Of a stretch of DNA of 64,000 nt, positions 1-64,000 are shown in pieces. Source of the stretch: Escherichia phage IME11. Numbering within the stretch: the stretch's first letter is position 1; each line of letters begins with the position of its first letter. The notes under the pieces were generated by a model. The model did no database searches. It was not told the origin of the DNA and saw only the letters and a list, made by a program, of their open reading frames with translations. Location of the stretch: the sequence record NC_019423.1, one strand, 5' to 3'. A program made the position numbers and the translations under genes.

Positions 1-1494
1 ATTCATCTATTTGAGCATCTACGCTTATCTCGCTTTAGTGAGTGCGGTATTAGCAATAATTCCATAGATATGCCATATTTTCGTGTAAGGGATTCAATCT
101 TTTATGGCGGTTTAAATTCCCAAGCTATTGGTGTTTGCGTATCAGGGTTATCTGCCGGGGGTTATATCAGAGATAATTTATTTTCTGATTTACGTTATGG
201 GATTAAATTAGCTATTGGTCGCCAAGGTACTAGCGTAGTTAATGGACCAGCTACTCCGTACAATATTGAAGATAATGATTTTTACCGTACCGGTAATCGT
301 GGTGGCATAGACCCTGATACGCAAAAATTTGTTCAGTATGCATCTTATGATGTATGGATTGAACCTGGGGCTACTGCAACCAACTCTGGGCGTGCTATTA
401 GATTTGCAGGTAATAAGTTTGGTCAGGAGTACCTAGTATCCCCTGATTCTCATGTACTGATTGCCGATGCTGCTGCCCTGGGTGCTACAGACTCCCTCAA
501 TGGGGATAAGGCCCATGTTGAGACATTAAGTGCTGGATTTGTATCTGGTTTACTTTTTGAAGGTAATAACGTCAATTCAGCCAATGGTTCTTATATTGCC
601 CCCTTTATAAGGTCATTTACTCCTAACGTCGGTAACTGCTATGTTGGTGATTTGTATGACAATGATATGCCATCCCGCATTATTGAATACTCACCATTAG
701 TAACCCAAGCATCAATTACTAATCTGGCTCGTACTAACATTTTTGCTCCTAAATCTTGTTTGGGTTTGCAGAAAGGTGTAGAGCCTAAGCTAATTTCTAA
801 CCTAAATGATGTATTCAAAGTTCTGGATACTAATAACTGGTACGCCGGGCATCCACAGGTCCCTACCCCATTGGTAGGTTCTCAACAGTCTAACTTTGTG
901 TCTCTGTATGCAGGGCCAACTAGTGGGTTAACTGTGGCAGATGCTACTAAAACATCTGTTAATAACTCTTATGGAGGTGTATACGAGGCTTCTGAAATAA
1001 CTCTTGCTTCAGGTGGGCGAGCCTTTACTGTTGTATCTGGTATGGTAGCTGGGCAGCAACACTACATTGATTTTGAATTAAAACGCGGAAGCTCTAACCC
1101 AGTACAGAGTGTTAAAGTTGAGATTCTCAGCACAGATACTACAGTTCTGTACCTTCGCAGAATAATTCTTATTGATACAATCTCCAGGTGGCAAAGGGTA
1201 ATATTACCATTTATCCCTTCGGTATCTGGTCAAGTAATTGTAAGATTCACTTCTTCCACCTTTATCGAGGGTTCTGCTACTAACTTCATAGTAGGTAACC
1301 TTAATGTTTATATAAACAACAACCCTATCAATACAGGGCACAATGGTGGGTTAGGTGGAACTTGGTCTATTCAGCACACTGTGAGAGGTAATCGCCATGA
1401 GTGGTATGATGCTTCAGGTAATTTACGTGCTAAAGTAGGTGCTCCAACTTCAGCAACTGATGGGGTTATCATTAGTGCTAATCCTGTGATTTGA
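1..1494 (+). CDS. tail fiber / appendage protein, C-terminal part (gene start lies upstream of the window)
   Basis: Reading frame is open from nt 1 with no stop before the first ATG at 70; Gly/Asn/Ser-rich repeat-like composition typical of beta-helical receptor-binding proteins; coupled to the next ORF by a TGA...ATG junction. Confidence 0.5.
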   Translation: MHLFEHLRLSRFSECGISNNSIDMPYFRVRDSIFYGGLNSQAIGVCVSGLSAGGYIRDNLFSDLRYGIKLAIGRQGTSVVNGPATPYNIEDNDFYRTGNRGGIDPDTQKFVQYASYDVWIEPGATATNSGRAIRFAGNKFGQEYLVSPDSHVLIADAAALGATDSLNGDKAHVETLSAGFVSGLLFEGNNVNSANGSYIAPFIRSFTPNVGNCYVGDLYDNDMPSRIIEYSPLVTQASITNLARTNIFAPKSCLGLQKGVEPKLISNLNDVFKVLDTNNWYAGHPQVPTPLVGSQQSNFVSLYAGPTSGLTVADATKTSVNNSYGGVYEASEITLASGGRAFTVVSGMVAGQQHYIDFELKRGSSNPVQSVKVEILSTDTTVLYLRRIILIDTISRWQRVILPFIPSVSGQVIVRFTSSTFIEGSATNFIVGNLNVYINNNPINTGHNGGLGGTWSIQHTVRGNRHEWYDASGNLRAKVGAPTSATDGVIISANPVI

Positions 1495-1495
1495 G

Positions 1496-1756
1496 GTGAT
1501 TATGGCTTTAAAATTTACTTTTGATTTTAATGGTATTACGGTAAATGATGGTGTACTTACTGTAAGCAAACCCATGATTGATGGGGAATCTGGAACAATT
1601 ACCTTTGGGCTACTGTTCCAAGCAACTAGTGCAGACCCGCTACTGAAATCGGTAACGCTTAGTTGTCCCTATGACCCTTTCGGGGCTGACCCATTCACTC
1701 AGGCATATGCTTATATAAAATCCTTACCAGATTATGAATCTGCTGAGGAAATTTAG
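1496..1756 (+). CDS. hypothetical protein (86 aa), possibly a fiber-associated protein
   Basis: ORF starts 2 nt after the upstream stop; followed by a strong terminator hairpin. Confidence 0.5.
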   Translation: MIMALKFTFDFNGITVNDGVLTVSKPMIDGESGTITFGLLFQATSADPLLKSVTLSCPYDPFGADPFTQAYAYIKSLPDYESAEEI

Positions 1757-1758
1757 TA

Positions 1759-1783
1759 AAAGCCCCGTAAGGGGCTTTTCTTC
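1759..1783 (+). terminator. rho-independent terminator
   Basis: AGCCCC-GTAA-GGGGCT hairpin followed by TTTTCTTC. Confidence 0.6.
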
Positions 1784-1789
1784 TACCCC

Positions 1790-1810
1790 ACTCTACTATA
1801 AATAAGTATT
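1790..1810 (+). promoter_or_regulatory. candidate promoter (-10-like TATAAAT) ahead of the lysis cassette
   Basis: TATAAAT element just downstream of the terminator and upstream of the lysis genes; no convincing -35. Confidence 0.2.
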
Positions 1811-1876
1811 ATCTTCTGGTCAGACTCTTCTGATACGTCCCATATGGGTGTTATTACAAACAATAAGGACTTTCTC

Positions 1877-2209
1877 ATGAGCGATGAATCGACTTCGGTT
1901 CTTCTTGCCCGATTGGAGGAAAGACTGGAAACTTTATTTAAGAACCAAGAAAAGGAAGAGCGTTCTAAGGAGAAGCTGGAACAAACTCTGTCTGGTCTGA
2001 GAGATTCTGTCCAACAGATGGAAGGTCGTCTTAAGAGTGTAGAAGATAGCCTTGCTAAGTCTGAGCCTACTATTGAAGAGTTCATTACCATTAAGCACAA
2101 AGTAGTTGGTGCTGGTATCTTCGGTAAGTGGGTATGGGCAGGAGCAGGTGCAATTATTGGTGTATTGGCTGCTGCAAGACGGGAGATATTCGCATGGTTC
2201 GCAGGCTAA
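1877..2209 (+). CDS. lysis-associated membrane protein candidate (coiled-coil N-terminus, C-terminal transmembrane helix)
   Basis: ORF track 1844..2209; internal ATG at 1877 is preceded by AAGGA; C-terminal hydrophobic stretch VVGAGIFGKWVWAGAGAIIGVLAAA; sits directly upstream of holin/endolysin. Confidence 0.4.
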   Translation: MSDESTSVLLARLEERLETLFKNQEKEERSKEKLEQTLSGLRDSVQQMEGRLKSVEDSLAKSEPTIEEFITIKHKVVGAGIFGKWVWAGAGAIIGVLAAARREIFAWFAG

Positions 2210-2454
2210 AAAGAAAGATTGAGTTAGTACCTAACTGGAAGAAGTCCTGGAAATGGGCATCTGTTCAGATTAGTACGTTTGGGTTAATTCTATTTTCTGC
2301 TGTAGATATTATCCAACCAATGCTAACGGGGCTACCTCGTCACATCCTGGAAGATATTCCACATGGCTCCAGTATTACAATCGCACTGTTTGCTTTAAAT
2401 ATTGTAGGCAGATTAGTACGATTCCAACCGAAGGAAAAATCCCATGAAAGCTAA
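2194..2454 (+). CDS. holin candidate (two predicted transmembrane helices)
   Basis: ORF track 2128..2454; Met at 2194 gives an 86-aa protein with a basic N-terminus and two hydrophobic helices; ends 11 nt inside the endolysin gene. Confidence 0.45.
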   Translation: MVRRLKRKIELVPNWKKSWKWASVQISTFGLILFSAVDIIQPMLTGLPRHILEDIPHGSSITIALFALNIVGRLVRFQPKEKSHES

Positions 2455-3079
2455 ACAGAAACTCGCTGCAAAAGGGGGTGCAGTGGGAGGAGTTGTCGCT
2501 GCTATTCTGGGGGCAGTGTTCTATATGGAGGGGGGGTATGTAAACAATCCTCGTGACCCAGGTGGGGAAACTAATCATGGTATTACCCAATCAGTAGCTA
2601 AGACCCATAAAGAAGTTCTGGCTACTGAGTACGGTTGGGATGGTTCTATGAAGGGTTTATCTAAAGAGATGGCTGCTGAGATATACATTGATGACTACGT
2701 ACTTAAACCTAACTTCGTAGCCTTCGCTGATATATCTCCTGCTGTGACACATAAGCTGGTAGATGCTGGTGTTAATACTGGTGTAACTCGTCCGGCTAAG
2801 TGGTTACAGATATCTCTTAATGAGATGTCCCGTAATGGCAAAGACTACCCTAAAATACAGGTTGATGGTAAAGTCGGTGCAAGTACTGTTAATGCATATA
2901 AAGCATTACAGAAAAAACGAGGCAAAGCTGAAGCATGTAAGGTAATGATTAAGTTACTTGATGCTAAACAACTGAACCACTATACCTCATTAAACATGCC
3001 AGACTTTACGTATGGTTGGGTAGCTAACCGAATAGGCAATGTGCCACTGGAGGCATGTAATGAAGATGCTAATCTCTAG
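2444..3079 (+). CDS. endolysin, N-acetylmuramidase (GH108-like catalytic domain) with N-terminal signal-anchor-release type hydrophobic segment
   Basis: N-terminal GGAVGGVVAAILGAVFYMEGG hydrophobic Gly/Ala-rich segment; GGYVNNPRDPGGETNHGIT motif characteristic of GH108 muramidases (family assignment from memory); position in lysis cassette. Confidence 0.75.
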   Translation: MKAKQKLAAKGGAVGGVVAAILGAVFYMEGGYVNNPRDPGGETNHGITQSVAKTHKEVLATEYGWDGSMKGLSKEMAAEIYIDDYVLKPNFVAFADISPAVTHKLVDAGVNTGVTRPAKWLQISLNEMSRNGKDYPKIQVDGKVGASTVNAYKALQKKRGKAEACKVMIKLLDAKQLNHYTSLNMPDFTYGWVANRIGNVPLEACNEDANL

Positions 3080-3560
3080 AGGTTGGCCTTATCTTCTGGT
3101 GGTGGTCCTCGGGGCCACCATTTACTTTTGGGGTAACTCCAATGGACAGTCTACTGTTCAAAAGAAGTGGGATGCCCAAAAGGTTGAAGACCTTAAGGCA
3201 ACACAAAAATTACAGGACAAATACAATGCTCTCCAAAGAAACCATAGTTATGAAGTCGGGTTACTCACTTCCCGGTTGCAGACGGCTGAGAGTAATTACG
3301 CAAGCGAGCTTGCTCGCGTTAGCAGTGATTATGACAGCCGGATGCAACAGTCTGAAAGACGAGCATCGGTATATCAACGTCAAGCCGAAGCCGGAGCCTT
3401 TGAGTGCAGAAGTCTTGCAAGCCATGCAGCCAGACTCGACAATAGTCTTGAAGAAGGCAGACGTTTGGTTGAAGAACTCCGGGCAACTGTTAGACTCCGT
3501 GACAACCAACTAGTTGAGTTGGGTAAACAAATTCAGGCTGACCGTAAACTTTTTGAATAG
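3060..3560 (+). CDS. i-spanin (Rz-like inner-membrane spanin)
   Basis: ORF track 3039..3560; N-terminal TM helix [17 protein letters not shown] followed by a charged coiled-coil-like periplasmic domain; immediately downstream of endolysin. Confidence 0.6.
3250..3513 (+). CDS. o-spanin (Rz1-like outer-membrane lipoprotein) embedded in the +1 frame of the i-spanin gene
   Basis: Inside ORF 3142..3513; Met at 3250 begins [32 protein letters not shown], i.e. basic n-region, hydrophobic core and a lipobox-like TAGC; Pro-rich short mature part. Confidence 0.5.
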   Translation: MKSGYSLPGCRRLRVITQASLLALAVIMTAGCNSLKDEHRYINVKPKPEPLSAEVLQAMQPDSTIVLKKADVWLKNSGQLLDSVTTN

Positions 3561-3568
3561 GAATAACT

Positions 3569-5839
3569 ATGGAACACCAAGACACTTTTAAGCCTTTGCC
3601 AGACCCGGCTCAATCAGAGAAGTTAACGGACTGGAAGAAGGAACCAAGTATCCAATTACTGAAGGGTGATTTGGAATCTGCTAAACCTGCTCACGATGCA
3701 ATCATGTCTCAGATTCGTGAGTGGAATGACTTAATGGAAGTCAAGGGTAAAGCTAAACCCCCAAAGATTAAGGGACGCTCACAAGTCCAGCCTAGACTGG
3801 TTCGCCGTCAGGCAGAGTGGCGTTATGCACCATTATCTGAACCATTCCTCTCATCCAGTAAACTCTTTAAGCTAACACCTGTTACTTTTGAAGATGAGTT
3901 AGCTGCACGTCAGAATGAGTTAGTTCTTAACTACCAATTCCGTACTCAGCTTAATAAAGTAAAACTGGTGGATGATTACGTGCACAGTATTGTAGATGAC
4001 GGTACTGGTATTGCTCGTATTGGCTGGGAACGTAAGACCGTTAAGATTAAAACAGAAACTCCTGTCTTCCAGCTTTATCCCATTGAGAACCAGGAACAGG
4101 CAGATGTTCTTCAGCAGGCTTTACAACTTCAGGCAGAGAATCCTCGTGAATATGACGAAACTATGCCTGAAGATATTAAGGAAGCTGTTAACTATTTTAA
4201 TGAAACTGGTGAAGCTACCTATGCAATCCAGACTGGAGTTACTGAGGTAGAGGTAGAGAAAGCACTGGTTAACAGACCTACCGTTGAAATGCTTAACCCT
4301 AATAACGTAGTTATTGACCCAAGCTGTAATGGTGATTTGGATAAGGCTCTTTATGCAGTTATCTCATTCGAGACATGCAAAGCAGACCTCATGAAGAACA
4401 AAGACCGTTATCACAACCTGGATAAGATTGATTGGGAAAGCTCCAGTCCTATTACTGACCCAGACCATGAAAGTAAAACTCCTAGTGACTTCCAGTTTAA
4501 GGATGCACTTCGTAAGAAAGTTGTTGCTTATGAGTACTGGGGATTCTACGACATTAATGATGATGGTTCCCTGGAACCAATTGTTGCTACCTGGATTGGT
4601 TCTACTCTTATTCGTATGGAGAATAACCCATTCCCTGATGGTAAGTTACCTCTGGTGGTCGTTCCATACATGCCTCGTAAACGAGAACTCTTTGGTGAAG
4701 CTGATGCTGAACTATTAGGGGATAACCAAGCAATTCTTGGTGCAACTATGCGTGGGATGATTGACCTGTTGGGTCGAAGTGCAAACGGGCAGCGAGGTTA
4801 TCCTAAGGGGATGCTGGATACTCTTAACCGTCGTCGATACGATGATGGACAAGACTATGAATATAACCCAATGCAGGGTAATCCTAGTCAGTCCATTATG
4901 GAACATAAGTTCCCTGAGTTACCCCAGTCGGCAATAGTAATGACCCAGATGCAAAACCAGGAAGCAGAATCATTAACAGGTGTTAAAGCATTCTCTGGTG
5001 GTGTAACTGGTTCAGCTTATGGAGATGTGGCTGCTGGTATTCGTGGTGCACTTGATGCAGCATCCAAACGTGAGATGGCAATCCTTCGTCGATTAGCTAA
5101 GGGTATGGCAGATATTGGTACTAAGATTTGTGCAATGAATGCCGTGTTCTTATCTGAGAAGGAAGTAGTACGTATTACCAATGAACAATATGTAGAGATT
5201 AAACGAGAAGACCTTAAAGGTAATTTCGATATTGAAGTTGATATTAATACTGCCGAGATTGATAACCAGAAATCCCAGGATTTGGGCTTCATGGTTCAAA
5301 CATTAGGTAACACAGTTGACCAGTCTATTACGTTATCTCTTGTAGCTAAGATTGCAGAACTTAAACGTATGCCAGACCTTGCACATGAGTTACGTACTTG
5401 GCAACCACAACCAGACCCAATGGAAGAACAGCTTAAGCAATTGGCAATTCAGAAAGCACAGCTTGAGAATGAAGAGTTACAAAGTAAGATTGCACTCAAT
5501 AATGCTAAAGCTAAAGAAGCTGCTTCTAGTGGTGACCTTAAAGACCTGGATTATCTGGAACAGGAATCTGGTACTAAACATGCTCGTGATATGGAAAAAC
5601 AAAAAGCACAATCCCAAGGAAACCAGAACCTTCAGATAACTAAGGCATTGACAACACCTACTAAAGAAGGTGAAACTACCCCCAACATATCTGCTGCTGT
5701 TGGATATAACACTTTGACTAACGGGAACTCTCCACAAGAACGTGACTTAGCTGCTCAACAAGACCCAGCTTATTCACTTGGTTCCCAATACTATGACCCT
5801 AGCCAAGACCCAGCATCGGCTCTTGGCATGAACCTGTAA
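3569..5839 (+). CDS. portal protein
   Basis: 756-aa ORF between lysis cassette and capsid genes; size and position match the portal gene of N4-like phages (about 760 aa); no motif confirmed by eye. Confidence 0.65.
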
Positions 5840-5852
5840 GGCAGACCTTCAC

Positions 5853-6197
5853 ATGAGTAAAGAATTAACAATCGCTGGACTGGAACATCGACTGGAAGCT
5901 GCTAAAGGTGCAGTTGCACATGCAGAAGATGTACGTAAACTTCTGGAGAATCCACTGTTCCGTAAAGTAATCCTTCGCCAGTTCTGTGTAGAAGATTGTG
6001 CACGTTACGTGCAAGAGTCTGGTGACCCACTGCTTGAAGCTAACAATCGTGCAGATGCACTCAACATGGCACAAGCTGCTGGTCACTTACGTCGTTGGCT
6101 CGACCTCGCCATTCGTATGGGCGAACGTGAAGCTGACGTTATTCTACAGGTAGAAGAAGAACTCGATGTAGTTCGTGCTGAACCTGAAGACGAATAA
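5853..6197 (+). CDS. hypothetical head-module protein (114 aa)
   Basis: ORF in the operon between portal and scaffold candidate. Confidence 0.55.
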   Translation: MSKELTIAGLEHRLEAAKGAVAHAEDVRKLLENPLFRKVILRQFCVEDCARYVQESGDPLLEANNRADALNMAQAAGHLRRWLDLAIRMGEREADVILQVEEELDVVRAEPEDE

Positions 6198-6216
6198 TTA
6201 ACCGGAGATATTTCCT

Positions 6217-7437
6217 ATGACTACGGAAGCTGCAACCACAGCTTCCGACATTCTCGCAATGTCGGATGATGAGATTCTGAATATGGAAGCCCCAGCAGTT
6301 ATCGCTGAGGAAGACACTACCACTCAGAACAACCCTGAAACCAACGGCGTACAGACTCCTGATGAAGAAGTTGACACCTCTGCTGTTGAAGAACTACCAA
6401 CCGAAGAAACCTCCCCTGAACCTGAGCCAGATGAAGAAGATGCAGCAAATACTTTAACTTCTGATAAAGTTGGTGATACAGTTGACAACACAGAAGTTGA
6501 TAGTAACGGTAAGCCGATTACTAAAGCTGAACCTTCTACTACTGAACCAGGCCAGGAACAGAAAGAAGAAGGCAAACAGTCTGAAGGTCTGCCTGCTGAC
6601 TTCAACTATAAGGAGGGTTACGAGAAGTTGATGGCTCCTTTTAAAGCTAACGGCAAAATGATTACTCCCCGTTCACCGGAGGAGGCCATTAGCCTGATGC
6701 AGATGGGTGCTAACTATACTCGCAAGATGCAAGAACTACAGCCGTACCGTAAGGTAATGCTGATGTTACAGAACAACGGTTTAATGGATGAGGATAAACT
6801 TTCTTACCTGATTGACCTGGATAAGAAGAATCCTGAAGCCATTAAAAAGTTGCTGAAAGACTCTGGTACAGACCCTCTGGACTTTAACCCAGAAGAGGAA
6901 ATTAACTACCAGGGAGGCAATCACCGTGTTACCGACACCGAAGCAGATTTTGCAACCGAAATTGACGACTTAAAGTCTACTCAAGAAGGACAAGCTACAT
7001 TAGGTGTTATCGGCTCGACATGGGATGCTGCCAGTAAAGATGCTCTTTATCAGAATCGTGGTTTACTCCAGACTATTCACGAGCAACGTGAGAATGGTAT
7101 TTATGACACTATTGCTAACGAAGTGAATCGTCTACAGATGTTAGGTCAGATTCCGGTAGGTACTCCGTTCATTCAGGCTTATAACCACGTTGGTAATCTC
7201 CTTGCACAGCAAGGTGCATTTAACCAAGTGGCTAAGCCAGAACCGGTACAAGCAGTGAAACCAGTGGTTCAGCCGGTAGTGCGTGTAGCACAACCTAAGC
7301 AGACTCTGGCTAACAGTGAGCAAGCTAAAGCAGCTTCCCCTAGTCGGGCTGCTACACGTAAAGCAACACCTATTGTAAACCCACTCGCTATGAGTGATGA
7401 AGATTTCGCTAAACTCCCAGTACCGGGTAGTCTTTAA
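6217..7437 (+). CDS. scaffolding protein candidate
   Basis: 406 aa, strongly acidic Glu/Asp/Thr-rich N-terminal third and Gln/Pro/Val-rich C-terminus; immediately upstream of the major capsid gene. Confidence 0.5.
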   Translation: MTTEAATTASDILAMSDDEILNMEAPAVIAEEDTTTQNNPETNGVQTPDEEVDTSAVEELPTEETSPEPEPDEEDAANTLTSDKVGDTVDNTEVDSNGKPITKAEPSTTEPGQEQKEEGKQSEGLPADFNYKEGYEKLMAPFKANGKMITPRSPEEAISLMQMGANYTRKMQELQPYRKVMLMLQNNGLMDEDKLSYLIDLDKKNPEAIKKLLKDSGTDPLDFNPEEEINYQGGNHRVTDTEADFATEIDDLKSTQEGQATLGVIGSTWDAASKDALYQNRGLLQTIHEQRENGIYDTIANEVNRLQMLGQIPVGTPFIQAYNHVGNLLAQQGAFNQVAKPEPVQAVKPVVQPVVRVAQPKQTLANSEQAKAASPSRAATRKATPIVNPLAMSDEDFAKLPVPGSL

Positions 7438-7453
7438 ACAGGAATAAGATGAT

Positions 7454-8656
7454 ATGTTAAACTATAACGCTCCAATTGACGGTCAGAAATCTAGTATTGA
7501 TGGTGCTGGTTCCGACCAGATGAATACTTTTTACTGGCTGAAGAAAGCAATTATTCAGTCTCGTAAAGACCAGTACTTCATGCCACTGGCTAACACCATT
7601 AACATGCCGAAGAACTACGGTAAGACTGTTAAGGTGTATGAGTACGTTCCTCTGCTCGACGATAAGAACATTAACGACCAGGGTATTGATGCCAGTGGTG
7701 CTACCATCGTTAATGGTAACCTGTATGGTTCGTCTAAAGACGTCGGTAACATCACCTCTAAACTGCCTCTGCTGACAGAGAATGGTGGTCGTGTTAACCG
7801 TGTAGGCTTTACCCGTCTGTCTCGTGAAGGTTCCATTCATAAGTTTGGTTTCTTCTACGAATTTACTCAAGAGTCCTTGGACTTTGATTCTGATGACCAA
7901 CTGAAAGAACATCTGTCACGTGAACTGATGAACGGTGCTGTACAGTTGACTGAAGCTGTTCTTCAGAAAGACCTGTTGGCTGCTGCTGGTACTGTACTGT
8001 ATGCAGGTGCTGCTACCTCTGATGCTACCATCACTGGTGAAGGTGCTACTCCGTCTGTAGTTTCTTATAAGAACCTGATGCGTCTTGACCAGATTCTTAC
8101 TGAGAACCGTACCCCGACTCAGACTACTATCATCACTGGTTCTAAACTGACGGATACCAAAGTACTAGGTGGTACTCGTGTAATGTATGTTGGTTCTGAA
8201 CTGGTTCCAGAACTGAAAGCGATGAAAGACCTGTTCGGTAACAAAGCATTCATCGAAATTCAGCACTATGCTGATGCTGGTACTCTGATGAATGGCGAAG
8301 TTGGTTGTATCGACAAGTTCCGTATTATTCAGGTTCCGGAGATGCTGCATTGGGCAGGTGCTGGTGCTCAAGCTACTACTAACCCTGGCTACCGTTCTAC
8401 TATGGTTGGTGGGCAAGAACACTACGACGTATTTCCGATGCTGGTAGTTGGTGATGACTCCTTCTCTACCATTGGCTTCCAGACTGATGGTAAGTCTGTT
8501 AAGTTCACCATCATGACTAAGATGCCTGGTAAAGAAACTGCTGACCGTAATGACCCGTATGGTGAGACTGGTTTCAGTTCTATCAAGTGGTACTACGGTA
8601 TTCTGGTTAAACGTCCAGAACGTCTGGCTATGATTAAGACTGTTGCTCCTCTGTAA
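7454..8656 (+). CDS. major capsid protein
   Basis: 400-aa ORF (N4 major capsid protein is about 400 aa), downstream of the scaffold candidate, followed by a strong terminator as expected for a highly expressed gene. Confidence 0.7.
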
Positions 8657-8674
8657 TAGTCCGAAATAAAACAA

Positions 8675-8696
8675 GGGGGACTAATGTCCCCCTCTT
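8675..8696 (+). terminator. rho-independent terminator after the capsid gene
   Basis: GGGGGAC-TAAT-GTCCCCC hairpin followed by TCTTAAT. Confidence 0.55.
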
Positions 8697-8723
8697 AATA
8701 AAACTAAATGAACCACAGGAAAT

Positions 8724-9365
8724 ATGAACATGAGCATTAACGATAAACCGACCACTGACGTAGAACTGAACGTACAGGGCAACGAAGATACCGTTAACGA
8801 TATTGCAATGCCTAGTGAACTTGAAGTTCTTAAGCAACGTGCAACGTTGATGAATATTAAGTTCTCTAACAACATCTCCGTTGAGAAACTTCGTGAGAAG
8901 ATTGAAGCTGCACAAGCAAGTGATGAACCAGAAGTAGAAGAAGCTGCTGTTAACCCACTGGGTGCTAAACAAGAAGCAGGCGTTAAGAAGATGACCCTGG
9001 GTCAGAAGATTCGTGCAGAACAGACTCGACTGATTCGTGTACGTATCCAGAACCTTGACCCTAAGAAGAAAGACCTGCCAGGTGAGATTATCACCGTAGC
9101 TAATGAATATATGGGTACTGTACGTAAGTTTGTTCCGTTCGGTGAAGTAACCGACAATGGTTATCACATTCCGTACTGTATCTATGAGTTCCTTAAAGAA
9201 CGTAAGTTTATCAACATTACGACTCGTAAAGGTAAGAATGGCTTACCGGATATCCGTGCAACAGAAGCACGTGAGTTCTCCATTGAGGTACTGCCACCAC
9301 TGACTGAAGCAGAGCTGGCTCAACTGGCTCAAGCACAGATTGCTGCTGGTAGCCTGAACGATTAA
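8724..9365 (+). CDS. virion structural protein candidate (213 aa)
   Basis: ORF in the structural operon; followed by a terminator. Confidence 0.5.
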   Translation: MNMSINDKPTTDVELNVQGNEDTVNDIAMPSELEVLKQRATLMNIKFSNNISVEKLREKIEAAQASDEPEVEEAAVNPLGAKQEAGVKKMTLGQKIRAEQTRLIRVRIQNLDPKKKDLPGEIITVANEYMGTVRKFVPFGEVTDNGYHIPYCIYEFLKERKFINITTRKGKNGLPDIRATEAREFSIEVLPPLTEAELAQLAQAQIAAGSLND

Positions 9366-9386
9366 CGTATAAGCTACAGTTCAACA

Positions 9387-9423
9387 CGGCTCACTGGGGT
9401 AACTCCGTGGGCCGTTTCTTTTT
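9387..9423 (+). terminator. rho-independent terminator
   Basis: CGGCTCAC...GTGGGCCG imperfect hairpin followed by TTTCTTTTT. Confidence 0.5.
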
Positions 9424-9435
9424 GAACCAAGAGGA

Positions 9436-10278
9436 ATGATTATGTCTTGTTCTGCTGAGGTAGAAGCTAACCGACTCCTAGAAGAGTTAACCAAGGGTGA
9501 TGATTTTACCCTTCCCATTATTGATATGACCGGACCTGAATGGGATATCCCTGGTGGGGATAATTCACCAATCTTTTCAGAAGTACCCCGAATCACTAAC
9601 GAATCCCTTACTACTCGTGAAGTTGGTGGCTCTGGTGTATTTGATGCATTAATGGAATCTGCCGGTAAGCATCTTAAAGCTGAGTTTAAAGAGAACCGAA
9701 TTACAGGTGGTGAGTACACTAAAGCCTATATCGCTACCTTGGAAGCATGTATGGGTAACGCTGTTCAATTCCTTCTGGGTCGTGACTCTGCTTACTTCCA
9801 GGCAGCACTGGCACAGATTCAAGCAGTTACTGCACGTGTTGGTTTGGCAACGGCTAAGGCTCAGTTTGTACTTGCTAAGGTACAGGCACTGTCTACTAAG
9901 TCTGAGTATGCCTTAACTAAGATGAAACTCTCTATTGAGGGCCAGAATTACTGTGCTGCAAAGTTCAATATGGATGAGATTCTTCCAGCTCAGGGGCGTT
10001 TACTGCAAGAGCAATATGAAGTACAACGTGCACAGACTATGGAAACACGTTCTGACTCTTTACCAATCAAAGGTAGTATTGGTAAGCAGAAGGAGTTGTA
10101 TGACCAGCAGATTACTTCATATCAACGTGATGCAGAAGTTAAAGCATCTAAATTGTTTACTGATGCATGGATTACACAGAAGACTATTGATGAAGGCTTG
10201 AATCCACCAAATGGTTTCACTAACGCAAGTATTGATACCATTTTGACCAAGCTGAAGACTAACAACGGGCTGAACTAA
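9436..10278 (+). CDS. virion structural protein candidate (280 aa)
   Basis: ORF with AAGAGGAA RBS; in the structural operon. Confidence 0.5.
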
Positions 10279-10279
10279 T

Positions 10280-12922
10280 ATGGGTTTATTCAGTGGGAAG
10301 ACCAAAGTATACGTAGCATCCTCTGTCTATAACATGGCAGGGGATATACATAAACGTCCAAACTATATGAAGACTGTAGTCATTGGTAATATTATTTCCA
10401 ATACAGGATTCACTATGGCAGATACTATTTCTGATAGTTATCTGAATGGACCGGGTATTCGTATGCGACTGTTCTCTAGCTGGAGTAAGAACCACTATGA
10501 TTCAGAAGTTGGTATGGCAGGTTCTTCATTAGGTGTACTGGCTAAGATTGACCCTACTGTTATAGAGGGTCAAATTACACCTCCTGCTGGAGAGTCTGTC
10601 TATGTTCAGGCAGCAGAGATAGGCTTTGCTGACTTTGAGCAATGGTGTGACCAGTATCTTTATGAGAATGCCCCAAGTCGAATCATGGAACGATTCGACA
10701 TAGACATTGCTGAAGATACCAATGAAATTACTATGACCTCCTTAGATGGAGGCTCTACTATTACATTCACACCTACTAACTTTGAACCAGGTGCTTTGTA
10801 TCTCTATGCTGACTACACATTCTATAAGTCACCTACTACTAATCCACCGGTAGAAGGTCCGACTACTGTCTATGATGATGAGGATGACTTACCCTCCACT
10901 TTATTATGGACTACCGTCTCCAGTGATACGACTGCTAATACAACTAACCTTACCAAGACTATACAGACTCATTCTGTATACTCTGATGGCAGACCGGATG
11001 AAGACAGCACTGTCACAGAACCAAGTGTGGATAACTGGAACTCTTACGTTAAGGTTTATCGCAGAGGATTCACTGAGAAACCTGATGATGTGACTGTAGT
11101 TGTATCTGACAGAGTAATGACTCATACAAAGTTTGGTGAGATTCAATCCAGTACTGCTGTAACTACCAATGTAGTTGATATAGGTGGTGGTGTTACTCGC
11201 ACTGACACAATTACTACAACTACAGAGTCACTGGTTCGCAAGTATTCATCACAGACTACTCGTACTGATACAGAAATGGCTGCTGCTGGTACACCTAAGA
11301 TGCTTATCTATAAACAGAACTCTGGTAACGTTGCACTAGACTCACTGTTTGAAACTGAGGCTACTGATAACCGGTTCTACCCATTCATCCCAATAAGGAA
11401 CGATAAACAATGGGTAGAGAATGACCCAATCTACCCTCACTGCAAGAAGGCTCTTTATAAAGCTACCGGAGGAAAACTCAATAAAGTAACAGCAGAGCTT
11501 AAGAAGAATGATGACATTGGAGATATTCAATACATCTATGGCTCATTCGGTGTATCTCTTAATACACCAGAGGATACTGCTAAGGAATACATCTACCGTT
11601 TCTTTCAGATGGCTACTGAAGCATTCCCACCCGACCCAACTTATCCTACTTTGGAGGCAGTCATTGCAGGTTATCAGGCAGCTAATGATGCAGTTGATGA
11701 CTATGTAGCATGGTGGAACAGGCAGGAAGGCCAGATTGTTGGAGCACCCCCACCGCTACCAGAATACCCGGTCATACCTAAGCGGGAGTTTAGGGTGCAC
11801 AGTAATAAGCAGTACAAGTATGACATGACTATTGGCTGGAACTACGTATCTGAAACTACCCACTCAGGACAAGCATGGGCTGGTGCTAAACAGGGACAAC
11901 TACGAGCCAGGTATGCAGGAGATATAACTCTTACTCGCAAGAACATACGTACAGGTGATAGCAAAAAACTAGAGATTACCCCCACGTTTTACTCTATGCA
12001 GGAGTATGAATTACTTTGGCAGGATAGTAATAACTCTTACCGTAAACTTAGAGTACTGGGCCTACACCATAATAACAGGGTGTATAAAAATAAATCAGTA
12101 AACATTGATGTTGCTGAGGCAATGAGTGACGCAGAAGAGAGTGGATTCATTATTCCACTACATACCAACATCTACCGTTCCATGTCACTGGTTCGTAGCA
12201 CTCAGTTATCTACTGCCTGTTCTTACTTAGTAATGAACTCATATAAAAAGGTTAAGAAAAAGTGGTATCAGTCTTCTGCCTTTAAGATTGTAGTTGTAGT
12301 GGTTGCTGTGGTTGTGTCTGTATTTACAGCTGGTGCTGGTGGTGTAGGTATACTTGGGGCATATGGTGCAGTTGGTGCATCACTAGGTTTTGTTGGATTA
12401 GCTGCTGTAATAGTTGGTGCTGTAGCAAATGCCATTGCTGGAATGATTCTGGTATCCCTTATCACAAAAGTATCCACTTCACTGTTTGGGGATAAACTAG
12501 GCTTTATCGTTGCTGCTATTGCTTCAATGGTAGCTACGAACGTTGGTACTGCTTTGTCTACTGGTACATCATTATCTACCTTAGCAGGTGAAATGATGAA
12601 TGCCCAAAACATCATGCAGCTTACCAGCTCAGTAGGTAATGGTATTAGTCAGTATATTAATGCATCCACGGCTGCTACTATTCAGAAAGCAGAGAGTGTA
12701 ATGCAGCAGTACAATACTGATATGATGGCAATTAATAAGCAGTACGAAGAAATGTTTGGTACTGCTGGACAGGGTGTAATTGACCCTATGCAATTCGTGT
12801 CAATGGAGTCGATGGAATCTTTCTTATCACGTACTCTTATGACTGGTTCGGATATAGCTGACTTGTCTTTAAACATGATTGGCAGCTACTCTGACATGAC
12901 CCTTAATACTGACCTTGCTTAA
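10280..12922 (+). CDS. large internal virion / ejection protein candidate with multi-helix hydrophobic Gly/Ala-rich segment
   Basis: 880 aa; residues about 640-760 are a long Gly/Ala/Val-rich hydrophobic region (VVVVAVVVSVFTAGAGGVGILGAYGAVGASLGFVGLAAVIVGAVANAIAGMILVSL); start overlaps the upstream stop. Confidence 0.5.
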   Translation: MGLFSGKTKVYVASSVYNMAGDIHKRPNYMKTVVIGNIISNTGFTMADTISDSYLNGPGIRMRLFSSWSKNHYDSEVGMAGSSLGVLAKIDPTVIEGQITPPAGESVYVQAAEIGFADFEQWCDQYLYENAPSRIMERFDIDIAEDTNEITMTSLDGGSTITFTPTNFEPGALYLYADYTFYKSPTTNPPVEGPTTVYDDEDDLPSTLLWTTVSSDTTANTTNLTKTIQTHSVYSDGRPDEDSTVTEPSVDNWNSYVKVYRRGFTEKPDDVTVVVSDRVMTHTKFGEIQSSTAVTTNVVDIGGGVTRTDTITTTTESLVRKYSSQTTRTDTEMAAAGTPKMLIYKQNSGNVALDSLFETEATDNRFYPFIPIRNDKQWVENDPIYPHCKKALYKATGGKLNKVTAELKKNDDIGDIQYIYGSFGVSLNTPEDTAKEYIYRFFQMATEAFPPDPTYPTLEAVIAGYQAANDAVDDYVAWWNRQEGQIVGAPPPLPEYPVIPKREFRVHSNKQYKYDMTIGWNYVSETTHSGQAWAGAKQGQLRARYAGDITLTRKNIRTGDSKKLEITPTFYSMQEYELLWQDSNNSYRKLRVLGLHHNNRVYKNKSVNIDVAEAMSDAEESGFIIPLHTNIYRSMSLVRSTQLSTACSYLVMNSYKKVKKKWYQSSAFKIVVVVVAVVVSVFTAGAGGVGILGAYGAVGASLGFVGLAAVIVGAVANAIAGMILVSLITKVSTSLFGDKLGFIVAAIASMVATNVGTALSTGTSLSTLAGEMMNAQNIMQLTSSVGNGISQYINASTAATIQKAESVMQQYNTDMMAINKQYEEMFGTAGQGVIDPMQFVSMESMESFLSRTLMTGSDIADLSLNMIGSYSDMTLNTDLA

Positions 12923-13379
12923 CAGGAGAATCCTCATGGATTTGTCATTCTTAACAGGCAACCAAGCTCCACAGCCAGCGGCTATGTCTTGGATGTCTAA
13001 TAACAATCAGAATTTTAATACCCCGGCTATGAACTACAACCCAGGTGCTGCTATTGGTATGGGGGCAGGTTCGGGAGTAGCTTCCCCTACTTCTTTCATG
13101 TCTGGTTCAGCTAATCAGTTGGGCATGAACGTACCAACCTTCCAACTAGGATTAGGTGCACTTGGTTCATTAGCTAATATTTACAGTGGTTTCCAGGCTA
13201 ATAAGTTAGCCAAAGACCAGTTGAACTTTACTAAGAGTGTTACTAACACTAACCTGAATAATCAGATTAAGTCTTATAACACTGCACTGGAAGACCGTGC
13301 TCGTAGTCGTGCTACGGCAGAGAACCGTGACCAGTCTTCGGCTGATGCTTACATTGCAGCCAATAAACTAACTCGTTAA
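12915..13379 (+). CDS. virion protein candidate (154 aa)
   Basis: ORF overlapping the previous gene end by 8 nt. Confidence 0.5.
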   Translation: MLNRRILMDLSFLTGNQAPQPAAMSWMSNNNQNFNTPAMNYNPGAAIGMGAGSGVASPTSFMSGSANQLGMNVPTFQLGLGALGSLANIYSGFQANKLAKDQLNFTKSVTNTNLNNQIKSYNTALEDRARSRATAENRDQSSADAYIAANKLTR

Positions 13380-13393
13380 TAGGAAACACTATC

Positions 13394-15346
13394 ATGCCGA
13401 TTACATGGAGAAATGTTGATGCACCTAACTTCTCTGGGGTAGGTGACAGCATTCGCACATTTGGTAGCATGATTGGTAACGCCACCTCCGGCTTAAGTGA
13501 TGCACTGGGTAATTTCCAGAACGCTGCCAAGCAGGAGGCTGGCAATGCCGTCATGATGAATGCTATGCAGTACCAAGACCCAACTGAGTATCGTAATGCT
13601 TTGGCATCTGGTGCACTGTTTCAGGGGGTCGATCCTTCTCTGGTAAACCAGCGTACTCTCCAGAATCTGGATGAGCGAGCAGGTACATTACTGACTCAAC
13701 AAGGTCAACAGGGAACCAATGACTACAATGCTTATCGTTTTGGTCGTTTACAGAATACTGACTCTGCATTAGATAATGCTTCTCCTGCTATTCGTTTATT
13801 GTCTGAGGCTTATCAGTCTGGTGACCAGAACCGTATTAATGCTGCATTAGGTCAGACTCGTGAGGCACTATCTGCACTCCCTGCTGACCAACAACTGGAT
13901 ATGTTGGGTAGTCTTCAGGGTCAAGGTGGTCAGGCTATTAACCAAGCACAGAACCGTTTTGATTTGGGTGTGGCTCAACGTAATGATGCTGATAGTCAGG
14001 CAGCTATGGGTGTAATGTCACAGATTACCCGTGGTGCTGAGAACCCTAATGATGCACGTCTGTTGGCAGAGGCATATAGCAAGAACTTGTCTCCAGTTGC
14101 TCAGGCACGTTTGCAGGGATTACTGGCTAGTGCTTATCCTGGTGTATATGGTAATGGTGTAGGTGCTGCATCTGCTCCGGGTACTGCCGGTACTCGTCAG
14201 GGTTCCCCATATGATGTTACTTACCAGTTTGCTGGTACTTCCACTCCTATTACTCAAATGAGTATTGGTGATGTAATCAAGCACCAGGATGGTATGAAGA
14301 CGAACCAAGGTGCTTCACCTGTTGGTGCATTCCAGATTAACCAAGCTACCTTGAAAGACTTTGCTCCCAAAGTTCTCGGTTCAGATTGGCAAAGCCAGCC
14401 TCTTTCTGCTGAGAACCAGGATAAGATTGGTAAGGCTATCTTCGAACAGCGTAAGAATGGCAACCTTAAGGATACTTGGGCTGCACTTCCTAATGCTGGT
14501 GTTGGTGCATATAAGGATATGACCTGGGAAGAGATTAAACCAATTATTGCACAGGCAGAAGTTGGTGCTAATCCGTTAGCTATGCGTCAAACTGCACAGG
14601 GTAACCAAGCTGTATCTACCTTGGCTCAGGGTATGATTGGTACTCGTTCTATGCAGGATAACACCGGTAGTCTTAATACCGACTTCCTTGGTACTGTCAC
14701 TGATAATACCCCGGTAGGTGAGATTGCTAATCGACTGTTGGAAGGTGACTTTAAAGGTGCTGACCGTAACTGGGTACTGAACCGACTAACTGATATTTCT
14801 CAACGTGGGAATATGTCACCAGCTATGGCTGCTGCTGTTATGCAACGTGCACAGACTGGCGTACCGGAAGGTTACATTAGCCGTGCTATTGATGCGGTTA
14901 ACCCATTCATTACCAATGAAGCTGGTAATGGTATGCGTCTTAATGACCGTCAGGTAGAGCAGTTAATTGAGGGTGTACGTCGAGGCGAACCACTGGAAGG
15001 TAGTGTACGTAACCTGAGTCGTGCTCAGGCAGCACAGAACATTCAGGCAGCACAGACTGCTTATGATGCTGCTGTAGCTGCACTGATGAATACCCAGAAC
15101 AAGATTAACACTGGACAAAGTGGTCTTACTGCATTGTTACCTGCACGACAGGAAGCTGTTACTAAAGCTGCTGCAATGCTACAAGCTGCTCAAGGACAAG
15201 TACAAGCAGACCCGGCTAACCTGGCTCCAAGAGGTTTCCAGTCACAGGCTAGTGTGGACAGAGCGCGAGCCAAGGAAGATGAAGAGCGTGCTGCTCGATA
15301 CTTACGTCAGGCACAAGGTTTGCCTGAGTATATGCAACCTCGTTAA
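13394..15346 (+). CDS. internal virion protein candidate (650 aa), Gln/Ala/Gly-rich
   Basis: Low-complexity Q/A/G-rich protein directly upstream of the virion RNA polymerase gene; possible SLT-like segment (VGAFQIN) not confirmed. Confidence 0.5.
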   Translation: MPITWRNVDAPNFSGVGDSIRTFGSMIGNATSGLSDALGNFQNAAKQEAGNAVMMNAMQYQDPTEYRNALASGALFQGVDPSLVNQRTLQNLDERAGTLLTQQGQQGTNDYNAYRFGRLQNTDSALDNASPAIRLLSEAYQSGDQNRINAALGQTREALSALPADQQLDMLGSLQGQGGQAINQAQNRFDLGVAQRNDADSQAAMGVMSQITRGAENPNDARLLAEAYSKNLSPVAQARLQGLLASAYPGVYGNGVGAASAPGTAGTRQGSPYDVTYQFAGTSTPITQMSIGDVIKHQDGMKTNQGASPVGAFQINQATLKDFAPKVLGSDWQSQPLSAENQDKIGKAIFEQRKNGNLKDTWAALPNAGVGAYKDMTWEEIKPIIAQAEVGANPLAMRQTAQGNQAVSTLAQGMIGTRSMQDNTGSLNTDFLGTVTDNTPVGEIANRLLEGDFKGADRNWVLNRLTDISQRGNMSPAMAAAVMQRAQTGVPEGYISRAIDAVNPFITNEAGNGMRLNDRQVEQLIEGVRRGEPLEGSVRNLSRAQAAQNIQAAQTAYDAAVAALMNTQNKINTGQSGLTALLPARQEAVTKAAAMLQAAQGQVQADPANLAPRGFQSQASVDRARAKEDEERAARYLRQAQGLPEYMQPR

Positions 15347-15363
15347 AATACTTCATACTAATA

Positions 15364-15386
15364 AAAGCCCTCCGGGGCTTTTTTCT
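15364..15386 (+). terminator. rho-independent terminator
   Basis: A-run, GCCC-TCCG-GGGC hairpin, then TTTTTT. Confidence 0.55.
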
Positions 15387-15431
15387 TTAACTGGCTTACT
15401 GTAGAGTAAGCTTCCTATATACGATATAAGT

Positions 15432-18400
15432 TTGAACAGGAAACATGCTATGTCAACATTTGACCGTCTGGCAGGTTTCGCAGACAGCATCACTAATGCT
15501 AAGCAAGTCGATGTCTCTACTGCAACCTCTCAGAAGCAAGCTGCACAAGGGCAAAGCCCTTTCCAATTAACCCCAGAGAACGCTTACAATCTCCAAACAG
15601 GACGAGTAGGTAATCTTGGAACTGGTGCATTCGATCCAGGTTCACTTCAGGCTGATTTCACCCAAGCCTCCCCATTAGAAATCATTAATAAGTACGGTAA
15701 TGAGCAAGGTCTACAGATTCTTAATAGCCGAGCTAATGCTGCTGATGTCGTACGTCAGGACTTATCTAAACAGCGTACTAACTCAGAAGCATTTGGCGAT
15801 ACTCTTTCTGGTGTTGGTCTTGGTGTTGCTAATACCCTTGGGGGCATTGCTGCTCTTGGCACAGGTCTGGTCAATGATAATGCCGGGGCATCCATTGCTT
15901 CCGGGATGGATTGGCTGAATGAAGGTGTACATAATCTACAGTCTGATGCACTGAATGCTACTCGTAAGGTTGTTCAGAATCAGAACCAGATTTCTGCACA
16001 AGAGAACCAGAAACTCTATGAAGAAGATATCAAAAATGGGGAGAGCAGTTTGGTTGCCTCCTTGTCTCGCATTGGTCGTGACGCTTTTGATTCTGTTGCT
16101 AATACACTTGATAATGGTATGGCTGCTTCCGATGGACTGAGTGAAGGTGTTGGTTCTCTCTTTACTGGTGGTCCACTTATCCGTGGTGTGTCTGCACTAG
16201 GTAAAGTAATGGTAGGTGGGGATAAAGCTGTTAAGGGTATTACCCTAGCTGCTGAGTTAGGTTCACGTCCTGCACAGGTTGCTCTGTCTGCTGGTCGTGT
16301 TGCTGCACCTGCTGTAGCAATCGGTGGTATGGAAGCTGGTGGAGCATACCAACAGACTGCTTCTGAAATCATGAAGATGTCTCATCAAGAGTTGGCAAGT
16401 AAGTCTCCTGTATATCGACAACATATTGCTGATGGTTTATCTCCTGATGAAGCACGCCGTCAGACTGCATCTGAAACAGGTATTACTGCTGCTGGCTTAA
16501 CTGCTCCAGTTGCTGCTGCTACTGGTCCACTGGTATCTCGTTTTGAACTTAACCCACTTAAGGTAGGTTCACTGGCTGGTGCTGGTTCTAACATGCTCCG
16601 TGAAACTGTAGAAGAGGGTATTCAATCCGGCTTCGGTCAGTTCGCACAGAACACTGCAATTAAGGAAAATGTTGATGCATCCCGTGACACCCTCAAAGGG
16701 GTTGGTGAGCAAGCAGGTCTGGGTGCACTCTATGGCTTTGGTAGTGCTGGAGTTGCTCAAGCTCCTGGTGCAACTGTTAAAGCTGCTGGTGCTGCCGTTG
16801 GTCCTACTGTACGTACTACCTTGGCTGGTGCTTCTCTGGTTGGTAATGCACTAGCAAAAGTAGCTTCTCCTATCACTAACATTCTGGTTCAACGTGGAGA
16901 AGAAGTTGCTAAGCGAAATGAACAAGCATCTCCTGTATCAGATGCTACCGTTAATGCTGCTGCACAAGAAGCTACTGCTCAAGCAGAACAAGCACAAGCA
17001 ACCGTACAGGAAGCAGTAGATGCAATGGATATTTCTCCTGAAGAGAAAGCTGCTGCTACTCAGTATGCTGCTGACTTAACTCAGGCAATGAAGTTTGACC
17101 CAGTAGAACTGGAGCAAGCTAACCCGGCAATCCGTGAAGCTGTTTCTGGTTCCACTAACCGTGTTGAGGCTATCCAGAAGATGGCTGACTTGGTTAATAC
17201 TGCCGAAGACCCTAACATTCAAATGGAAGCTGCTATTCAGATGTATGACAACATCATGTCTATGGATAGCTTCATTAACCGTGACCCAGGTGCACTAGCT
17301 AATCTGGAACAAGGCTCTCCTGCTGCTAATATTGTTGACCAGTTCTCTGGTCTGATGGCTAACGTTCAGAATACACCGAAGGTACTTCGTGCATTCCGTG
17401 CTATTCATTCCATGATTCAGGAACAGGCTGAAGCAGGTAAACTGAAAGCTACTGAAGAAGCTAACCAAGCTCAGGCAAACAACATTGCTATGGCTGCTGA
17501 TATGTCTCCAGAAGTTCTGGATGCAGATTCAGTGAACATGGTTCTGAAACATGCTAGTGAAGGTAAGATTACACTGGGGAATCGTCAACGTGCTGCCCTG
17601 CAATCGGCTGCTGCTGTCTTACAGGGTGCACGTGAGTTCGACGCTAAGGCAGAAGAACTTGGCTTACGTCCTCAAGACATTGTTAGTAAACAGATTAAAA
17701 CTGACGAATCTCGTTCTAATGAAGGCCAGTACTCTGCGTTGCAACATGCGAAACGCATTCGCTCTGCGTACAACTCTGGTAACTTTGATTTGGCCTCCGC
17801 TTACCTTGACGACTTTATGAAGTTCGCCCAGCACATGCAGAATAAGGTCGGAGCGTTGAATGAGCATCTGATTTCGGGGAATGCGGATAAGAATAAGTCT
17901 GTTCACTATCAGGCTCTCTCGCCTTCCCGTGAATGGGTACGTAGTCGTACTGGCCTCGGTGTTAATCCGTATGATACCAAGTCGGTTAAGTTTGCCCAGC
18001 AAGTAGGACTGGAAGCCAAGACCGTAGCTGATATTGCTAATGCACTTGCTACGGCTTACCCGGAGCTTAATGTTTCTCATGTTAAAGTTACTCCATTAGA
18101 TTCACGTCTGGACAAGCCTGCTGCCCAGGTGGTTAAAGAGTTCCGTCAGGGCAATCTTGACGCTGCTCAATCCCAACAGACTAATGAACCAGTGAATCAG
18201 GTTGATGAATCTCCTGCACCAGTGCAAGAGGCCACTACTACTGTACAGCCTAAAACTAAACCAGTGGTAGAAAATAAATCTGCTCCTGTTAAGGATACTA
18301 GTTCAAAACCAGAAGAAGTAACTACTACTGAGTCTGAAACAGTAGATACTGCCCTCACCAATGAGGATACCACTCAGGAAGTAGCTGAAACTAAAACGGA

Positions 18401-21400
18401 AATGGAAACAGTGTTCCCTGTCTATAACAATGACAAGACACCGAGCCAGTTCCTTAAAGCATTTGCTCTGCCGGAAGAACCTAAGACTCGTACCATTGGT
18501 TCTGAATCTCCTTTGACTGATGTTAAGCAAGCACTGTCTTCTGCTGCTCGCTTTGAAGCATTCACACAAAAAGAAAATAACGCTCTCACGGGTGATGTGA
18601 TGAAACGTTATCAAGACTTACTAGGCTTTGGTGAAACTCTGAAGAGTACTCTGTCTGACCGTCTGGCTAAGTTCCTTGCTAACAAGAATGTTGGTAAACG
18701 TTTTGCAGAGGGTACTGAGGCTAACCGTTGGGTAGGTGGCAAACTGCTGAATATCGTTGAGAAAGATGGCGACACCTTTAAGTTCAACGACCAGTTGTTG
18801 GAGACTGCTGTACTTGCTGGATTGCAATGGCGATTAACTGCTACGCAGAATGCTGCCATTAAAGACATGAAAGACGTAGCTGCTATTACTGGTGTAGAAG
18901 TATCCTTGTTACCTGATGGTATTCTGGCTGACTTTGAGAATGCTCAGACCCTGGTTGAAGCTACTAACTCACTGGCCCAAAAGATTGAATCTTACTGGGG
19001 TTTGAATCGTAATCCAAATGCACCACTGGGTTATACCAAAGGTATCCCAATGGCAATGGCTACGGAGATTCTGTCTTCTCTCATTGAGATGGGTGAAGTT
19101 AAAGAGTCTATGCTGGATGTGTCTGAAATTGACCCAGCCTCCAATAAGACTGTTGGTCTGTATACTATTGAGAAGCTGGATGATAATGATGCCATTAATA
19201 ATTTTCCTACTGCTATTGAGGAAGCTGTCCTCGTAGAACCAGAAGAGAAAATGTACTTCGGTGATGATATTCCTTCCGTGGCTCAAACTCAGTTACGTAA
19301 CCCGGCTGTTAAGAATACCCCGGAACAGCAAGCTGCTCTTAAAGCAGAACAGGCTACTGAGTTCCGTGTACACATGCCTATGGTTAACTTCTATGAAGCA
19401 TTGGGTCGTGACAACATTCTGGAACTGATGGGTGCTGGTACTCTTAATCCTGAATTACTGAACGTAAACACTGCTAAATCATTGGAAGGTAAAAACCTGT
19501 CCGTGTCTATGGCATACGATTCCTTGTTTGGGGTAATCAATCAGGTTCAGGAACAGGAGAACGGACTGGATACACCTATTCACTATGGTTACAACATGAC
19601 CCGTGTAGGTCGTATGCAGATGCTTGGTAAGAATAACCCACAATCCAGTAAGCTGGTTCGTGAAGCAATTCTGCCAACCTTCTCTACTATCGACTTGAGT
19701 AATGAAAACAGCCAAACGTTCTCAGACTTCCAGTTAGGTCTGGCTCAGGCATTAGGCATCAAGGTACATAACATGTCCCGTGAAGCTATGTCTGAAAAGC
19801 TGACTAAAGCTCTGGAAGGTAATCTGAAACCTGCTGTTGATATGATGGTTGAGTTTGATAAGTCTGGTCACTTACCTACTGATGCAGTGGATATTCTGAA
19901 GACCTCTTTAGGTGGCGATAAATCATTCGTAGCTCTCATGGCTCTGATGGAATATGCCCGTTACCTGAATAGTAACGACCGTGCTAATTTTAATACCCCA
20001 CTGTACGTTGAAGCCGATGGTGTAACCAACGGACCAATTAACGCAATGGTATTAATGACCGGTGGTAAGTTCACTCCAGACTGGATTAAGAATACTGCTA
20101 AAGGTGGTTTGTTCTTCGGTAAAGCTGGTAAGACTATGAACGAGCATCGTTCACAGGATGACAGTGTTGACCTGTATGAAGCATCTACTAATGGTCTGCA
20201 ACAGGCACTTGGTGAATTACGTAGTACTTACCGTAACAACGTTCCTGTTATGAGCCAGATGAGTCATCTCCAGAAGTTAATGGACCTGTTCATCAAAGAC
20301 TTTAACCTGAATGAAGACGGTACACTGGACCTGAAACGTGGTATCGCTAAAAATCCACTAACCATTACCATCTATGGTTCTGGTGCTCGTGGTATTGCTG
20401 GCAAGATGGTTAGTGCAATTACTGATACCATCTACGAACGCTTCAGCGACGTTCTGCAAGCTCGTGCTGCTGACCCTAGCATTTCCCCGGCTATGGCAAT
20501 GTTTGGTAAGGAGGCTGCATCTGAGGCCGATGCTCAGGCTATGCTGGATACTTTCCTTACTTCTATGGAAGCACTGACTGGTAATGTTCCAGTTATGCGT
20601 AAGGGTGAGTTGTCTATTCAGCAAGCAGAAGGTGCTCTGACTGGTAAGTTAGACCCACAGAAGTTTACTGTATCTGGTAATGCCCTGAAGAACTTACAAG
20701 AGAACATGCTTCACCTGTTCGTTGAACCAATGCGTACTGGTATCCGAAATACTGTTGGTGAAGGTCTGATGCATTCTACTGAGAACTTACAGAAGGCTAC
20801 CCAGATTCAATCTCTGGTATTGCAGGATATGTTCCAACAAGCAGTACAGGCTAAACTGGCAGAAAAAGAAAAAGACCCAACATGGAAGAAAGGTGATTTC
20901 TTAACACAGAAAGAACTGAATGAAATTCAGGAATCATTATCTCCACTGGCTCCAATGATTGAGACTGGCTCACAGACTTTCTACATTGCTGGTAGTGAGA
21001 ACACTGATGTTGCTAACCAAGTACTGGCTACTAACTTAGATGACCGTATGCGTGTGCCAATGAGCATCTATGCTCCTTCACAAGCAGGTGTTGCAGGTAT
21101 TCCATTTATGACCATCGGTACTGGTGACGGCATGATGATGCAGACCCTTTCTACTATGAAAGGTGCTCCGAAGAATACCCTGAAAATCTTTGATGGTATG
21201 AACATTGGTATCAATGACATCACTGATGCAAGTCGTAAAGCTAATGAGGCTGTATATACTTCCTGGCAGGGTAACCCTATCAAGAATGTTTATGACTCCT
21301 TTGCTAAGTTCATGAAGAACGTAGACTTCAGCAAACTGTCTGATGAAACCAAACAGGCTATCGCTAAATCTGCTCTGGAATACGACCAGCGTGAGGGTGC

Positions 21401-24400
21401 TACTGATGACCTGTTACGTATTGGTGCTGAACAGATTGAACGTAATCTGCGTAACATTGCTCTGGGTGTAGATATTCGCCACAAGGTAATGAACCAGGTA
21501 CAGACTACTGTTGACCAGATGGCTGCTGTAGGTGCTCCTTATGTGAACAACGGTAAAATTTCTCTGGAAGGTCTGACTGTAGACCAACAAGTAGCTAAGC
21601 TGAACGAACTGTTTGATGTTGAATTAAACAAGCGTCGTGATGCAGTACGTGCTGCTAAAGCAGAACCAGTGAAAGAAGTACCAGCAATGGAACAGGTTGG
21701 TCGTGTACTGAAGTCTGGTGTACGTCTACTGTCTAATACTGCTATTACTAAGTTGGCTAAAGAGATGACTCCAGAACAGGCTGCTGTACTGAAAGAAGTA
21801 CAGAACTCCCTTGCTGCTAAAGACTACAAGGTTGTTTATGGCACTCCTTCTCAACTGGATGCCTACGCTATTGAGAAGAACATTACTCGCCCAGCACCGG
21901 AAGATATTGAAGCTGCTGAAGCTGGTAATGCATACGGCTGGACTAACTTTGATGATAAGACCATCTACTTAGTTACTCCTTCCTTAGAGACTCTGGTTCA
22001 TGAATTGGTACATGCTTCTACTTTTGAATCTGTACTGGCTCACTATGAAGGTACTCCTAATGAAGCAGTTCAGAATATTGAAGACCTGATGAACCAGTTC
22101 CGAACTCTGGATGTTAAGGATGAATCCCCGGCAGTACGTGAAGCATATGCTGATGCACTCAATACCATTAATGGTCACTTGTCTAATGGCTTTATTGAAC
22201 CAGCAATGGCTAAAGCTGCTGCACTGAATGAGTACATGGCATGGGGCTTAACCAACCGTGAACTGATTGGTAAGCAGAAGAAAACCACTGCACTTAAGGC
22301 CATGGTTCAGTCTGTGTATGAAGCAATCAAACGTCTGGTATTCGGACGTAAGAAAGCCCCTGCTAACGCAGATGATATGTTCTCTGGCTTACTGTTTAAC
22401 TCTTCTGTAGTTATGCGTGGGCAGGCTCCTACTGCTGCTGTAGCCAAGGACACTACTCTGTTCCATAACAAAGCATATGGTGACAATACTCGTCTGGAAG
22501 AGCTAGGGAAGACCTTCGATAAACTGATTACTAACTACATTGGTTCAGAACCAGTACAACAAGTAATTCGTAAAGGTAAGTTCTCTGATGCAGTAGTGAA
22601 TGCAACTAAAGTAACCCGTGATGTTCAGGCTCATGGCTTCACTATGAATATGCAGGAACAGCGTCTCTTTACTAACATTGTTGCTGCACTGGCTACCGAA
22701 GCTGCTATTAGTCCAGCTGCTCTGGCTCGTGCACAAGAATACTATGCACACGTAACCAAGAACCTGACTGTTGAAGCGTTCATGACTGACCCGGATAGTA
22801 CTAACCCTGCTGACCGTTACTACGCACAGCAGAAGTTCGATACCATCATGGGTGCTAACAACATTGAGTTTGATGCACAAGGTCGTTCTTCCTTACTGCC
22901 TACCTTTGTGGCACTGGCAATGGTAAGTGAAGATGTACGTAATGTGCTGGCTGACATTCCTGTTATGAAAGCAGATAAGCAATCCGGTAATACCGTTGAT
23001 GCAATGCTGACTAATATCGGTACTGCTGCAATGGCTAGTCTGAATGCTCGTGTAGCAGGTGATACTAAAGCTACCAATGTACAAGAAGGTATGGATGCAC
23101 TGGCTCAGACCATCATGCAGACCAGTCTTAATGCACAGTCATTCTATGATTCCGTCGCCACTCCTAGTGGTAATGCTATAGACCGTGCTAACCAGTATCT
23201 GGTGGACTCTATTGATGTACTGTCTACCCGTGCTTTAGAAGGTGCTCGTGAAGTTGCAGCTAATACCAAGAACCCGTTGGTTAAAGGTGCTGCTCATGCT
23301 GCACAACTGGTAGCTGCTATTGCTACAGAGAAGAATGGTGCAATCGTAGCTGAAGGTGTTATGGCTGCAATGAACCAGGGTAAAGCATGGCAACCTTTCC
23401 ACGACCTGGTTAATGACTTAACCGGACGTACTAAGAGCAATGCTTCTGTATATGATTTGATTAAAGCAGTTCGTGCACAGGTACAGGCTGACCGTCAACA
23501 GTTCCGTGAACACTTACCTACCACTATCGCATCCAAGTTCAGCCGTAAGCTGACTAATGATGAGTGGAAAGCAATGCATACCGGTATGGGTAAAACTGAC
23601 TTGGCTGTCCTGCGTGACACTATGTCTTTGGCTGAAATTCGTGACCTGCTGACTGACCAGAAGATTGTTGACCGTGAGGTGAATAAGCTGGAAGCAGATT
23701 TACAGAAACAAGCAGGACGTAACTGGCCTTTGATTAGCCGTAAATCTAAGCAACTGGCTCAGTACATGATTAACGGTACAGTCGGTAGTAACCTGCTGCG
23801 TAATGCTACTGCAATTTCTCGTATGCTGGGTGAACGACAGGCTGCACGTTCTACCGTAGATGTGGCTCAACTGGATAAGCTGATTACCTTGTATGCACTG
23901 GAAGCAATGAATAAGACTGACCGTGAGATGTTATCTTCACTGGCTCAGACAGAAATTGAAGGTATGGACTTTGCTACTTCTTATCTGGTTGGGCAGCGTA
24001 AAGATGAAATGGCTAAAGCCAAGTCTGATATGCGTGCAACCTTGAACCAGTACAAAGGACATATCCCCAGTGAAACTAAACAGGGTGTTAACCTGATTGT
24101 TGCTGAAGATAGTCAGTTTGCTGATTTGATTGAGAAGTCCTATGTACGTCTGGGTACTTATCAAGGTAGTTCTGCTAACCGTGGTCCAGCACGTAGCTAC
24201 TACTTTGCACCAGTACAGGCACAGGCTCCATTCTCACAGGGTATATTACAGAACGTTCGCAATACTGCTGGTGGTGTGGACCTTGGTACAGGCTTTACGA
24301 TGGGTTCCATGGTAGCAGGTCGTATCACTGACAAGCCTTCCGTAGACCGTATCACTAAAGCTCTGGCTCGTGGTGAACGTGGTAATGAACCACTGCTGCC

Positions 24401-25802
24401 TGTATATGATGACAAAGGGAATGTGGTTGCTTATGAGCAATCCATTGACCCTAACATGCTGAAGCACATTGAGGGTGAGAACCATCTTGCTCGTGCAATC
24501 GGTGTATGGCGTGGTCGTCAGGTAGAAGAGGCTAAGGCTCAGCGTTTCAACGATATGCTTATTGAGAACCTACATAGCATGTATGAGAACGACATTAAGA
24601 TGTCTGCCTCTAATAAGTCCCAGTACGTTAACCTTCTTGGTTCTAAACTGGACCCAGTAACTGCCGATGCTCTTAAGCTGATGAATAGTGAAACTCGTCA
24701 GAAAGCAGAAAGCCTGTTTGGCCCGGGTGAGTTGTGGGTACGTCGTGATATGCTCAACGATGCTCTTGGTTATCGTGCAGCTTCTGTAGGGGATGCCTGG
24801 TCTGGTAATTCTCGTTGGTCCCCAGAAACACTGGATACCTTCAAGAAAGCTATGCTAGGTGTATTTGGCAATCGTGCATATAAGTACACAATGGGTGGTG
24901 AGAACCTGGTTCAGAACTTAGTTAAAGAAGCTAAGACCCTGATTGTAGTTAAGTCAGTAGTCGTACCTGCAGTTAACTTCCTAGCTAACCTTTACCAGAT
25001 GGTTGCTCGTGGTGTACCGGTTAAGAACATTGCTAAGAGCATTCCACAGAAGACTGCTGAGATTAACCAGTACCTGAAATCTCGTCTACGTCAGGTAGAT
25101 GCAGAAGCAGAATTACGTGCAGCTACTAACCCGAACCAGATTCGTAAACTTAAGGCTGAGATTCAGTCCATCTCTGATAGCCATAAGCGTTTAAGTATCT
25201 GGCCTCTGTTAGAAGCTGGTGAGTTCTCTTCAATTGCAGATGCTGGTATCGGACGTGATGACATCCTTATTACTGAGGGTAAACTTCACGAATACATGGA
25301 TAAGCTGGCTGATAAGCTACCTAAGTCTGTACGTAACGCAGGTCGTTATGCACTTATCACTAAGGATACTGCTCTCTTCCAGGGTATCCAGAAGACGGTT
25401 GAGTACTCTGACTTTATCGCTAAAGCAATCATCTATGATGAACTGACTCAGCGTAAAGGTAAGACTCGTGAGGAAGCACTGGGACGTGTAACGGAAGAGT
25501 TCATTAACTATGATCGTTTACCTGGTCGCTTCCGTGGGTATATGGAAAGCATTGGCTTAATGTGGTTCTACAACTTTAAGATTCGTTCTGCAAAAGTTGC
25601 AGTGTCCATGATTCGTAATAACCCAGTACATGCTGCTATGGCTATGTTGGCTCCAACCCCTACCATGTTTGGTAATGTTGGTTTACCTATTCAGGACAAC
25701 ATCTTCAGCATTGCTGCACAGGGCAATCTCGGTTACTCCTTCGGTTTCGGTCAGGGCTTACGTGCCCATAACCTGAACCCTTGGCTCAATCTTACTAACT
25801 AA
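15432..25802 (+). CDS. virion-encapsidated RNA polymerase (N4 gp50-like vRNAP)
   Basis: Single 3456-aa ORF (10.4 kb); central region has T7-like single-subunit RNAP motifs (motif A-like LYVEADGVTNG, motif B-like KNPLTITIYGSGARG); size matches the roughly 3500-aa N4 vRNAP. Confidence 0.85.
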   Translation: MNRKHAMSTFDRLAGFADSITNAKQVDVSTATSQKQAAQGQSPFQLTPENAYNLQTGRVGNLGTGAFDPGSLQADFTQASPLEIINKYGNEQGLQILNSRANAADVVRQDLSKQRTNSEAFGDTLSGVGLGVANTLGGIAALGTGLVNDNAGASIASGMDWLNEGVHNLQSDALNATRKVVQNQNQISAQENQKLYEEDIKNGESSLVASLSRIGRDAFDSVANTLDNGMAASDGLSEGVGSLFTGGPLIRGVSALGKVMVGGDKAVKGITLAAELGSRPAQVALSAGRVAAPAVAIGGMEAGGAYQQTASEIMKMSHQELASKSPVYRQHIADGLSPDEARRQTASETGITAAGLTAPVAAATGPLVSRFELNPLKVGSLAGAGSNMLRETVEEGIQSGFGQFAQNTAIKENVDASRDTLKGVGEQAGLGALYGFGSAGVAQAPGATVKAAGAAVGPTVRTTLAGASLVGNALAKVASPITNILVQRGEEVAKRNEQASPVSDATVNAAAQEATAQAEQAQATVQEAVDAMDISPEEKAAATQYAADLTQAMKFDPVELEQANPAIREAVSGSTNRVEAIQKMADLVNTAEDPNIQMEAAIQMYDNIMSMDSFINRDPGALANLEQGSPAANIVDQFSGLMANVQNTPKVLRAFRAIHSMIQEQAEAGKLKATEEANQAQANNIAMAADMSPEVLDADSVNMVLKHASEGKITLGNRQRAALQSAAAVLQGAREFDAKAEELGLRPQDIVSKQIKTDESRSNEGQYSALQHAKRIRSAYNSGNFDLASAYLDDFMKFAQHMQNKVGALNEHLISGNADKNKSVHYQALSPSREWVRSRTGLGVNPYDTKSVKFAQQVGLEAKTVADIANALATAYPELNVSHVKVTPLDSRLDKPAAQVVKEFRQGNLDAAQSQQTNEPVNQVDESPAPVQEATTTVQPKTKPVVENKSAPVKDTSSKPEEVTTTESETVDTALTNEDTTQEVAETKTEMETVFPVYNNDKTPSQFLKAFALPEEPKTRTIGSESPLTDVKQALSSAARFEAFTQKENNALTGDVMKRYQDLLGFGETLKSTLSDRLAKFLANKNVGKRFAEGTEANRWVGGKLLNIVEKDGDTFKFNDQLLETAVLAGLQWRLTATQNAAIKDMKDVAAITGVEVSLLPDGILADFENAQTLVEATNSLAQKIESYWGLNRNPNAPLGYTKGIPMAMATEILSSLIEMGEVKESMLDVSEIDPASNKTVGLYTIEKLDDNDAINNFPTAIEEAVLVEPEEKMYFGDDIPSVAQTQLRNPAVKNTPEQQAALKAEQATEFRVHMPMVNFYEALGRDNILELMGAGTLNPELLNVNTAKSLEGKNLSVSMAYDSLFGVINQVQEQENGLDTPIHYGYNMTRVGRMQMLGKNNPQSSKLVREAILPTFSTIDLSNENSQTFSDFQLGLAQALGIKVHNMSREAMSEKLTKALEGNLKPAVDMMVEFDKSGHLPTDAVDILKTSLGGDKSFVALMALMEYARYLNSNDRANFNTPLYVEADGVTNGPINAMVLMTGGKFTPDWIKNTAKGGLFFGKAGKTMNEHRSQDDSVDLYEASTNGLQQALGELRSTYRNNVPVMSQMSHLQKLMDLFIKDFNLNEDGTLDLKRGIAKNPLTITIYGSGARGIAGKMVSAITDTIYERFSDVLQARAADPSISPAMAMFGKEAASEADAQAMLDTFLTSMEALTGNVPVMRKGELSIQQAEGALTGKLDPQKFTVSGNALKNLQENMLHLFVEPMRTGIRNTVGEGLMHSTENLQKATQIQSLVLQDMFQQAVQAKLAEKEKDPTWKKGDFLTQKELNEIQESLSPLAPMIETGSQTFYIAGSENTDVANQVLATNLDDRMRVPMSIYAPSQAGVAGIPFMTIGTGDGMMMQTLSTMKGAPKNTLKIFDGMNIGINDITDASRKANEAVYTSWQGNPIKNVYDSFAKFMKNVDFSKLSDETKQAIAKSALEYDQREGATDDLLRIGAEQIERNLRNIALGVDIRHKVMNQVQTTVDQMAAVGAPYVNNGKISLEGLTVDQQVAKLNELFDVELNKRRDAVRAAKAEPVKEVPAMEQVGRVLKSGVRLLSNTAITKLAKEMTPEQAAVLKEVQNSLAAKDYKVVYGTPSQLDAYAIEKNITRPAPEDIEAAEAGNAYGWTNFDDKTIYLVTPSLETLVHELVHASTFESVLAHYEGTPNEAVQNIEDLMNQFRTLDVKDESPAVREAYADALNTINGHLSNGFIEPAMAKAAALNEYMAWGLTNRELIGKQKKTTALKAMVQSVYEAIKRLVFGRKKAPANADDMFSGLLFNSSVVMRGQAPTAAVAKDTTLFHNKAYGDNTRLEELGKTFDKLITNYIGSEPVQQVIRKGKFSDAVVNATKVTRDVQAHGFTMNMQEQRLFTNIVAALATEAAISPAALARAQEYYAHVTKNLTVEAFMTDPDSTNPADRYYAQQKFDTIMGANNIEFDAQGRSSLLPTFVALAMVSEDVRNVLADIPVMKADKQSGNTVDAMLTNIGTAAMASLNARVAGDTKATNVQEGMDALAQTIMQTSLNAQSFYDSVATPSGNAIDRANQYLVDSIDVLSTRALEGAREVAANTKNPLVKGAAHAAQLVAAIATEKNGAIVAEGVMAAMNQGKAWQPFHDLVNDLTGRTKSNASVYDLIKAVRAQVQADRQQFREHLPTTIASKFSRKLTNDEWKAMHTGMGKTDLAVLRDTMSLAEIRDLLTDQKIVDREVNKLEADLQKQAGRNWPLISRKSKQLAQYMINGTVGSNLLRNATAISRMLGERQAARSTVDVAQLDKLITLYALEAMNKTDREMLSSLAQTEIEGMDFATSYLVGQRKDEMAKAKSDMRATLNQYKGHIPSETKQGVNLIVAEDSQFADLIEKSYVRLGTYQGSSANRGPARSYYFAPVQAQAPFSQGILQNVRNTAGGVDLGTGFTMGSMVAGRITDKPSVDRITKALARGERGNEPLLPVYDDKGNVVAYEQSIDPNMLKHIEGENHLARAIGVWRGRQVEEAKAQRFNDMLIENLHSMYENDIKMSASNKSQYVNLLGSKLDPVTADALKLMNSETRQKAESLFGPGELWVRRDMLNDALGYRAASVGDAWSGNSRWSPETLDTFKKAMLGVFGNRAYKYTMGGENLVQNLVKEAKTLIVVKSVVVPAVNFLANLYQMVARGVPVKNIAKSIPQKTAEINQYLKSRLRQVDAEAELRAATNPNQIRKLKAEIQSISDSHKRLSIWPLLEAGEFSSIADAGIGRDDILITEGKLHEYMDKLADKLPKSVRNAGRYALITKDTALFQGIQKTVEYSDFIAKAIIYDELTQRKGKTREEALGRVTEEFINYDRLPGRFRGYMESIGLMWFYNFKIRSAKVAVSMIRNNPVHAAMAMLAPTPTMFGNVGLPIQDNIFSIAAQGNLGYSFGFGQGLRAHNLNPWLNLTN

Positions 25803-25807
25803 ATAAA

Positions 25808-25832
25808 AAAGCCCCTCTAGTGAGGGGCTTTA
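25808..25832. terminator. bidirectional rho-independent terminator between convergent late and middle transcription units
   Basis: GCCCCTC-TAGT-GAGGGGC hairpin flanked by an A-run upstream and T-rich run downstream. Confidence 0.65.
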
Positions 25833-25834
25833 CT

Positions 25835-26071
25835 TTAGAATCTTTCAATTCGTTTATTTAGTACATATAGATAGGAACCCATAGCTTGATGTTGTAACCC
25901 AAGCAGGTATTTCTCTTCCGGTTCAATATCACGTGCTTTGGGACTGAGTAATAAATCACCTAAAGCTTCATACTTCTCTTTGAGATTATCTCTTTCCACT
26001 AATACTCTTACTTGATATGCTGCAAATGATTTAGTCATGTGTTCTCCACATCTTAGGCTTACGCCCTTCAC
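25835..26071 (-). CDS. hypothetical protein (78 aa)
   Basis: ORF at the distal end of the minus-strand gene block. Confidence 0.45.
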   Translation of the reverse strand: MKGVSLRCGEHMTKSFAAYQVRVLVERDNLKEKYEALGDLLLSPKARDIEPEEKYLLGLQHQAMGSYLYVLNKRIERF

Positions 26072-26264
26072 TTAGGAATTTACCAGTCTCCTTAATCTTC
26101 TGTAGTGTTTCCTCAGAAGGGAACCACAGGAATGAGAAGTAAAGTTTCTTAGCTACGTAACGAGTTACTCCTAGTTTCTCTGCGATTTCATCAAATGAAT
26201 ATGTACGGACGGTATTGTTGAGAATGGCCTCACGAACAACAGAGGTAATAGATACTTGTGTCAT
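26031..26264 (-). CDS. hypothetical protein (77 aa)
   Basis: ORF; overlaps the downstream ORF by 41 nt. Confidence 0.45.
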   Translation of the reverse strand: MTQVSITSVVREAILNNTVRTYSFDEIAEKLGVTRYVAKKLYFSFLWFPSEETLQKIKETGKFLSEGRKPKMWRTHD

Positions 26265-26274
26265 GCTATCTTCC

Positions 26275-26775
26275 TTACAGAATTACCCAGTCTTCTGCTA
26301 ATACATCTGATTGGGATGGAACCCAAGGCATAAACTGGTCATCGACAGTTTTGATTCCCAACCACGGGCGTGGCTTCAGTTCATCAGCAAATCCTGGACG
26401 CTCTAAGCTACTACTGTTCCAATCTTGAGCGTCAACGTACTCAACATACATTCCTTTTCCGTTCCAACCTTTGCGGGCTAGCTTGAATCCTGATTTGAGA
26501 AGCTCTACTGCATGACCAAAGGTACAACCTTTTTCTACGTCATGGTATGCAGCTTCGAATGCAGTTTTAGGTGACCAGCTAATATAGCCACGGAACTGAG
26601 GATGGTTGGACTTCGAGTCTGGATACTCAACTAAGTAACCTACTTCTAGCGGGTCTTCATCTGCTGGTACATCCCAGCCACGAAGTTTGCAGTATGTTTC
26701 TTTGTTCATCCGGAAACCATTTACACACTTGGTTCCGATATAGTTGGTGAAATGGACTTTAATTTCTTCTGACAT
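26275..26775 (-). CDS. two-domain protein; C-terminal region resembles DUF2829 (Tad2-like) family
   Basis: ORF track 26275..26913; Met at 26775 is preceded by GAGGT; C-terminal ARKGWNGKGMYV ... PWVPSQSDVLAEDWVIL resembles my memory of the DUF2829 signature, which I cannot verify here. Confidence 0.35.
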   Translation of the reverse strand: MSEEIKVHFTNYIGTKCVNGFRMNKETYCKLRGWDVPADEDPLEVGYLVEYPDSKSNHPQFRGYISWSPKTAFEAAYHDVEKGCTFGHAVELLKSGFKLARKGWNGKGMYVEYVDAQDWNSSSLERPGFADELKPRPWLGIKTVDDQFMPWVPSQSDVLAEDWVIL

Positions 26776-26784
26776 AACTACCTC

Positions 26785-26811
26785 AAATGATAAAGCCCTC
26801 ACTAGGAGGGC
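26785..26811 (-). terminator. rho-independent terminator
   Basis: GCCCTC-CTAGT-GAGGGC hairpin followed on the minus strand by TTTATCATTT. Confidence 0.45.
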
Positions 26812-26919
26812 TTGTTTTGTTTTGGCTTCTAAAGCCTTACCACATGTCGGGTAGTTCTGTACCTTTCGGTGAAAACTACCATATACCTGTTTGCTAAATG
26901 GTGCAACCACCACTAACTT

Positions 26920-27168
26920 TTATTTAGAATATTGCCCTTTCGTATACTCAATGAAGTATCCGAACTTAGCTTCATACTCTGTAGGGGGATGTTTGCTTAC
27001 ATGGTGTTTAGCCATACTAAGTAATTCCTTTTCCAACTTATTTACATTGATTGTATCTGCTGTTTCCCCAATAGGGAACTTATGGTGGTAAGCTGGTTCA
27101 GAAGTAATTTTTCCGCTTTTAGCTAAAACTTTAACGGAAGCAAACCCAACTTTAGGGTTTATATCCAT
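26920..27168 (-). CDS. hypothetical protein (82 aa)
   Basis: ORF, stop adjacent to the upstream gene. Confidence 0.5.
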   Translation of the reverse strand: MDINPKVGFASVKVLAKSGKITSEPAYHHKFPIGETADTINVNKLEKELLSMAKHHVSKHPPTEYEAKFGYFIEYTKGQYSK

Positions 27169-27617
27169 TAGATTTTACAACCCCCACCTTCACACTCATT
27201 ATTTTCCAGGAAGCCCTTCAGCATTTCTTGGCTCTGAGCTTGCTCATGCAGATTCTGCTTAAGCAGGTAACCTTCCAGTAACCAGACCTTATCGATTGCA
27301 TTTTCATAGGCAATCTTACGCCCAATTTCTTCGTTGAAGTTTCCCGGGGATGCACAGGCAGACTCACCAGTAACAGTGAAGCCATTCTCCAGAACCAGTA
27401 CACAGAAAGTCAGCAGAGATAGTGACTGTACTTCCTGGTTCTTAATGGTTGCTAAGTCTGGTAGTACAGATGCTGCACCATCCAGGCCAGTAAAGAAGTA
27501 AGTACCAAGTACTTTACTCTTGATGTGGTCAGGGGTAATGCGTGGAGCTTTATCAGCACCAGCTTCTTTAATCTGTTGTTCGAGTTCCATAGATTCCTCA
27601 GTGTTTATGTTATTCAA
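27168..27617 (-). CDS. hypothetical protein (149 aa)
   Basis: ORF directly downstream of the tRNA-like cluster and its terminator. Confidence 0.5.
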   Translation of the reverse strand: MNNINTEESMELEQQIKEAGADKAPRITPDHIKSKVLGTYFFTGLDGAASVLPDLATIKNQEVQSLSLLTFCVLVLENGFTVTGESACASPGNFNEEIGRKIAYENAIDKVWLLEGYLLKQNLHEQAQSQEMLKGFLENNECEGGGCKI

Positions 27618-27618
27618 A

Positions 27619-27655
27619 TAAAAAAGTCCCCCAGAGGGGCGACTCTAGGGGACTT
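27619..27655 (-). terminator. rho-independent terminator downstream of the tRNA-like cluster
   Basis: Minus strand reads GTCCCC...CCCCTCTGGGGGAC followed by TTTTTTATTT. Confidence 0.55.
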
Positions 27656-27898
27656 AGTACTATTTACCCATAGCTGGGAGGCTTTTGGTTCTTACCACGA
27701 AGACAGTCCACGCTGACTAGGCTTGGGATTGATAGTCCCGTTCCTGTGGTAATTACTCAGGCTAGGATTTAAGGAGTTCCTATTCTCCAGCGAAATTCCC
27801 GTCGAGGGGAATAACAATACAATAGCAGTCACTGGACTGTCTTACCAGTGTTGTCTTTAGAGTGCTATGCAATCAGGACTATGTTACTGCTGAATGGG

Positions 27899-27972
27899 TG
27901 TCCACTACTGGATTTGAACCAGTGACTTTCCGATTATTAGTCGGTTGCTTTCCCCGTCTAAGCTAAGTGGAC
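27899..27972 (-). tRNA. tRNA gene, apparent anticodon AAT (Ile-reading) by hand folding
   Basis: Minus strand GTCCACT-TA-GCTT-AGACGGGGA-AAGC-A-ACCGA-CTAATAA-TCGGA-AAGTC-ACTGG-TTCAAAT-CCAGT-AGTGGAC-A: 7-bp acceptor stem, D arm, canonical 7-nt anticodon loop with U33, T arm with TTCAAAT loop. Confidence 0.6.
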
Positions 27973-27978
27973 TTATTA

Positions 27979-28054
27979 TGGTTACCCAGGCAGGATTCGA
28001 ACCTGCGTCCTAGTTGGTTTACTAGTGGGGCTTTACCACTAAGCCTACTGGGTA
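27979..28054 (-). tRNA. tRNA-like gene with encoded CCA and non-canonical anticodon arm
   Basis: Minus strand TACCCAG...GCAGG-TTCGAAT-CCTGC-CTGGGTA-A-CCA: perfect acceptor, D and T arms, but the anticodon region (CCACTAGTAAACCAACTAGGAC) pairs only as CTAG/CTAG with a 6- or 8-nt loop. Confidence 0.5.
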
Positions 28055-28292
28055 TTAATAGGGGAGTCATGCCAGGCTTTAACTGGCTCCTTCTTCGCAA
28101 TCCTTACATACCCCTACATAATTATTGCGTTAAGCTTTTTTGTTTAAGTTTAAGTGAAGGCGTTCTTGCTGACTCATTGTTGGATGCTCCCGGGTATCTG
28201 AACTATTGAACGGGTGTTTCCAGCCATGCAGGCGTTCAAGATGTTTGGGAGCATAATTCTTTCAATTCAGAGTAGCACTGTTGCAGTCGTCA

Positions 28293-28370
28293 CTGCCCAT
28301 AGGTAAGGATTCGAACCTTACAATACCGTTAGTTTGCAACGTCGCTGTACCATTTCGCGTTCTATGCAAT
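28293..28370 (-). tRNA. tRNA-like element (possibly degenerate)
   Basis: T arm TAAGG-TTCGAAT-CCTTA on the minus strand; acceptor pairs only 5 of 7 and anticodon loop lacks U33 in my fold. Confidence 0.3.
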
Positions 28371-28383
28371 GCTACTTTGAATT

Positions 28384-28450
28384 GGTTCCGGCGTCTGGAC
28401 TCGAACCAGAACACTCACGTTTGTGCACAACGCTAGTACCTACACCGGAA
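28384..28450 (-). tRNA. compact tRNA-like element (about 64 nt) with encoded CCA
   Basis: Minus strand TCCGGTG ... TCTGG-TTCGAGT-CCAGA-CGCCGGA-A-CCA: 7-bp acceptor (one G-U) and T arm, but only 31 nt between them, too short for normal D and anticodon arms. Confidence 0.3.
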
Positions 28451-29460
28451 TTAATTGCCAGGGATTCCACCTGGCTCTATCTGTTTTTATAGTCACTCAG
28501 ATATCGTCTGGACTTGTTGTGGTGACCGGTACTGATCTCCGGCATAAGGCGCTTATTCGGCGGCGTCGAGCTTGCTTATTCGCTTGAGCCATCCTCGTGA
28601 GTCAGCCACGTCCCACTGCGCATCAGCCTGCACATTCACCACAACGGAAAGAGCACTGATGCGCTCACTTGGGACTCCTTAGCCATAACCCACGGGCTTC
28701 TGGTACACCAATGCTCTTACCTGTTGTGTGCCCATTATTAATCACACCGGGCCAGTGCGCCGAATTTGTTTACAAGGAATCGGAAGACCTTGCTGACTTA
28801 TAGGCTATTACGCCGCCATCAGAACAACATCATCGTTTGCATTTATGTTATTGGTTCGTTTCTAAAAAACCACATAATCGCTTACGAAAACTATCAAAGA
28901 GTACACTTACTCGACTGGTTAAACTACATCTGTCCAGCTCCGCAACAAATATACTCATTGATAGGATGTCATAATAGGGGAGGGAGGACGAATCCCTCTT
29001 TACCCTATGGTTTAGTTTACATGTAAGACCTAACATCTCTATGCTGGATGAATAGCGTAATGAACTATCCGACATCATTGGTTAATGTTGTGCTCAACAT
29101 GAGCGTTAGTTGATAAGGGATCTGAAGCCTTATCCTAAAGATACTAACCTTTGGGATATAGCCTAAGATTCAGAAATGGCCCCTATAGGGAGAGGCCATT
29201 GATTAACCCGAATGTTGCTTTACATTTTCTGTGATAACCCATTCTTAAAATAGTCTACCTGACGGATGGGAGTTAACCCTAGCGTCAGTGCCATACGGCA
29301 AAGATTAAGTTAAGAAAGGTTACGATAGGAGTTCCTATCTCAAAGGATTCTAACAGAACCCTTCACGATATTAACTATTCATTGTGAAATTCTTTGTTTC
29401 CTTCAGCAGGTTCTACACCCAAGAAAAAGCTAACTTTTCCACTTAGTTTAGATTGAACCA
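28451..29460 (-). ncRNA. candidate structured non-coding RNA region adjacent to the tRNA-like cluster (strand not established)
   Basis: About 1 kb with no credible ORF; 28500-28760 is locally GC-rich (about 52-62 percent versus about 38 percent at 29101-29160, hand counts) with a long inverted repeat GTCCCACTGCGCATCAG / CTGATGCGCTCACTTGGGAC; further hairpins at 29120-29350. Confidence 0.25.
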
Positions 29461-29675
29461 ATGGACTTCGGAGAGTATTAAAGCCCACTGGTTCGGTTGT
29501 TGTTGTTACTCTGGCGGCTTGTCACCACCGTGTTTACCACTGCATTTCCACAGGATAATGACAGTGATGATAAAAGCTATGTATGGAGCCGACACGTCTA
29601 TAATCCTGACCAGTAGTAGCATCAGGACTATAAACACTACCACACCTAGCAGCAGCTTCTGAGCCACCTACCAGA

Positions 29676-30116
29676 TTAACTACGTTTCAGGCCAGCGAAC
29701 AGTGAAGGTTTCGCAGCAGGTTTCTCTACTGGTTCTTCAGCCTTAACTTCTTCCTGCACAACTTCTTCTTGTGCTTCTGGTTCAGCTACTGCTTCTTCTT
29801 CAGGTTCCGGCGTAGAACTCTCGTTCTGACCACCAGTAGAGGTCTGGGTTTCTTCTACCTTTACCTCTTCAACTACTTCTTCCGGCTCTGGTTCTACCGG
29901 GCGATGTTTAGCTTCTTGAGGGTTCTTACGAGAACGGCGAGTTTTCTTCTCTACTCCCACGGGTGGAGTATCTTCATGAACCTCTTCGTTGATGCCAACG
30001 GAGGCAGTACCATCTGCATTGATGACAATACTAATGTCACCAGCAAGATTGATTTGATCATCGACATAAGCCTGTACAGCAGCTTCTACTTCGGACTGGT
30101 TCAAAATGATTTGCAT
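29676..30116 (-). CDS. hypothetical protein with small N-terminal domain and long acidic Glu/Pro/Val-rich tail
   Basis: 146-aa ORF; residues about 50-130 are low-complexity acidic repeats; abuts the resolvase gene. Confidence 0.5.
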   Translation of the reverse strand: MQIILNQSEVEAAVQAYVDDQINLAGDISIVINADGTASVGINEEVHEDTPPVGVEKKTRRSRKNPQEAKHRPVEPEPEEVVEEVKVEETQTSTGGQNESSTPEPEEEAVAEPEAQEEVVQEEVKAEEPVEKPAAKPSLFAGLKRS

Positions 30117-30117
30117 A

Positions 30118-30672
30118 TTACGCCTTTAATAACTTAATGAGGTTCTGGAAAGCTGAGAGATTTACACCAGCATGTATTGCACCGATTGCATCTGCTAAGT
30201 GCTCATTCTTATTCAGAAGTTTACCCTTCTTATCAGTGAGCCAGTTGGCTTCAGGATAGATGGCATGAGCAGCACGAATCATCGTGTCTTTGGATGCAGT
30301 TTTATCACCGACCAGTGCAAGTTTGTTTTCAATTGGGGATACTTCAAAGATTGGACAACCCAATGCACGAAATGCACCTATTAATCCTACGCATACGCCA
30401 TATGATTTCATACCGTTAGCAGACTGAGAGCCTACTGGTACTTCTACGAATACTGCTTTAGCAGATCGTAACCATTCTTCACAACCAAGAAACAAATCGT
30501 GAGCGGCTTGTATATCTTTGGAGTTGGTTCGAACTTGTTTGTTGTGGTCAACTTCAGTTTGAACCAGTTTAAGTTCGACCTGCTCGAAGACGCCGGACTC
30601 AATGTCCAGCATCCCACGAGCTAAACCCCAATTGCGGAGACTAATGTCTGCACCGACAATTGGGATTTTCAT
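30118..30672 (-). CDS. RuvC-like Holliday junction resolvase
   Basis: 184 aa; N-terminal IVGADISLRNWGLA (RuvC-like first catalytic Asp region) and C-terminal HLADAIGAIHAG resembling the RuvC DAADA motif. Confidence 0.55.
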   Translation of the reverse strand: MKIPIVGADISLRNWGLARGMLDIESGVFEQVELKLVQTEVDHNKQVRTNSKDIQAAHDLFLGCEEWLRSAKAVFVEVPVGSQSANGMKSYGVCVGLIGAFRALGCPIFEVSPIENKLALVGDKTASKDTMIRAAHAIYPEANWLTDKKGKLLNKNEHLADAIGAIHAGVNLSAFQNLIKLLKA

Positions 30673-31469
30673 TATTTCTTACCGAACAGTGATTTACCAC
30701 CAGCAGGAGTAGTACCTGTGCCAGCACCTGGTTTAGGAGGCAATCCACCTTTACCATTACCACCGGCAGAACTCTTAGTTTTATCACGAGTCTTGCCTTT
30801 GTTCTTCTCCAACCATGCTGCATGGAATACAGCCAGTTCTGGGGTCAGTTCTTTTTCAGCCTTCTCTGCTTCCTGAGCCTCAACGACTGTGACCAGCAGT
30901 TCCGGGTGAAACACTTTCTGAATCTCGTTTACTTCACGGGTTTCACCGGAGTCAACGTAACCGTTGTCACCCTTGACCTGCTTAGCTTCCAGAACCTTTT
31001 CCAGAGCAAAGGTAACAGTCTGTCCAACCAGTTCAACCGGAACCATGACAGACTTATTAACTTCTGCTTTAGCGTCGAAATCGTAGACTTTAACAATCTT
31101 CTCTTCGAAATCTGCTTCAGGCAGTTCAGTACCAGTTGCCATCAGCATCATGTCATTAATGACAGTGTAGCCAGGCAGGAAGTACTCTTTACCGTTCTTC
31201 TCGTAAGTTGGCTTGTTGCCTTTAGCATTACCGGAAGTGAAGTACACCTGGGCACGGAACTCACCGGCAGGTACGCCATCAGAGTTCTTCAAGTTTTCAA
31301 TAATTAACTGCATCCAGTCTGCACCAGAGTCAGCTTTACCTACGTAAGCTACTTTTACAGTACCGGTGTAGATATCGGATTCTTTTGCACCGAAGCCACC
31401 ACCACCCAGGGAGTCTTTAACAGCTTCAACGTTTTTGGTTTTTTCTTTCAGATTACTGAACAATGACAT
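30672..31469 (-). CDS. single-stranded DNA-binding protein candidate (N4 SSB-like)
   Basis: 265 aa (N4 SSB is about 265 aa, from memory); Gly/Pro-rich flexible C-terminal tail GGNGKGGLPPKPGAGTGTTPAGG; position in replication module; no OB-fold motif confirmed by eye. Confidence 0.45.
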   Translation of the reverse strand: MSLFSNLKEKTKNVEAVKDSLGGGGFGAKESDIYTGTVKVAYVGKADSGADWMQLIIENLKNSDGVPAGEFRAQVYFTSGNAKGNKPTYEKNGKEYFLPGYTVINDMMLMATGTELPEADFEEKIVKVYDFDAKAEVNKSVMVPVELVGQTVTFALEKVLEAKQVKGDNGYVDSGETREVNEIQKVFHPELLVTVVEAQEAEKAEKELTPELAVFHAAWLEKNKGKTRDKTKSSAGGNGKGGLPPKPGAGTGTTPAGGKSLFGKK

Positions 31470-31508
31470 ATGATTTTCCTAATAAGTGATTAACAACCAG
31501 GCAAACGC

Positions 31509-32261
31509 TTAAGCGTAGTATTCAGCCAGATGGTCTAAGAGTTTCTGGGCATCGTTGTCGATATAAGTCTCGGACTTATCGAACATACCCATTGGGGAAC
31601 GAAGTCGTTTGCCAACTGACTTCTTGGTTGGACGGGTCTGGAATACGTGCTTATACCCTAAGTCACGTTCTTCTTCCGTAATTTCAAGCATCTTGTTCCC
31701 ATACTTCTCCAGTTCTTTAATGTCTACGCGTTCTGCGTAAACTACTGTAGAGAAGTAGGCTTCAAGTCCGTTATTCTTCAGGGAGCCTTTCACTGGGATG
31801 AATGTTTTAATCACACCAGCAGCTTCATCCAGTTCGTCTTTAGCATGTGCAGTAATGATTACTGGCTTACCAAATTTAACAACTTTCTGTTGTAGCAGTA
31901 CTTTAAAGAATTGTGCAAAGTCCCCCCAAGCCTTTTGCGTATTTGCAGAAGGCAGAACATACTGTGATTCCAGCATGTCCATCATGAAGGTTGCTGAGTC
32001 AATAATGATACCATCAACATCGTCTGCCATTTCTCCACCCGGAGATGCAACATCAAATGCTTCCCAGATTTGATATGGGTCTTCAATGTTATAAGTGTTG
32101 AACTTGTTACGGAAAGGCAGACGCTTACCTGCTTCAGTATTCAGATATAACCAGCGTTCCTGGTTCCGGATGTTGCGCAGTGATGCTGATTTACCACTCG
32201 CTGAGAATCCTGCAATCAGGATTAGCTGAGTGTTCATATCATTGGAGATTTCTTCGGACAT
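31509..32261 (-). CDS. P-loop NTPase (recombination/replication-associated ATPase candidate)
   Basis: 250 aa; Walker A-like GFSASGKS near the N-terminus; Walker B-like hydrophobic stretch ending in D (GIIIDSA). Confidence 0.5.
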   Translation of the reverse strand: MSEEISNDMNTQLILIAGFSASGKSASLRNIRNQERWLYLNTEAGKRLPFRNKFNTYNIEDPYQIWEAFDVASPGGEMADDVDGIIIDSATFMMDMLESQYVLPSANTQKAWGDFAQFFKVLLQQKVVKFGKPVIITAHAKDELDEAAGVIKTFIPVKGSLKNNGLEAYFSTVVYAERVDIKELEKYGNKMLEITEEERDLGYKHVFQTRPTKKSVGKRLRSPMGMFDKSETYIDNDAQKLLDHLAEYYA

Positions 32262-32317
32262 TATTTTTCCTCGTTTAGTTTAGGAGTCCTTCAAACCAAA
32301 GAAAGACTCCTGTTTGC

Positions 32318-34471
32318 TTATTTGCCAGCGAAGCGTTTAGCCACGGTGACCATTACGGTTGCATTCAATTCATCATCCGGCAACGGATTAGCCAGTTTCT
32401 TATTGAATGAGTAGACGGCTTGCTGTACTTGAGCAAAGTCCCAACCACTGTCTACTAATGCCAGTGCGTATTTAATCATTTGATTATTACGATTACCGGA
32501 GGCAATACGACCAGCGAACCAACGCTCCAGATTATCCAACGACTGTACTTCCTTCATCTGGTTCTGGAACTGCTCGTTCTTACTGGTACGAGGAATAAAG
32601 TCACGCACGTCCAACAGATTCGCATCAAGGTTGTAATGATAGGAACCAGTTTCACAGGACATCCACTTCTTGGCTCGTTGGTTAGCAGACTCATCCGTTT
32701 CGAATGGTAGCCAAGCCATAACGTTATTCATGAACTCTTTGTATTCCTCAGTGTCGAGGTGTAACTCATAGTTCATTGGAATAATTAGACGGAAGCGGTT
32801 CTCTTCATTAGAATGACGCTTAGTGGTATAGGTCATGAACTTATATTCCTTCATTAGTTCATGGCACGTATGCAGTGGTACTCCACCATCACAATCAATA
32901 ACAATCATGTTAAATCCTGGAATAACGTTCTCTTCAGAACGATGCCCATTCTTCATGTGATGGTTTACCCAGTGCATACCGGGAGCTTGGGTTAATACAT
33001 GTAGCTGGTCAAACGGTACACGTTCACCAACATAGTCATAAGCAAAGCTATCACTATATGCCACCAGCATCTCATTGGTGTCAGTCTCTTTCAGAGTCTC
33101 ACCACGGAAGAACTCAATACCTTCATTGAAGGTCTTCTTAATAATGATGTGCTGTTTGTAACCCCATGCTGTAGCAAGAGTCATCATCTCATTACGAGCT
33201 GCATTACCACTCTTATAGAAAGGTAAAGACTCCAGTAAGTCAGCATGAGTTACTTCTTTACCTACGGAAGCAATGTACTTAGCCAGCTTCACATAAGCCT
33301 TCTCACGATTGAGGATTGTCTGGAATGCTGCCCCGGATTCCTCTACGAGCAGGATTGCTTGTTTAAGGTGAGTCATTTCAATGAATGAACTCTGGTCAAC
33401 AAACGCCAGTGCACCTGCCAGCTTAAGAGCCTTGAAGTAACGGTGGGATATTTCAGCCTTACGAATTTCTTCGTGGTCAGCCATAGCCTCTGCTTGTTTC
33501 TCACAATCAATTTTGTAAGTAATCAGAGCAATACCCACTGCATCTTCCACAATCATCTTAAAGCCAAACAGGTTTGGGTCAGCCAAACTATGGAAGTGGT
33601 TAGCCCACTTACCAAGAGACTGTACGTTATCCTGCTTAATCAGGTTGCGGTAGATTTCTTCCGGGGTCAGCGTTGCATGTGCTCGTTTGTCTAAGTGCCC
33701 AATGGCAAACAGGCAGCGACGTGCATACCCTGTATCCAGGAAATCATAGAACTGGTCTTCAGTCTGACCACCGTCCAGCAACTTACTTGGAGTACCAAAT
33801 AACAGTAGGTTAGCGGGGGTCTTACCATCCAGTTCTTCGCCACGAACACTTTCAGCAGTGTTCTTGGTTAGTTTCTGCTTAACTTTCCCCTGGTCATACA
33901 ACTCAAGGAACAGGTTAAGAACTTCAACGTTAGCAATGAGGTTGGAACCAATCTCATCAATCTGTAGGTTAATAGCGCCACAACCAGCCATAAGCAGTTT
34001 GTGACGAAGCTGTTTTACAGCAGGTGCTGTACCGGAGTCGAATGTGAATGGGAATGCCCCAGCACGTTTATATTCTGCTTCAACTTTATCAAACTCTTCC
34101 TGCTGGTCAGTGCCCTGACGTGCAGAACGTTCGTTAGCAATCTTCCATAGACGGTCATTTGCAATGACGGGCATGGTGTCTTCCATAAAACGTTTACGGA
34201 AGCCAGTCATGAACCCGTCTTCAATGATATTTACTGAGTGACCTTTACCGAAACCAGATGTAGCCAACGCCATAGCGTAGATGTTTACCGGCAGGTCACC
34301 ACGGTCTTTAGTTACGATGGTTGCACCCATGCAGGATGCCATTTTAGCCAAGAAGTAGGCCACTTCGACACGGAAGAATCCCCGGTCATTATTCTGGGTT
34401 TTATTGCAGAGCACATCTACGATTTCTTCAATCGCTGGATGGTGCACTACTCCGGTAAGGTCAATACTCAT
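32318..34471 (-). CDS. DNA primase-like replication protein
   Basis: ORF track 32318..34528 (736 aa); Met at 34471 forms an ATGA overlap with the upstream nuclease stop; size and position match the primase of N4-like phages; acidic VIDCDGG motif. Confidence 0.45.
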   Translation of the reverse strand: MSIDLTGVVHHPAIEEIVDVLCNKTQNNDRGFFRVEVAYFLAKMASCMGATIVTKDRGDLPVNIYAMALATSGFGKGHSVNIIEDGFMTGFRKRFMEDTMPVIANDRLWKIANERSARQGTDQQEEFDKVEAEYKRAGAFPFTFDSGTAPAVKQLRHKLLMAGCGAINLQIDEIGSNLIANVEVLNLFLELYDQGKVKQKLTKNTAESVRGEELDGKTPANLLLFGTPSKLLDGGQTEDQFYDFLDTGYARRCLFAIGHLDKRAHATLTPEEIYRNLIKQDNVQSLGKWANHFHSLADPNLFGFKMIVEDAVGIALITYKIDCEKQAEAMADHEEIRKAEISHRYFKALKLAGALAFVDQSSFIEMTHLKQAILLVEESGAAFQTILNREKAYVKLAKYIASVGKEVTHADLLESLPFYKSGNAARNEMMTLATAWGYKQHIIIKKTFNEGIEFFRGETLKETDTNEMLVAYSDSFAYDYVGERVPFDQLHVLTQAPGMHWVNHHMKNGHRSEENVIPGFNMIVIDCDGGVPLHTCHELMKEYKFMTYTTKRHSNEENRFRLIIPMNYELHLDTEEYKEFMNNVMAWLPFETDESANQRAKKWMSCETGSYHYNLDANLLDVRDFIPRTSKNEQFQNQMKEVQSLDNLERWFAGRIASGNRNNQMIKYALALVDSGWDFAQVQQAVYSFNKKLANPLPDDELNATVMVTVAKRFAGK

Positions 34472-35448
34472 GATGGAAAATATCTCTCTCTTTGTTTGCA
34501 AATGGACGCGACAGGGCAGTACAGACAACGCTTAACCTGCCCCTCCACGACCTTGATAGCACCCTTGCCACCTTTTTCAGCCATGAAGATACGGGCAGAT
34601 GACATATCGTCAAAGTTTTTAGTACTTCTGGCTCCAGGTACATCTACCTTAGAAGCATCAGAGAAGTATTTGAACTGTGGCTCTGTTCGCCACAACTCCT
34701 CGTCAGTACATTCAGGGATTTGCTCTTCAGGAGCATCCCAGTACTTCTCAATGAGGTGAATCTTCTCTTCTACCCAACGTTCAGTCTTCTCGACAGATAG
34801 CAACGGAATATCCTTATGCATAATACGATTAGCAGGATAATTCGGATTGCTATTAGCCATGTGTTTCATGAAGTCAGTGAAGATGTAGTTAATACGAATT
34901 ACATCCTCGGTAATGATGTCGTTGTGAATCCAACGATACAAGCTACCTTGCATCTTGTGTTCATCATCACGGGAACCAGCAACCCAGGAATAGGTTGAGG
35001 TAGACTTAAAGTCTTGCAACAGACCTTCTGTTACGATGTCGAACTTACCACCGATAGTCCAACCCTTAACTATCTTGGTTCCACGTTGTTCAATGTAGAT
35101 TGGAATAATGTCAGGGTTAGCATCAAAGTCTGCTTTGGTTGGGTTAATGACTACTGCATCAATTACTCGTTGAGGATAACCCAACTTCTTCAATGCAGTC
35201 TTATGACCTAGCTTCCAGGCTTTCTCGATAGAGTCATGTAAGCCAGTACCCATTGATGTGGAGACGAAATCCATAACATCAATAGACTGGTCACTGAAAT
35301 CTACACGATGTTTCATGACAATTTGCTTAAGAGGTTTAAGCAATGTAGTAGCAGACAGATACTTAGGATTGTCTACGTAATCATACTCATCATGCAATAG
35401 CCATACAGCCAGAGCCAGTGAGACATCATGGTTGTTGGTTATCTTCAT
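34468..35448 (-). CDS. PD-(D/E)XK-type nuclease candidate with C-terminal Cys cluster (Cas4/RecB-like exonuclease)
   Basis: 326 aa; C-terminal C-x2-C-x5-C (CLYCPVASIC) as in Fe-S nucleases; central GKFDIVTEG...LQDFK resembles a D...(E/Q)xK core. Confidence 0.4.
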   Translation of the reverse strand: MKITNNHDVSLALAVWLLHDEYDYVDNPKYLSATTLLKPLKQIVMKHRVDFSDQSIDVMDFVSTSMGTGLHDSIEKAWKLGHKTALKKLGYPQRVIDAVVINPTKADFDANPDIIPIYIEQRGTKIVKGWTIGGKFDIVTEGLLQDFKSTSTYSWVAGSRDDEHKMQGSLYRWIHNDIITEDVIRINYIFTDFMKHMANSNPNYPANRIMHKDIPLLSVEKTERWVEEKIHLIEKYWDAPEEQIPECTDEELWRTEPQFKYFSDASKVDVPGARSTKNFDDMSSARIFMAEKGGKGAIKVVEGQVKRCLYCPVASICKQRERYFPS

Positions 35449-35921
35449 CAGAAGGTAATCCTATAACGATAAATATTTTCCCAATTAATGGACTCGAAAA
35501 GGAATCCTCCAGGAAAGCATGTGTATGTTTTACAATGGTCCTTGTACTCATACTCAATCTTCTTCCACTTACGCATGAAGGAAGGTCTTTCATTACTGTA
35601 AACCCAATCGGTACAGGATTCTTCTTCCTTAACTGCTTCAGCACTAGCCTTAGAATCAATGAAAGCTTTAGCAAGTAGACGATTAGTGTAATGAACCAGC
35701 TTCTCACAGTCATACACTGTAGTGTTTCCTGGCTTACCATTACCCATACGGGCAGCAGCATTTCGCCATAGAGCTTTAAAGGCACAACCCTCATCGAAGG
35801 TCATGCCCAGTGCTTGGATAATATCCTCGCACTCTGCTTGATATGGCTCTTGCTCTTTCCGTTGAGGGTGCTTAACTGGTACTACATACCAGTTATTCAA
35901 TCCACCGGAGAGCTTAGTCAT
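35448..35921 (-). CDS. hypothetical protein (157 aa)
   Basis: ORF, stop-start adjacent to neighbours. Confidence 0.5.
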   Translation of the reverse strand: MTKLSGGLNNWYVVPVKHPQRKEQEPYQAECEDIIQALGMTFDEGCAFKALWRNAAARMGNGKPGNTTVYDCEKLVHYTNRLLAKAFIDSKASAEAVKEEESCTDWVYSNERPSFMRKWKKIEYEYKDHCKTYTCFPGGFLFESINWENIYRYRITF

Positions 35922-36226
35922 TATTCCCCCTTGGGAACCATGTTTGCTTGGAACTCTGGTTCAGACATTAGGCCCAGGTTGTTAATAGACAGATAAACAA
36001 TGTCTTTCAAATCAACCGAGGTGTCGAAACGCTGGTCCAGACTAATCTTCAGAGAGTGATTGGCACGAGCCAAATCTTTATAGGTCACATGAGGTTCGTC
36101 AGTGAGCAACATTGTGTTCATAGTAAGCAGGGAACCGTCATCCACCTTAGGAAGCTGGAAGATTACCTGTGCTGCTATCATCCAATGATATTTTCTGACG
36201 ACGGTTTCTTTAGTACTTTTAGTCAT
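35921..36226 (-). CDS. hypothetical protein (101 aa)
   Basis: ORF overlapping the DNA polymerase stop by 4 nt. Confidence 0.5.
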   Translation of the reverse strand: MTKSTKETVVRKYHWMIAAQVIFQLPKVDDGSLLTMNTMLLTDEPHVTYKDLARANHSLKISLDQRFDTSVDLKDIVYLSINNLGLMSEPEFQANMVPKGE

Positions 36227-38802
36227 GCGAATGCCTTTTGAATTGTTTGATGAACTTCTTCTGGGGTAGCGTGATTTGGAATTTCAATCTCGTTAGCCCA
36301 CGTTGGGTAGAACAAGGATAGTTCCCCACCCAAACCAACTTCTGGATGAGCAATATCAGGATGGTCTTGCCAGTTAACAGCCTCAACCAAGTGCTTGTTC
36401 GTGTACTGCAAGGTATCCATGTTGTCACGAATCATGAAGTACTGGGCATCATGAATGTGAATACTAGGACGTATATCTAATCTGAACTCACTGGCTCTGA
36501 CTTTACGCATAAACTCGGAACCCGCACGGTTATTCAGTAGACACCAGCTTTGCCCTAAAGCATTACCAGCGGTTCTGCCTTCAGCTTCTGCTTCATACGG
36601 AGTCTTACATGTCCCACGTAAAACCTGAGCCAGTAAAGGAGTACGCACTCTCAAACCGAATGCGGCAGTAACATAACCAGTTTTGGCAGCTTCGTCTAGC
36701 TTAGCCTGAACCCACCTGTCACTAACTACATAGAGGTCGTGATAACGTTTCTCTGTAGTCTTAGCCTTCTCTTCAGAGAAGCCACAGTTTTTCATTAAGC
36801 CCATATACGTACCACCATAGGTAAGCAAGAAGGTTGGAGCCTTCGAGTCACTACGCAATGATTTGTACTTATGCTGAATGGAGTTAATGGATTCTACCGT
36901 GTCTTCAATGTCTGGCATCTGCTCACCAAAGTAAGCATATGCACGGAGACTGTGCCCATCATAGCCATCGGTATACACCTTAAGCTTCTGTGGGTCTTTA
37001 GTAGTCAGTGCAGAGATTCTGTCTTCCAGCGAGGCGAAATCCAAGCCGCAAAATACCCAGCCAGGGGCTGCTTCGAAACATTTCTTAATCTTCTTGGCAT
37101 ATTTAGAGCCGGATGGAATTGTTTGTAGATTTGGCTCTGAAGCCGATAGCCTACCGGAGACTGTGCCTCCCAGATTGAGGTTGCCGAATAGGTAGTGCCA
37201 ACCATCCGGTCCCGGTTGGGCATTCCTGAAAGCTGGTATAAAGCTAGTGATAATCTTATCCACGAGCTTATAGTCGATAAGTGCATTGAGCAGTTCCTTA
37301 ACATCTTCACTCTGCGTATGTGTACGCAGTGCTTTAATAGTGTCACCGTCAGTAGCAGGTTGCTTGCTCTTAGTAAGACCAAGAACTGGTAAGCCAATAT
37401 AATCAAATAACAGTTTTTGTAATTGTGGACCAGAGTTTGGATTAAACTCGATGTCACAATCAGCAAGTGTTACCTGCTTCTTCTTCAACTTAGCATTCTT
37501 ATCATCTACCCATTCCTGACGAAGCATCAGGGTGAAATTCTTCATGAGCTTAGATTCACGAATAGTTTTCAGAGCCTGGTTCCTGTCAGTTTCCATCTCT
37601 TTAGCTACTTGGTTAACGGTTTCCATATTCATGGGCATACCGGTTAACTGCATCTGAATAATGTCTTCACAGGCTGGTTTAAAGATGTTGTTGTAAACAT
37701 CCAGTTGGTCATCAGCAATGAGAGTATCCCAGTGCTTCTCATAGGTGTACCAAGTACACAAACCATCAATGAGGTTGTAGCGTAACAGCTGTTCATTAGG
37801 AATAAGACGGATGTCTTTAATATCATCCTGAGCATAGTTACCAGCATACTCCTGAGCCTGGTCTTTCAGACTAAGGTGATTACCAGCACAGCTGTTAGTA
37901 GCCAGGTAGGTGATTAACTTAGTACAGTCCCAATTACGTAGCATGATATCCATGCCATGCAGTAAGCCTTCTGTATCAATCAGGTTATCCATGAATAACT
38001 GATAGATGAGTACGTACACGTCATAGCTAATGTTGTGATACATCTGCCGTTGAGTGTACTTAATAAAGAACTCACGTAGAAGATTTCGAACAACATCATT
38101 TCTATTGATACGCCCGTATGGTGCTTCTGTAGCTCCAGGAATCGGCTCGTAGTCCACATTAAAGGCTATGCCTTGTGTCTTACTCCAACAGAATGTAATT
38201 GTTCCTATACCGGCGTTATAGTGCTTTAAACCGAATGCTTCGATGTCTATAGCCAGTGGCTTATTCATCTCAAGCAGCTGGTCTAGCCAGGCTTTAATCT
38301 TCTCTGGGGTATCCGGGTAAGCTTCAAACTCAATGATTCCTTGTCCTGGTTCAGCATACTGTCCACGAATGTGGTTAAGTAATGCATCCATACCTTGAGC
38401 AATCTTGGATTTCACTACAGGTGGGTCATAAAAGACCTGCCTGTAGCTAGGTGCATAGATAACCTTTTGATTACCCCATACTGAATCACAAACATAGCCA
38501 AGGTTAGCCTCTGCTTTAGCTTCTTTAGTCAGTATTTTGAAGTAATCAGAATCGGTACAGATAATGTACTGAGTTTCTGCATCATCCAGTACTTGCTGCA
38601 ATTCCTGCTGTATGAACTCCTTAATCTCCCTTGCAGGAGTCTTCTTCTTGCCTGGGGCAGAATGAAGTTCGATGAAGATGAAATCTTCCATGCTTAGGTC
38701 ATTAGGCAGCAGGTAGGTTTTAATCATCTCCTCCCTTCGGATTTGATGACCGAGGATAGCAATAGGATACTTACCCGTATCTTGAGAGGTGATGTAACGC
38801 AT
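36223..38802 (-). CDS. DNA polymerase, family A (with 3'-5' exonuclease domain)
   Basis: 859 aa; exo motif AIDIEAFGL; Pol A motif A GLDFASLEDRISA, motif B KAPTFLLTYGGTYMG, motif C IHIHDAQYF. Confidence 0.8.
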   Translation of the reverse strand: MRYITSQDTGKYPIAILGHQIRREEMIKTYLLPNDLSMEDFIFIELHSAPGKKKTPAREIKEFIQQELQQVLDDAETQYIICTDSDYFKILTKEAKAEANLGYVCDSVWGNQKVIYAPSYRQVFYDPPVVKSKIAQGMDALLNHIRGQYAEPGQGIIEFEAYPDTPEKIKAWLDQLLEMNKPLAIDIEAFGLKHYNAGIGTITFCWSKTQGIAFNVDYEPIPGATEAPYGRINRNDVVRNLLREFFIKYTQRQMYHNISYDVYVLIYQLFMDNLIDTEGLLHGMDIMLRNWDCTKLITYLATNSCAGNHLSLKDQAQEYAGNYAQDDIKDIRLIPNEQLLRYNLIDGLCTWYTYEKHWDTLIADDQLDVYNNIFKPACEDIIQMQLTGMPMNMETVNQVAKEMETDRNQALKTIRESKLMKNFTLMLRQEWVDDKNAKLKKKQVTLADCDIEFNPNSGPQLQKLLFDYIGLPVLGLTKSKQPATDGDTIKALRTHTQSEDVKELLNALIDYKLVDKIITSFIPAFRNAQPGPDGWHYLFGNLNLGGTVSGRLSASEPNLQTIPSGSKYAKKIKKCFEAAPGWVFCGLDFASLEDRISALTTKDPQKLKVYTDGYDGHSLRAYAYFGEQMPDIEDTVESINSIQHKYKSLRSDSKAPTFLLTYGGTYMGLMKNCGFSEEKAKTTEKRYHDLYVVSDRWVQAKLDEAAKTGYVTAAFGLRVRTPLLAQVLRGTCKTPYEAEAEGRTAGNALGQSWCLLNNRAGSEFMRKVRASEFRLDIRPSIHIHDAQYFMIRDNMDTLQYTNKHLVEAVNWQDHPDIAHPEVGLGGELSLFYPTWANEIEIPNHATPEEVHQTIQKAFA

Positions 38803-38811
38803 AGCTTTACC

Positions 38812-39342
38812 TTAGAAAATCAGATGGGAAGCTGCATAGTACTCAATAGAAGGCAGAATCTTCTCATACTGTTTTATTGCCATAGTATCACCAGCAAGAG
38901 TCCAGGCTGCTTCACGAGTACGTGGCAGTTCCTTGTACTTACCAGTCTGGTCTTGTGCTACCAGGCATTCAGGTAAAGCATCACGTACATCCTGATAGGA
39001 CATACAACCACGAACCAGGCGATATACAGTCTGGTTCACAAGGTGTACTTCCATAATCAGACGACTGGAGGCTTTCAGATACTTGTCCATTGCAGGCCAT
39101 AGTTCTGGATTAAGTGTTAATCGTTCACCGTAGGTTGGAGGTCTGGAAGCATTAGAACGCTGATAGAACTCCCCTTGATAAAGAAATCCAGCTGATACAT
39201 CAATACCATTGATACGGTCATTCTTATCAATGATACCGTTTAACACACTATCAAGACGAACCAGTTCTGCTAAGAACAGGTGTTTGACTATCTCGCTGCT
39301 ATTGGCAACTTGACCAATAGTCGCTGAACCAATCTGAGGCAT
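38812..39342 (-). CDS. hypothetical protein (176 aa)
   Basis: ORF between helicase and polymerase. Confidence 0.5.
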   Translation of the reverse strand: MPQIGSATIGQVANSSEIVKHLFLAELVRLDSVLNGIIDKNDRINGIDVSAGFLYQGEFYQRSNASRPPTYGERLTLNPELWPAMDKYLKASSRLIMEVHLVNQTVYRLVRGCMSYQDVRDALPECLVAQDQTGKYKELPRTREAAWTLAGDTMAIKQYEKILPSIEYYAASHLIF

Positions 39343-39352
39343 ATATCCTCCC

Positions 39353-40663
39353 TTAGAAAGTTAGACCACCATACTTACTGGCAAGATTGCCGTAGAACAC
39401 TACTCGCTTACGGGCACGAGACACAGCGACGTAAAGCAGACGGGCAACCATATCAGGTTGGCGACAGCTTGAGAGGTCATCTGCATCAATGAAGATTGTG
39501 TCGTAAGTAGAGCCTTGTGATTTATGGACAGTACATGCATGAGTAGCACGTAGGTCTGGAATGGTTTCTTTAAGACGGAAGTATGGTTCCCAGTTCTTCT
39601 CTTTACCTAGCCACTTAACCAAACGGTTGAAGTATTCCGGGTCAGTAGGTACTGGAACTTCACTTACGATACCACCGTAACCAAGGTCCAGAGTACTATC
39701 ACGAACTTCCAGTTCCAGGTCACCTGTAACCTTAATCATGCGAGTACTACTGTCCTGGTCAATGAGTTTTACGTCTTGCTCGATAGACAGACGGTCATCC
39801 ACCCCCAAACGAACAGCAGAGTTAGAAACTAACTGTTCACCAATGGAGTATTCACCTACGTAGCCATTGGCTTCACGAATGTAGTTATTGTAATTAATAA
39901 CCTGGTCATTTGTGTAAGCAACAATACGGCTGTTGGTAGGTTGAGTGAAGTGACTGAGAACCAGTTTCTCCATCTCTTCCCCCTGTACCCAGTCAATAAT
40001 GCCTGGAATACATTTAATAGGCAGGAAGCCTGTCTTACCTTCCACCGTATCACGCAATTGCTGGTGCAATGCTTTGAGTTCCGGTGCATCGGTACGCATC
40101 TGTTCAGTCAGATAGTGTGTTGGGATATTACCTGCATACACTGGAGACTTATTCTCTTTAACAGGTAGAAGCTGAGAAGCATCTCCTACGAATACCAGTT
40201 TACACTGGTGAGTACCTTCACGAGCATACTTAAGTAACTGACGGTCAATCATGGATGCTTCATCTACGAAGATAATTTTGTTCTTCTTAATAGTGAATGA
40301 TTTAGATGGCACTACGTTAGCCTCACCAGTCTTAAAGTCATTCTTAACAATCAGACCCTGGAAGGAATGATAGGTAGACGTTGGACGACCTGTAGCTTGA
40401 GCCAGAACTTCAGCAGCTTTGTTCGTGGTCGCAGTCATAACAACTTCGTTATACAGAGGCTTGGTTCCCATTAGAGAACAAGTTTCCATATATGCAGGCA
40501 TAGTGTCATCAATGAGGTGCGACATCAGGAATGTCTTACCAGTACCTCCTGGGCCTGAAATTCCAAATTCGGTAGCATTAGGGTCGAGCAGGAAGTCGAA
40601 GAACTCCTTCGCAACCGCTTCTTGCCCCTTGTTCAGTGGGGCTTTGGTAGGTTTGGAAAACAT
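39353..40663 (-). CDS. SF1 DNA helicase (Dda/RecD/Pif1-like)
   Basis: 436 aa; Walker A GPGGTGKTF; motif II-like VFVGDASQLLPV; C-terminal VHKSQGSTYD typical of RecD-like helicases. Confidence 0.75.
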   Translation of the reverse strand: MFSKPTKAPLNKGQEAVAKEFFDFLLDPNATEFGISGPGGTGKTFLMSHLIDDTMPAYMETCSLMGTKPLYNEVVMTATTNKAAEVLAQATGRPTSTYHSFQGLIVKNDFKTGEANVVPSKSFTIKKNKIIFVDEASMIDRQLLKYAREGTHQCKLVFVGDASQLLPVKENKSPVYAGNIPTHYLTEQMRTDAPELKALHQQLRDTVEGKTGFLPIKCIPGIIDWVQGEEMEKLVLSHFTQPTNSRIVAYTNDQVINYNNYIREANGYVGEYSIGEQLVSNSAVRLGVDDRLSIEQDVKLIDQDSSTRMIKVTGDLELEVRDSTLDLGYGGIVSEVPVPTDPEYFNRLVKWLGKEKNWEPYFRLKETIPDLRATHACTVHKSQGSTYDTIFIDADDLSSCRQPDMVARLLYVAVSRARKRVVFYGNLASKYGGLTF

Positions 40664-40696
40664 TAAAATCTCCAGTAAAAAACCCTCCGTAGAGGG

Positions 40697-41164
40697 TTAG
40701 ATGTAAGGGGTTAAATCCGGGGGAGTATAGTCTTTCCCTTTCATAACTTTCATATTCTCATTGAAGACAGGTTCCCCATCTTCAAACTTAGAATAGTTTG
40801 AGCGATTGACTTCAGCCAATGCTCCGGGGACATTCATCCCAAGGAAAGTACCGACGCCAGTTGCTGTAACAATCTGGTCTGCCAGCGAGTCCAGCAAAGC
40901 TAAGCGATTGCTATTCGCTGGGAAGATAGCCATGTGGTTTGCTTTCATCAGCAGAGATAATTTACCCAAAGCAGCCTGTGCATCGGCTAACACTTGCATA
41001 CTATCCTCACAGGATGGGGTCAACTCATCTAACATTTCACATACTTCTTCCAGATGGCAACCAATCTGGGTACTAATGTTTTTACTCGTTGGATTTGGTA
41101 CTGCTTTCCGGAACCAGGCTTCCGTATTTGCCAGCGTACAAACGGATGAACTTTTCATGTTCAC
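40697..41164 (-). CDS. hypothetical protein (start uncertain; possible nucleotide pyrophosphohydrolase-like)
   Basis: 155-aa ORF overlapping the upstream HTH gene by 83 nt; an internal Met at 41035 preceded by GGAAGAAG would give 113 aa without overlap; weak EExxE pattern (HLEEVCEMLDEL). Confidence 0.4.
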   Translation of the reverse strand: MNMKSSSVCTLANTEAWFRKAVPNPTSKNISTQIGCHLEEVCEMLDELTPSCEDSMQVLADAQAALGKLSLLMKANHMAIFPANSNRLALLDSLADQIVTATGVGTFLGMNVPGALAEVNRSNYSKFEDGEPVFNENMKVMKGKDYTPPDLTPYI

Positions 41165-41477
41165 TCTCTTGGTTAAGGTGGCGATTATTATATGCCTCCA
41201 GAATCAAGTCTCTTACATATGAGCGAATCTCATAAGCAGGACCAACTTGTTCTGACAGCCAATCAGCCACATGGGTTGGTAAAGGTCGTAATACGTTTTC
41301 CATGAACGTCCGACGTGTGTCGGCTGGTTCAATGTTTAGAGAACGCAATCGCAAAGTAACCGTAGTGGGGTGAACCCCCAGCGTCTTAGCGATAGTTGCG
41401 AGGGACAGACCAACAGCATTCATGCGAATGATGTCTTCATCAGTTGCTTTGCGATTACTTCTGAATACTTTAGACAT
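41082..41477 (-). CDS. helix-turn-helix DNA-binding protein
   Basis: 131 aa; GLSLATIAKTLGVHPTTVTLRL is a typical HTH; GAGGAGG RBS 8 nt upstream of the ATG. Confidence 0.55.
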   Translation of the reverse strand: MSKVFRSNRKATDEDIIRMNAVGLSLATIAKTLGVHPTTVTLRLRSLNIEPADTRRTFMENVLRPLPTHVADWLSEQVGPAYEIRSYVRDLILEAYNNRHLNQESEHEKFIRLYAGKYGSLVPESSTKSNE

Positions 41478-41536
41478 AGCTTATTTCCTCCTCAAAATTA
41501 CCCTCACTTTATTACAAGTGAGGGCTTTTGAACAGG

Positions 41537-41704
41537 CTAGGACTGGTTCTTATACCATTCTCCGAACTCTTTCATCGCATCTTCTAGAGACAAGCCTTCA
41601 AAGAATTGACCAAAGTGTCCGTTGTACTTCACACAAATCCTTATAACGGTTTGCTTTAGGGGTGTGATTACTTCCCGTATATCCACCTTATCAATGCTAA
41701 CCAT
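41537..41704 (-). CDS. small ORF (55 aa) translationally coupled to the rIIB-like gene
   Basis: ATG overlaps the upstream TAA (TAATG); below the ORF-track cut-off; followed by an inverted repeat CCCTCAC...GTGAGGG. Confidence 0.35.
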   Translation of the reverse strand: MVSIDKVDIREVITPLKQTVIRICVKYNGHFGQFFEGLSLEDAMKEFGEWYKNQS

Positions 41705-43755
41705 TACTTAGCAGCCTTAACCAGCTTGGTAGCTAACTTAGCTTCTTCCTCAGTCAAACCCATTGCAGTGAATGACTTCTTAGCATGACGCTTATAGTCT
41801 TGCAGAGCATGGCCTTTCTGATAGTCGGAGTACGACGTATCGTTCAGGATGCTACGCAGATTATCAGCGTGTTTACCAGATGGAGCTACTTTAGTGGCAG
41901 CAGCAGAACGCGTAGGTTTAACTGTCTTATCCTGCTTAACAGCTTTAGGTTCTGGTTTACGTGTAGAACGTACATCAGCAATCTTAGCTACTACATCACT
42001 GCCGACACCGAATGCACCCCAAGGCTTTCTGGCTTTGGAACGCAGTTCTACCAGAAGGTCAGCAGCAGCTAACTCATCTTCTTGGGTTGGTGCATTTAGG
42101 AACTCTTTAACCAGTTCCTGGATTTGTTCTTTCACAGTAGGAGCCTTCTTATTAACAGGTTTAAGGTCAGTAGCCTTCACTGGTTCAGTAGCTACAGCTT
42201 CATTCAGTGTCTCTTCCATATTCAGTGCCTCTTTATTAGCAACTGTACGGAATTGTTCTACAGAACCAGATGTAAGATTAGTGTATTTGAGGTTAGTACC
42301 ACGGTGACCACCAACCATAATAAGTGTGGTAGGTGAACTATGGTTCCCAACGATGGCATCATTAAGTAATTTCTTACCTACTTCTGTTTTAGACAGATAG
42401 ATGCCATTGTTAACGTTATTACGTTCTTCTTCCGGCAGTTCAGCAATAATATGATATGCAGATACACGCATCTTATTGGTGCTGTACTGAGGAACAGCAA
42501 ATACATCTTCCGGTGCTACTTTACCAAGGATAGTTACGTTACCACCGAAGCTACGGATATAACTCATGGATGCTACATGCAGACCATTTGAGCAGTCCTG
42601 ACGACGGTCAGGGTCTACCAGGTCTTCACGCACTTGCACTTTACAGCCTACCCATTGACGGATATTGCCTGAATGACAGTCAACGAATACACGACGTTTG
42701 TGTTCATCTTCTCCTTTATACTGAAGACGTTTCAGGAACAGGATTGAACCATCATCAGCAATAGGCAGTTCAGCAGTCTCCATGAATTTCATCAGGTCTT
42801 CCACTGAGTGCAGACGGTCTTTAATAACCGGAGCCAGACGCTCAAGGAACTTAGTAAAGCCTTTGTAGTCTTTCAGCTTGGCAGACTGACGTAGGTGACG
42901 TTGTAGGTTTTCAACTCCAGGGATAACCCCATTGTTGGTGACAGCAACAACTACTTCATCTTCCCTCACATCAGTGTGGAAGTTAGCATCATCGGTACTA
43001 ATAGCCCCCAATGCAGCTAACTTCTCAGAAGCAGCAGCCAGTTTATCCTGGTTCGTAGTTTTAGTTACTTCTACGTAAGGAAATGGCGTTTCATCACGAT
43101 TGGTAAATACAACGTGTACTCCTTTGATGTGCTTGGCTTGTTTAGAAAACTCACCCATCTCATCATCGGATACTGCACGAATTGCAATAGGCCATTCTTG
43201 TGCAAGAGTACGGTTGGTATGGTCATAACCACAACGCAGTACGTCATTGATAAAACGAACCAGTGCAGGATGGTTGTGGTCCTTATCCCAGCCAGTAACC
43301 CACATCAGATTGTCACGTCTGTCATAATAGCCATCTGTTACTGTTACTTCTGGTTCATTAGCCTGTACAGCCAGGAAGGTATCCATAGCTTTAGATACTA
43401 ATGTTTTAGTAGGATTGCCTAGCTTAATATCAGAAACGATACGGGCAGGTGGAGCACCTGTACCATCTTCGAAGAACTCTTTCAGTTTAGCTTTTGCTAC
43501 CTTGAAGAAACGGACGAATCCGTTAGTGTTCTTCTCTGCTTCCAGATATTCAGTACGTAGTTCTACTTCTGGTGCAATGTTTACTTCTACTTGGTCTTTG
43601 GTAGTTCCCAGACCTTTGGTTTGTGCTTCAGATACAATACGAGCAACCCGTGGGTCGCTCTGTGGATATACAACCGTGGAGCCATCTGGCTTCCACAGTG
43701 TAAGGTTACGACTGTCAACTGCCAGTGCGATGATAGAAATCAGTTCGATTTTCAT
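41704..43755 (-). CDS. rIIB: rIIB-like protein
   Basis: 683-aa ORF immediately downstream of the rIIA-like gene (4-nt gap); assignment by gene order only. Confidence 0.45.
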   Translation of the reverse strand: MKIELISIIALAVDSRNLTLWKPDGSTVVYPQSDPRVARIVSEAQTKGLGTTKDQVEVNIAPEVELRTEYLEAEKNTNGFVRFFKVAKAKLKEFFEDGTGAPPARIVSDIKLGNPTKTLVSKAMDTFLAVQANEPEVTVTDGYYDRRDNLMWVTGWDKDHNHPALVRFINDVLRCGYDHTNRTLAQEWPIAIRAVSDDEMGEFSKQAKHIKGVHVVFTNRDETPFPYVEVTKTTNQDKLAAASEKLAALGAISTDDANFHTDVREDEVVVAVTNNGVIPGVENLQRHLRQSAKLKDYKGFTKFLERLAPVIKDRLHSVEDLMKFMETAELPIADDGSILFLKRLQYKGEDEHKRRVFVDCHSGNIRQWVGCKVQVREDLVDPDRRQDCSNGLHVASMSYIRSFGGNVTILGKVAPEDVFAVPQYSTNKMRVSAYHIIAELPEEERNNVNNGIYLSKTEVGKKLLNDAIVGNHSSPTTLIMVGGHRGTNLKYTNLTSGSVEQFRTVANKEALNMEETLNEAVATEPVKATDLKPVNKKAPTVKEQIQELVKEFLNAPTQEDELAAADLLVELRSKARKPWGAFGVGSDVVAKIADVRSTRKPEPKAVKQDKTVKPTRSAAATKVAPSGKHADNLRSILNDTSYSDYQKGHALQDYKRHAKKSFTAMGLTEEEAKLATKLVKAAK

Positions 43756-43759
43756 CAGA

Positions 43760-46324
43760 TTAGTTACCTTTCAGTTTATTTAGACGATTACGGTAGAGGG
43801 ACTTAAACCCAGGAATATCCTCTGGATTCTTCTTAAGGTGTTTTACCAAACTACCTAAGTCCAGCGTCTGTAGGATGTCATTTTTATTCCAGCTATAGCT
43901 GAATAACTCTTTGTAACCATTAAGTATCTCATAGTACTTATGGTTACGTGGATTAACCATCTTTACATATGGCTCTAAGTCATTCACTGACTTAATACAA
44001 CCCATTTCAACAAGTTTTTCTTTGTTGTTGAGTGGTCGATTACGTAAAAAGTCATATGCCCATTCATACTCTGGTTTAAAAATCAGATTCTGTAATGGTT
44101 TGAATGTTAGACCTAGTATGTTGAGGATTTCCCAATACTCTCTGTCATCCAGTCCTATGTATTCCAGAATATCGATGCGGTGTTCAGTAACATATTTCTT
44201 GAAGCCTTTACTGGTAATAACTGACATCAATTCACTAAAGCGAACATCATCAATGTGGATAGCACCTCGTCGTTTGGCCTTGTTAGCTTCGATTTGATTA
44301 CGGCAGACAACTGTCTCTGCTTTCATCTCATCGGTCAGCTCATACCATTTCCACATGGTTCCAATCTGAGCAGTTACAGAACTACCCGAACCAACCTGAT
44401 TGGCTAGTACGTAGTACTTAGGTTGCTCCACTTCAACGAAACCGTGCTTCTCATGACGACTTGGGTCAGCAAATCCCTTGTCAATGAATGGCTTATATAT
44501 CAAATCACCGCTCTTATCCCATCCAAGAGTAGTACCAAGAACTGCATTCAATGAAATCAGTGCATTAGTTTTACCTTCTGCTTTGGTTTTATTGGCAGCT
44601 ATTGTCTTAGCCCGTTTCTCAGCAGCCATCTTAGCCTGTTCCCTGCGGAAGTTAGTTGGTTTGTCCCACTCATTATATTGAGTAAGGTCAATTACCCGAT
44701 AACCCATAGCAGTGAACTTAGCTACAGCCTCTTCTGCTGCACCCTTCTTAGGACCAACGACGTGAACAAAAGCTGTACGCTCCAGGTCACCTCGGTTGTA
44801 CTCAGGGAAGTATGAGAAAGAGTCTGCACAATCAGATAAACGTCGGGTAACTACAACATTCTTGGTAGTGAATATGCCAATACTCTGGTGGGAGTTATGG
44901 TAAATCTTAAAGTAGTCAGTAAGTTTACCTTTCACCAGGTCTACAGTGTTACCTTGATTCATTATGTAACCAGACCACTTAACACCAGAAGCTTTTAAAG
45001 CAGCAAGCTGGGGTAAATGTAGATGACGGTATACTAAATCCTGAAATAAGGTTGCACAGTCTGCACGTGTATGTTTAAGAGCACCCATAGCCTTACTATA
45101 TAGTTTTTTAAGTCCTGCATATTCAGGACGGGCTAATAATGCCTTATTGGATAAGTTACGCCAGTGCTTGATGTGGTGCTTACGTTGCTTAGCCCATAAA
45201 CTGGAGGACATATAGCGTTGAACAATTGGGTCTGTAACAGCACCCAGGAAAGAAGGATATTCCCAGAAGCGAGTAGAGGATTTAGAGGCATATTCTTCAA
45301 CCTGCTTAATAGCTTCAGGAATCTTAGCCTTAATCTCTTTCTCCATACGGTCTACTAAATCTACACATAGAGTAGTAATACCATCGTCGGTTAACTTCTG
45401 GTTAGATAGTGTTTCTCGACTAGGAGCAATAGCCAGCGTATCTGGTGCAGCCTGAACTACTAAATTGTCAGCACCAATAATATTCATGAAGTTGAGGATA
45501 AGACCTACAGCCTCTTCACTAGCTGGGCTGGATACAATTGGGTACATTACGTTACCGTAGCGAACGTATATGTTACTGCTTCCCATATAGCCTTGATACC
45601 AGCTATCAGACATATCATATGAACCAGGCTCAAATGACATGCCTAGTGTACTCAGTAGAGTGTAGTCGCCCTGCTGAATACTATTACTCTCGTCTGTTCT
45701 AATGAGTTTGGGGGTACTTAGCTCAGCTTTAATCTCACCGTTAAACACGATTGACTTGATGTAATGTACAAAGGTATTTACATCATGCTTACCTAGCTGG
45801 AATTTAACTTCCAGACCAGATTCCTTAGTAGGAATATTAGTAACAATAGGAACAATACCAGGCTTACCATCATTCTCAATCGCAGCCTTAGCTACGTTAT
45901 ATACAGACATCTTTCCTTGGTTCCATGAAGTAACCTGGAAGCTATCTGTATAAGCGAATGGGGATTTACATCCCAGACCAAAGCCACCAGTAACACTACT
46001 GTTGGACTTCTTAGTAGATGCACCATAGACACCATAGATGGAACCAATGAGTTCATCTGGGATTCCGTTACCGAAGTCACGGAAGGTAATAAAGTTGTCT
46101 GTATCAATGGTAATACGGATAGGGGTATCAGTTTTACCTGCTTCAATATGAGCATCCCAACTGTTACAGATAGTCTCACGAACTACTGCCAGAGTAGGAT
46201 TGTTATACAGGGAAGTACTTAATACATGAAAGAATGCCGGGTCATCAGAGATGCCAAAGGCAATAGTTTCTTTGCCACCCAGTGTCGCTGAGGTAGCTAC
46301 TTCATTGGTATCTGCAACTAACAT
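43760..46324 (-). CDS. rIIA: rIIA-like protein with N-terminal GHKL-type ATPase fold
   Basis: 854 aa; N-terminal ETICNSWDA (N box), DFGNGIPDE (G1 box), GGFGLGCKSPF (G2 box) as in histidine-kinase-like ATPases, the domain found in phage rIIA. Confidence 0.6.
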   Translation of the reverse strand: MLVADTNEVATSATLGGKETIAFGISDDPAFFHVLSTSLYNNPTLAVVRETICNSWDAHIEAGKTDTPIRITIDTDNFITFRDFGNGIPDELIGSIYGVYGASTKKSNSSVTGGFGLGCKSPFAYTDSFQVTSWNQGKMSVYNVAKAAIENDGKPGIVPIVTNIPTKESGLEVKFQLGKHDVNTFVHYIKSIVFNGEIKAELSTPKLIRTDESNSIQQGDYTLLSTLGMSFEPGSYDMSDSWYQGYMGSSNIYVRYGNVMYPIVSSPASEEAVGLILNFMNIIGADNLVVQAAPDTLAIAPSRETLSNQKLTDDGITTLCVDLVDRMEKEIKAKIPEAIKQVEEYASKSSTRFWEYPSFLGAVTDPIVQRYMSSSLWAKQRKHHIKHWRNLSNKALLARPEYAGLKKLYSKAMGALKHTRADCATLFQDLVYRHLHLPQLAALKASGVKWSGYIMNQGNTVDLVKGKLTDYFKIYHNSHQSIGIFTTKNVVVTRRLSDCADSFSYFPEYNRGDLERTAFVHVVGPKKGAAEEAVAKFTAMGYRVIDLTQYNEWDKPTNFRREQAKMAAEKRAKTIAANKTKAEGKTNALISLNAVLGTTLGWDKSGDLIYKPFIDKGFADPSRHEKHGFVEVEQPKYYVLANQVGSGSSVTAQIGTMWKWYELTDEMKAETVVCRNQIEANKAKRRGAIHIDDVRFSELMSVITSKGFKKYVTEHRIDILEYIGLDDREYWEILNILGLTFKPLQNLIFKPEYEWAYDFLRNRPLNNKEKLVEMGCIKSVNDLEPYVKMVNPRNHKYYEILNGYKELFSYSWNKNDILQTLDLGSLVKHLKKNPEDIPGFKSLYRNRLNKLKGN

Positions 46325-46351
46325 TTATTTACTCTCTAGATTAAATGTTGC

Positions 46352-46543
46352 TTACATTAGAACTTGTTTACATTTATCAAAAATAGCCTTACGAAGTTCA
46401 GCTTCTTCCCGTGGTTCATCATTGGGATGGTGACCCACTGGACTATTTTGAAAAGCATTCATTAGGAATAAGACCTGATACTCGGTTAATCCATTAATCT
46501 GAATGCTATACGTTTTCTCTGAGGCGATATTTACATTAGCCAT
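46352..46543 (-). CDS. hypothetical small protein
   Basis: ORF track 46352..46600; trimmed to Met at 46543 to avoid overlapping the upstream gene. Confidence 0.4.
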   Translation of the reverse strand: MANVNIASEKTYSIQINGLTEYQVLFLMNAFQNSPVGHHPNDEPREEAELRKAIFDKCKQVLM

Positions 46544-46910
46544 TACGTTTACCTGCCATTGCTTGCAATACAAACACAGCCATATCTGATGCCATGTCAT
46601 CTGTTATATCGTTGACAGTCCCATAAGGGAGTGGGCCATTCTCTTCCCAGTTATCTAACGTGTTTTGCACTTCAGCTAAACCAGCCAGTACCATTTCCTT
46701 GCTTGGTTCCAGCCATAATTTACGTTCTTCTGCCAGTGCAGCAATACACATACGGAGAGAAGCAATATTTGCAGGGCAAGCAGCAATATCTCCAGTTACT
46801 GCAATCTCACTAAGTGGTACAGCCTTACCGGTTTTACTATGAATTACTTCAGGATTTATCATGAATTTGCTCCAGGTTATGGGCAGGAATAGGGAAGCAT
46901 GGATAGTCAC
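46536..46910 (-). CDS. hypothetical protein (124 aa)
   Basis: ORF. Confidence 0.45.
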   Translation of the reverse strand: MTIHASLFLPITWSKFMINPEVIHSKTGKAVPLSEIAVTGDIAACPANIASLRMCIAALAEERKLWLEPSKEMVLAGLAEVQNTLDNWEENGPLPYGTVNDITDDMASDMAVFVLQAMAGKRNG

Positions 46911-47067
46911 CGGTAGGGTCCAGTGTTACTGATACATGCAGTGTATTGGTCATTTGGGTTAGCATCTGGGCAGCATTGAAGTCATCCTGAATACAGGCAT
47001 ACACAATGTCACCCTTCTCACCTTCACACATTACGGGTGTGTCTTTGATACGGTATTTAGCAGGCAT
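46849..47067 (-). CDS. hypothetical protein (72 aa)
   Basis: ORF directly after a terminator. Confidence 0.4.
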   Translation of the reverse strand: MPAKYRIKDTPVMCEGEKGDIVYACIQDDFNAAQMLTQMTNTLHVSVTLDPTGDYPCFPIPAHNLEQIHDKS

Positions 47068-47095
47068 ATGCCCTCCTGAAAGAGTTAATTGAAAC

Positions 47096-47121
47096 CAAAA
47101 AAAGACCTCCCGGAGGAGGTC
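47096..47121 (-). terminator. rho-independent terminator
   Basis: GACCTCC-TCCG-GGAGGTC hairpin followed on the minus strand by TTTTTTTGG. Confidence 0.6.
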
Positions 47122-47127
47122 TTAGGT

Positions 47128-47367
47128 TTACTTACTATTTTCTTCAATGAAGCGTCTCATACGTTCCTTTGCTTCATCATGTTCACGAATTGCTTCATAA
47201 TCACGAGCAAAGTAGTAAATGCACCACAAACCAATTTCACTTACAAAGAGCAGAATGCTGGCTCGAATGAACTGCATATCTGTTTCTAATACAAAGGCTA
47301 CTTTGTATGCGAAGATTAGTGTGAGTAAGGCACTAGTTAGCATTGTGTACAGAGCTAGTTTTTTCAT
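47128..47367 (-). CDS. small membrane protein (79 aa)
   Basis: Two hydrophobic helices (LALYTMLTSALLTLIFAY; LLFVSEIGLWCIYYF). Confidence 0.5.
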   Translation of the reverse strand: MKKLALYTMLTSALLTLIFAYKVAFVLETDMQFIRASILLFVSEIGLWCIYYFARDYEAIREHDEAKERMRRFIEENSK

Positions 47368-48308
47368 TCAGTAATAGTCTCACCGGGGATTAACTTACGG
47401 AATTGGATAAAGTGAAGCAGGTTACCTGAATACAGATTCCCTTCTTTATCCATGGATGTAACACCTTGTTCCCAGGTAACTGGGTTCATGTTATTCACGT
47501 ACTTCTCACCAAGGTTCATAGGCGTAGCTTGATGTTCCGTTGGAGAAGCATGAATAGGTTGGTTTTCCACTAACTTAGCGAACAAGCCGAGGTCTTCTTC
47601 GATAGTAGAAGGGCGTCCTTCAAAGTTGTTATAGGAAGCTCGTGCACAACGTGCAGCACTCACTTTGAGAAGTAATCCATACATTTCTGCAATACTTGGT
47701 TCATCGCGTGTAACTCGATTACGTTTGCAGAAATTATAAGCCCCAACACGGTCACTATGAGTAATATATGGCAGATGCCAATGTCCATGCGATAGTGTTT
47801 TTGGTGAACTCTCTTCTTGTGCCTTACGCATTGCTTGAGCCAGTTCACGAATTTCTGGTTGTGCATCTTTGTGGTCACGCAGTCCATAGAAGTTAGCCCA
47901 GCTTGTTGAAGTTACCACTACACGGATATGTGTGAATGGTTCCAGAATACGGTTAACAATCTGCTTATGTACTTGCCCACGACGCAACATTTCAGCATAG
48001 GTGGCAACACTGGATGCAGCCTGTTCCCAGATAAAAATTGCATCACTGCGTTGGTCTTCTGATAGCTCTTCAAATGCTTGCATACCTTTCTGGTTCTTAC
48101 CCCAGTGACTTGGCATCACTGGTTCATTACGAACTTGTTCGATGAACTTAGCAGTGGGGATAGCACGACTACTTGAAGCATTACGGTTGAATACACGGTG
48201 GGTCATAAACTCACTGTGAATGAATCGGGGATAAACCAATTCAAAGGTTGTGATACGAGTTCCTGTTTCTGGATGAACGGAATCTGCAATTACTGATGCC
48301 TTAATCAT
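47364..48308 (-). CDS. thyX: flavin-dependent thymidylate synthase candidate (ThyX-like)
   Basis: 314 aa; SEFMTHRVFNRNASSSRAIP resembles the ThyX R-H-R-x7-S-x-R signature (first Arg replaced by Thr); lies in a nucleotide-metabolism cluster. Confidence 0.45.
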   Translation of the reverse strand: MIKASVIADSVHPETGTRITTFELVYPRFIHSEFMTHRVFNRNASSSRAIPTAKFIEQVRNEPVMPSHWGKNQKGMQAFEELSEDQRSDAIFIWEQAASSVATYAEMLRRGQVHKQIVNRILEPFTHIRVVVTSTSWANFYGLRDHKDAQPEIRELAQAMRKAQEESSPKTLSHGHWHLPYITHSDRVGAYNFCKRNRVTRDEPSIAEMYGLLLKVSAARCARASYNNFEGRPSTIEEDLGLFAKLVENQPIHASPTEHQATPMNLGEKYVNNMNPVTWEQGVTSMDKEGNLYSGNLLHFIQFRKLIPGETITE

Positions 48309-48751
48309 TAGAATGACCTTAGATAGTTGGTGATACCACTTCTCGTCTCTGTGATTCTCTTAACCTGAACGTATACCAGCTTAAACTCACTACGAGGTAG
48401 TTCTTGTAATACTGCTACACCTTCAGTAAGGGCCACAGAACACGCTACAGCGGTTTCTTCTTTAAAGGAGTACAAGTCTTCATACATGAGGGCTTCATAC
48501 TCTTTACGGAGCATACAGAGAGCAACTCTTGCCTTATCACTTACTTCTTGTGAACCAGCAGACATAGCTAAGCTGTATATGATAAAGACTTGTTCAAAAA
48601 CAAAGTCCAGTAATCTATCAGGGGTATTAGTACCCATGAATAATTTTGTTGTATAGGAACGAGCTTTACGGTTGAGTTCATACTCATCCTCTATGCCTTT
48701 ATTATAAAGAACAGGATTTCGTTCCCTTTTTCTTAGGAATGGGATACGCAT
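48308..48751 (-). CDS. hypothetical protein (147 aa)
   Basis: ORF, stop-start overlap with neighbours. Confidence 0.5.
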   Translation of the reverse strand: MRIPFLRKRERNPVLYNKGIEDEYELNRKARSYTTKLFMGTNTPDRLLDFVFEQVFIIYSLAMSAGSQEVSDKARVALCMLRKEYEALMYEDLYSFKEETAVACSVALTEGVAVLQELPRSEFKLVYVQVKRITETRSGITNYLRSF

Positions 48752-49137
48752 TAGTATTTACTACCTCTTCTATACCAGGGGTAGTGGTGAGTAGTACTCT
48801 TACCCTTGAACAAGTCACGAGTAATGGGATTCTTTCGTAACTGCTCCAGGTATAGGTACATGTGACCTTCTCCTGGATATGCCCAGAACTTATCTATGAT
48901 ATGGTCTACCTTAGATTTCAGATGCGGTTCTGGGGGAATGTATGAGGTGGTATTAAAAGGTCTTCCAGTAGTCCATCCTTTCTGAACAAGAACCTGCATT
49001 GTTGTATAAAGATCTAATTCACTTTCATTCTCTACTTGGTCATGAATAGTTTTACCCAAAGTAAGCATTGCAGTTTGTTCCAGCTTACTTAAGTCCAGCC
49101 CATACAAGATAGACTTACCATTTCGTCTGTTTGACAT
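48751..49137 (-). CDS. hypothetical protein (128 aa)
   Basis: ORF downstream of a terminator. Confidence 0.5.
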   Translation of the reverse strand: MSNRRNGKSILYGLDLSKLEQTAMLTLGKTIHDQVENESELDLYTTMQVLVQKGWTTGRPFNTTSYIPPEPHLKSKVDHIIDKFWAYPGEGHMYLYLEQLRKNPITRDLFKGKSTTHHYPWYRRGSKY

Positions 49138-49143
49138 ACGAGT

Positions 49144-49168
49144 ACCTGTAATTAAAAAAGCCCACGGG
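49144..49168 (-). terminator. rho-independent terminator
   Basis: GCCCAC-ATAACCC-GTGGGC hairpin followed on the minus strand by TTTTTTAATT. Confidence 0.6.
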
Positions 49169-49252
49169 TTATGTGGGCTTGGATTAGGAGAAGGATAAGC
49201 AATGAGCTGGAAGCAACTTCCAGAAGTACCCTCTTAGGGATACTTCGGTTAG

Positions 49253-49531
49253 TTACTCTGCTTTACTGCCACCATTGGTTTGAACAACAGTTACATTTGT
49301 AACCTGGTTCTGACCTTTGTTGGACAGTGCCCAAATAAGTGCTACTACCCAGAAGACTAAAGACCAGCCTAATACGATATTAAGCACACCAATGCCCCAC
49401 TTAGAGGCATGGCCTCGTGTAAAAGCGATGATAGTAGGGATAAGGTATACAGCTAATACAAATAACAGAACAAGGATTGCTGCTAAAGATTCCATGATGG
49501 TTCCTATGTAGGGTTGAGTTAGTTTCTTCAC
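49253..49531 (-). CDS. small inner-membrane protein (superinfection-immunity-like topology)
   Basis: 92 aa with two long hydrophobic helices (LAAILVLLFVLAVYLIPTIIAF; GIGVLNIVLGWSLVFWVVALIWAL). Confidence 0.45.
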   Translation of the reverse strand: MKKLTQPYIGTIMESLAAILVLLFVLAVYLIPTIIAFTRGHASKWGIGVLNIVLGWSLVFWVVALIWALSNKGQNQVTNVTVVQTNGGSKAE

Positions 49532-49568
49532 AAATAGCCCAACTATGCTGGGCTATTTAGGCAGCTAC

Positions 49569-49778
49569 TTACTCAGAGTCTTTGCTTGCAGGTGTAAGAG
49601 CTTTCTTCAGGTAATTGCGTACTGAACGATAGGTTTCTTTGGTTTCTATATAGTTATTATCTACAAATATGACGCGTGCATGGTCAGACTGTGGAATCTG
49701 TTCTACTGCAATTACATTTGCAGCATTAATGGTTAAGCGTACATCTGAGGTTGCATGAGTTACTTGAAATACTGACAT
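49569..49778 (-). CDS. hypothetical protein (69 aa)
   Basis: ORF. Confidence 0.4.
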   Translation of the reverse strand: MSVFQVTHATSDVRLTINAANVIAVEQIPQSDHARVIFVDNNYIETKETYRSVRNYLKKALTPASKDSE

Positions 49779-49787
49779 GAGTTTTCC

Positions 49788-50294
49788 TTATTTACTGCTT
49801 CTTGCAGCTACTGGTTTGTTTTCCTGGTTCTGATACTTGCCATTGTAATTAGCAGGTTCCTGAACCAGATGAAATAATACTTGAGCTATCCCAGAACCAG
49901 CCGGGATATGCAGTTTTTTACGACCATGATAGACCAATTCGAGGGTAAGATACCCTTTCCATCCTGGTTCGATTACTGTATTAAATACGGATAATGCACG
50001 TCTTGCCCATGTAGACTTGTCGTGAACGATAGCCACACAGGATGGTGACATGTTGAACTTCTCAATTGCTGAAGCCAATGCGAATTTACCGAGATGGCGT
50101 GATACTTGATCTCCATCAACGACCTTCACCATTGGAATCAACCCAAATAAGCAATAGAAGGTAATATCTTGTTTGATGCGAATATCATAACCAGCTTCAC
50201 CTAATCCATAGCTTACACCATGTTCGGATACCTTACGGTCTGGTACATCCAGCAACTGAGATGAACGATATAGAGAATTACCATTAACAACCAT
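49788..50294 (-). CDS. dcd: dCTP deaminase-like (dUTPase-fold) enzyme
   Basis: 168 aa; GYDIRI and VIEPGWKGYLTLELV resemble the conserved dCTP deaminase/dUTPase motifs (from memory). Confidence 0.55.
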   Translation of the reverse strand: MVVNGNSLYRSSQLLDVPDRKVSEHGVSYGLGEAGYDIRIKQDITFYCLFGLIPMVKVVDGDQVSRHLGKFALASAIEKFNMSPSCVAIVHDKSTWARRALSVFNTVIEPGWKGYLTLELVYHGRKKLHIPAGSGIAQVLFHLVQEPANYNGKYQNQENKPVAARSSK

Positions 50295-51469
50295 TATTTC
50301 ATTCCTTTAGGGATATGAACTACCTCCCCAAAAGGTACGGTAGCATTGGGATTATTCAGAACACACCAGATGATAGGGATATCAAATGGTAATTCTTCCA
50401 TTGGACGAACATACATATCAGAGAATATGATTGCAGCGGTTGGCTTATTCTTAATAATCCAATCTCGTACTGGTTCAAGGTTTGTACCACCACGGCCTGT
50501 AATCTTAATCTCTTCGAAAGTATCTTCTTCAGTGATGTCTATTTCTTCCTGAATAATATCGTCGAAGGTAATTAAGGACATCTTCTTAGGATTAAACTGG
50601 CTCTTAACATAGGCAACCTCTGAGTTAAAACGCAGAGAGTCAGCACTACTAATAGAACCAGATACATCCTCAAAGTAGGCTAAGTGTCGTAAGCGTCCTT
50701 CATCATCTTCCAGGGAAGGTAGATAAATGTCAAAGAAACGACGGTTAGGTCTGGCCCACGTATAATGTGTGTCATCAATGTCGGTAAAGAAGTTCATCAG
50801 AACTTCCTGCCAGGGAACCACTGGTTTAAGGAATTGGGTAATAACCTCTTCCATGCGACCAGCACCTTTACCGGGCATTGTTCCACCAGCCATCTTCTGG
50901 CTCTGCATTGCACGTACTACGTTGTTGACAACAGCACCCTGGGACTGCCCCGAAGAGGGAGCTTTCATGTCGCCAGCAAGACCTGCTCCAGCACCCCCAG
51001 ACGGCTTCTGCCTTTTCTGAGGGTTCTTCATCAGGTCATCGTAGATGTCTTCTTCGACCCATCCTTTATATTGAGGGTCTTTGCAAATACCTTTATCAAT
51101 GCCAGTGAACTTATAACCATCTTCCTCTAACTGAAGGTTAATGAAGTGATCACATGCCTGGTTCCAGACTTCCGGGTCACGGCTTCCACAACGGATGCCA
51201 TGTAGATATGCTACATGCCAGAGTTCGTGCATTAACACTGTTTCCCTTGCATCTGGGCACATCCAGATAAAGAAATCTGGGTTGAAATGGAGTTCTATCC
51301 CATCAGTACATGCAGTGGGACAATCCTCACGTTTCCATGAGAACTTAAGACTACACAGCAATGAACCAAAAAACGCTGCACTGCGTCCTAGGAAAGCGTT
51401 GGCCTGAATACGGTCATACTCACGCAAGAGTTGTTCATCACTAAGTGTGTGCTGAGGTATCTGGTTCAT
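50294..51469 (-). CDS. VWA-domain protein with N-terminal HExxH metallopeptidase-like motif
   Basis: ORF track 50294..51553; Met at 51469 avoids overlap with the ATPase gene; HELWHVAYLH motif; C-terminal half has a VWA-like pattern; paired with the upstream AAA ATPase. Confidence 0.5.
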   Translation of the reverse strand: MNQIPQHTLSDEQLLREYDRIQANAFLGRSAAFFGSLLCSLKFSWKREDCPTACTDGIELHFNPDFFIWMCPDARETVLMHELWHVAYLHGIRCGSRDPEVWNQACDHFINLQLEEDGYKFTGIDKGICKDPQYKGWVEEDIYDDLMKNPQKRQKPSGGAGAGLAGDMKAPSSGQSQGAVVNNVVRAMQSQKMAGGTMPGKGAGRMEEVITQFLKPVVPWQEVLMNFFTDIDDTHYTWARPNRRFFDIYLPSLEDDEGRLRHLAYFEDVSGSISSADSLRFNSEVAYVKSQFNPKKMSLITFDDIIQEEIDITEEDTFEEIKITGRGGTNLEPVRDWIIKNKPTAAIIFSDMYVRPMEELPFDIPIIWCVLNNPNATVPFGEVVHIPKGMK

Positions 51470-51476
51470 AGTGTGA

Positions 51477-52529
51477 TTACCCGTGAATGTAACGAGAGAT
51501 ATTAGCAGCAGCCTTACGCCATTCAGGAGTAGCCTGAAGATCTGGTAATGCATTGCCTACTGTACGGAAGTACAGAATCTTATGGGTGAATGTTTTAAAG
51601 CGTTCAATATACTGAAGAACATCAGCAAAGTTTTCTTCAGTAGTTTTGTTAGCCAGATGGTTAACGGTAGCCCAGCACAGGTTGTTATCTTCCGGTAGTG
51701 CACAGCCCATAGGGTCTTTAACTACCTTCTCAATCGTAATCATACGATTGTACACCTGAGTAAACTGAACAAATTCTGTAGCTTTACCAGCAGTAACGTG
51801 ACCTGCATAGTAGATAGAATCTTCATCAGGCAGAGCACCTTCTGGCAGGTTCTTGAGGTCTTTGTTAACAAAGTCCCAAGTACGAGGACAACAGAACGTT
51901 TTGTTTTTATGAGCAGGGTCGAAGTCATGTAGATAACCAGGGTTAGCATGTAAGAATGCAACCAGACGTTCATCCCATTGCTGAGGAACCATTACGTCTT
52001 CAACAAAGATGTCGAAGTTAAGTTCCATTTCAAAGTGAACCACACGAGACTGCATTGCAGTACCTAGTGGGTTAACAATGGCACGGTCGGTAGCTTTGTT
52101 ACCAGCACATACAATCATCACATTAGGATGAAGTTTTTTCTGACCTGTCATACGGTCCAGAATCAGTTTGTATGCAGCAGCTACTACTTCTTTCTTAGCT
52201 GAGTTGAACTCATCAAGGAATAAGAGCCAGCCATTATACCCTTCTGGTAATTCATCCCCCTCAATAGGAAATAAGTCAGCGAATGGGATAAATTCTGCAC
52301 GGTCACCATTACGAAATGGTAAGCCAGAAAGGTCTTCCGGGGCAGAAGTAGACAGACGGTGGTCTATCAGCTTCATACCAAATTCTTCTGCAACAGAACG
52401 AATAATTGCAGATTTACCCATGCCCGGTGATGAAGTCAGGAACGGTACGTTACCTGCTCTAAGGGCACGGATAATAAAGTTACGAGCTTGACGTGTATTA
52501 CATACGGTCAAGGAGTCAATGCTTGCCAT
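51477..52529 (-). CDS. AAA+ ATPase (MoxR/CbbQ-like)
   Basis: 350 aa; Walker A SPGMGKSAI, Walker B LLFLDEFN, sensor-like VCAGN. Confidence 0.7.
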   Translation of the reverse strand: MASIDSLTVCNTRQARNFIIRALRAGNVPFLTSSPGMGKSAIIRSVAEEFGMKLIDHRLSTSAPEDLSGLPFRNGDRAEFIPFADLFPIEGDELPEGYNGWLLFLDEFNSAKKEVVAAAYKLILDRMTGQKKLHPNVMIVCAGNKATDRAIVNPLGTAMQSRVVHFEMELNFDIFVEDVMVPQQWDERLVAFLHANPGYLHDFDPAHKNKTFCCPRTWDFVNKDLKNLPEGALPDEDSIYYAGHVTAGKATEFVQFTQVYNRMITIEKVVKDPMGCALPEDNNLCWATVNHLANKTTEENFADVLQYIERFKTFTHKILYFRTVGNALPDLQATPEWRKAAANISRYIHG

Positions 52530-52563
52530 TTACTTACTCTCCTAAAGTTAATGGAATTACTAA

Positions 52564-52893
52564 TTAAGATTTGGTGCAGGGATATGCCTTGTGTACTGAG
52601 TACACAACAATTTGAGATGTATTCTTCAATTTGAGGATTGCAGAGTCATAAATAACTACTTTGGCAATCTTAGGCAGAATGTCTGAATACTTAATACCAT
52701 CTGGAACACAGTTATCAGTGTTCTCGATGTAAGCAATCATACTGCCCATGAAGAATCCTTGTCCGAATGCATCACGAGTGTCATCCAGGTAAGCCTGAGC
52801 ACCTTCCAGAATTGGTTCTGGTTCAATTGCTTGTGCATTTGGGGCCAAAGCTATCAGTGCAGCTACGGTAAAACCTTTAAGTAAAGTTTTCAT
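52564..52893 (-). CDS. secreted/periplasmic small protein
   Basis: N-terminal signal peptide MKTLLKGFTVAALIALAPNAQA with AxA cleavage-site-like end. Confidence 0.5.
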   Translation of the reverse strand: MKTLLKGFTVAALIALAPNAQAIEPEPILEGAQAYLDDTRDAFGQGFFMGSMIAYIENTDNCVPDGIKYSDILPKIAKVVIYDSAILKLKNTSQIVVYSVHKAYPCTKS

Positions 52894-53079
52894 TTAGTTA
52901 CCTTTCATTTCATTGAGATGAAGTACACCGATAGGGGTTAATGACCACCCAAGACCAGCATTGAACTGTACTAAGCCCAGCTTCTTAAGAGACTGTGCGG
53001 TTTTGTTATTACGGTTGCTGGTGGCAGAGCCACCTTGAACCATACGAAGGAAGATTGCTTGGGACTGAGTTAATTTCAA
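52894..53079 (-). CDS. hypothetical protein (61 aa)
   Basis: ORF, stop-start adjacent. Confidence 0.4.
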   Translation of the reverse strand: MKLTQSQAIFLRMVQGGSATSNRNNKTAQSLKKLGLVQFNAGLGWSLTPIGVLHLNEMKGN

Positions 53080-53285
53080 AGGTAATATCCTTCCAGGTTT
53101 ATTGGTGTTACGAATGTACTTGCTGATAGACAGAAAGACTTACCAGTCTCTACTGCAACAGCAGCAGGTTTACCATCAGGTAGGTGAATCTTTAGACATA
53201 CCGTCTGGTTATAAATAAAACCATTAGCAGGCTGCACATCACCAAAAGTTACCTCATTGTTCTCAGAACGATTTGTTACTTTCAT
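53076..53285 (-). CDS. hypothetical protein (69 aa)
   Basis: ORF, 4-nt overlaps with neighbours. Confidence 0.4.
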   Translation of the reverse strand: MKVTNRSENNEVTFGDVQPANGFIYNQTVCLKIHLPDGKPAAVAVETGKSFCLSASTFVTPINLEGYYL

Positions 53286-53503
53286 TTCTTCTCCGGTACG
53301 AACTGCATTACACAGTTTTGGTTACGAGGGATATTCAATTCACATTCATGCTTGAGGGTTTGTGTTACAGAGTTTGGAGTAGAACCAAAGTAGGTATTAG
53401 AAATAGCTACAAATCCTGCACCTATTAAACCACCCAGTAAGAATGAGAAAAATGCAATCTCTTTATACATTTCCTGGCTCCAGATGTAGAAAACCCCAGT
53501 CAA
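53282..53503 (-). CDS. small membrane protein (73 aa)
   Basis: Hydrophobic helix IAFFSFLLGGLIGAGFVAI. Confidence 0.45.
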   Translation of the reverse strand: MTGVFYIWSQEMYKEIAFFSFLLGGLIGAGFVAISNTYFGSTPNSVTQTLKHECELNIPRNQNCVMQFVPEKK

Positions 53504-53531
53504 TGCTGGGGTTTATCTATCAGTTTATGCT

Positions 53532-53792
53532 TTATAGACCGTGTGGTCGGCATAGGCTGCCCGAACCAAAGGAACGGTGTCCAAGTCGGCCCAGTATTAG
53601 ATTGCTTACTTCAGCAGCAGCACGACTGAATGCTTTAAAATCAAAGGTTACAATACCGAAGAGTGGGGCTGCGATAGCAGCTGCCATGACTGGCGTCAGG
53701 TCAATCAATGACATACCCAAGATTAAGTGGGCAGCGTAGGCAATAAGGCCCATTACAGCACCACAACCGTATCCAATAGCAATTTTACGCAT
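53532..53792 (-). CDS. small membrane protein (86 aa)
   Basis: Two to three hydrophobic helices (VMGLIAYAAHLILGM; VMAAAIAAPLFGIVTF). Confidence 0.45.
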   Translation of the reverse strand: MRKIAIGYGCGAVMGLIAYAAHLILGMSLIDLTPVMAAAIAAPLFGIVTFDFKAFSRAAAEVSNLILGRLGHRSFGSGSLCRPHGL

Positions 53793-53851
53793 AGTTACCT
53801 TCTTAGTTAGTAGGTTGATTTACATATTTATATAACAGACAAACAATAGTC

Positions 53852-53881
53852 AAAAAAAGACCTCCCTTCAATAGGGAGGTC
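53852..53881 (-). terminator. rho-independent terminator
   Basis: GACCTCCC-TATTGAA-GGGAGGTC hairpin followed on the minus strand by TTTTTTTG. Confidence 0.6.
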
Positions 53882-53926
53882 AAACTTGAGGGTTTCATTT
53901 CAGGGTTTATAACCCCAAGAAAGCAA

Positions 53927-54241
53927 TCATACTTGCTTGGTTAGATAATTCAGATACTCTTCCGGGTCATCAAAGAAATCATCTTCAGTTTCAATATACC
54001 AATCCACCCAACGGTCTTCTAAACCCATCTCCACTAGTTCTTGATCAGAGATAGTCTCATCCCACATCTCAATACCGTTAGCATTAGCATAATTGCCTTT
54101 GACATTGTTCTCATACTGAAATAGGTCATAGTCTGCTAATGCATTCTTAATCTTAACAGCTTCCTGAAGACTATCTGTCTCTACATGAAATGCCTTCATT
54201 GGCACTTGAGGAATGTGCCATACACGCAATTTTTGTGTCAT
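53927..54241 (-). CDS. hypothetical acidic protein (104 aa)
   Basis: ORF; Asp/Glu-rich C-terminal half. Confidence 0.5.
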   Translation of the reverse strand: MTQKLRVWHIPQVPMKAFHVETDSLQEAVKIKNALADYDLFQYENNVKGNYANANGIEMWDETISDQELVEMGLEDRWVDWYIETEDDFFDDPEEYLNYLTKQV

Positions 54242-54255
54242 TTTTACTCTCCTAT

Positions 54256-54285
54256 AAATACAAGAAAGCCCTCACAAGGAGGGCT
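54256..54285 (-). terminator. rho-independent terminator
   Basis: AGCCCTC-CTTGT-GAGGGCT hairpin followed on the minus strand by TTCTTGTATTT. Confidence 0.5.
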
Positions 54286-54307
54286 ATAACCACGAAAAGA
54301 AATACAC

Positions 54308-55141
54308 TTACTCTGCAACAGTAATAGCGATGGTTACATCGACAGTACCATTGGTAACTACTACAGAAGTAGCTTCACCAGCAGCCACTGGTTTAACTGT
54401 CAGCACATTACCAGCAAGGGTAGCTGTAGCACGAGCAGAATCCGGAGCAGTTTTGATAGTCAGCGTACCAGCAGAAGAACCAACAGGCATAGCAGCAATT
54501 GTTACGGTCTTACCGGCAGCGGTATCAGCAGCAACAGACAGAGCCAGTGAATCAGGAGTAGCTACCAGTGAGCTTGCTTCGTAGTAGCCTACAGCCAGCA
54601 ATGAGGTATCTTCTACAGTGGTTCCATTAGCATCAGTAACAATTACTTTATAAGTACCAGCAGAAGCAGCTGTTACGTCATTAAGAGTCAATGTTGCAGT
54701 AATAGCAGATGCGTTCTCACCTGAATCAATATCAGCGAATACTGCACCAGCGGTATCAGCTTTAAATTGCCATTTATAAGTAAATGGTGCTTTACCACCT
54801 GCTACATCAACATGCCAGTTAATATCTTCACCTTCGATAGCGGAGATTACACGAGGCAGTTTGGTAGCAATAGTCAGTCGTGGAGTTGCTTTCATATCAA
54901 TAGAGATAGACTGCATATCCACGATGTTGTTAGGCCAGAAACCTGCTTCAGCAGGGTTTTTAGCAGAGCGTTTATACAGCAGATCACGTACACCGTGATA
55001 GATAACTAAGCTATCAGGGTAAGTGGCATCTGGGTGTACAAAGGTTCCTACTTCTACTGAACCACCGGGGATAGAACCACCGGCATCCAGTACAGTTGCG
55101 ACATTAGTGGTTTTGTTAAAACCTACTTTCAAAGTTGGCAT
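54308..55141 (-). CDS. Ig-like domain protein (candidate capsid decoration protein)
   Basis: ORF track 54308..55204; Met at 55141 preceded by GAGGA; Thr/Ala/Val-rich beta-strand repeats (TYKVIVTDANGTTV; TVTIAAMPVGSSAGTLTIKT) typical of Ig-like/Big domains; N4-like phages carry a decoration-protein gene outside the late operon (from memory). Confidence 0.45.
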   Translation of the reverse strand: MPTLKVGFNKTTNVATVLDAGGSIPGGSVEVGTFVHPDATYPDSLVIYHGVRDLLYKRSAKNPAEAGFWPNNIVDMQSISIDMKATPRLTIATKLPRVISAIEGEDINWHVDVAGGKAPFTYKWQFKADTAGAVFADIDSGENASAITATLTLNDVTAASAGTYKVIVTDANGTTVEDTSLLAVGYYEASSLVATPDSLALSVAADTAAGKTVTIAAMPVGSSAGTLTIKTAPDSARATATLAGNVLTVKPVAAGEATSVVVTNGTVDVTIAITVAE

Positions 55142-55215
55142 ATCAATTTCCTCATAAGTAAATAGCAGGGTTAGTATACACGATGGGTAAAAATAAAAAC
55201 CCACCTAGTGGTGGG

Positions 55216-55398
55216 TTAGTTGATTACACAGTAGAGAGCAAAAGCCATCCATCCTGCCATTACAAAGCAGCCAAATGAATATGCCCCATAGTAGCAATAG
55301 GCAAACTTAGACTTGTGGGCACGAACTATCGTAGCCAGAACCAGTACAGATAAAACTATCAGTATTAGCTGAAAGATTACTTCAAAATTGATTAGCAT
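55216..55398 (-). CDS. small membrane protein
   Basis: ORF track 55216..55431; Met at 55398 preceded by GGAGGT avoids the terminator hairpin; hydrophobic helices. Confidence 0.45.
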   Translation of the reverse strand: MLINFEVIFQLILIVLSVLVLATIVRAHKSKFAYCYYGAYSFGCFVMAGWMAFALYCVIN

Positions 55399-55415
55399 AG
55401 TTGTTACCTCCAAGC

Positions 55416-55449
55416 AAAAAATAAGCCTCACTCCCGAAGGAATGAGGCT
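55416..55449 (-). terminator. rho-independent terminator with CUUCGG-type loop
   Basis: AGCCTCA...TCC-TTCG-GGA...TGAGGCT hairpin followed on the minus strand by TTTTTTGCTT. Confidence 0.5.
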
Positions 55450-55582
55450 AGTTTACTAACACACTTGCACAGTCCAACCATTGTAGGAATCTACGAAGGC
55501 AATCCAGTCATCTTCTGACCAGAAGATAGAACAAACTCCTGGGGCTTTGAATCTATATAAACCTTGTCTATAGGCTTCTTTT

Positions 55583-56800
55583 TTAACTAAGGGCATAATC
55601 AGTCTCCAGAATGTCCTGCCAGAGGCTGTCATCCAGCTTACCAGCAGAGAACTCTTGCCCCAATACCTGAGACAGGATGAAGCCCAGCAGGTCACTCTTA
55701 GCGATGTCAGACAGAATCTGATTGTACTGACGACGCAGGTCATTACCGTAGTTAGGATGGCAACGGAAGCAGTCATGCACAGTCATTACAGGGAATGGTT
55801 TCTTAGGCAGAGTGTCAATCATATCTGCTACTACCTGACGGTCTACATAAGCAATAGTACATGGGTCAAGATAATCAATGATTGATAATGATAAGAAGCC
55901 AGATTTCTCATAGTGGCTCCATAGCTCTTGTACCTTCTCCAGATTACCTACAATCTCCCCATATTCTGATGGACCTTCATCACAGAGTTCTCTCACAGCT
56001 TCCACTAAGTCACGGTCGAAGTTACAACGACGCAGCATCTCACGTACCACCATCCCATCAATTGAGTGAGTGATGTTAGCAGAGAGCATACGAGTCTTCT
56101 CTTCAGTACCCTGAACCATACGAGTGATGTCGAATGGCTTACCTAAGAAGTTAACAGTCTGTACTTCAGGAACCATTACCTTAATGACAGCGTGGAAGTT
56201 GTCAGGCAGTACCCATATATAACGGTTGGCATCCGGGTTACCACATTGCAGTAAGAACTTGTTCAGTGCCCAAGGACCACTTGCAACAGTTTCCATTACA
56301 TTCTCAAAAGTCTTGAGACGAATACCTTCACCGAATACCTCTTTGGGCTTGGCTTCTGAGCCGTAGAATGCAGTCATAACTGCTTGCTTGGTGTCACTAC
56401 GTTTAATACGGGATGCTTCACCAAGGATGTCCAGCATCTTGTGATAGATGACTGTATAAGCATCACGACGTAATGGCTTACCATTCTCTCCCATGTAGTT
56501 AACTACGTTACACAGTTCAGCAGCAGAACGGTCACCAGTCAGGCAGGCCAGTAACTGCAAGCCTGATGATGTAGCATCCAGAGCTACGGCATAACCGATA
56601 GGCTTACCTGCTTTCATATCTTTCCATGCGTTTACACCAGCAAAGAACAGTGCAGATTCTTCAGCCTCATCTACCAGATTAAGCAGGTTAGTTTCGTTCT
56701 CATCGAACCAAGCAATACGCTCATCCCATGTCTTCTTATCTAAGCCATAGTTATTGGCGATATCTACTTTCAGGTATTCACGAGCGGTTAACAGTTGCAT
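55583..56800 (-). CDS. phage RNA polymerase II, catalytic subunit (T7-like single-subunit RNAP palm/fingers)
   Basis: 405 aa; motif A ALDATSSGLQ (compare T7 DGSCSGIQ), motif B RSDTKQAVMTAFYGS (compare T7 RSVTKRSVMTLAYGS), motif C VMTVHDCF (compare T7 HDSF); T7 sequences quoted from memory. Confidence 0.7.
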   Translation of the reverse strand: MQLLTAREYLKVDIANNYGLDKKTWDERIAWFDENETNLLNLVDEAEESALFFAGVNAWKDMKAGKPIGYAVALDATSSGLQLLACLTGDRSAAELCNVVNYMGENGKPLRRDAYTVIYHKMLDILGEASRIKRSDTKQAVMTAFYGSEAKPKEVFGEGIRLKTFENVMETVASGPWALNKFLLQCGNPDANRYIWVLPDNFHAVIKVMVPEVQTVNFLGKPFDITRMVQGTEEKTRMLSANITHSIDGMVVREMLRRCNFDRDLVEAVRELCDEGPSEYGEIVGNLEKVQELWSHYEKSGFLSLSIIDYLDPCTIAYVDRQVVADMIDTLPKKPFPVMTVHDCFRCHPNYGNDLRRQYNQILSDIAKSDLLGFILSQVLGQEFSAGKLDDSLWQDILETDYALS

Positions 56801-56857
56801 TTTATGTTCCTTTTGCTTCTTGGCTCCCCACTATGGAGAGCCTGCTTATTGGATGGA

Positions 56858-57097
56858 TTAGCCAGCATTAAATGATGCCAATACTATTCCTGGTTCCACA
56901 CCTTCGGTGGCAATGCCCAGATATTCAACGTTTACTTTGTCAGGGGAAGAGCACCAAGCGGAGTATAGTTTCCATTCCCCGTCTGGGTTAATAAGGCGAG
57001 CTTCCTCTTCAGTTTTAGCCGCTACTACAGCAGAATCGTATGAATCCCATCCCGTATTTTCTTCCTGGCTAATAAGCCATAGTTTTAATCTACTCAT
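56858..57097 (-). CDS. hypothetical protein (79 aa) between the two RNAP II subunit genes
   Basis: ORF with AAGGAG RBS 8 nt upstream of the ATG. Confidence 0.55.
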   Translation of the reverse strand: MSRLKLWLISQEENTGWDSYDSAVVAAKTEEEARLINPDGEWKLYSAWCSSPDKVNVEYLGIATEGVEPGIVLASFNAG

Positions 57098-57116
57098 CGT
57101 TTACTAGCTCCTTATC

Positions 57117-57278
57117 TTAGATGGTTACTACGTCTGCAGTTAGTTTGTAAATTATGGTTTTACTCTTAGGGTTCTGTAGCTTGTAAAGCTTCTCAAAGTA
57201 TAAGCACTTCACATATGTACCTGAGTAAATACACTCTTCATTAACCCATAGCTCATAGGAGCCAATGTTAGTCTTCAT
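57117..57278 (-). CDS. small ORF (53 aa) between the two RNAP II subunit genes
   Basis: Below the ORF-track cut-off; AAGGAG RBS 8 nt upstream of the ATG; start overlaps the upstream stop by 11 nt. Confidence 0.4.
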   Translation of the reverse strand: MKTNIGSYELWVNEECIYSGTYVKCLYFEKLYKLQNPKSKTIIYKLTADVVTI

Positions 57279-58086
57279 TTACTAACTCCTTATCAGCGAA
57301 CTCCAGCACAGCTTTGTTGTAACTGGTTCCCTGATAGTTGATGTGGTAGCCACAGGCATATGTACGCCCACGTTTGTCATATTTGTGAGCCAAGGAGAAG
57401 TTATTGCCTTCTTTGGTTACTAGCTCCATTACTTCCTTAGCTGTACGACTGTACTTCTCAAAGGCTTTAACACGTTTCTCATAGTCCTGACGGGTTTCAC
57501 CTTCTTTGGGTTTATCCATGTTAGGACGAGAGTCTTTTACGTAGTTAGCAACGTCCCAGTTAATGCAGAGACGTTGATTATTCATACGGTTGATGTGGTC
57601 AAGACAGACGTCCATCTCATGATGGTTCTTCTTGAGGATGATGCTTCCTTTGCTTTCGTAGTAACCGGTGTCACGGTTACTCATAACAGGCTTAGGAGCA
57701 CTTACGATAGGCAATGGGTACTGGAATGCTTCCAGTTCCATCTGTACATCTTCACCAATCTCATAAATAACACCGAACTTGTCGATGGTAGGGTCATAGT
57801 TGAAGCAGTCATTCTCTGCCATCTTATACAGACAGTCAGCGATGTACTGAGCATCATCTGAGTGACTCATGAGGGAGCCAATCATAGTTTGAATGTCAGC
57901 TCGTTTATGTAGGGCAATCTGCACCATTGCATCAATGAGCAGCTTATAATCAATTTCTAAATAGGCAGCGAATGCCTTAAAGTCAATTTCTTTGGAGTCC
58001 TCGAATTCCTTCCTCATGCGAGGCAGGAGCTGATTTTTATTGAATAGTACTTCGAGTTGCTTCTGATGTTCGATTGACGAGTACAT
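57268..58086 (-). CDS. phage RNA polymerase II, N-terminal-type subunit
   Basis: 272 aa; C-terminal YDKRGRTYACGYHINYQG resembles the T7 RNAP D-x-x-G-R region (DWRGRVYAVSMFNPQG, from memory). Confidence 0.55.
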   Translation of the reverse strand: MYSSIEHQKQLEVLFNKNQLLPRMRKEFEDSKEIDFKAFAAYLEIDYKLLIDAMVQIALHKRADIQTMIGSLMSHSDDAQYIADCLYKMAENDCFNYDPTIDKFGVIYEIGEDVQMELEAFQYPLPIVSAPKPVMSNRDTGYYESKGSIILKKNHHEMDVCLDHINRMNNQRLCINWDVANYVKDSRPNMDKPKEGETRQDYEKRVKAFEKYSRTAKEVMELVTKEGNNFSLAHKYDKRGRTYACGYHINYQGTSYNKAVLEFADKELVNED

Positions 58087-58139
58087 CGCTTATTCTCCTA
58101 AATGTGATTAATAACCAAAAGCTGCGGAGCAGCTATTAC

Positions 58140-58400
58140 CTAACGCTTAGTCCAAAAGGTAATACGAATACTATTTTCATTACCAATGTAGTCGATACGT
58201 ACATGCAAGCCATTACCATTAAACTCATTGCTTTTATTCTGATAAGGCCAGACTAGGCTAGTCATAGGTATTTTAATGAAACCTGATATGTGTCCTAGTT
58301 TAGTACGGCTCTTTAATTCGTTCTGTAATGCACAATAGATATCGTGTCGTGTAAGTGCTCTGGCTCTGACTTGAGCAGACCATAATTCTTCATAAGTCAT
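58140..58400 (-). CDS. hypothetical protein (86 aa)
   Basis: ORF. Confidence 0.45.
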   Translation of the reverse strand: MTYEELWSAQVRARALTRHDIYCALQNELKSRTKLGHISGFIKIPMTSLVWPYQNKSNEFNGNGLHVRIDYIGNENSIRITFWTKR

Positions 58401-58402
58401 TA

Positions 58403-58753
58403 TTAACTCCAGTAGTTGTAAGCATCGCCTAAGTGTTTACGCCATGCTTCTGGTAACAGTACATTTCCAGTTACGTTAATGAATTGGTATGGGTCCAGAT
58501 AGTCATTACTCATAACTTTGAAATCCCATTGTGGATTAGAAGATGCATAGGCAATGAAACCTTCAATGAAGCCATAGATAGCACCCTCTTTAATCCGGTT
58601 ACCATAACCATCCTTTACTGGAATGGCAAAGCTATTACCATAATGACCATAGGCCATACCCCAGCGAGCACCATGCTTCTTATATGCTAATTTGGCAGCA
58701 GCATTATTATGCTGCCCAAGTAAATTGGTAGTGAATACTAAGATTTCTTTCAT
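58403..58753 (-). CDS. hypothetical protein (116 aa)
   Basis: ORF with N-terminal beta-alpha pattern (ILVFTTNLLGQHNNAAAKLA); family not recognised. Confidence 0.5.
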   Translation of the reverse strand: MKEILVFTTNLLGQHNNAAAKLAYKKHGARWGMAYGHYGNSFAIPVKDGYGNRIKEGAIYGFIEGFIAYASSNPQWDFKVMSNDYLDPYQFINVTGNVLLPEAWRKHLGDAYNYWS

Positions 58754-58756
58754 GAA

Positions 58757-59137
58757 TTATCCTTTTGGATTTTCTACAAAGTAGTTATACATAGCCTTTA
58801 CTAGCTTCTCTTTAATAACTTCACCATGACATGGTTTTGGATAGCAGAAGCACTGTAAGGCTAATCCTTTCTCGTCAATGGCTTTATTACCAAGACGATT
58901 AAGTTCATCCAGCACAACTGGATTACCTTTATCAATCTGTTCTTGTAACCAGACTCTATACTTAGCAATTACTTGCTCTCTGGTTCCATGTTTACCAATG
59001 ACGAATGGATTGCCTAATGGTGAGCCACGTCCAATATACTCACCGGATTTACCGTGATGTTTATTAACAATAATGATTGGACGTGCAGATACACCTAGTA
59101 AAGCATTGGTGTCGTCACCTAATGACATAATCTTCAT
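58757..59137 (-). CDS. DUF4326-like protein
   Basis: 126 aa; IGRGSPLGNPF ... YRVWL ... LQCFCYPKPCHGEVI matches my recollection of the DUF4326 signature (GNPF, C-x-C, CHG). Confidence 0.45.
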   Translation of the reverse strand: MKIMSLGDDTNALLGVSARPIIIVNKHHGKSGEYIGRGSPLGNPFVIGKHGTREQVIAKYRVWLQEQIDKGNPVVLDELNRLGNKAIDEKGLALQCFCYPKPCHGEVIKEKLVKAMYNYFVENPKG

Positions 59138-59448
59138 GGTTTAAGTACCTGAAATGCAAACACAGGACGTTTACTACGCCACTGGTTCATAGCTAATTCA
59201 CTAGTTTCAGAACCATCATGTAAGTCATAGATAAATGAGATTACATAGTCTGGTTCCTCTGGGAAGTTCTCTGTAGAGAATGGTAGACCTGATTCCTTAA
59301 GGATTGGAACTAGTGGTGATTCAGCATTGCAGTACAGAGTAAACTCTTCATTGAATGCTTGGCTTGTCTGAGATACATAATCAATATTACGCATCATCTT
59401 ATCTACATCAGTAAATGTAGAATCATGAATTACTAGAATAGTTTTCAT
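59134..59448 (-). CDS. hypothetical protein (104 aa)
   Basis: ORF with 4-nt overlaps to neighbours. Confidence 0.45.
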   Translation of the reverse strand: MKTILVIHDSTFTDVDKMMRNIDYVSQTSQAFNEEFTLYCNAESPLVPILKESGLPFSTENFPEEPDYVISFIYDLHDGSETSELAMNQWRSKRPVFAFQVLKP

Positions 59449-59699
59449 ACCTTTCTCAATGTCCCATAGATGTTATTATTGACAATACTCAAATCACAGA
59501 AACCAATCTCTTCTTGTCTCCCAGCGGATACCCAGATATTGTTTTCTGTTAGCTTAGGTTTCTTAGAGAATCCTATTAATGAGGTATTAGCACTCTTATA
59601 CTGTCGGGTATATAACGCTATATACTTAACCCAGTGAGGCACTTGAATAGTATGTTTCATATACTCCACAGTCTTGCCTGTAGGATATGTAATAATCAT
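59445..59699 (-). CDS. hypothetical protein (84 aa)
   Basis: ORF with 4-nt overlaps to neighbours. Confidence 0.45.
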   Translation of the reverse strand: MIITYPTGKTVEYMKHTIQVPHWVKYIALYTRQYKSANTSLIGFSKKPKLTENNIWVSAGRQEEIGFCDLSIVNNNIYGTLRKV

Positions 59700-59917
59700 T
59701 TCTGATACCCTTCTATGAAGTTAGTACGACGAATGAGCTGAGTAGATGCCTTAACAGCCGTCTTCTTGAACTCATCTTTGTGTTGGTTTTCCAATATCTT
59801 ATCCCATTCTTTCTGGTTCCGGCGTTTCTGTAGAATACGACTACACTTCTTATGATTAGCAACTCCTTTACGTTTATTACATATAGGGCAAACACCATAA
59901 TCAGTTGAGTACATCAT
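59696..59917 (-). CDS. small basic Cys-containing protein (73 aa)
   Basis: CPICNKRKG...HKKCSR pattern, Lys/Arg-rich; possible zinc ribbon (only three Cys seen). Confidence 0.4.
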   Translation of the reverse strand: MMYSTDYGVCPICNKRKGVANHKKCSRILQKRRNQKEWDKILENQHKDEFKKTAVKASTQLIRRTNFIEGYQK

Positions 59918-60222
59918 TGGCTTAAAGCCTCCATTAATATTTTACGAATAACGTTAACATCAGATTCAGTACCAATTAAGCCAACAGGTTTACCTGTACT
60001 ATCTGTTACAAAGGATGCAATCCTTTCCATCTCTGCTATAATTAACTTGTCACCACTAATAAGACGATTACGAAGGTAAGCTTCATAAGCTACCTCTACA
60101 TCTTCTACCGTGGTTCTTTCATTACGAGAGAATGGATTACTTAATGGAAAGGGTAAATGTACCCTTATATTCCTGTCAGCTACCTTAGCTAAATGAGGAA
60201 GTATACATACTATTTCATTCAA
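59914..60222 (-). CDS. hypothetical protein (102 aa), TTG start
   Basis: ORF begins with TTG preceded by AGGAGAAATAACC; downstream of a terminator. Confidence 0.45.
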   Translation of the reverse strand: MNEIVCILPHLAKVADRNIRVHLPFPLSNPFSRNERTTVEDVEVAYEAYLRNRLISGDKLIIAEMERIASFVTDSTGKPVGLIGTESDVNVIRKILMEALSQ

Positions 60223-60261
60223 GGTTATTTCTCCTATTTAAATACATATCTAACTATTCAA

Positions 60262-60292
60262 GAATAAAAAATAGAAGCCCTCCTAATGGAGG
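60262..60292 (-). terminator. rho-independent terminator
   Basis: CCTCC-ATTA-GGAGG hairpin followed on the minus strand by GCTTCTATTTTTTATTC. Confidence 0.45.
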
Positions 60293-60304
60293 ACTCCTTA
60301 CAGT

Positions 60305-60517
60305 TTAGGAATATAGCTTGAATAGTTTTACTAATAACTCCATTACAAACCAAATCGTATAACCAATAGTTACACCACTGAGTAATGAACTGAAGTAACC
60401 CAATACAACAGCAGCAATATAATTATCACTGTTTTTAAGTGCACATAGTGCTTCTTTACCATTACGCTTCTGCCAACCATTCATGATTAGCAGTGTTACT
60501 AAGATAATAATTTCCAT
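60305..60517 (-). CDS. small membrane protein (70 aa)
   Basis: Two hydrophobic helices. Confidence 0.45.
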   Translation of the reverse strand: MEIIILVTLLIMNGWQKRNGKEALCALKNSDNYIAAVVLGYFSSLLSGVTIGYTIWFVMELLVKLFKLYS

Positions 60518-60702
60518 TAGTTGTTTCCTAAGATTGATGGATGGTTGAAGGTTACGATACGAGCTTTACTTTGTTTAAGTCCTGCATCAATGAACTCTTG
60601 TAATTGTTCATTGGTCATGCTGAGTGCCCGTTTACTTGCTACATTACGATTACGCATACGTGATACGTCTTCTTTGGTTCCCATGATTAATGACTTACGC
60701 AT
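60517..60702 (-). CDS. hypothetical protein (61 aa)
   Basis: ORF. Confidence 0.4.
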   Translation of the reverse strand: MRKSLIMGTKEDVSRMRNRNVASKRALSMTNEQLQEFIDAGLKQSKARIVTFNHPSILGNN

Positions 60703-60858
60703 GATTTAGTTGTCCACATAAAACGTTGAGGGTTACTGTTACGTACAATACGCACAGCAATGAGATGACCTTTCTGTACCAGACCATAATGTCTTATCTG
60801 AGGACCACTGGTCATACGATACATAGCTTCTTCAATAGCAGCCTCTATATCGGTGAAC
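60685..60858 (-). CDS. small ORF (57 aa) filling the 60703-60859 gap
   Basis: Below the ORF-track cut-off; ATG overlaps the upstream TGA (TGATG). Confidence 0.4.
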
Positions 60859-60859
60859 A

Positions 60860-61078
60860 TCACTGGTTCCTCTTAGCATAGTCTTCTGCTTCCTTAGCCC
60901 AGAGTTGCTTACGAACTTCTTTAGCTACGATGGAAGCAAACAGACACTTAACGAATACAACTGGTAGCTTACAGATAAGTACCAGCTTAGTGATTACCCA
61001 CTTGGCTCCATTGAGGATGTAACCACGTAGGCGATACAGCACATAACAGAGTATTACAAACGCAATGAAGTCCAACAT
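60860..61078 (-). CDS. small membrane protein (72 aa)
   Basis: N-terminal hydrophobic helix FIAFVILCYVLY. Confidence 0.45.
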   Translation of the reverse strand: MLDFIAFVILCYVLYRLRGYILNGAKWVITKLVLICKLPVVFVKCLFASIVAKEVRKQLWAKEAEDYAKRNQ

Positions 61079-61082
61079 AGTC

Positions 61083-61268
61083 TTACTCCTTATGGAGTTT
61101 ACGGATTTGTTTACGGGTAGGTTTAGTTACAAAGAAGTGGTCATAGCAACGACCATTTTCATCTTTTACAGATACCTGCCAACGAGCATTCAATGTCATC
61201 TTACTGCCCCAAGGCTGTAATGTAACAATCAACTTCTGTGAGTTATAACGGTTACATACTGTACGCAT
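61083..61268 (-). CDS. small basic protein, paralog of 61922..62128
   Basis: C-terminal FFVTKPTRKQIRKLHKE shares KPT(R/K)KQIRKL with the 68-aa ORF at 61922..62128. Confidence 0.5.
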   Translation of the reverse strand: MRTVCNRYNSQKLIVTLQPWGSKMTLNARWQVSVKDENGRCYDHFFVTKPTRKQIRKLHKE

Positions 61269-61373
61269 AATGGTTACTCCTTCATCTAATATAAATCTAT
61301 ATCTATTGAGTTACTGTTTCAGTACCCTTCGTCTAAAGATACTCAAAAAGTAGAAATAGCTTATCGTCTAGTT

Positions 61374-61402
61374 AAAAATAAAAGACTCCCCGAAGGGAGT
61401 CC
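61374..61402 (-). terminator. rho-independent terminator with CUUCGG-type loop
   Basis: GACTCCC-TTCG-GGGAGTC hairpin followed on the minus strand by TTTTATTTTTAAC. Confidence 0.6.
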
Positions 61403-61411
61403 AGTGGTTGA

Positions 61412-61795
61412 TTAGAAAGTCAGTTTACGAGCATATTTATTCTCGTCTGCTGGGATGTCAGCAGCCTCTGCTTTCACTCGACGAAGTTGAACTTGCAGGT
61501 TAATGATACCTTCTTCACCTGGTTCCAGGTTCTGAGCATATTCAATTAACTGTTCCAGCAAGTCGTTCTGTGCACAACGCATAGCACGGAAGTCAGCATT
61601 GCTGCTATTAGTAGGCAGTGGTTCCTGAGTATCCAGTGGAATACCAGTGGGCAAAGAGATGAACTTCTCTTCTTCAGAGCCTTCATTAGCTACATAACCA
61701 ATGTTTAACCAGAACTGTGCCTTAGGCTTAGCAGCTTTAGATTCAGTAGAAGCAGCAGCGTTAGATTGACCGAAAGTGAATTTTTGAATAGACAT
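61412..61795 (-). CDS. hypothetical early protein (127 aa)
   Basis: ORF track 61412..61888; Met at 61795 preceded by GGAGAG RBS. Confidence 0.5.
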
Positions 61796-61902
61796 TTTGT
61801 ACTCTCCAGATTTATGTGATTTACGGGTGAACTCGTCGGTGAGAACACCCAAACAAAAGGATAAAAGTTCAATGATTAGTGGATGCATTTACATCATCCA
61901 TA

Positions 61903-61917
61903 AGACGCGGAGCGTCT
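61903..61917 (-). promoter_or_regulatory. candidate virion-RNAP (N4-type) early promoter hairpin
   Basis: Template (+) strand AGACGC-GGA-GCGTCT: 6-bp stem, 3-nt GGA loop, upstream of 61412..61795; one of three near-identical hairpins. Confidence 0.45.
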
Positions 61918-61921
61918 AGTT

Positions 61922-62128
61922 TTAGATTGCTTCTTTACGAAACTCTCTACGCAATTTACGGATTTGTTTCTTGGTAGGCTTAGCAGGGAATGAATGACAA
62001 GCAACATAGTGCTGTCTCTCTGTTACGTTAGTAATCTCTGAGAACCAAAGATTCCACTGAGCATCCATCTTACCTAACAATCCACCATTGTTACTCTTGT
62101 TTGCAAACAGGGAAGTTTGAATACGCAT
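61922..62128 (-). CDS. small basic protein, paralog of 61083..61268
   Basis: C-terminal FPAKPTKKQIRKLRREFRKEAI; GGAG RBS. Confidence 0.5.
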   Translation of the reverse strand: MRIQTSLFANKSNNGGLLGKMDAQWNLWFSEITNVTERQHYVACHSFPAKPTKKQIRKLRREFRKEAI

Positions 62129-62161
62129 AGCTTAATCTCCAATAGTTAAATGATAGCCAAT

Positions 62162-62176
62162 AGATGTGGAGCATCT
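62162..62176 (-). promoter_or_regulatory. candidate virion-RNAP (N4-type) early promoter hairpin
   Basis: Template (+) strand AGATGT-GGA-GCATCT: 5-bp stem plus T.G, GGA loop; 34 nt upstream of the ATG of 61922..62128. Confidence 0.45.
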
Positions 62177-62182
62177 TGGTTT

Positions 62183-62383
62183 TTAAGGAATGTAAGAAAA
62201 CCAGGTTAGCAGTTCAGCTTTAGCTTTCTGATACTTACTGTCTACATTTTCATCTGAGATATCTATGTCTGATTCTCCATAATGATGGAGGTCAGACTGA
62301 TATTGTTCTTGCTGACGAACGGCTTCTTCAAAGCGTTCTAAAGCTTCTTGTGGAGATTCAGATTTGCAATCTGTTAGAGACAT
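62183..62383 (-). CDS. small acidic protein (66 aa)
   Basis: ORF; Glu/Asp-rich. Confidence 0.45.
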   Translation of the reverse strand: MSLTDCKSESPQEALERFEEAVRQQEQYQSDLHHYGESDIDISDENVDSKYQKAKAELLTWFSYIP

Positions 62384-62385
62384 AC

Positions 62386-62568
62386 TTATTCCTTAGTTAG
62401 TTCAACTATAAAGTTATCTAGTTTCTGCCTAGCTATTTCACACGATTCTACTATTGATTCATAGTCATCAGGGTCTGCTGAACCAGCCCAACTATCTGCA
62501 ATTGCTGATTCTGCGTAGTTACTAATTAGCTTTTTAAGCTTCTCTGCTTGCTTAGGATTAAGGGACAT
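62386..62568 (-). CDS. hypothetical protein (60 aa)
   Basis: ORF with AGGAGAAG RBS. Confidence 0.45.
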   Translation of the reverse strand: MSLNPKQAEKLKKLISNYAESAIADSWAGSADPDDYESIVESCEIARQKLDNFIVELTKE

Positions 62569-62621
62569 TTTACTTCTCCTAAAGTAGATAGTTATCTACT
62601 TTTGACTATCTATCTAATGTT

Positions 62622-62649
62622 CAAAACAGGAGACTCCGAAGAGTCTCCT
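62622..62649 (-). terminator. rho-independent terminator with CUUCGG-type loop
   Basis: AGGAGACTC-TTCG-GAGTCTCCT hairpin followed on the minus strand by GTTTTGAAC. Confidence 0.5.
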
Positions 62650-62656
62650 AGGTGAC

Positions 62657-62980
62657 TTAGTCTTTAGTCAGGATGTCAATTACTTTAGAATATTCTGCGT
62701 TATAGATACGAGCGTTCTCTGAATCTTTGCAGAAATCTTCGATACTTTTCTTACGCAGAGTCTCGTTCCTAGCTGTTTCCTCTGCCAGTTTATTAACAAA
62801 GGTATGCATTTCTAATTTAGTACGAATGGCTTGTTTCTCTGCCATAGTACTTACATATGAATTAAGCATACCTACTGCTTTAGTTGCTGTACCAAATGTA
62901 TCTGCAACAGTAGTAGCAGCTGAGTTAACAGTACCAAGTAAAGTTCCTGCGGTCATACGTACAGTAGCGGTAGTAGTCAT
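62657..62980 (-). CDS. hypothetical early protein (107 aa)
   Basis: ORF with GGAG RBS; first gene downstream of the 63023-63037 hairpin. Confidence 0.5.
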   Translation of the reverse strand: MTTTATVRMTAGTLLGTVNSAATTVADTFGTATKAVGMLNSYVSTMAEKQAIRTKLEMHTFVNKLAEETARNETLRKKSIEDFCKDSENARIYNAEYSKVIDILTKD

Positions 62981-63022
62981 GATGATAGCTCCAATAGTTG
63001 ATGATAGGACGACATGTCCATA

Positions 63023-63037
63023 ACATGCGGAGCATGT
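63023..63037 (-). promoter_or_regulatory. candidate virion-RNAP (N4-type) early promoter hairpin
   Basis: Template (+) strand ACATGC-GGA-GCATGT: 6-bp stem, GGA loop; about 50 nt upstream of the ATG of 62657..62980. Confidence 0.45.
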
Positions 63038-63062
63038 GTAACGTGTAAGGTGGGGTAGGGTA

Positions 63063-63181
63063 GTGGCTACACCGTCAACATACCGGGGGGGCTAGTTGAG
63101 TGTAAGGGTGTAGCCCCAGCCACACCACTGTAGCCATACATAGCTATCATCATTTTGGTATGCAAAAATACCATAGCTATC
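63063..63181. repeat. cluster of inverted and direct repeats in the 230-bp early intergenic region
   Basis: Inverted repeat GGCTACACC (63065-63073) / GGTGTAGCC (63107-63115); direct repeat CATAGCTATC at 63139-63148 and 63172-63181 flanking a TGGTAT/ATACCA hairpin; partial direct repeat GTGTAAGG(G)TG at 63036 and 63099. Confidence 0.5.
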
Positions 63182-63213
63182 CTACTTATAAGCAGTTAAA
63201 TAGGAGGAAGCTT

Positions 63214-63534
63214 TCAGGTGATTATGCGTGCTATACCAGGGTAATAGTCCGGATGGTTAGGATTACCACTACTATTCCTTACGGTAGCATCTTTGATAAA
63301 TACATGGGCATAATCACCGTATGGTATGAATACTGACTCACCATTTTGCAGGATAACTATCTCTGCATTACTGTTAGTAAGTAGCTTATGTCCCTGTGCA
63401 AAGTCTGCTAACTCTCCTGGCTCCATTATTAGTGTAGAAGTTCCATGGGTCATAATGTGGATGATTGCTTTTTCTGGTACAGAGGAATAATGCAGTAAGT
63501 CCGTACCTTTCATTCCTAATAGTTTAACGTTCAT
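63214..63534 (-). CDS. hypothetical early protein (106 aa), possibly cupin-like beta-barrel
   Basis: ORF; beta-rich sequence with His residues (HIMTHG, YAHVF); fold guess only. Confidence 0.4.
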   Translation of the reverse strand: MNVKLLGMKGTDLLHYSSVPEKAIIHIMTHGTSTLIMEPGELADFAQGHKLLTNSNAEIVILQNGESVFIPYGDYAHVFIKDATVRNSSGNPNHPDYYPGIARIIT

Positions 63535-63838
63535 GCTTCAGTACCTGTTTAAGAAGACTATCCATGTAATAGCAGTATGCCTCGGAGTTATCATCGTTGA
63601 TTGGTAATCCAATGAACCCGAAGGTGTATATACAGAAGTGATTAAGTTCATGAACCAAGGTGATAGGGTCACTATCTTGTGCATAGATAAGTACCGAACC
63701 ATCAGATAGCAGTGTAGTTACACCTTTGCTTTGTTCCTCTGGTTCACAGCCCTTAGCTTTCTTGTACTTCTTAATGAAGGTATCCCAGTCGAATACTACC
63801 TCTAACTGTACCGGATAGGGGGATGTGTTTAGTTTCAT
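63524..63838 (-). CDS. small HExxH-motif protein (104 aa)
   Basis: ORF containing LVHELNHF; ATG overlaps the upstream gene stop (ATGA). Confidence 0.45.
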   Translation of the reverse strand: MKLNTSPYPVQLEVVFDWDTFIKKYKKAKGCEPEEQSKGVTTLLSDGSVLIYAQDSDPITLVHELNHFCIYTFGFIGLPINDDNSEAYCYYMDSLLKQVLKHER

Positions 63839-64000
63839 AGAGATACCTTTGGATAAATGGTGCGTACTCTTTTAAAATCTTTATTAGGTCTACCATCTAT
63901 AGTAAGCCCAACAAACCCTTCTTCTATCCTTGGTTCAAAGAACAAGAATGCAGATTCACCAGCAGGTATCTTTATGGATTCCCCTGGATTAAGGATGGTT
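63835..64000 (-). CDS. hypothetical protein, C-terminal part (gene start lies beyond the window end)
   Basis: Minus-strand frame open from the window edge to a TGA at 63835 that overlaps the next ATG; not in the ORF track. Confidence 0.4.
   Translation of the reverse strand, partial: TILNPGESIKIPAGESAFLFFEPRIEEGFVGLTIDGRPNKDFKRVRTIYPKVSL

Follow-up and report, generated by a model that had tools for sequence, protein, structure and literature searches.

A two-gene module in the genome of phage IME11

The window analyzed here, a 64,000-nucleotide stretch of the Escherichia phage IME11 record NC_019423.1, is the genome of a Gamaleyavirus-like, N4-type coliphage. Both genes of interest were found on its minus strand, the first encoding an AAA+ ATPase and the second, immediately downstream, its partner. 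The features that define the locus are the following:

47364-48308: ThyX, a neighbor of the ATPase-partner pair (Pfam/PHROG)
49158-49180, minus strand: terminator-like hairpin downstream of the unit with the pair (pattern match only)
49788-50294, minus strand: dCTP deaminase (dcd), ortholog of N4 gp26 (Pfam DCD, PHROG 1663)
50294-51469, minus strand: gp25-type putative zinc metallopeptidase and VWA/MIDAS protein, 391 aa (ORF, Pfam, PHROG 1314, N4 gp25 60%)
51477-52529, minus strand: gp24-type MoxR-like AAA+ ATPase, 350 aa
53859-53881, minus strand: terminator-like hairpin upstream of the unit with the pair (pattern match only)

The unit bounded by the two hairpins consists of small ORFs, the ATPase gene, the gp25-type gene, dcd, and two further small ORFs. 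An AGGAG ribosome-binding site lies 5' of the ATPase ORF, the stop codon of which is separated by 7 nt from the ATG of the gp25-type gene, whereas the stop codon of the latter and the ATG of dcd share one nucleotide (TAATG). Although the longest gp25-type ORF extends to 51553, its start was set at the ATG at 51469 because this choice matches the 390-394-aa homologs and the annotation of St11Ph5. The ORF list of the window contains no third gene between or beside the pair. With dCTP deaminase and ThyX as neighbors, the pair lies within a nucleotide-metabolism cluster, as had been noted earlier from the sequence, and the order ATPase-partner-dcd was also found in N4, St11Ph5, and a Mesorhizobium contig.

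Orthology to gp24 and gp25 of phage N4

BLASTP aligned the ATPase over its full length with N4 gp24 (62% identity, E 2e-173) and the partner, also over its full length, with N4 gp25 (60% identity, E 8e-175). By these sequence comparisons and by gene order the pair is orthologous to gp24 and gp25, core genes of the Schitoviridae; both belong to the 14 core genes of N4-like phages and have been described as middle genes (PMC4193335). N4 has the same order of ATPase, partner, and dCTP deaminase, 3' of RNAP2, as the window, with a gp24-gp25 spacing of 167 nt versus 7 nt and no essential difference otherwise. The identity of the pair to its N4 counterparts is similar to that of the neighboring enzymes (RNAP2, 68%; ThyX, 67%; dcd, 63%) and well above that of the accessory ORFs, which reach only 35-41%. 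Neither the two ORFs nor their domain matches are due to chance. The pair was already known descriptively as a core module of N4-like phages, which our scan re-describes, and an equivalent pair has been described previously in jumbo phages too (PMC7824862). Literature searches on N4, DUF2201, COG3864, and MoxR in phages retrieved no experimental or functional data on gp24/gp25-type pairs, in agreement with the earlier statement that their role in infection is largely unknown.

Assignment of the gp24-type protein to the AAA+ ATPases

The ATPase comprises an AAA+ core (residues ~25-170) and a helical, family-specific C-terminal domain (~170-350), and carries the following motifs:

52410-52433, minus strand: P-loop/Walker A motif SSPGMGKS, residues 33-40 (translation)
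52209-52226, minus strand: Walker B motif LLFLDE, residues 102-107 (translation)
52098-52100, minus strand: Asn144 (AGN), presumed sensor 1
52044-52046, minus strand: R162, candidate Arg finger or sensor 2
51882-51884, minus strand: R216 in PRTW, candidate Arg finger or sensor 2

The roles given to N144, R162, and R216 are presumed from their position and from known MoxR motifs. In the P-loop, K39 and S40 are intact, and Ser stands in place of the first Gly of GxxxxGK[ST], as in N4-like members. Residues G38, K39, S40, D106, and E107 were invariant in 41 ATPase homologs, and G36, G38, K39, D106, and E107 over five unrelated phage lineages, while N144, R162, and R216 were invariant in both alignments.

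The score against the Pfam AAA model (PF00004) was 27.4 bits for a cut-off of 21.2, which classifies the protein as an AAA+ ATPase. Against Pfam AAA_5 the protein of the window scored 16.4 bits, under the gathering cut-off of 22, whereas its relatives from PAC2 (24.0 bits) and Pra-JY27 (23.6 bits) passed it. The AF2 model shows the AAA+ fold. A low-confidence segment of ~40 residues that joins beta2 to beta3, and two short paired strands ahead of beta4, are candidate counterparts of the helix-2 insert and the pre-sensor-1 beta-hairpin that mark this class. The model's best structural matches were dynein AAA modules, midasin, CbbQ, and NorQ. Midasin was also the sole match, a weak one, in a PDB sequence search, and a relative from Synechocystis pSYSA is named "MoxR family ATPase" by PGAP. 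No further Pfam family was detected in the C-terminal half at E<10, and NCBIfam and PADLOC scans of both the ATPase and its partner gave no matches. Two other classifications were discarded: Mg-chelatase/CobS, for which there was only a weak match to PHROG 249 (E 8e-4) and no Pfam Mg_chelatase match, and bpMoxR, the MoxR of beta-propeller ternary systems, with 14.1 bits for a cut-off of 27.

In the gp24-type protein, an AAA+ ATPase of the class that includes dynein, midasin, and MoxR, the residues for nucleotide binding and hydrolysis are all conserved. The Walker A/B ATPase that the earlier note had recognized is borne out by the Pfam AAA score and the invariant motif residues, and its MoxR type by the structural matches and by the relatives that pass AAA_5, the cut-off under which the window protein itself remains.

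The gp25-type protein combines a putative metallopeptidase domain and a VWA domain

The partner is divided into two domains joined by a linker, as follows:

51215-51229, minus strand: HELWH (HExxH) motif (translation)
51200-51202, minus strand: H90, candidate third metal ligand
51149-51151, minus strand: D107, candidate third metal ligand
50711-51421, minus strand: DUF2201_N putative metallopeptidase domain, residues 17-253 (Pfam, E 2.7e-54)
50738-50752, minus strand: linker motif RPNRR, residues 240-244, inside W238...Y249-L-P251, between the two domains
50312-50683, minus strand: VWA-like domain, residues 263-386 (DUF2201, E 1.7e-33)
50654-50668, minus strand: MIDAS motif D268-x-S270-G-S272 (DVSGS), plus T329 and D351

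The DUF2201_N match had a score of 185 bits, and the whole protein matched PHROG 1314 with E 4.8e-144. Residues H81, E82, H85, H90, and D107 of the N-terminal half and the MIDAS residues D268, S270, S272, T329, and D351 were invariant both in the gp25 homologs and in the alignment of five lineages, at an overall identity of 23-29%. Within the linker, W238, R243, R244, Y249, L250, and P251 were invariant in the gp25 homologs and R240, P241, and N242 nearly so, with P241, R243, and P251 being invariant across the five lineages. The AF2 model of the protein had a pLDDT of 79, with values below 50 for the linker (residues 232-252), and its C-terminal half matched VWA domains, including those of the MDN1 MIDAS and NorD.

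As judged from the model, the C-terminal half is a VWA fold with a complete MIDAS. The protein also has an intact zincin-type HExxH site and is a putative peptidase by motif and by Pfam label. PDB sequence searches, with the single sequence or with a 42-sequence profile, found no solved structural relative of the N-terminal half, nor did a fold search with the full-length model, in which VWA matches filled the lists, and no other Pfam peptidase family was detected in this half at E<10. Pfam, alignment, and model agree with the earlier description of a metallopeptidase-like N-terminal half with HELWH and a VWA C-terminal half. Of the families named in that note, DUF2201 was recovered in its N-terminal and VWA-like parts, and AAA_5 scored below its cut-off in the ATPase.

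Distribution in phages and plasmids

Homologs of the ATPase were found in 827 phage records and homologs of the partner in 707, with the same genus profile, and linkage of the two genes is kept in Schitoviridae, Mimasvirus, Wroclawvirus, Vequintavirinae, and a Planktothrix phage. In public data, the gp25 profile has about 22,000 matching cluster representatives, and a scan of genome contigs returned mostly N4-like contigs, not independent bacterial operons. The "anti-sigma factor" encoded beside the rV5-like homolog is related to neither protein of the pair.

Homologous cassettes were also detected on ~137 large plasmids. Their full-length ATPase aligns with the gp24 profile at E 1e-42 to 1e-46, and their partner with the gp25 profile at E 1e-58 to 1e-61. 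These cassettes adjoin T4SS/PRTRC, ParB/toprim, or toxin-antitoxin genes, and include a third gene of ~300 aa that had no tblastn match in the window; the cassette of phage Pra-JY27 has this third gene as well. Because this third gene is missing from the window, phage and plasmid functions may differ.

The Walker B region of gp24 is interrupted in phage U1G, exactly between codons 105 and 106, by an intron-like insert of 882 bp with an HNH gene, and some gp25 homologs contain inteins between A105 and C106, in an NxA|CD motif. Homing elements typically choose such sites in highly constrained genes, so that these insertions, together with the level of identity to N4, point to constraint on the pair.

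Proposed role and alternative explanations

We propose, with confidence that is evenly poised, that the pair could function as a two-component, adaptor-targeted, ATP-dependent protease acting on a client during the middle phase. By analogy with NorQ-NorD, CbbQ-CbbO, and Rea1/Mdn1, gp24 would assemble as a hexameric ring, onto which a single gp25 would dock through its VWA domain; in the general MoxR/VWA model, the pore of the hexamer is plugged by a VWA monomer (PMC9976466). The MIDAS metal would hold an acidic residue of the client protein, ATP hydrolysis by gp24 would remodel or partly unfold it, and the tethered zinc-peptidase domain of gp25 would cut it; all of this would happen in the cytoplasm while middle genes are expressed and the phage replicates. 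In favor of this model we count the orthology and shared gene order with N4, the invariant motifs, the structural matches, the co-distribution of the two genes, the plasmid cassettes, and the constraint on the pair. As the cassette is common to unrelated virulent phages and large conjugative or linear plasmids, the client is more likely to be host- or replication-associated than a virion component, and might be a protein met by any incoming replicon. Counting against the protease model are the AAA_5 score of the window ATPase, the N-terminal domain of gp25 without a solved relative, and the fact that classical MoxR/VWA pairs insert metal cofactors and do not cut proteins.

The pair might instead be a virion-assembly chaperone with a processing protease that folds, assembles, or trims tail, fiber, or head proteins, which we regard as rather unlikely although it has to be weighed seriously. 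An assembly role was proposed for the group 2.2 jumbo phages (PMC7824862) and has a precedent, demonstrated in outline, in p618/p892 of Acidianus two-tailed virus (ATV; quoted in PMC7824862 and PMC7159879). In the Rak2-like jumbo phages GAP32 and phAPEC6 the pair sits among head-completion, sheath, neck, and fiber genes, and the MoxR ATPase of phAPEC6 (gp265c) was detected by MS in purified virions with 6 peptides; this placement and this detection fit a morphogenetic role, against our main explanation. However, the same phAPEC6 virion list includes thymidylate synthase, implying that abundant non-structural proteins contaminate it, and does not include the gp25-like gp264c. The "second structural module" of roseophage RPP1 adjoins its gp24/gp25 homologs (PMC4193335), and the region of the N4 pair also holds, a few kb upstream, the gene for the decoration protein gp17. 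Against assembly, the N4-like pair was reported to be transcribed with the middle genes (PMC4193335), and in the window it lies at a distance from the late genes, in translational coupling with dCTP deaminase. Furthermore, closely related cassettes are carried by conjugative and linear plasmids, which make no virions, and these argue against a purely virion-assembly role.

A narrower form of the protease model, which we offer as unlikely and speculative, is that the pair would be the phage version of a mobile-element cassette, found in virulent phages of at least five lineages and on large conjugative or linear plasmids. It would act as a zinc protease, gated by ATP and targeted by its MIDAS, and would eliminate one particular host protein early in replication of the element. 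If true, the pair would represent a previously unrecognized host-takeover or counter-defense protease, with for example a defense or DNA-associated factor as its target, and not a chaperone.

We find it improbable that the pair carries out classical MoxR/VWA maturation, that is, the insertion or exchange of a metal or cofactor in, or the reactivation of, a nucleotide or replication enzyme, with HExxH as a metal-binding or delivery module. The characterized bacterial MoxR/VWA pairs, such as NorQD, CbbQO, CoxDE, and RavA-ViaA, are all maturation or activase systems (PMC7159879, PMC9976466). Genes for dTMP synthesis also recur near the pair, with dcd and ThyX in the window and N4, ThyA in GAP32 and phAPEC6, and DHFR and ThyA in metagenomic phage contigs, but the jumbo-phage and metagenomic cases may be one lineage, which would leave perhaps just two independent observations, and PAC2, Pra-JY27, rV5-like phages, and the plasmids have no such enzyme genes beside it. 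Counting further against maturation, neither ThyX nor dCTP deaminase requires, to our knowledge, an inserted metal cluster. In addition, all aligned homologs keep the general-base Glu of HExxH, as expected of a hydrolase; metal delivery would not need it.

The "HNH endonuclease" reading of gp25-type proteins, backed only by the label in many RefSeq phage records and PHROG 1314, is wrong and keeps a vanishingly small probability, as the Pfam domain search found no HNH family, with DUF2201_N and DUF2201 spanning the whole length of the protein. The label probably spread from records with real HNH homing genes in or beside the pair (U1G, pSb-1, PAC2).

N4-like phages are a family with uses in phage therapy, and gp24 and gp25 are two of the only 14 genes that they all share; identification of the client would explain a widespread, conserved step in the exploitation of bacteria by mobile elements. 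A mislabel spread through RefSeq would also be put right.

Comparison with known systems

The group 2.2 jumbo phages encode a MoxR AAA+ ATPase and a metallopeptidase-vWA protein of the same two families and in the same gene order (Iyer et al. 2021, PMC7824862), as illustrated by the matches of GAP32_210 to the gp24 profile (E 4.6e-38) and of GAP32_211 to the gp25 profile (E 2.5e-43). The jumbo-phage pair differs in being embedded among virion genes and in the length of its products, with ~100 additional residues in the ATPase and ~60 in the partner.

In the MoxR-vWA ternary conflict systems (Kaur et al. 2020, PMC7159879), a MoxR ATPase is found with a vWA domain fused to a peptidase effector, which is rarely a metallopeptidase. 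These are host defense systems and have a third gene, as do the plasmid relatives, whereas the pair of the window has none and consists of core genes of virulent phages. Its assignment to this class was rejected on the lack of a third component (VMAP, iSTAND, or beta-propeller), the bpMoxR score below the cut-off, and the absence of a PADLOC match.

The p618 (MoxR) and p892 (VWA) proteins of ATV are the only viral MoxR-VWA pair with experimental data, and are likened here to the pair of the window by description. ATV is an archaeal virus, and its pair functions in extracellular tail growth and has no peptidase domain.

The VWA partners of NorQ-NorD, CbbQ-CbbO, and RavA-ViaA likewise have no peptidase domain, and these systems insert cofactors or reactivate enzymes. 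Unlike NorQ, CbbQ, and RavA, the phage ATPase has an extra helical C-terminal domain of ~180 residues with no Pfam match.

FtsH is an analog in function only, one in which unfolding driven by ATP feeds an HExxH zinc peptidase. It belongs to another AAA clade and another peptidase family, and is a single membrane-anchored polypeptide with no VWA/MIDAS.

Midasin (Rea1/Mdn1), which is eukaryotic and has no peptidase, contains six AAA modules and a MIDAS in one giant chain; its MIDAS grip on the client, combined with an AAA ring, is the working principle that we assume the phage pair to share.

Locus organization and relationship to phage N4

The ATPase gene and the gene for its partner, a putative metallopeptidase with a VWA-like domain, lie in a unit bordered by two terminator-like hairpins, between which are found five small ORFs, the two genes of the pair, dcd (dCTP deaminase) and two further small ORFs.

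55583-56800, RNAP2 gene, upstream of the pair
53881-53859, minus strand, terminator-like hairpin, one border of the unit
51477-52529, minus strand, ATPase (ORF call, 350 aa)
50294-51469, minus strand, partner ORF (391 aa), starting 7 nt after the ATPase ORF
49788-50294, minus strand, dCTP deaminase gene, its ATG sharing one base with the partner stop codon
49180-49158, minus strand, terminator-like hairpin, other border of the unit
47364-48308, ThyX gene, a short way downstream

The adjoining dCTP deaminase and the nearby ThyX bear out the nucleotide-metabolism setting described in the earlier note. Directly upstream of the ATPase, a 109-aa ORF (52564-52893, minus strand) has a signal-peptide-like N-terminus (MKTLLKGFTVAALIALAPNAQA); it falls in PHROG 11132, a family whose label gives no function, and resembles Rap1a immunity proteins weakly, below threshold (E 0.0029). 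Across 46500-57500, sigma-70-like promoter matches were depleted (10 versus 23.5 ± 4.5 in shuffles) and terminator-like hairpins enriched (14 versus 7.1 ± 2.9), a pattern that would fit transcription by phage-encoded RNA polymerases.

The 2.2-kb segment holding the pair matched 57 phage records, of which 54 show 90-99% nucleotide identity; most are Gamaleyavirus phages of Escherichia and Shigella. In St11Ph5 (Gamaleyavirus, Schitoviridae) the same two genes are annotated gp24 and gp25. Over their full length, the ATPase and the partner share 62% and 60% identity with gp24 and gp25 of phage N4, respectively, and the gene order gp24-gp25-gp26 (dcd) is common to the window and N4. The pair belongs to the N4 gp24/gp25 orthologous group. 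Judged by sequence conservation it is strongly constrained, its identity to N4 being in the range of that of RNAP2, ThyX and dcd, with accessory ORFs at 35-41%. A comparative study (PMC4193335) placed N4 genes 24 ("unknown") and 25 ("vWFA domain") among 14 N4-like core genes and listed both as middle transcripts.

Sequence features of the ATPase and its partner

The ORF read in the earlier note as an AAA+ ATPase with Walker A and B motifs is present and matched Pfam AAA above the cut-off, although AAA_5, the family suggested there, stayed below it. The P-loop (G38-K39-S40) and Walker B (D106-E107) residues, together with N144, R162 and R216, were invariant in 41 homologs at 50-88% identity and also in four other phage lineages (21-28% identity), in which P64 and G69 of a PxDLxG-like motif were invariant as well. 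The AF2 model was confident (pLDDT 86), and midasin was the only match in a PDB sequence search. Residues ~170-350, for which the Pfam scan returned no match, form a helical domain in the model that is common, at least partly, to relatives in other phages and plasmids. In the gp24-type protein the AAA+ motor is intact and of the MoxR/midasin class.

In U1G (Gamaleyavirus), the gp24 gene is interrupted by an 882-bp insert, annotated 'phage intron', that encodes an HNH homing endonuclease and lies exactly between codons 105 and 106, within Walker B (LLFL/DEF; window 52214/52215). Phage pSb-1 is a similar case, and three clusters of truncated ATPases (P0141, P0145 and P0197) mirror the same split. 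The U1G gp25 is annotated as two CDSs too, via a frameshift or sequencing error.

The HExxH and VWA-like domains expected in the partner were likewise recovered, as DUF2201_N ("putative metallopeptidase", E 2.7e-54) and DUF2201 ("VWA-like", E 1.7e-33). Residues H81-E82-x-x-H85, H90 and D107, and the metal site of the VWA domain (MIDAS; D268-x-S270-G271-S272, T329 and D351), were invariant in 42 N4-type homologs; they were also invariant when 12 sequences from five phage lineages (23-29% identity) were aligned. At the sequence level, then, both the MIDAS-VWA domain and the HExxH site are intact. PDB sequence, Pfam and model fold searches found no solved structural relative of the N-terminal half, so the 'metallopeptidase' assignment depends on the motif and on the Pfam family name. 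Since the HExxH glutamate is invariant, hydrolysis is favored over mere metal handling as the likely activity of the site. A linker (W238-x-R-P-N-R-R...Y-L-P251), strongly conserved and modeled with very low confidence, may serve in partner binding or in regulation.

Within the invariant N-x-A-C-D motif, some N4-type gp25 homologs (clusters P0372 and P0364) are split precisely between A105 and C106, corresponding to window ~51152-51154, by an intein with Pfam Intein_splicing and Hint matches (...WNFA/C...HN/CD...). In important proteins, inteins are usually found where constraint is strongest.

The name HNH endonuclease, given to this protein in PHROG 1314 and in numerous RefSeq records, that of N4 gp25 among them, found no support, the Pfam domains being DUF2201_N and DUF2201; this mislabel is widespread. 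In rV5-like phages an 'anti-sigma factor' label stands on or beside the DUF2201 homolog, and in OY979416.1 the feature beneath the DUF2201 match is named 'virion RNA polymerase'.

Distribution in phages, bacterial contigs and plasmids

Among 50,697 phage records, 707 have the partner gene and 827 the ATPase gene, with near-identical genus profiles. The two genes are tightly linked: linked pairs were found in Schitoviridae, Wroclawvirus PAC2 and Planktothrix phage Pra-JY27, and as adjacent genes in Mimasvirus GAP32 and Asteriusvirus phAPEC6, while in rV5-like Vequintavirinae they lie ~3.7 kb apart on opposite strands. A partner profile search of 1.84 billion proteins returned 22,001 cluster representatives, of which 5,503 had E<=1e-30.

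N4-like blocks (RNAP2, ATPase, DUF2201 protein and dCTP deaminase) were seen inside large bacterial contigs of Mesorhizobium yinganensis (contig2, 727 kb), a Roseococcus MAG (297 kb) and Dyella sp. (123 kb). The circular 75-kb A. baumannii record pRBH2-3, classified as a plasmid, has genes for an N4-type small RNA polymerase as well as for the ATPase and the DUF2201 protein; given these genes and its N4-like size, it may be an N4-like genome. All these occurrences could reflect schitovirus relatives, either integrated or carried, or could stem from assembly or binning artefacts.

The partner is also encoded by ~137 plasmid records, with hosts including Burkholderia, Rhodococcus, Cupriavidus, Streptomyces, Mycobacterium and Synechocystis (pSYSA). 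In the two cassettes compared by profile, from B. cenocepacia and Rhodovastum, the adjoining ATPase is a full-length match to the gp24 profile (E 1e-42 to 1e-46), and the partner, which retains both HExxH and DxSGS, fits the gp25 profile (E 1e-58 to 1e-61). Neighboring genes are T4SS and PRTRC genes on the conjugative B. cenocepacia plasmid, ParB and toprim genes in Rhodovastum, toxin-antitoxin and plasmid replication genes in pSYSA, and RAMP and MazF genes in pBD2. Between the ATPase and DUF2201 genes, both compared cassettes hold a third gene of ~300 aa (Burkholderia, L022:7067-7996; Rhodovastum, L023:7090-7989), whose product shares 29-36% identity (E 1e-25 to 1e-42) with that of a homologous Pra-JY27 ORF in the same position (L011:4951-5823); uncharacterized ORFs also separate the two genes in pBD2. 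The third protein had no match in Pfam, NCBIfam or PDB, and its gene is absent from the window.

Putative mechanism and site of action

By analogy with Rea1-MIDAS structures and with the general MoxR/VWA model, in which the pore of a hexamer is plugged by one VWA protein (PMC9976466), gp24 would assemble into a ring on which gp25 would dock via its VWA domain; an acidic residue of the client would be gripped through the gp25 MIDAS metal, and the client, remodeled by ATP hydrolysis, could be cleaved by the tethered zinc domain of gp25. Three features point to an intracellular, non-structural client: the two genes are classed as middle genes, they are coupled to dcd, and the cassette also occurs on plasmids, which make no virions.

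Several observations speak against such a client. A role in virion assembly and processing was proposed for the jumbo-phage pair by Iyer et al. (PMC7824862), with ATV p618/p892 as precedent. The pair sits amid head and tail genes in GAP32 and phAPEC6, a second structural module adjoins gp24/25 in roseophages (PMC4193335), and mass spectrometry of a phAPEC6 virion preparation detected the MoxR ATPase gp265c (6 peptides; PMC7247149). However, the same list includes thymidylate synthase gp259c (3 peptides), encoded six genes from gp265c, and lacks the gp25-like gp264c. Recurrent neighbors (dcd/ThyX, ThyA, or DHFR plus ThyA) would suit a cofactor-insertion factor for nucleotide enzymes, a reading of low probability because other lineages and the plasmids lack this association. 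A chelatase reading was rejected.

Comparison with known systems

The literature search found no functional experiment on a gp24/gp25-type pair. The module itself is already described, and its observation and first interpretation are correct; added here are the invariance of catalytic and MIDAS residues across very distant lineages, a cassette common to phages and plasmids, and the error of the HNH label. The MoxR-vWA ternary conflict system was discarded, with the third gene missing from the window, bpMoxR below cut-off and PADLOC negative. The pair would work like other MoxR/VWA couples, with a putative peptidase effector in addition.

Follow-up and report, generated by a model that had tools for sequence, protein, structure and literature searches.

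Candidate UUCG-capped terminators at the ends of the early transcription units of an N4-like coliphage

Three GC-rich hairpins, each capped by a C(UUCG)G tetraloop, probably serve as intrinsic (factor-independent) terminators in the early transcription of an N4-like coliphage. We give this reading, which is based on sequence, a probability of roughly 0.85. The window, i.e. the whole 64-kb stretch of phage DNA analysed here, comes from a Gamaleyavirus and shows 93% identity to PE007 and St11Ph5. Because it is in reverse orientation, the minus strand carries its early and middle genes. The initial annotation had reported hairpins with a C-UUCG-G loop at three places and we found all of them, on the minus (transcribed) strand; we name them Ta, Tb and Tc. 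Terminators of this sort are real but belong to a well-known kind of element. The main value of the present analysis lies in annotation: the terminators and three hairpin promoters together would mark out where early transcription units of the phage begin and end. Being compact, the hairpins could also find use as terminator parts in engineering.

Early promoters, genes and hairpins

Promoters of the N4 virion RNA polymerase (vRNAP) are hairpins on the template strand, in which the GC-rich heptamer GCGGAGC has its centre at -11, a C-G pair closes the 3-nt loop and the template base at +1 is C (PMC4496689). An N4-type early unit is further defined as one that the injected polymerase transcribes in a rifampicin-resistant manner, with a need for gyrase and SSB. 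The window contains only three GCGGAGC hairpins of this type (heptamers at 63027, 61907 and 58124). All three agree with the N4-type definition, including a template C at each predicted +1. The first is homologous to N4 P1 (N4 position 93), the second to N4 P2 (N4 position 562), and the third is nearly identical to N4 P3 (N4 position 4551). Ta, Tb and Tc are the first terminators downstream of P1, P2 and P3, respectively. We thus delineate three compact predicted early units, P1-gp1-Ta, P2-gp2-Tb and P3-gp15-gp16-Tc, in a region with the following features.

63023..63037, minus strand: P1, vRNAP hairpin promoter, template (+) ACATGC-GGA-GCATGT, predicted +1 at 63019; drives gp1
62657..62980, minus strand: gp1, 107 aa; sole gene of the P1-Ta unit
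62622..62650, minus strand: Ta, hairpin and tail; 10-bp stem, C(UUCG)G loop, 6 nt after the gp1 stop
61903..61917, minus strand: P2, vRNAP hairpin promoter, template AGACGC-GGA-GCGTCT, predicted +1 at 61899; drives gp2
61412..61888, minus strand: gp2, 158 aa, RNAPII cofactor; sole gene of the P2-Tb unit
61373..61402, minus strand: Tb, hairpin and tail; 8-bp stem, C(UUCG)G loop, 9 nt after the gp2 stop
60273..60298, minus strand: fourth early-region terminator; 11-bp stem, c-AUUA-g loop, tail AUUUUUUAUU, -18.5 kcal/mol
58120..58134, minus strand: P3, vRNAP hairpin promoter, template AGCTGC-GGA-GCAGCT, predicted +1 at 58116; drives gp15 and gp16
57268..58086, minus strand: gp15, RNAPII small subunit; first gene of the P3-Tc unit
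55583..56800, minus strand: gp16, RNAPII large subunit; P3-Tc unit
55456..55596, minus strand: 46-aa ORF inserted between gp16 and Tc
55416..55449, minus strand: Tc, hairpin and tail; 11-bp stem (one G-U), C(UUCG)G loop

Together, the three units encode the complete middle-transcription machinery, i.e. RNAPII and its cofactors, gp1 being a middle-transcription cofactor (PMC4496689). Three short early units yield exactly the proteins needed for the switch to middle transcription. Tc sits at the end of the early region and separates the early from the middle genes. Between gp16 and Tc lies the 46-aa ORF, whose stop codon precedes the start of Tc by 6 nt; St11Ph5 and SP5M lack this ORF, and their Tc follows the gp16 stop at a distance of about 7 nt.

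Read on the minus strand, Ta is UAGGAGACUC-UUCG-GAGUCUCCUG (62650-62627) followed by UUUUG, Tb is GGACUCCC-UUCG-GGGAGUCU (61402-61383) followed by the tail UUUAUUUUU, and Tc is AGCCUCAUUCC-UUCG-GGAGUGAGGCU (55449-55424) followed by the tail UAUUUUUU. The initial annotation had described the motif as CCGAAGG on the plus strand, which is what we read at two sites; the third reads TCCGAAGA. The C(UUCG)G loop and its closing pair are still present at this third site. The folding energy is -17.1 kcal/mol for Ta (z-score -3.7 relative to dinucleotide shuffles), -14.1 kcal/mol for Tb (z-score -3.9) and -21.2 kcal/mol for Tc (z-score -5.8).

We defined an intrinsic terminator as a GC-rich hairpin (stem of about 5-14 bp, loop of 3-8 nt) directly followed 3' by some 7-9 nt of U-rich sequence, at which transcripts would end with no help from accessory factors. 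The three sites all have the GC-rich hairpin, with 5-6 G-C pairs per stem and loops of 4 nt, and all come shortly after a coding region, on its transcribed strand. In each the UUCG loop is closed by a C-G pair with the C on the 5' side. The U tract is present at Tb and Tc, where 7-8 T's fall within 10 nt past the stem, and is weak at Ta (UUUUG). A terminator scan of the window listed Tb and Tc with its best hits and did not recover Ta, because the tail of the latter has only four T's. The terminator at 60273..60298 is the only one in the early region without UUCG.

Termination and the stability of early mRNA

How might these hairpins work? The C(UUCG)G tetraloop would nucleate a fast-folding and unusually stable GC-rich hairpin as the RNA leaves the polymerase, and the U-rich tract, holding on by a weak RNA:DNA hybrid only, would let the transcript go. 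The hairpin would then remain at the 3' end of the mRNA, probably slowing 3'-to-5' exonucleases. The injected vRNAP, a T7-like single-subunit enzyme, would be the one reading the three early units. For Ta, Tb and Tc, we infer 3'-end formation, termination efficiency and any stabilising effect.

Canonical Rho-independent terminators (d'Aubenton-Carafa et al. 1990, cited in PMC9257418) and the class I terminators of T7 RNA polymerase (e.g. T-phi) also consist of a GC-rich stem with a compact loop, followed by a U tract. Ours differ from them in two respects: the U tract of Ta is sub-canonical, and the polymerase that is stopped, be it vRNAP, RNAPII or that of the host, is presumed to be the N4-type vRNAP from the position of the hairpins downstream of vRNAP promoters. 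Tetraloops favour strong termination (PMC9257418), and mini-vRNAP is reported to be unchanged from the full enzyme in its termination properties (PMC4496689). In the N4-like Pseudomonas phage LUZ7, the terminator T31 is a cUUCGg-loop hairpin followed by U's, with an experimentally mapped termination efficiency of 91% (PMC10204088). T31 is unlike the present sites in that it lies at position 26996, within the middle region, the phage is GC-rich and the stem is unrelated.

The proposal of the initial annotation that these hairpins are terminators is supported by their position 6-9 nt past the stop codon, by conserved orthologues with compensatory changes, and by the annotation of MT682708 (see below). 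Its further proposal that they mark operon boundaries in the early and middle regions must be narrowed. All three lie in the early region and none inside the middle region, Tc being at its border. Tb and Tc look like efficient terminators. Ta, on the other hand, probably terminates only in part, because it has four U's and because three ORFs without a promoter of their own lie behind it; it is probably a leaky terminator or an attenuator rather than a hard operon boundary.

One might speculate that the main role of the hairpins, and of Ta in particular, is post-transcriptional, as a stable 3' cap or processing barrier against exonucleases. The U tract of Ta is short, the Ta orthologues of KP8 and L008 retain the UUCG hairpin without one, and in Kaypoctavirus the Ta orthologue has no U tract whatever. 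Furthermore, CUUCGG hairpins stabilise phage mRNAs, e.g. that of T4 gene 32 (PMC8948821), mRNA can be protected from degradation by 3' stem-loops (PMC9257418), and early mRNA must be scarce because only about four vRNAP molecules are injected (PMC4496689). But this is at odds with the canonical U tracts of Tb and Tc, which are kept in relatives, and with the terminators found directly past gp16 in 32 of 67 Schitoviridae lineages, which have T-rich tails in all cases. We therefore regard a mainly post-transcriptional role as unlikely. Such a role overlaps with termination, and the two are not mutually exclusive.

The same two functions have been associated with the C(UUCG)G hairpins found in intergenic regions and terminators of T4 and other phages. 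The structure of C(UUCG)G has been described (PMC2811024), and CUUCGG hairpins are known to occur commonly between phage genes (Tuerk et al. 1988 PNAS 85:1364, cited in PMC8948821). There, as here, CUUCGG caps a short GC-rich stem in an intergenic region of a virulent coliphage, in association with 3'-end formation and mRNA stability. Yet, T4-type hairpins are on transcripts of the host RNA polymerase, whereas the transcripts considered here most likely come from a T7-like polymerase injected with the virion, and our sites each have a U tract and directly follow a stop codon.

Conservation of the hairpins in relatives

Orthologous hairpins occupy the same three sites in 12 relatives, with compensatory changes in the stems. 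Structure is conserved over sequence. In the Tc helix 97.5% of the cells are paired and compensatory changes affect 7 of the 11 pairs; none of 500 shuffles matched this covariation and slid registers were at most 55% paired. The orthologues of Ta and Tb also conserve structure over sequence. The UUCG loop itself is not essential, since other loops are found at orthologous sites. Tb retains it in 11 of the 12 relatives, N4 included, and KP8 has a UUAU loop there; the Tc loop is flipped to CGAA in one relative, and L002 has a GAAA loop at an orthologous site.

The early terminators of N4 (NC_008720: 493-512, 1079-1100, 6680-6705) are positional orthologues of ours past gp1, gp2 and gp16, likewise downstream of P1, P2 or P3. 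The stems of Ta and Tb are recognisably homologous to their N4 counterparts, whereas that of Tc is unrelated. N4 carries the loops CUCG, UUCG and UACG at the Ta, Tb and Tc sites, whereas UUCG is found at all three sites here, and the 46-aa ORF before Tc is an addition relative to N4. The phage vB_EcoP_SP5M has near-identical hairpins at the same three sites, and its GenBank entry annotates a "terminator" at each of them (MT682708: 455-501, 1661-1701, 8238-8286). These labels are predictions only and mention neither the tetraloop nor the pairing with vRNAP promoters.

Could a single repeated or mobile element, REP- or MITE-like, have given rise to all three sites by spreading within the genome? 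Ta and Tb do have a loop-adjacent GACUC...GAGUC core in common, and distant phages can have identical hairpins: KP8 and CB1 carry the same one past gp16, and the post-gp16 hairpin of Kuerle is identical to the Gamaleyavirus Tb. However, the stems differ in length and sequence, there is no similarity outside the hairpins, and every site has positional orthologues in relatives out to N4. The extended motif ACUC(C)-UUCG occurs family-wide in 3 of 23 early UUCG terminators and in 0 of 9 downstream ones. We thus see very little chance of a mobile origin. The initial annotation had favoured the convergent use of a stable tetraloop over a duplicated element, and the differing stems, the other stable loops carried by orthologues and the family-wide presence of UUCG on unrelated stems bear this out. 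One qualification is necessary: each site is an old positional orthologue that N4 has as well, and not a recent independent invention.

The palindromes might also work as DNA, i.e. as cruciforms, protein-binding sites or extra vRNAP hairpin signals. N4-type early promoters are indeed DNA hairpins extruded by supercoiling (PMC4496689), and our terminators share a region with such promoters. But Ta, Tb and Tc have neither the GCGGAGC heptamer nor the 3-nt GNA loop that vRNAP requires, and inspection of the sequence indicates that a register shifted so as to give the template strand a d(GAA) triloop retains only 2-3 bp. Moreover, G-U pairs are found on the RNA-sense strand only (in Tc the 13-24 pair, in 6 of 11 sequences, and also the basal pairs of Ta and Tb) and would correspond to C-A mismatches on the template. 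This indicates that the structure is selected in the transcript. We find a role as DNA highly improbable.

Use of the UUCG loop in the family and in the window

Across the Schitoviridae (67 lineages), the loop seen most often in terminators of the early/middle strand is UUCG, with 32 cases; by comparison, it is found in 1 of 71 background hairpins of the opposite strand. With a C-G closing pair that is invariant (32/32) over many unrelated stems, these terminators offer a clean example of C(UUCG)G cap selection across a phage family.

The loop might be concentrated in early units. UUCG is carried by 3 of the 4 early terminators of this window versus 0 of 18 elsewhere. In six complete or near-complete genomes, representing four or more subfamilies, strict terminators have it in 8 of 13 early cases, 5 of 30 middle cases and 0 of 15 cases on the late strand, which is transcribed by the host polymerase. 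The contrast is weaker in the broader sample of 67 lineages (23/139 vs 9/112, P = 0.056, shared ancestry uncorrected). Very tentatively, C(UUCG)G may attach preferentially to the units transcribed by the injected vRNAP, either tuned to stop a fast T7-like enzyme or stabilising its few mRNAs, although we find this doubtful. If true, the preference would bear on termination by N4-type virion polymerases, which has been little studied; the evidence is only suggestive.

On both strands of the 64 kb, Ta, Tb and Tc are the only UUCG hairpins with a C-G closing pair and a stem of at least 6 bp. UUCG is present in 3 of 11 tetraloop terminator-like hairpins, whereas the frequencies of CNNNNG hexamers in the window predict 0.5% (binomial P = 2e-5), and none of 30 dinucleotide shuffles yielded any UUCG-loop terminator. 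These results and the conservation of the sites with covariation refute chance or a compositional artefact, to which we give next to no credence even though the bare CTTCGG hexamer is 2.3-fold over-represented in the window (32 vs 14 expected). Coding accounts for most of this excess: the sense strand of coding sequences contains 20 of the 32 copies, mostly in the NNC-TTC-GGN (Phe-Gly) frame, and apart from the three terminators the remaining 29 copies in the window include no hairpin loop.

Early-region hairpins with UUCG loops

By megablast, positions 54000-63000 of the window share 90-95% identity with Gamaleyavirus coliphages (G7C- or N4-like Schitoviridae), among them vB_EcoP_PE007 and St11Ph5, and the minus strand of the window matches the left end of these relatives' genomes. 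The annotation of St11Ph5 places here gp1, gp2, gp15 and gp16, i.e. the cofactors and subunits of RNAPII, and all four genes are on the window's minus strand. Hence, the hairpins studied here sit in what is the early region of an N4-like phage, with transcription running leftwards. An initial annotation had proposed three terminators with a CUUCGG-type loop, and we located all three on the minus strand, as transcribed. It had also read them as CCGAAGG on the plus strand, which is so at two sites; the third reads TCCGAAGA, with the C(UUCG)G loop and its closing pair intact. We name these hairpins Ta, Tb and Tc.

Hairpins and neighbouring genes
62650-62627, minus: Ta, UAGGAGACUC-UUCG-GAGUCUCCUG, then UUUUG
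61402-61383, minus: Tb, GGACUCCC-UUCG-GGGAGUCU, then UUUAUUUUU
55449-55424, minus: Tc, AGCCUCAUUCC-UUCG-GGAGUGAGGCU, then UAUUUUUU
62657-62980, minus: gp1, Ta next downstream
61412-61888, minus: gp2, Tb next downstream
55583-56800, minus: gp16, upstream of a 46-aa ORF and Tc
55456-55596, minus: 46-aa ORF (MPLVKKEAYRQGLYRFKAPGVCSIFWSEDDWIAFVDSYNGWTVQVC) between gp16 and Tc, its start overlapping the gp16 stop

On the coding strand each hairpin starts 6-9 nt after a stop codon. RNA folding energies are -17.1 (Ta), -14.1 (Tb) and -21.2 kcal/mol (Tc), with z-scores of -3.7, -3.9 and -5.8. The 46-aa ORF is missing in St11Ph5 and SP5M, where Tc lies about 7 nt past gp16. The built-in terminator scan found 25 terminator-like sites between 46 and 64 kb, against 11.3 expected. 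It placed Tc and Tb near the top rank and missed Ta because the tail of this hairpin has just four T's. No Rfam family matched 55000-64000, even at E <= 1, and the sole Rfam matches in the window are two minus-strand tRNA genes (27899-27972 and 27982-28054).

Intrinsic termination of early transcripts is the best-supported reading of the hairpins. Behind the polymerase, the tetraloop would nucleate a stable hairpin that folds fast, the U tract would leave a weakened hybrid from which the RNA is released, and the leftover 3' hairpin would probably also protect the mRNA. We infer that transcription terminates here, how efficiently it does so and which polymerase is stopped. Tetraloops are known to favour strong terminators (PMC9257418), and terminator T31 of the N4-like phage LUZ7, experimentally mapped and 91% efficient, has a cUUCGg loop (PMC10204088). 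The terminators of LUZ7 vary widely in strength, and for some of them the strength changes as infection proceeds (PMC9163698); mini-vRNAP was reported to retain the termination properties of the full enzyme (PMC4496689). The hairpins might act mainly in stabilisation or processing, a role that is compatible with termination and plausible for Ta, which is probably leaky with its four U's. The expectation that such hairpins mark operon boundaries in both the early and the middle regions needs some trimming: all three are in the early region, the end of which is marked by Tc, and at Ta the hairpin is present but the boundary is probably not firm.

The window extends at about 63120-64000 beyond the left genome end of the St11Ph5 and SP5M records, with two extra minus-strand ORFs (63214-63534 and 63524-63838). 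Thus, either the source record has another start point or it is circularly permuted.

Pairing of predicted promoters and terminators

Early promoters of N4 carry a GC-rich heptamer centred at -11 within a template-strand hairpin whose 3-nt loop is closed by C-G (PMC4496689). The plus strand, here the template, has GCGGAGC at 63027, 61907 and 58124, each time inside a hairpin with a 6-bp stem. These are the only hairpins of this type in the 64-kb window, and we predict that they are promoters of the virion RNA polymerase (vRNAP) homologous to P1, P2 and P3 of N4.

Predicted vRNAP promoter hairpins
63023-63037, plus (template): P1, loop GGA
61903-61917, plus (template): P2, loop GGA
58120-58134, plus (template): P3, loop GGA

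Their flanks align with those of the three N4 promoters (e.g. AGCTGCTCCGCAGCTTTTGGTTATTAAT in the window vs AGCTGCTCCGCAGCTTTTGGTAATTAAT at N4 P3), and the template base at the predicted +1 is in every case C, as an N4-type promoter requires. The first terminator downstream of each promoter is one UUCG hairpin, which gives three units: P1-gp1-Ta, P2-gp2-Tb and P3-gp15-(two small ORFs)-gp16-(46-aa ORF)-Tc. In N4, gp1 and gp2 are cofactors and gp15/gp16 subunits of RNAPII, the middle polymerase (PMC4496689). Hence, the three units closed by UUCG hairpins encode the machinery of the switch from early to middle transcription. This type of element is already known, and in near-identical relatives these very sites are on record: GenBank MT682708 (SP5M) has a 'terminator' annotated at all three homologous sites. 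What is new is that each terminator is explicitly paired with one of three virion-polymerase promoters.

A scan for cGNAg hairpins of at least 5 bp revealed no further vRNAP promoter from Ta to P2 or from Tb to P3. The ORFs in these intervals must thus rely on read-through or on middle promoters, and a leaky Ta is consistent with a need for read-through. The block TTTTATTTTTAAC after Tb is still conserved in N4 and Klebsiella phage KP8; one might speculate that it is also an AT-rich RNAPII middle promoter for the promoterless ORFs downstream. Past Ta, and ahead of the Shine-Dalgarno that belongs to the next ORF (62568-62386), there is an AT-rich inverted repeat, AAAGTAGATA-GT-TATCTACTTT (62581-62602). 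It could serve as an operator, as an element of a middle promoter or as a hairpin acting in translation.

Conservation and alternative readings

At each of these three positions, a hairpin is also present in St11Ph5, SP5M, N4 and KP8, and in eight close relatives taken from IMG/VR. The loop of Tb is UUCG in 11/12 relatives (UUAU in KP8), and that of Ta in seven of the eight Gamaleyavirus relatives with the site aligned (CUCG in N4). In KP8 and one other relative (L008) the UUCG hairpin at Ta comes without a U tract, and in another (L002, about 460-500) Ta and the three following ORFs are replaced by a GAAA-loop hairpin directly abutting P2. Tc has UUCG in nine of 11 aligned sequences. N4 has UACG, and a metagenomic phage (L009, 14561-14586 of IMGVR_UViG_2700988792_000001) has a stem that is a perfect palindrome and a flipped loop, CGAA, which is equivalent to an inverted hairpin. 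Over these 11 sequences the Tc helix is 97.5% paired, with compensatory changes in 7/11 pairs; none of 500 shuffles equalled this and slid registers reached at most 55% pairing. G-U pairs occur on the RNA-sense strand, and the opposite strand would carry C-A mismatches, so the structure is selected in the transcript, not in DNA.

This bears on the idea that the hairpins are a DNA-level signal. In theory, CCGAAGG on the template strand might fold into a d(GAA) triloop, resembling the promoter hairpins, but the shifted register leaves just 2-3 bp and the promoter heptamer is absent; with G-U pairs confined to the RNA-sense strand, we reject this reading. In line with the initial annotation, we also reject that the hairpins are copies of a duplicated repeat element, since no two have the same stem, each site is a positional orthologue, and there are neither common flanks nor an extended motif. 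Chance recurrence of UUCG is rejected by the covariation of Tc, by the lack of UUCG-loop terminator hairpins in 30 dinucleotide shuffles and by the presence of this loop in 3/11 tetraloop terminator-like hairpins of the window (binomial P = 2e-5, for 0.5% expected per hairpin given the window's own CNNNNG composition).

Across 64 kb and both strands, Ta, Tb and Tc are the only UUCG hairpins with a stem of at least 6 bp and a C-G closing pair. The CTTCGG hexamer is in 2.3-fold excess in the whole window (32 copies vs 14 expected). This is largely a coding effect: 20 of the copies fall within ORFs in sense orientation, and most of these are read in the NNC-TTC-GGN (Phe-Gly) frame. Apart from the three in Ta, Tb and Tc, none of the copies (29) is a hairpin loop, and the excess has no relation to the hairpins. 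Likewise, the other CCGAAGG matches (1216, 2428, 17376, 25738, 38734, 56901 and 63618) are not hairpin loops.

Loop use within the window and the family

A second loop, c-AYUA-g, recurs in strong terminator-like hairpins of the window, and further terminators outside the early region have loops of the UNCG family.

Other recurrent loops
60298-60273, minus: c-AYUA-g hairpin, AUUA
55217-55198, minus: c-AYUA-g hairpin, ACUA
25831-25808, minus: c-AYUA-g hairpin, ACUA
8694-8673, minus: c-AYUA-g hairpin, AUUA
47123-47102, minus: UCCG hairpin
40698-40681, minus: UACG hairpin
15363-15382, plus: UCCG hairpin

To our knowledge, the c-AYUA-g loop has no special stability. N4 carries an ACUA loop at position 2522, and where the 47123 hairpin has UCCG, its orthologue in SP5M has UUCG. 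The minus-strand tails of Tb (61373-61382) and of the hairpin at 55217 (55188-55197) are identical, TTTATTTTTA.

A search with gp2 only returned just 8 close relatives, and the diversity of the Schitoviridae was reached through a gp16 alignment (80 loci, 67 clusters at 80% identity). On the early/middle strand, UUCG is the loop of 23/139 strict terminator-like hairpins as far as the gp16 end and of 9/112 downstream of gp16, vs 1/71 on the opposite strand, taken as background. No loop is commoner on the early/middle strand of these 67 lineages, and GAAA comes second. A terminator directly follows gp16 in 32/67 lineages, eight of them with UUCG. Each of the 32 early/middle-strand UUCG terminators (23 and 9) has a C-G closing pair, on many unrelated stems, the hallmark of selection in favour of the extra-stable C(UUCG)G cap. 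The initial interpretation, convergent use of a stable tetraloop, is thus essentially right. An extended motif, ACUC(C)-UUCG-(G)GAGU, apparently common to early terminators of several subfamilies, was discarded (3/23 early and 0/9 downstream in the 67 lineages).

In six genomes from several subfamilies, UUCG is strongly enriched in the early region (8/13 hairpins, vs 5/30 in the middle region and 0/15 on the late strand). In the broad sample the contrast between early and downstream is marginal (P = 0.056), and orthologous sites are not independent observations. We treat a preference of UUCG for the early region of such phages as a hypothesis, and a rather unlikely one.

The same hairpin, GCCACTCC-TTCG-GGAGTGGC, follows gp16 in KP8 (L012, 8818-8839) and CB1 (L018, 9899-9918), the gp16 proteins of which are each just 33-68% identical to that of the window. 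Similarly, the hairpin after gp16 in Kuerle (L014, 8174-8193) is that of Gamaleyavirus Tb (61402-61383 in the window). Such identical hairpins in distant phages could reflect convergence, deep conservation or exchange.

Follow-up and report, generated by a model that had tools for sequence, protein, structure and literature searches.

Split N4-type RNA polymerase II genes of Escherichia phage IME11 flank a gap with two probable slots for exchangeable small genes

The window analysed here, a 64,000-nucleotide stretch of Escherichia phage IME11 (NC_019423.1), contains two genes predicted to encode the two subunits of a heterodimeric, T7-family RNA polymerase II (RNAPII) of the N4 type. The subunit genes are separated by a 467-bp gap with a 53-aa and a 79-aa ORF inside it, and all four ORFs are on the - strand (Table 1). 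The gap is very probably a two-slot site for variable cargo, with the 53-aa and 79-aa genes being real, accessory, and exchangeable. The layout itself is already known: for N4, a split polymerase is standard knowledge, and spacer genes between the subunit genes were described in 2017 (Amgarten et al., BMC Genomics 18:346, PMC5418858). The finding is ordinary and its significance beyond correct annotation is small; what is gained is a finer picture of the site, with its two slots and an RBS-ATG junction that is re-used, with footprints in duplicate and tracts resembling co-conversion, and with no fewer than four families of endonuclease.

Table 1. Features of the RNAPII block and its gap (positions refer to the window)
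Feature	Position	Strand	Remarks
Early promoter hairpin, vRNAP type (putative)	58120..58134	-	found by scan; coding strand AGCTGC-TCC-GCAGCT
RNAPII small-subunit gene (272 aa)	57268..58086	-	N4 gp15 orthologue ("RNAP1"): N-terminal domain, thumb, DxxGR
Junction motif, copy 1, GATAAGGAGTTAGTAAATGA	57275..57294	-	in the small-subunit gene's last codons
Cargo slot 1, 53-aa ORF	57117..57278	-	genus-restricted orphan
Junction motif, copy 2, GATAAGGAGCTAGTAAACGATG	57095..57116	-	gives the 79-aa ORF its RBS and ATG
Cargo slot 2, 79-aa ORF	56858..57097	-	widespread, well-conserved small phage protein family
Hairpin GGCTCTCCA-TAG-TGGGGAGCC	56822..56842	-	conserved, just 5' of the large-subunit RBS
RNAPII large-subunit gene (405 aa)	55583..56800	-	N4 gp16 orthologue ("RNAP2"): palm and fingers, motifs A, B, C
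Intrinsic-terminator-like hairpin, 11-bp stem, then TATTTTTT	55424..55449	-	consensus match

The 272-aa protein aligns end to end with N4 gp15 (PDB 6DT7 chain A; residues 3-269 against 2-268, E 1.3e-117) and matches phrog_2166, "N4-like RNA polymerase" (E 1.4e-116); its DxxGR motif, DKRGR, pairs with the DKRGR of gp15. The 405-aa protein aligns over its whole length (residues 1-405) with N4 gp16 (6DT7 chain B, E 1.2e-188), matches phrog_2051 (E 4.2e-176) and Pfam PF00940 (E 7.6e-14), and carries motifs A (LDATSSGLQ), B (RSDTKQAVMTAFYGS), and C (VHDCF). Residues D75, K138, Y146, G147, H342, and D343 are invariant in the large-subunit alignment, and the two catalytic aspartates correspond to D537 and D812 of T7. 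Identity to N4 RNAPII is ~65% and 68% for the two subunits (tblastn), with lengths within 1-3 residues; the distribution of motifs, the gene order, and the presence of a vRNAP-type hairpin 5' of the small-subunit gene are all the same, and both subunit genes lie on one strand. These results bear out the original prediction of an N4 RNAPII-type polymerase split over two genes, with DxxGR in the 272-aa and motifs A, B, and C in the 405-aa protein; both proteins match their N4 counterparts at full length, so the 272-aa protein does resemble an RNAP small subunit. The separation of about 470 bp, the two small ORFs of 79 aa and 53 aa within it, and the AAGGAG RBS claimed for each were likewise found, AAGGAG preceding the ATG by 7 nt in one case and by 10 nt in the other. 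N4 RNAPII, purified as a gp15-gp16 heterodimer, transcribes middle genes with the cofactors gp1 and gp2, the biochemistry being from N4 only (PMC4496689). Matches to the region at the DNA level came from 60 phage records, and the ones with a taxonomy line are Gamaleyavirus; the window is from a Gamaleyavirus, i.e. a G7C-like, N4-like E. coli phage. Given this identity of the closest records, a gene for the virion RNAP (vRNAP) is to be expected in the phage.

The window has exactly three vRNAP-type hairpins, each of them on the template strand. N4 vRNAP promoters have a GC-rich heptamer on the template strand, centred at -11 and flanked by inverted repeats, with -8G, -9C, -10G, -11G, and -12A as determinants and a loop of 3 nt (PMC4496689). 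The hairpin 5' of the small-subunit gene reads AGCTGC-GGA-GCAGCT on the template strand (heptamer GCGGAGC between inverted repeats, 3-nt loop), has all five published determinants, and recurs 5' of N4 gp15. It has the makings of a vRNAP early promoter, with a predicted start at G 58116, 30 nt 5' of the small-subunit ATG. A sigma-70 promoter scan returned fewer hits than shuffled sequence, giving no hint of host-type promoters inside the block that would serve the small ORFs. At the other end, the terminator-like hairpin lies 134 nt 3' of the large-subunit stop and is the probable 3' end of the operon. The block would thus be read by the injected virion RNAP as a single early transcript, from the promoter hairpin to the terminator-like hairpin.

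Copy 1 of the junction motif, which overlaps the small-subunit stop (57270-57268), gives the 53-aa ORF its AAGGAG and ATG (57278-57276), and the 53-aa ORF overlaps the small-subunit gene by 11 nt. Because its ATG sits within the last codons of the small-subunit gene, translation of the 53-aa ORF in slot 1 is probably coupled to that of the small subunit. Every relative examined has the junction motif ahead of whichever cargo ORF comes first. Copy 2 repeats the small-subunit 3' end in the form found in phages with the 79-aa ORF only (e.g. PBM-3) and is, to judge by its sequence, an insertion footprint; the 79-aa ORF in slot 2 would thereby use a duplicated RBS-ATG junction. The duplication amounts to 20 nt in the window and to ~55 nt in survey locus L006, where it lies 3' of an HNH gene. 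The 3' boundary of the cargo site is the hairpin preceding the large-subunit gene. Its stems vary by lineage with pairing kept (GAGCC/GGCTC, GTTCC/GGAAC, GGTT/AACC, and GGGC/GCCC), the PBM-3 version having a compensatory C>T with G>A, and it has neither the loop of a vRNAP promoter nor a T run.

Both small ORFs appear from their substitution patterns to be genuine genes under purifying selection rather than chance frames. Their dN/dS values are 0.06-0.18 (0.08-0.10 for the 79-aa ORF), like those of the flanking polymerase genes, with many synonymous changes. The 53-aa protein corresponds to phrog_15352 (E 1.5e-40), and of the 22 phage records in which tblastn located it, 20 are Escherichia, another is a named Gamaleyavirus, and the last was deposited under Klebsiella phage; only two real relatives occur among 1.84 billion representative proteins. 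Its AF2 model is poor (pLDDT 71, pTM 0.38) and unfit for a fold search. A relationship to the 55-aa "KYELW" ORF, the slot 2 occupant in Jgk1 and Klebsiella phage phi1_146050, was considered and rejected, the BLASTP match covering five residues and not being significant. The 79-aa protein corresponds to phrog_5444 (E 1.9e-25) and has homologues in 78 protein clusters, with the family consensus MKLWLISQ..N.GYDTYDSAVVAA.TEEEAR...SPDKV...ILASFNAG. Five columns of the family alignment are invariant and 19 near-invariant; the family is compact, its N-terminal region and C-terminus are fixed, and the protein in the window is full-length. Among the 55 phage records found by tblastn, 43 are below 60% identity and belong to other phage groups; Vibrio, Rhizobium, and Acinetobacter phages and metagenomic contigs have homologues, and none of the five contexts examined includes a nearby RNAP gene. 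A good AF2 model (pLDDT 89.9) gave no informative match in fold searches of PDB and BFVD. This large, conserved, and wholly uncharacterised phage family would be a sensible choice for functional screens.

Comparison with relatives implies that the cargo is changeable. In N4 a mere 47 bp without an ORF separate the subunit genes, and the gap is also empty (58-59 bp) in EC1-UPM and phi G17; because the N4 genes are adjacent, as the original prediction had proposed to check in relatives, the small ORFs represent extra material at this site. The polymerase exists in N4 and close relatives without them, and for this reason we regard them as accessory. Phage records encoding these subunits number 466-488. 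In 14 of the 41 tabulated records the 53-aa ORF stands alone in the gap, and 12 Gamaleyavirus records have an ORF of the 79-aa family, either by itself or preceded by a 38-aa ORF; the 53-aa and 79-aa ORFs occur together only in phage 24-32N and in the window. Other contents are a 36-38-aa ORF, a 95-98-aa ORF with a 55-aa ORF, HNH_3+AP2 genes, and a phrog_1035/NUMOD1 endonuclease gene. Relatives whose large subunits are 98-99% identical to that of the window show three cargo states (the 36-aa ORF, the 53-aa ORF, or an HNH_3+AP2 gene), and EC1-UPM has an empty gap with a large subunit that is 96% identical.

The wider survey points the same way. Among IMG/VR split loci, 41 of 46 have at least one ORF in the gap, which reaches 3.5 kb, and at least 10 of the 46 have an HNH-family endonuclease gene there; at least four endonuclease families use the gap, and in Moonfish the large-subunit gene itself is interrupted by an HNH gene. 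Subunits were assigned in this survey by ORF size and position, because the iterative small- and large-subunit HMMs merged, bridged by unsplit single-chain RNAPs, which makes E-values from the merged model unreliable. Divergence is raised over the final ~150 nt of the small-subunit gene; in G7C the opening ~60 nt of the large-subunit gene show this as well. The rows for L010 and pSb-1, which are out of register from 3-nt indels, were left out of the comparison. Together, the duplicated junctions and locally diverged flanks appear to mark the gap as a hot spot of recombination and homing.

These data bear on several other accounts of the small ORFs. It is extremely improbable that they are untranslated, with the interval acting as spacer or regulatory RNA and the reading frames there by chance: short as the ORFs are, and with a conserved hairpin in the same interval, the low dN/dS with its many synonymous changes argues for translation, as do the canonical AAGGAG on both and the conservation of the 79-aa family as protein down to ~30% identity across unrelated phages, and an Rfam search of the region including the boundary hairpin gave no match. 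The PHROG matches and dN/dS values likewise speak against the small ORFs being unconserved, an outcome that would have told against the original prediction. Decay of homing endonuclease genes at the end of a homing cycle is also very improbable as their origin. Intact HNH-family endonuclease genes in the same gap of many relatives, and insertion footprints on the flanks of the 53-aa ORF, are consistent with such decay; however, neither ORF is similar in sequence to any nuclease family or has a recognisable HNH, GIY-YIG, LAGLIDADG, His-Cys box, PD-(D/E)xK, or EDxHD nuclease domain, structural resemblances fall under significance, both ORFs are under purifying selection, and the 79-aa protein is a complete family member, not a fragment. 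The suggestion that the ORFs are remnants of an insertion is right as to arrival, for which the 20-nt junction duplication implies insertion or exchange, but not as to decay, since both are intact and under selection.

More directly connected with the polymerase is the proposal that one or both small proteins are lineage-specific RNAPII accessory factors or regulators, acting in the early-to-middle switch, promoter choice, or subunit assembly; their place between the subunit genes would let them be made in step with the subunits. Predicted co-transcription and apparent translational coupling with the subunit genes fit this proposal, as do purifying selection on both ORFs and the position of the 79-aa family directly 5' of the large-subunit gene in both Gamaleyavirus and Klebsiella phage JZBo1. 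Nevertheless, we consider it quite unlikely: N4, EC1-UPM, and phi G17 have the same enzyme without either ORF, phages with 98-99% identical polymerase genes have unrelated ORFs or endonuclease genes instead, the 79-aa family is widespread in other phage groups, the five contexts examined having no RNAP gene nearby, and N4 RNAPII was purified as a heterodimer with gp1 and gp2 as its known cofactors (PMC4496689). The same absences, together with the many phages that have near-identical polymerase genes and only one small ORF, tell against the earlier suggestion of additional polymerase subunits: an obligatory subunit should be present wherever the enzyme is, and in most relatives the small ORFs are missing, single, or replaced. 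Pfam and PHROG searches found no RNAP resemblance in either, and annotating the two proteins as polymerase subunits would be wrong.

A bolder combination, that the 79-aa protein modulates phage single-subunit-type transcription or the early-to-middle switch and that the gap is a homing-endonuclease-driven shuttle whose co-conversion spreads small beneficial genes among co-infecting N4-like phages, is unlikely in our estimation; two Enquatrovirinae lineages do have the 79-aa family in the slot directly 5' of the large-subunit gene. Our best guess for the small proteins is not a place in the polymerase but a strain-specific early accessory role, in host takeover or anti-defence. Scans of both with Pfam, NCBIfam, and PADLOC returned nothing meaningful, and neither matched a curated anti-phage defence or anti-defence family or a solved anti-defence structure. 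The host-takeover or anti-defence guess is a prior drawn from small variable early phage genes, with Pfam, NCBIfam, PADLOC, PDB, and BFVD giving no hits.

For the preferred reading, a split RNAPII with a two-slot gap for variable cargo, we propose that co-infecting phages swap cargo through recombination within the conserved flanking sequence. This exchange is probably promoted by the homing endonucleases in the gaps of other strains, which would cut empty or foreign alleles and, in such putative homing, co-convert ~150 nt of flank.

In the "G7C-type" organisation of Amgarten et al. (2017), N4-like split RNAP subunit genes are spaced by at least one unrelated gene; the authors report zero to eight spacer genes for N4-like phages, with a putative HNH endonuclease in the G7C gap, and already propose that the RNAP was split by a homing endonuclease. 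The window, with two non-RNAP ORFs between the subunit genes, is of this type; our survey agrees with their account, and by both the G7C-type layout is the commonest in the phage family. Their account of this organisation makes no mention of the two-slot layout, the common start junction, or the duplicated footprints. The window differs from N4 in its 467-bp gap with two ORFs, and from G7C in having 53-aa and 79-aa ORFs where the latter (L008/L023) has a 193-aa endonuclease-like gene.

Free-standing homing endonucleases lie between or within phage genes in "genes in pieces", such as T4 gene 39/60 with mobA. The Aeh1 (nrdA/mobE) and Twort cases are cited in the 2017 study (PMC5418858). The RNAPII locus is similar in that some N4-like relatives have an endonuclease gene between the halves of a gene that is single in other relatives, and in having flanks with a local rise in divergence and with duplicated target-proximal sequence. 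In contrast, the gap in the window has no endonuclease and only small non-nuclease ORFs, and homing at this site in N4-like phages is putative. The small ORFs also resemble morons and variable early genes: small and strain-variable, they are inserted among conserved genes, have translation signals of their own, and are exchanged horizontally; classical morons, however, bring a promoter and a terminator, whereas the ORFs of the window appear to use the operon promoter and a re-used RBS-ATG junction. In Klebsiella phage JZBo1 a 79-aa family member (39% identity) occupies the same slot, directly 5' of the large-subunit gene, which could hint at a site-linked function of the family.

The 272-aa and 405-aa proteins align end to end with the small and large subunits of N4 RNAPII, gp15 (PDB 6DT7 chain A; E 1.3e-117, DKRGR (DxxGR) motif covered) and gp16 (chain B; E 1.2e-188), respectively. 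The large subunit matches Pfam PF00940 and contains LDATSSGLQ, RSDTKQAVMTAFYGS, and VHDCF, which are invariant across the alignment with N4, Moo19, and JZBo1. Together, these full-length alignments, motifs, and Pfam match therefore bear out the original prediction that the two large ORFs are halves of one split polymerase. The two small ORFs it placed in a ~470-bp gap, each with an AAGGAG RBS (7 or 10 nt from the ATG), are likewise confirmed in their coordinates, with 467 bp between the polymerase genes. At the DNA level, the region is 90–97% identical to many Gamaleyavirus (G7C-like, N4-like) E. coli phages, 24-32N being nearest (96.6%).

Features of the RNAPII locus and vRNAP-type hairpins in the window (for vRNAP-type hairpins, the strand is that of the template)
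Feature	Position	Strand	Remarks
Small-subunit ORF, 272 aa	57268–58086	-	ORF listing
Small ORF, 53 aa	57117–57278	-	ORF listing
Small ORF, 79 aa	56858–57097	-	ORF listing
Small conserved hairpin	56822–56842	-	About 20–40 nt upstream of large-subunit ATG
Large-subunit ORF, 405 aa	55583–56800	-	ORF listing
Terminator-like hairpin	55424–55449	-	Strong, 11-bp stem, then TATTTTTT (T run), 3′ of large-subunit gene
vRNAP-type promoter hairpin	58120–58134	+	Template strand reads AGCTGC-GGA-GCAGCT; probable P3 equivalent
vRNAP-type hairpin	61903–61917	+	Probable P2 equivalent
vRNAP-type hairpin	63023–63037	+	Probable P1 equivalent

The hairpin upstream of the small-subunit gene, also present upstream of N4 gp15, has the published determinants of promoters for the virion RNA polymerase (vRNAP) (PMC4496689). 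The window has exactly three such hairpins, each of them on the template strand; they share the heptamer GCGGAGC, 6-bp stems, and CCAxAA 5′ of the stem, and differ in stem sequence (AGCTGC, AGACGC, ACATGC). A fourth GCGGAGC in the window (28937–28943) has no stem. The same number of early promoters lies in the leftmost 10% of the N4 genome (PMC4496689), and the three hairpins are probably their equivalents. With the large-subunit gene on one side and a small predicted membrane-protein ORF (55216–55431) on the other, the terminator-like hairpin may be where the early transcription unit ends. No sigma-70-like promoter stands out internally in a scan of the locus, and no Rfam family matches the region. 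From the promoter and terminator-like hairpins and these two negative results, we infer that a single early transcript would span the locus from the small subunit through both small ORFs to the large subunit.

The conserved hairpin that precedes the large-subunit gene has AAGA(N)GC and then the RBS on its 3′ side. Its position is kept across Enquatrovirinae (compared loci L005 (N4), L014, L017–L019, L024, L025, L027, L038, and L103) and its stem covaries (GGCTCTCCA/TGGGGAGCC, GAGCC/GGCTC, AGCC/GGCT, GTTCC/GGAAC, GGTT/AACC, GGGC/GCCC); it is missing where an endonuclease gene reaches the large-subunit ATG (G7C, Moonfish, L029). Its loop is wrong for a vRNAP promoter, and it has no T run as in an intrinsic terminator. 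The hairpin may act in RNA processing, in RNA stability, or in the control of translation. In E20 (locus L015, 1520–1560), a truncated GAGCC-type hairpin after the 38-aa ORF and an intact GGCTCTCCA-type hairpin flank the 80-aa ORF, which suggests that a 79-aa family cassette, carrying its own downstream hairpin, inserted into an older hairpin.

Gap contents, tabulated for 41 records from Gamaleyavirus and near relatives, fall into discrete states. Phages with large subunits 98–99% identical to that of the window have three different cargo states, and EC1-UPM, with a 96% identical large subunit, has an empty gap; 24-32N carries the same cargo as the window, yet its large subunit is only 90% identical. 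A third recurrent cargo, a probably helical, basic 35–38-aa ORF (MINxRAVEDFYAHRELVLKRINEA...KRK) without a PHROG or Pfam match, lies in slot 1 (the 53-aa ORF position in the window) or behind an endonuclease gene in the gaps of L012, E20, CU10EC (L016), and L006.

States of the gap between the subunit genes among the 41 records
Gap (bp)	Content	Records
58–59	Empty	EC1-UPM, phi G17
About 160	36-aa ORF	CU10EC
About 210	53-aa ORF only	14 records
About 292	79-aa ORF only	6 records
332	95-aa ORF	Moo19
441	38-aa + 80-aa ORFs	E20, F22
470	53-aa + 79-aa ORFs	24-32N and window only
515–519	95/98-aa + 55-aa ORFs	Jgk1, phi1_146050
About 555	HNH_3+AP2 endonuclease gene	5 records, e.g. Mimir124
587 and 680	phrog_1035/NUMOD1 endonuclease-like gene	G7C, Moonfish, pSb-1

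Nearly every first cargo ORF starts, to within a few bases, at one shared ATG overlapping the last small-subunit codons (…GATAAGGAGTTAGTAAATGAAGACTAA), with its RBS inside the codons for DKEL of the small-subunit gene. The junction occurs again in the window, as GATAAGGAGCTAGTAAACGATG, 3′ of the 53-aa ORF stop. Because this copy is identical in reading to the small-subunit 3′ end of phages with the 79-aa ORF only (e.g. PBM-3), the 53-aa cassette looks to have inserted into a 79-only ancestor, duplicating about 20 nt. L006 (IMG/VR UViG_3300006879_000003, 5350–5400) bears a longer footprint of this type: directly after the HNH_3+AP2 gene comes a non-coding duplicate of about 55 nt from the small-subunit 3′ end. 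Several synonymous sites distinguish this duplicate from the functional copy upstream of the endonuclease gene; the arrangement looks like a target-site footprint with immunising recoding. In ECBP1, a deletion is suggested by a 53-aa ORF that terminates inside the 3′-terminal codons of the 79-aa ORF. Toward its 3′ end (last ~150 nt), the small-subunit gene shows 7–13 mismatches per 30 nt versus 0–3 further upstream, and divergence is likewise raised in the first ~60 nt of the G7C large-subunit gene, as co-conversion tracts travelling with cargo would look.

Inspected GenBank records label the small ORFs as hypothetical proteins or leave them without annotation, and each matches an uncharacterised PHROG family. 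Judged by their sequences, both are real genes: pairwise dN/dS against relatives is 0.06–0.18 (53-aa ORF) and 0.08–0.10 (79-aa ORF), with 0.04–0.20 for the polymerase genes. Of the earlier suggestion that they are remnants of an insertion, origin by insertion stands and remnant status does not, since such values are those of live genes. The tblastn matches to the 53-aa ORF come from 22 phage records, of which 20 are from Escherichia phages, one is named Gamaleyavirus, and one was deposited as a Klebsiella phage; its structure model is poor, and with only two real relatives among the 1.84 billion representative proteins searched by profile, it is an orphan by this measure. A large protein collection contains 78 clusters homologous to the 79-aa protein, which shows striking conservation (N-terminal MKLWLISQ, YDSAVVAA, and an exact C-terminal SFNAG) and has a confident predicted model (pLDDT 89.9, pTM 0.80). 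BFVD fold matches of this model include several different uncharacterised proteins per jumbo phage (201phi2-1, Noxifer, Phabio, Aeromonas D3) and giant-virus proteins (Marseillevirus, Pithovirus), which suggests that it is part of a large, diversified, unstudied small-protein superfamily.

The alternative that the small ORFs encode additional polymerase subunits fares poorly: the N4 genes are 47 bp apart with no ORF between them, the gap is empty in EC1-UPM and phi G17, the cargo varies, and purification of the N4 enzyme gave a gp15-gp16 heterodimer, with gp1 and gp2 as cofactors (PMC4496689). The widespread 79-aa family is also present in other phage groups (28–54% identity; Vibrio, Rhizobium, Acinetobacter, Pectobacterium, Proteus, and jumbo Erwinia phages), and in the inspected contexts these homologues have small hypothetical genes as neighbours and no RNAP gene close by. 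On this evidence, the small ORFs are not obligatory subunits. A site-linked role for the 79-aa family is still conceivable, because a 39%-identical member occupies this slot, immediately 5′ of the large-subunit gene, in Klebsiella phage JZBo1.

As to whether related phages have the two genes adjacent, this holds for N4, EC1-UPM, and phi G17, and ORFs are interposed in most relatives. We fetched 80 IMG/VR loci with a large-subunit alignment and located the small-subunit gene upstream, giving 46 split loci. At least one ORF lies in the gap in 41 of the 46 and the genes are effectively adjacent in five; most split loci therefore have genes interposed, and the adjacent arrangement of N4 is the minority. 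The largest gaps reach 3.5 kb, and at least 10 hold an HNH-family endonuclease gene, the gap endonucleases comprising four families (HNH_3+AP2, HNH_3 alone, phrog_1035, and phrog_374). More distant relatives have an unsplit polymerase (629–790 aa). In L073 (3095–5029) and L074 (3155–5044), one ORF (644 and 629 aa, respectively) spans both subunits; these compact unsplit relatives, far shorter than the ~780-aa T7-like enzymes of L076–L099, could be informative on where and how the split arose.

Amgarten et al., 2017 (PMC5418858) distinguish T7-type (single gene), N4-type (two adjacent genes), and "G7C-type" (two genes with unrelated genes between them) organisations, the last with the layout of the window. 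They give zero to eight spacer genes in N4-like phages, note a putative HNH endonuclease in the G7C gap, propose that a homing endonuclease split an ancestral single-chain enzyme, and describe a gene 16 insertion in ZC08; gene 16 insertions are also published for N4G2 and Sz33 (bioRxiv 10.1101/542787). The polymerase-gene organisation of the window is thus already known. The large-subunit gene of pSb-1 (L032) is split into overlapping ORFs, possibly by a frameshift or sequencing error, and IMG/VR locus L064 has a ~870-bp interruption. In Shigella phage Moonfish (L013, 996–3181), the gene is broken up, with an annotated HNH endonuclease gene separating a 343-aa N-terminal part from an 81-aa C-terminal part.

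Follow-up and report, generated by a model that had tools for sequence, protein, structure and literature searches.

An eroded yet constrained mini-macrodomain beside a DUF4326 gene in the early region of a Gamaleyavirus

In computational work, Iyer, Burroughs, Aravind and co-workers (the Aravind group) have delineated viral modules that combine DUF4326 with Macro, SLOG and NADAR domains, and have described them as early-expressed and as dividing up the processing of ADP-ribose derivatives (PMC7824862, PMC9503650). DUF4326 was placed there in the rhodanese-phosphatase superfamily, as a clade with Macro, SLOG and NADAR fusions, and was proposed to process terminal phosphates on the ribose of ADP-ribose derivatives; the proposal is computational, and the supporting analysis is cited as "in preparation" (PMC9503650, PMC7824862). 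Among individual phage proteins, T4 Tk.4/AdfM is a macrodomain shown to counter DarTG2 (bioRxiv 10.1101/2025.11.20.689424), and a DarG2-like protein has been reported from a chimallivirus. The AdfB protein of ICP1 was considered as a precedent for macrodomain mimicry and was set aside, as AdfB, according to its paper, binds DarT directly. The anti-Avs protein ORF83 provides a further comparison, since its amoeba-virus homologs are fused to DUF4326 (bioRxiv 10.1101/2025.06.06.658234). Like the locus described below, these viral homologs associate DUF4326 with another domain, here a nucleotide-processing Rossmann-like one, and ORF83 has an anti-defence phenotype. Its domain, however, is of the LOG/SLOG type, whereas the partner in the present locus is a macrodomain. 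Two relatives, PBM-3 and 24-32N, have an additional SLOG gene in this region, which is absent from the window (the whole 64-kb stretch of DNA analysed here).

The window derives from an E. coli podophage of the N4 type, a Gamaleyavirus close to G7C and ECBP1. The two genes of interest are complete open reading frames on the minus strand: a DUF4326 gene at 58757-59137 (126 aa) and a gene for a small macrodomain-like protein at 58403-58753 (116 aa). Their coordinates agree exactly with the initial annotation, which had left out the strand. The start of the DUF4326 gene overlaps the stop of the upstream open reading frame (ATGA), only 3 bases separate it from the macro-like gene, and the latter is preceded, 8 nt ahead of its start, by an AAGGA ribosome-binding site. 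On the open reading frame map, both genes belong to a block of seven early genes (58140-60222, minus strand) whose starts and stops overlap or abut, and which also contains a second, degenerate DUF4326 gene. The order of genes in this block is that of gp9-gp14 of N4 and of the Gamaleyavirus relatives. Indeed, gp12 and gp14 of N4 (NC_008720, 3605-3973 and 4148-4528) are direct orthologs of the pair, with the same order and strand, in an early block upstream of the RNAPII genes; unlike the window, with its 3-base gap, N4 has a small gene, gp13, between them.

A 4-kb stretch around the locus is matched by 75 phage records at 87-94% identity, and more than 70 sequenced relatives carry both genes. 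Pairwise dN/dS values against relatives range from 0.04 to 0.2 across the genes for the 126-, 116- and 102-aa proteins (the last being the degenerate DUF4326 paralog), from which we conclude that all three genes are genuine and subject to purifying selection. Conservation, dN/dS (0.05-0.2 for the pair) and tight spacing together place the coding status of the two open reading frames of the pair far beyond chance.

The pair is situated between orthologs of N4 gp1/gp2 on one side and, on the other, orthologs of the RNAPII subunits gp15/gp16, whose genes lie at 57268-58086 and 55583-56800. Only three hairpins on the plus strand of the 64-kb window, i.e., the template strand of these genes, combine a GGA loop with a stem of 5 bp or more; each of them is intergenic, lies in the early region and has the same GC-GGA-GC core. 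The first is at 63023-63037. The second (AGACGC-GGA-GCGTCT, 61903-61917) lies upstream of the gp2-like gene and, of the promoter candidates upstream of the block, is the closest to it. The third (AGCTGC-GGA-GCAGCT, 58120-58134) follows directly after the block, ahead of the RNAPII small-subunit gene, and marks the end of the unit. The pair thus lies between the second and third hairpins. N4 has equivalents at 557-573, before gp2, and at 4546-4562, before gp15; the former matches the sequence of the N4 vRNAP promoter P2. A consensus scan for terminators had also proposed the hairpin at 58134-58120, a candidate we rejected because its position and sequence are those of the promoter class. Two terminator-like hairpins occur upstream of the block, at 61402-61383 and 60298-60273. 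Judged by their location relative to the hairpins and the RNAPII genes, the DUF4326 and macro-like genes are predicted to be N4-type early genes, and the early-region placement first given to them holds, with the block flanked by N4-type vRNAP promoter hairpins.

The 126-aa protein had been assigned to DUF4326 from a GNPF...CxC...CHG pattern, and correctly so: the Pfam model PF14216 matches it with 80.5 bits (E 1.4e-22; gathering threshold 25 bits) over profile positions 4-82 of 82. The protein, 91% identical to its ortholog N4 gp12, contains a YIGRGS segment, GNPF at residues 42-45 and a C96-F-C98...C103-H104-G105 motif (C96-x-C98-x4-C103-H104-G). An alignment of 64 diverse DUF4326 sequences yields 14 invariant columns (Y34, G36, R37, G42, N43, P44, R53, V56, L94, C96, C98, P100, C103 and H104), every one of which is present in the window protein. 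By these sequence measures, it is a canonical member of the family. A profile search extended to distant relatives collects more than 7,600 database proteins, and the family occurs in 885 phage genomes. DUF4326 had been described initially as having no established function, and our search of the literature likewise found no functional data for either protein's family (N4 gp12, N4 gp14, T4 NrdA.1, PF14216 and A1S_2505).

In the AlphaFold model of the 126-aa protein (pLDDT 90), a strand (residues 92-95) leads into the cysteine loop, which is followed by a helix (residues 105-122). This predicted layout bears a resemblance, for which the support is weak, to the anion-binding loop of the cysteine phosphatases and of the RapZ C-terminal domain. 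The active-site signatures of these folds are CX5R in phosphatases and CX4-5[RT] in rhodaneses. The DUF4326 loop, C98-YPKPC-H104, is instead a CX5H; an arginine at the end position of CX5R occurs in none of the 64 aligned sequences, so that neither signature is matched. Foldseek with the DUF4326 model returned no matches, phosphatases included, and the DUF4326 profile, when searched against PDB sequences, gave spurious matches only (e.g., designed repeat proteins and old yellow enzymes). The RapZ C-terminal domain, whose ligands are an amino-sugar phosphate and a small RNA, differs in the same position (CX5R in PDB 5o5q and 5o5s, against CX5H). Kinship between DUF4326 and RapZ found no support in sequence: comparisons of the DUF4326 profile by hhalign and hmmsearch were non-significant, and the real sequence scored no higher than shuffles. 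A search of genome contigs for RapZ yielded only Enterobacterales copies at least 95% identical. By eye, the motifs KHG, Y[IV], R, NP[FH] and C-X5-[RH] are colinear in DUF4326 and RapZ; as the real sequence scores like shuffles, this colinearity is a lead only. The published placement in the rhodanese-phosphatase superfamily is therefore compatible with the present results and is not independently established by them, given the empty Foldseek search and the non-significant RapZ comparisons.

The same loop raises the alternative that C-x-C-x4-C-H binds zinc or an iron-sulfur centre in a structural or regulatory capacity, and that DUF4326 is a small, non-enzymatic early takeover factor that binds nucleic acid or protein. 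One DUF4326 homolog carries a 9-residue insertion in this loop, which would suit a Zn-binding site better than a P-loop, and the three invariant cysteines and the histidine, the lack of CX5R and the lack of a phosphatase match in Foldseek all point in this direction. A Thermus phage annotator has guessed at a 4Fe-4S centre for a DUF4326 protein. The invariant residues Y34, G36, R37, G42, N43, P44 and R53, on the other hand, cluster in loops of the type that line a ligand pocket, unlike a zinc knuckle, and a paralog that has lost the Cys/His motif keeps the motifs that define the fold. On balance, we regard a purely metal-binding, non-enzymatic role as improbable.

The paralog in question is the degenerate DUF4326 protein encoded at 59914-60222 (minus strand, 102 aa) within the same block, an ortholog of N4 gp9. 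It is recognised by phrog_464 (E 2e-15) and by Jackhmmer, which groups it with DUF4326, whereas the Pfam DUF4326 model reaches only E 0.03. SNPF is retained, and LIGTESDV replaces CFC..CHG, so that the Cys/His motif is gone. The gene has dN/dS values of 0.04-0.18. Since such gp9-type proteins retain the fold-defining motifs without Cys or His, the cysteines of DUF4326 appear dispensable for folding.

A second alternative places DUF4326 in nucleotide or DNA metabolism, as a thiol- or metal-dependent accessory of dNTP supply or as a factor that cleans DNA ends in replication, and would reduce the adjacency of the macro-like gene to inherited order without coupling. T4 NrdA.1 is itself a DUF4326 protein (Pfam E 5.5e-22), small and stand-alone like the 126-aa protein; within the td-nrdA-nrdB cluster, the start of nrdA and the gene for NrdA.1 overlap. 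In the unrelated jumbo phage PBECO4 a DUF4326 gene is found between nrdD and nrdG, and in several T4-like Klebsiella phages beside nrdB. The copies of NrdA.1 and PBECO4 are of a short type, without the helical insert (residues 69-90) of the N4-like copies. In two viral contigs, DUF4326 is fused to the N-terminus of family-A DNA polymerases, an arrangement that would equally suit the DNA-binding module of the metal-site alternative. The phage phi G17 retains the short macro-like gene and is without DUF4326; the pair is thus separable, in keeping with the metabolic reading. The window phage, however, has no ribonucleotide reductase gene near its DUF4326 gene, and the "NrdA-like" labels of DUF4326 proteins in GenBank seem to have been taken from the T4 gene name rather than from homology to NrdA. 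Moreover, fusions and gene pairs outside the N4-like phages, described below, bind DUF4326 to domains of the ADP-ribose type. We therefore regard a metabolic role, with no coupling to the macro-like gene, as possible and somewhat unlikely. In this regard, ADP-ribosylation of DNA by DarT blocks replication, so that metabolic and immunity-related readings of DUF4326 can both hold.

The 116-aa protein had initially been left without a nameable family, a view that the profile searches overturn. NCBIfam NF049995 (A1S_2505 family phage non-structural protein) matches residues 4-81 with 83 bits (E 1.7e-23; curated cutoff 45 bits), phrog_2072 matches with E 1.2e-36, and the fold is macrodomain-like. 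The protein is the ortholog of N4 gp14 (46% identity), and a protein of phage vB_EcoP_CU10EC is 100% identical to it. The N-terminal beta-alpha pattern recognised earlier corresponds to a strand at residues 3-10 followed by a helix at 18-26 of the AlphaFold model (pLDDT 93). In structure comparison, this model displays the mixed-sheet alpha/beta/alpha sandwich of the macro fold, and its top matches are the macrodomains DarG and TARG1 (OARD1). Some GenBank records name homologs of the protein "macro domain" or "ADP-ribosylglycohydrolase".

At the sequence level, hhalign aligned a profile of 48 A1S_2505 sequences with TARG1 (sequence checked against PDB 2lgr) over 89 columns, with E 4.9e-5 and a probability of 68%. 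The three hallmark motifs of the family, FGSNxxGxHGxGAA, IPTK and [IV]GCGLAG, fall in register with those of TARG1, including the catalytic lysine and IGCGL: G.HGAGAA is set opposite CRMGAGIA, IPTK opposite LITK84 and IGCGLAG opposite IGCGLD125. A Pfam scan of the 116-aa protein gave no match, and the Pfam Macro models (PF01661 and relatives) matched neither it nor 39 family members at E values up to 10. The family profile against PDB sequences gave only spurious matches of the kind mentioned above, and weak matches of 12 members to 5-FTHF cyclo-ligase (best E 0.0035) were judged to be noise. The mini-macro profile was also compared with T4 Tk.4/AdfM as a single sequence, with a non-significant result. 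We conclude that the A1S_2505/N4 gp14 family is a compact TARG1/DarG-like macrodomain, its sequence support being the single hhalign comparison with TARG1. The family measures about 125 aa, as opposed to at least 150 aa for macrodomains of the TARG1/DarG type. It is also large, as an exhaustive profile search collected 4,960 cluster representatives; it occurs in 240 sequenced phage records, mostly Schitoviridae. The profile searches thus did not place the two window proteins in unrelated, well-characterised families: one belongs to a DUF and the other to the macrodomain superfamily, and the two are linked by genomic context.

The copy in the window departs from its family in precisely these motifs. 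Within the A1S_2505 family, S, N, G and H of the first motif are invariant or nearly so, and its further two G residues, the T and K of IPTK and the G.G.AG of the third motif are conserved in at least 90% of members. In the 116-aa protein the glycine loop reads FTTNLLGQHNNAAA where the family has FGSNLAGxHGAGAA, with HNNAAA for HGAGAA, and the near-invariant residues G8, S9, G16 and G18 are all substituted. IPVK replaces IPTK, and the RIGCGLAG loop has disappeared through a deletion of 8 aa. By comparison, the 126-aa gp14 of N4 is intact (HGAGAA, IPTKD and RVGCGLAG); relative to it, the window protein is missing 8 residues of the last of these loops, and its glycine loop is degraded. T4 Tk.4 similarly has a PRIGAGIG loop like the family motif, whereas the window copy is without the IGCGL loop.

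An intact macrodomain is found in N4 and in the Gamaleyaviruses PhAPEC5, PhAPEC7 and Bp4, where it adjoins a nearly identical DUF4326 gene. The intact form accounts for 202 of the 240 phage records and the short form for about 38, and from this distribution we take the short form to be the derived state. One homolog (P0007) is intermediate, with the deletion present and the glycine loop intact, which suggests that loss of RIGCGLAG preceded decay of the glycine loop. The gene for the 116-aa protein nevertheless shows dN/dS values of 0.07-0.2 (about 0.1) against its relatives.

The macrodomain loop equivalent to the deleted RIGCGLAG holds the diphosphate of ADP-ribose. Because this loop is missing, we infer that the 116-aa protein has lost the usual mode of ADP-ribose binding, and its sequence indicates that ADP-ribose hydrolase activity has probably been lost too. 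Against this stands the reading that the short protein still binds or hydrolyses ADP-ribose by way of a remodelled pocket, in which case the pair would be fully functional as a module against ADP-ribosylation. In favour of this reading, the fold prediction is of high confidence, purifying selection is strong, and a number of family-invariant residues have been kept: F7, N10, G13, H15, A19, A20, the KKHGA stretch, S41-F-A-I-P45, Y69 and W104. Furthermore, hhalign sets K47 of the IPVK segment opposite K84 of TARG1. The catalytic lysine is K84 in TARG1 and K80 in DarG. About 90% of family members have K here, and the short-form close relatives of the 116-aa protein have K, R or Q. The variation of the lysine in close relatives, the complete deletion of the loop equivalent to the diphosphate-binding IGCGLD of TARG1, the four replaced glycine-loop residues and the derived status of the short form, with most phage homologs intact, lead us to consider an active short macrodomain unlikely.

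The connection between the two genes was assessed beyond the N4-like phages, within which the adjacency of DUF4326 and macro could be mere inheritance. In 70 macro-family proteins with more than one domain, Pfam identified YAcAr SLOG (9), NADAR (4), DprA-like (4), WYL_2 (2), DUF4326 (1) and Acb2/Tad1 hairpin (1) domains. The DUF4326-containing member (P0382) is a DUF4326-macro-SLOG fusion whose domains follow the order of the window genes. In a set of 79 diverse viral DUF4326 loci, overlapping DUF4326 and macro genes, in this order, are found in two high-GC contigs that have no other gene in common with this phage and no other N4 genes, and SLOG is fused or adjacent to DUF4326 in seven. Conversely, a search with the macro profile found 54 viral loci; DUF4326 lies upstream in the same orientation in 16 of them, and most macro loci are without it. 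As family members are fused to SLOG, NADAR and DUF4326, P0382 included, the pair resembles the ADP-ribose-processing modules predicted by the Aravind group, here divided between two genes. The domains and fusions of those modules are reproduced here; the window differs from them in having separate genes, a degenerate macrodomain and a second, cysteine-less DUF4326 paralog.

The best explanation, to which we would give an even chance of being correct, is that the two are co-transcribed early genes that represent a recurrent phage module, here split, for ADP-ribose or related ribose-phosphate compounds, with a macro copy that is non-catalytic. The DUF4326 protein would bind, and perhaps dephosphorylate, a phosphate on ribose, its candidate substrates being an ADP-ribose-derived compound, a nucleotide or a nucleic-acid end. 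From family context, the intact macro family may remove or degrade, early in infection, the ADP-ribose adducts or signals made by DarTG- or Thoeris-type host immunity. The 116-aa copy would derive from such a TARG1/DarG-like mini-macrodomain, would most likely have lost hydrolysis and may persist in a non-catalytic capacity, e.g., as a binding partner or decoy. A more specific form of this last step, in which the macrodomain of the Gamaleyavirus sub-lineage is a pseudoenzyme that, without catalysis, either works with or regulates the intact DUF4326 protein encoded next to it or acts as a decoy for a host ADP-ribosyltransferase or immune sensor, we consider doubtful. If true, it would mean that the phage carries two retained "dead" domains of the ADP-ribose network, the macrodomain and the gp9-type DUF4326, with new functions.

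PADLOC models gave no matches to four early proteins of the window. By analogy, a counter-defence role of the pair is plausible in view of the fusion partners of the macro family (SLOG, NADAR, DUF4326 and the Acb2/Tad1 hairpin), the published predictions and the precedent of T4 Tk.4/AdfM. A simple version of this reading is opposed by the macro copy of this phage, from which the motifs for ADP-ribose binding have gone.

The gene pair itself is ordinary and already annotated, and the combination of DUF4326 with Macro has been predicted computationally before; the new point is the eroded yet constrained macrodomain of this lineage. The value of the locus is accordingly that of a test bed for the function of DUF4326 rather than that of a surprise. 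N4-like coliphages are tractable in the laboratory, and the locus offers a natural comparison in which the same DUF4326 gene lies beside two macro alleles, intact in N4, PhAPEC5 and Bp4 and eroded in this phage, ECBP1 and the G7C-like phages. Comparison of these alleles could reveal whether the genes counter defences of the DarTG or Thoeris type, and what DUF4326 contributes.

The pairing of a DUF4326 gene with a downstream macro gene of the A1S_2505 family, as seen in the window, recurs in two high-GC viral contigs, in which the two genes overlap (locus L190, positions 1920-2598, and locus L210, positions 1317-2010). Apart from this pair, neither locus shows further similarity to the window phage, and in their macro copies TPVGTGLAG replaces TRIGCGLAG. 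In Gamaleyavirus phi G17 (locus L076, 2676-3348), the short macro-like gene immediately follows a gene annotated as an antirepressor; a DUF4326 gene was not recovered in that locus, where no ortholog was found and none is annotated, showing that the two genes are separable. In the relative 24-32N, two additional genes separate DUF4326 from the macro-like gene.

DUF4326 genes also occur beside ribonucleotide reductase genes. T4 nrdA.1 (L078, 6672-6998) encodes a DUF4326 protein (Pfam E-value 5.5e-22) and overlaps the start of nrdA, and the DUF4326 gene of jumbo phage PBECO4 (L079, 2986-3318) is flanked by nrdD and nrdG. Many phage records name DUF4326 genes “NrdA-like ribonucleotide reductase”, labels which look like a propagated gene name. 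Two environmental viral contigs code for family-A DNA polymerases with an N-terminal DUF4326 fusion (L168, 4983-7715, 911 aa; L170, 4902-7394, 831 aa).

The window itself contains a second, degenerate DUF4326 paralog (59914-60222, - strand; 102 aa, TTG start), the ortholog of N4 gp9. It retains the SNPF motif and the helical core, with LIGTESDV in place of the CFC..CHG of the family. Purifying selection acts on the paralog, and the gp9 type is more widely kept than the canonical copy across Enquatrovirinae loci.

Three hairpins with a GC-GGA-GC core and 6-bp stems (63023-63037, 61903-61917 and 58120-58134, on the + strand, i.e., the template) are the sole examples of their kind in the 64 kb, and all are intergenic and located in the early region. 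Their positions match those of the hairpins preceding N4 gp2 and gp15, such that they are probably early promoters for the virion RNA polymerase, itself presumably encoded by the 3,456-aa ORF at 15432-25802 (+ strand; TTG start according to the ORF listing). The 58120-58134 hairpin appeared terminator-like in a consensus scan; a promoter is preferred owing to its N4-matching position and its sequence. Two small early ORFs on the - strand (61083-61268 and 61922-62128) flank the gp2-like gene. A common motif lies at their C-termini (KPTRKQIRKLHKE and KPTKKQIRKLRRE, respectively), and both match a single protein of phage PBM-3; by these similarities they look like paralogs.

At the junction between the ORFs 59445-59699 and 59696-59917, the relatives PBM-3 and 24-32N carry an additional 118-aa YAcAr-type SLOG gene, annotated as “DprA” (L002, 4671-5027, and L001, 6723-7079, respectively), whereas the window, where the junction is at 59696-59699, has no such gene. 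This junction is therefore an insertion/deletion hotspot for genes of the NAD/ADP-ribose network.
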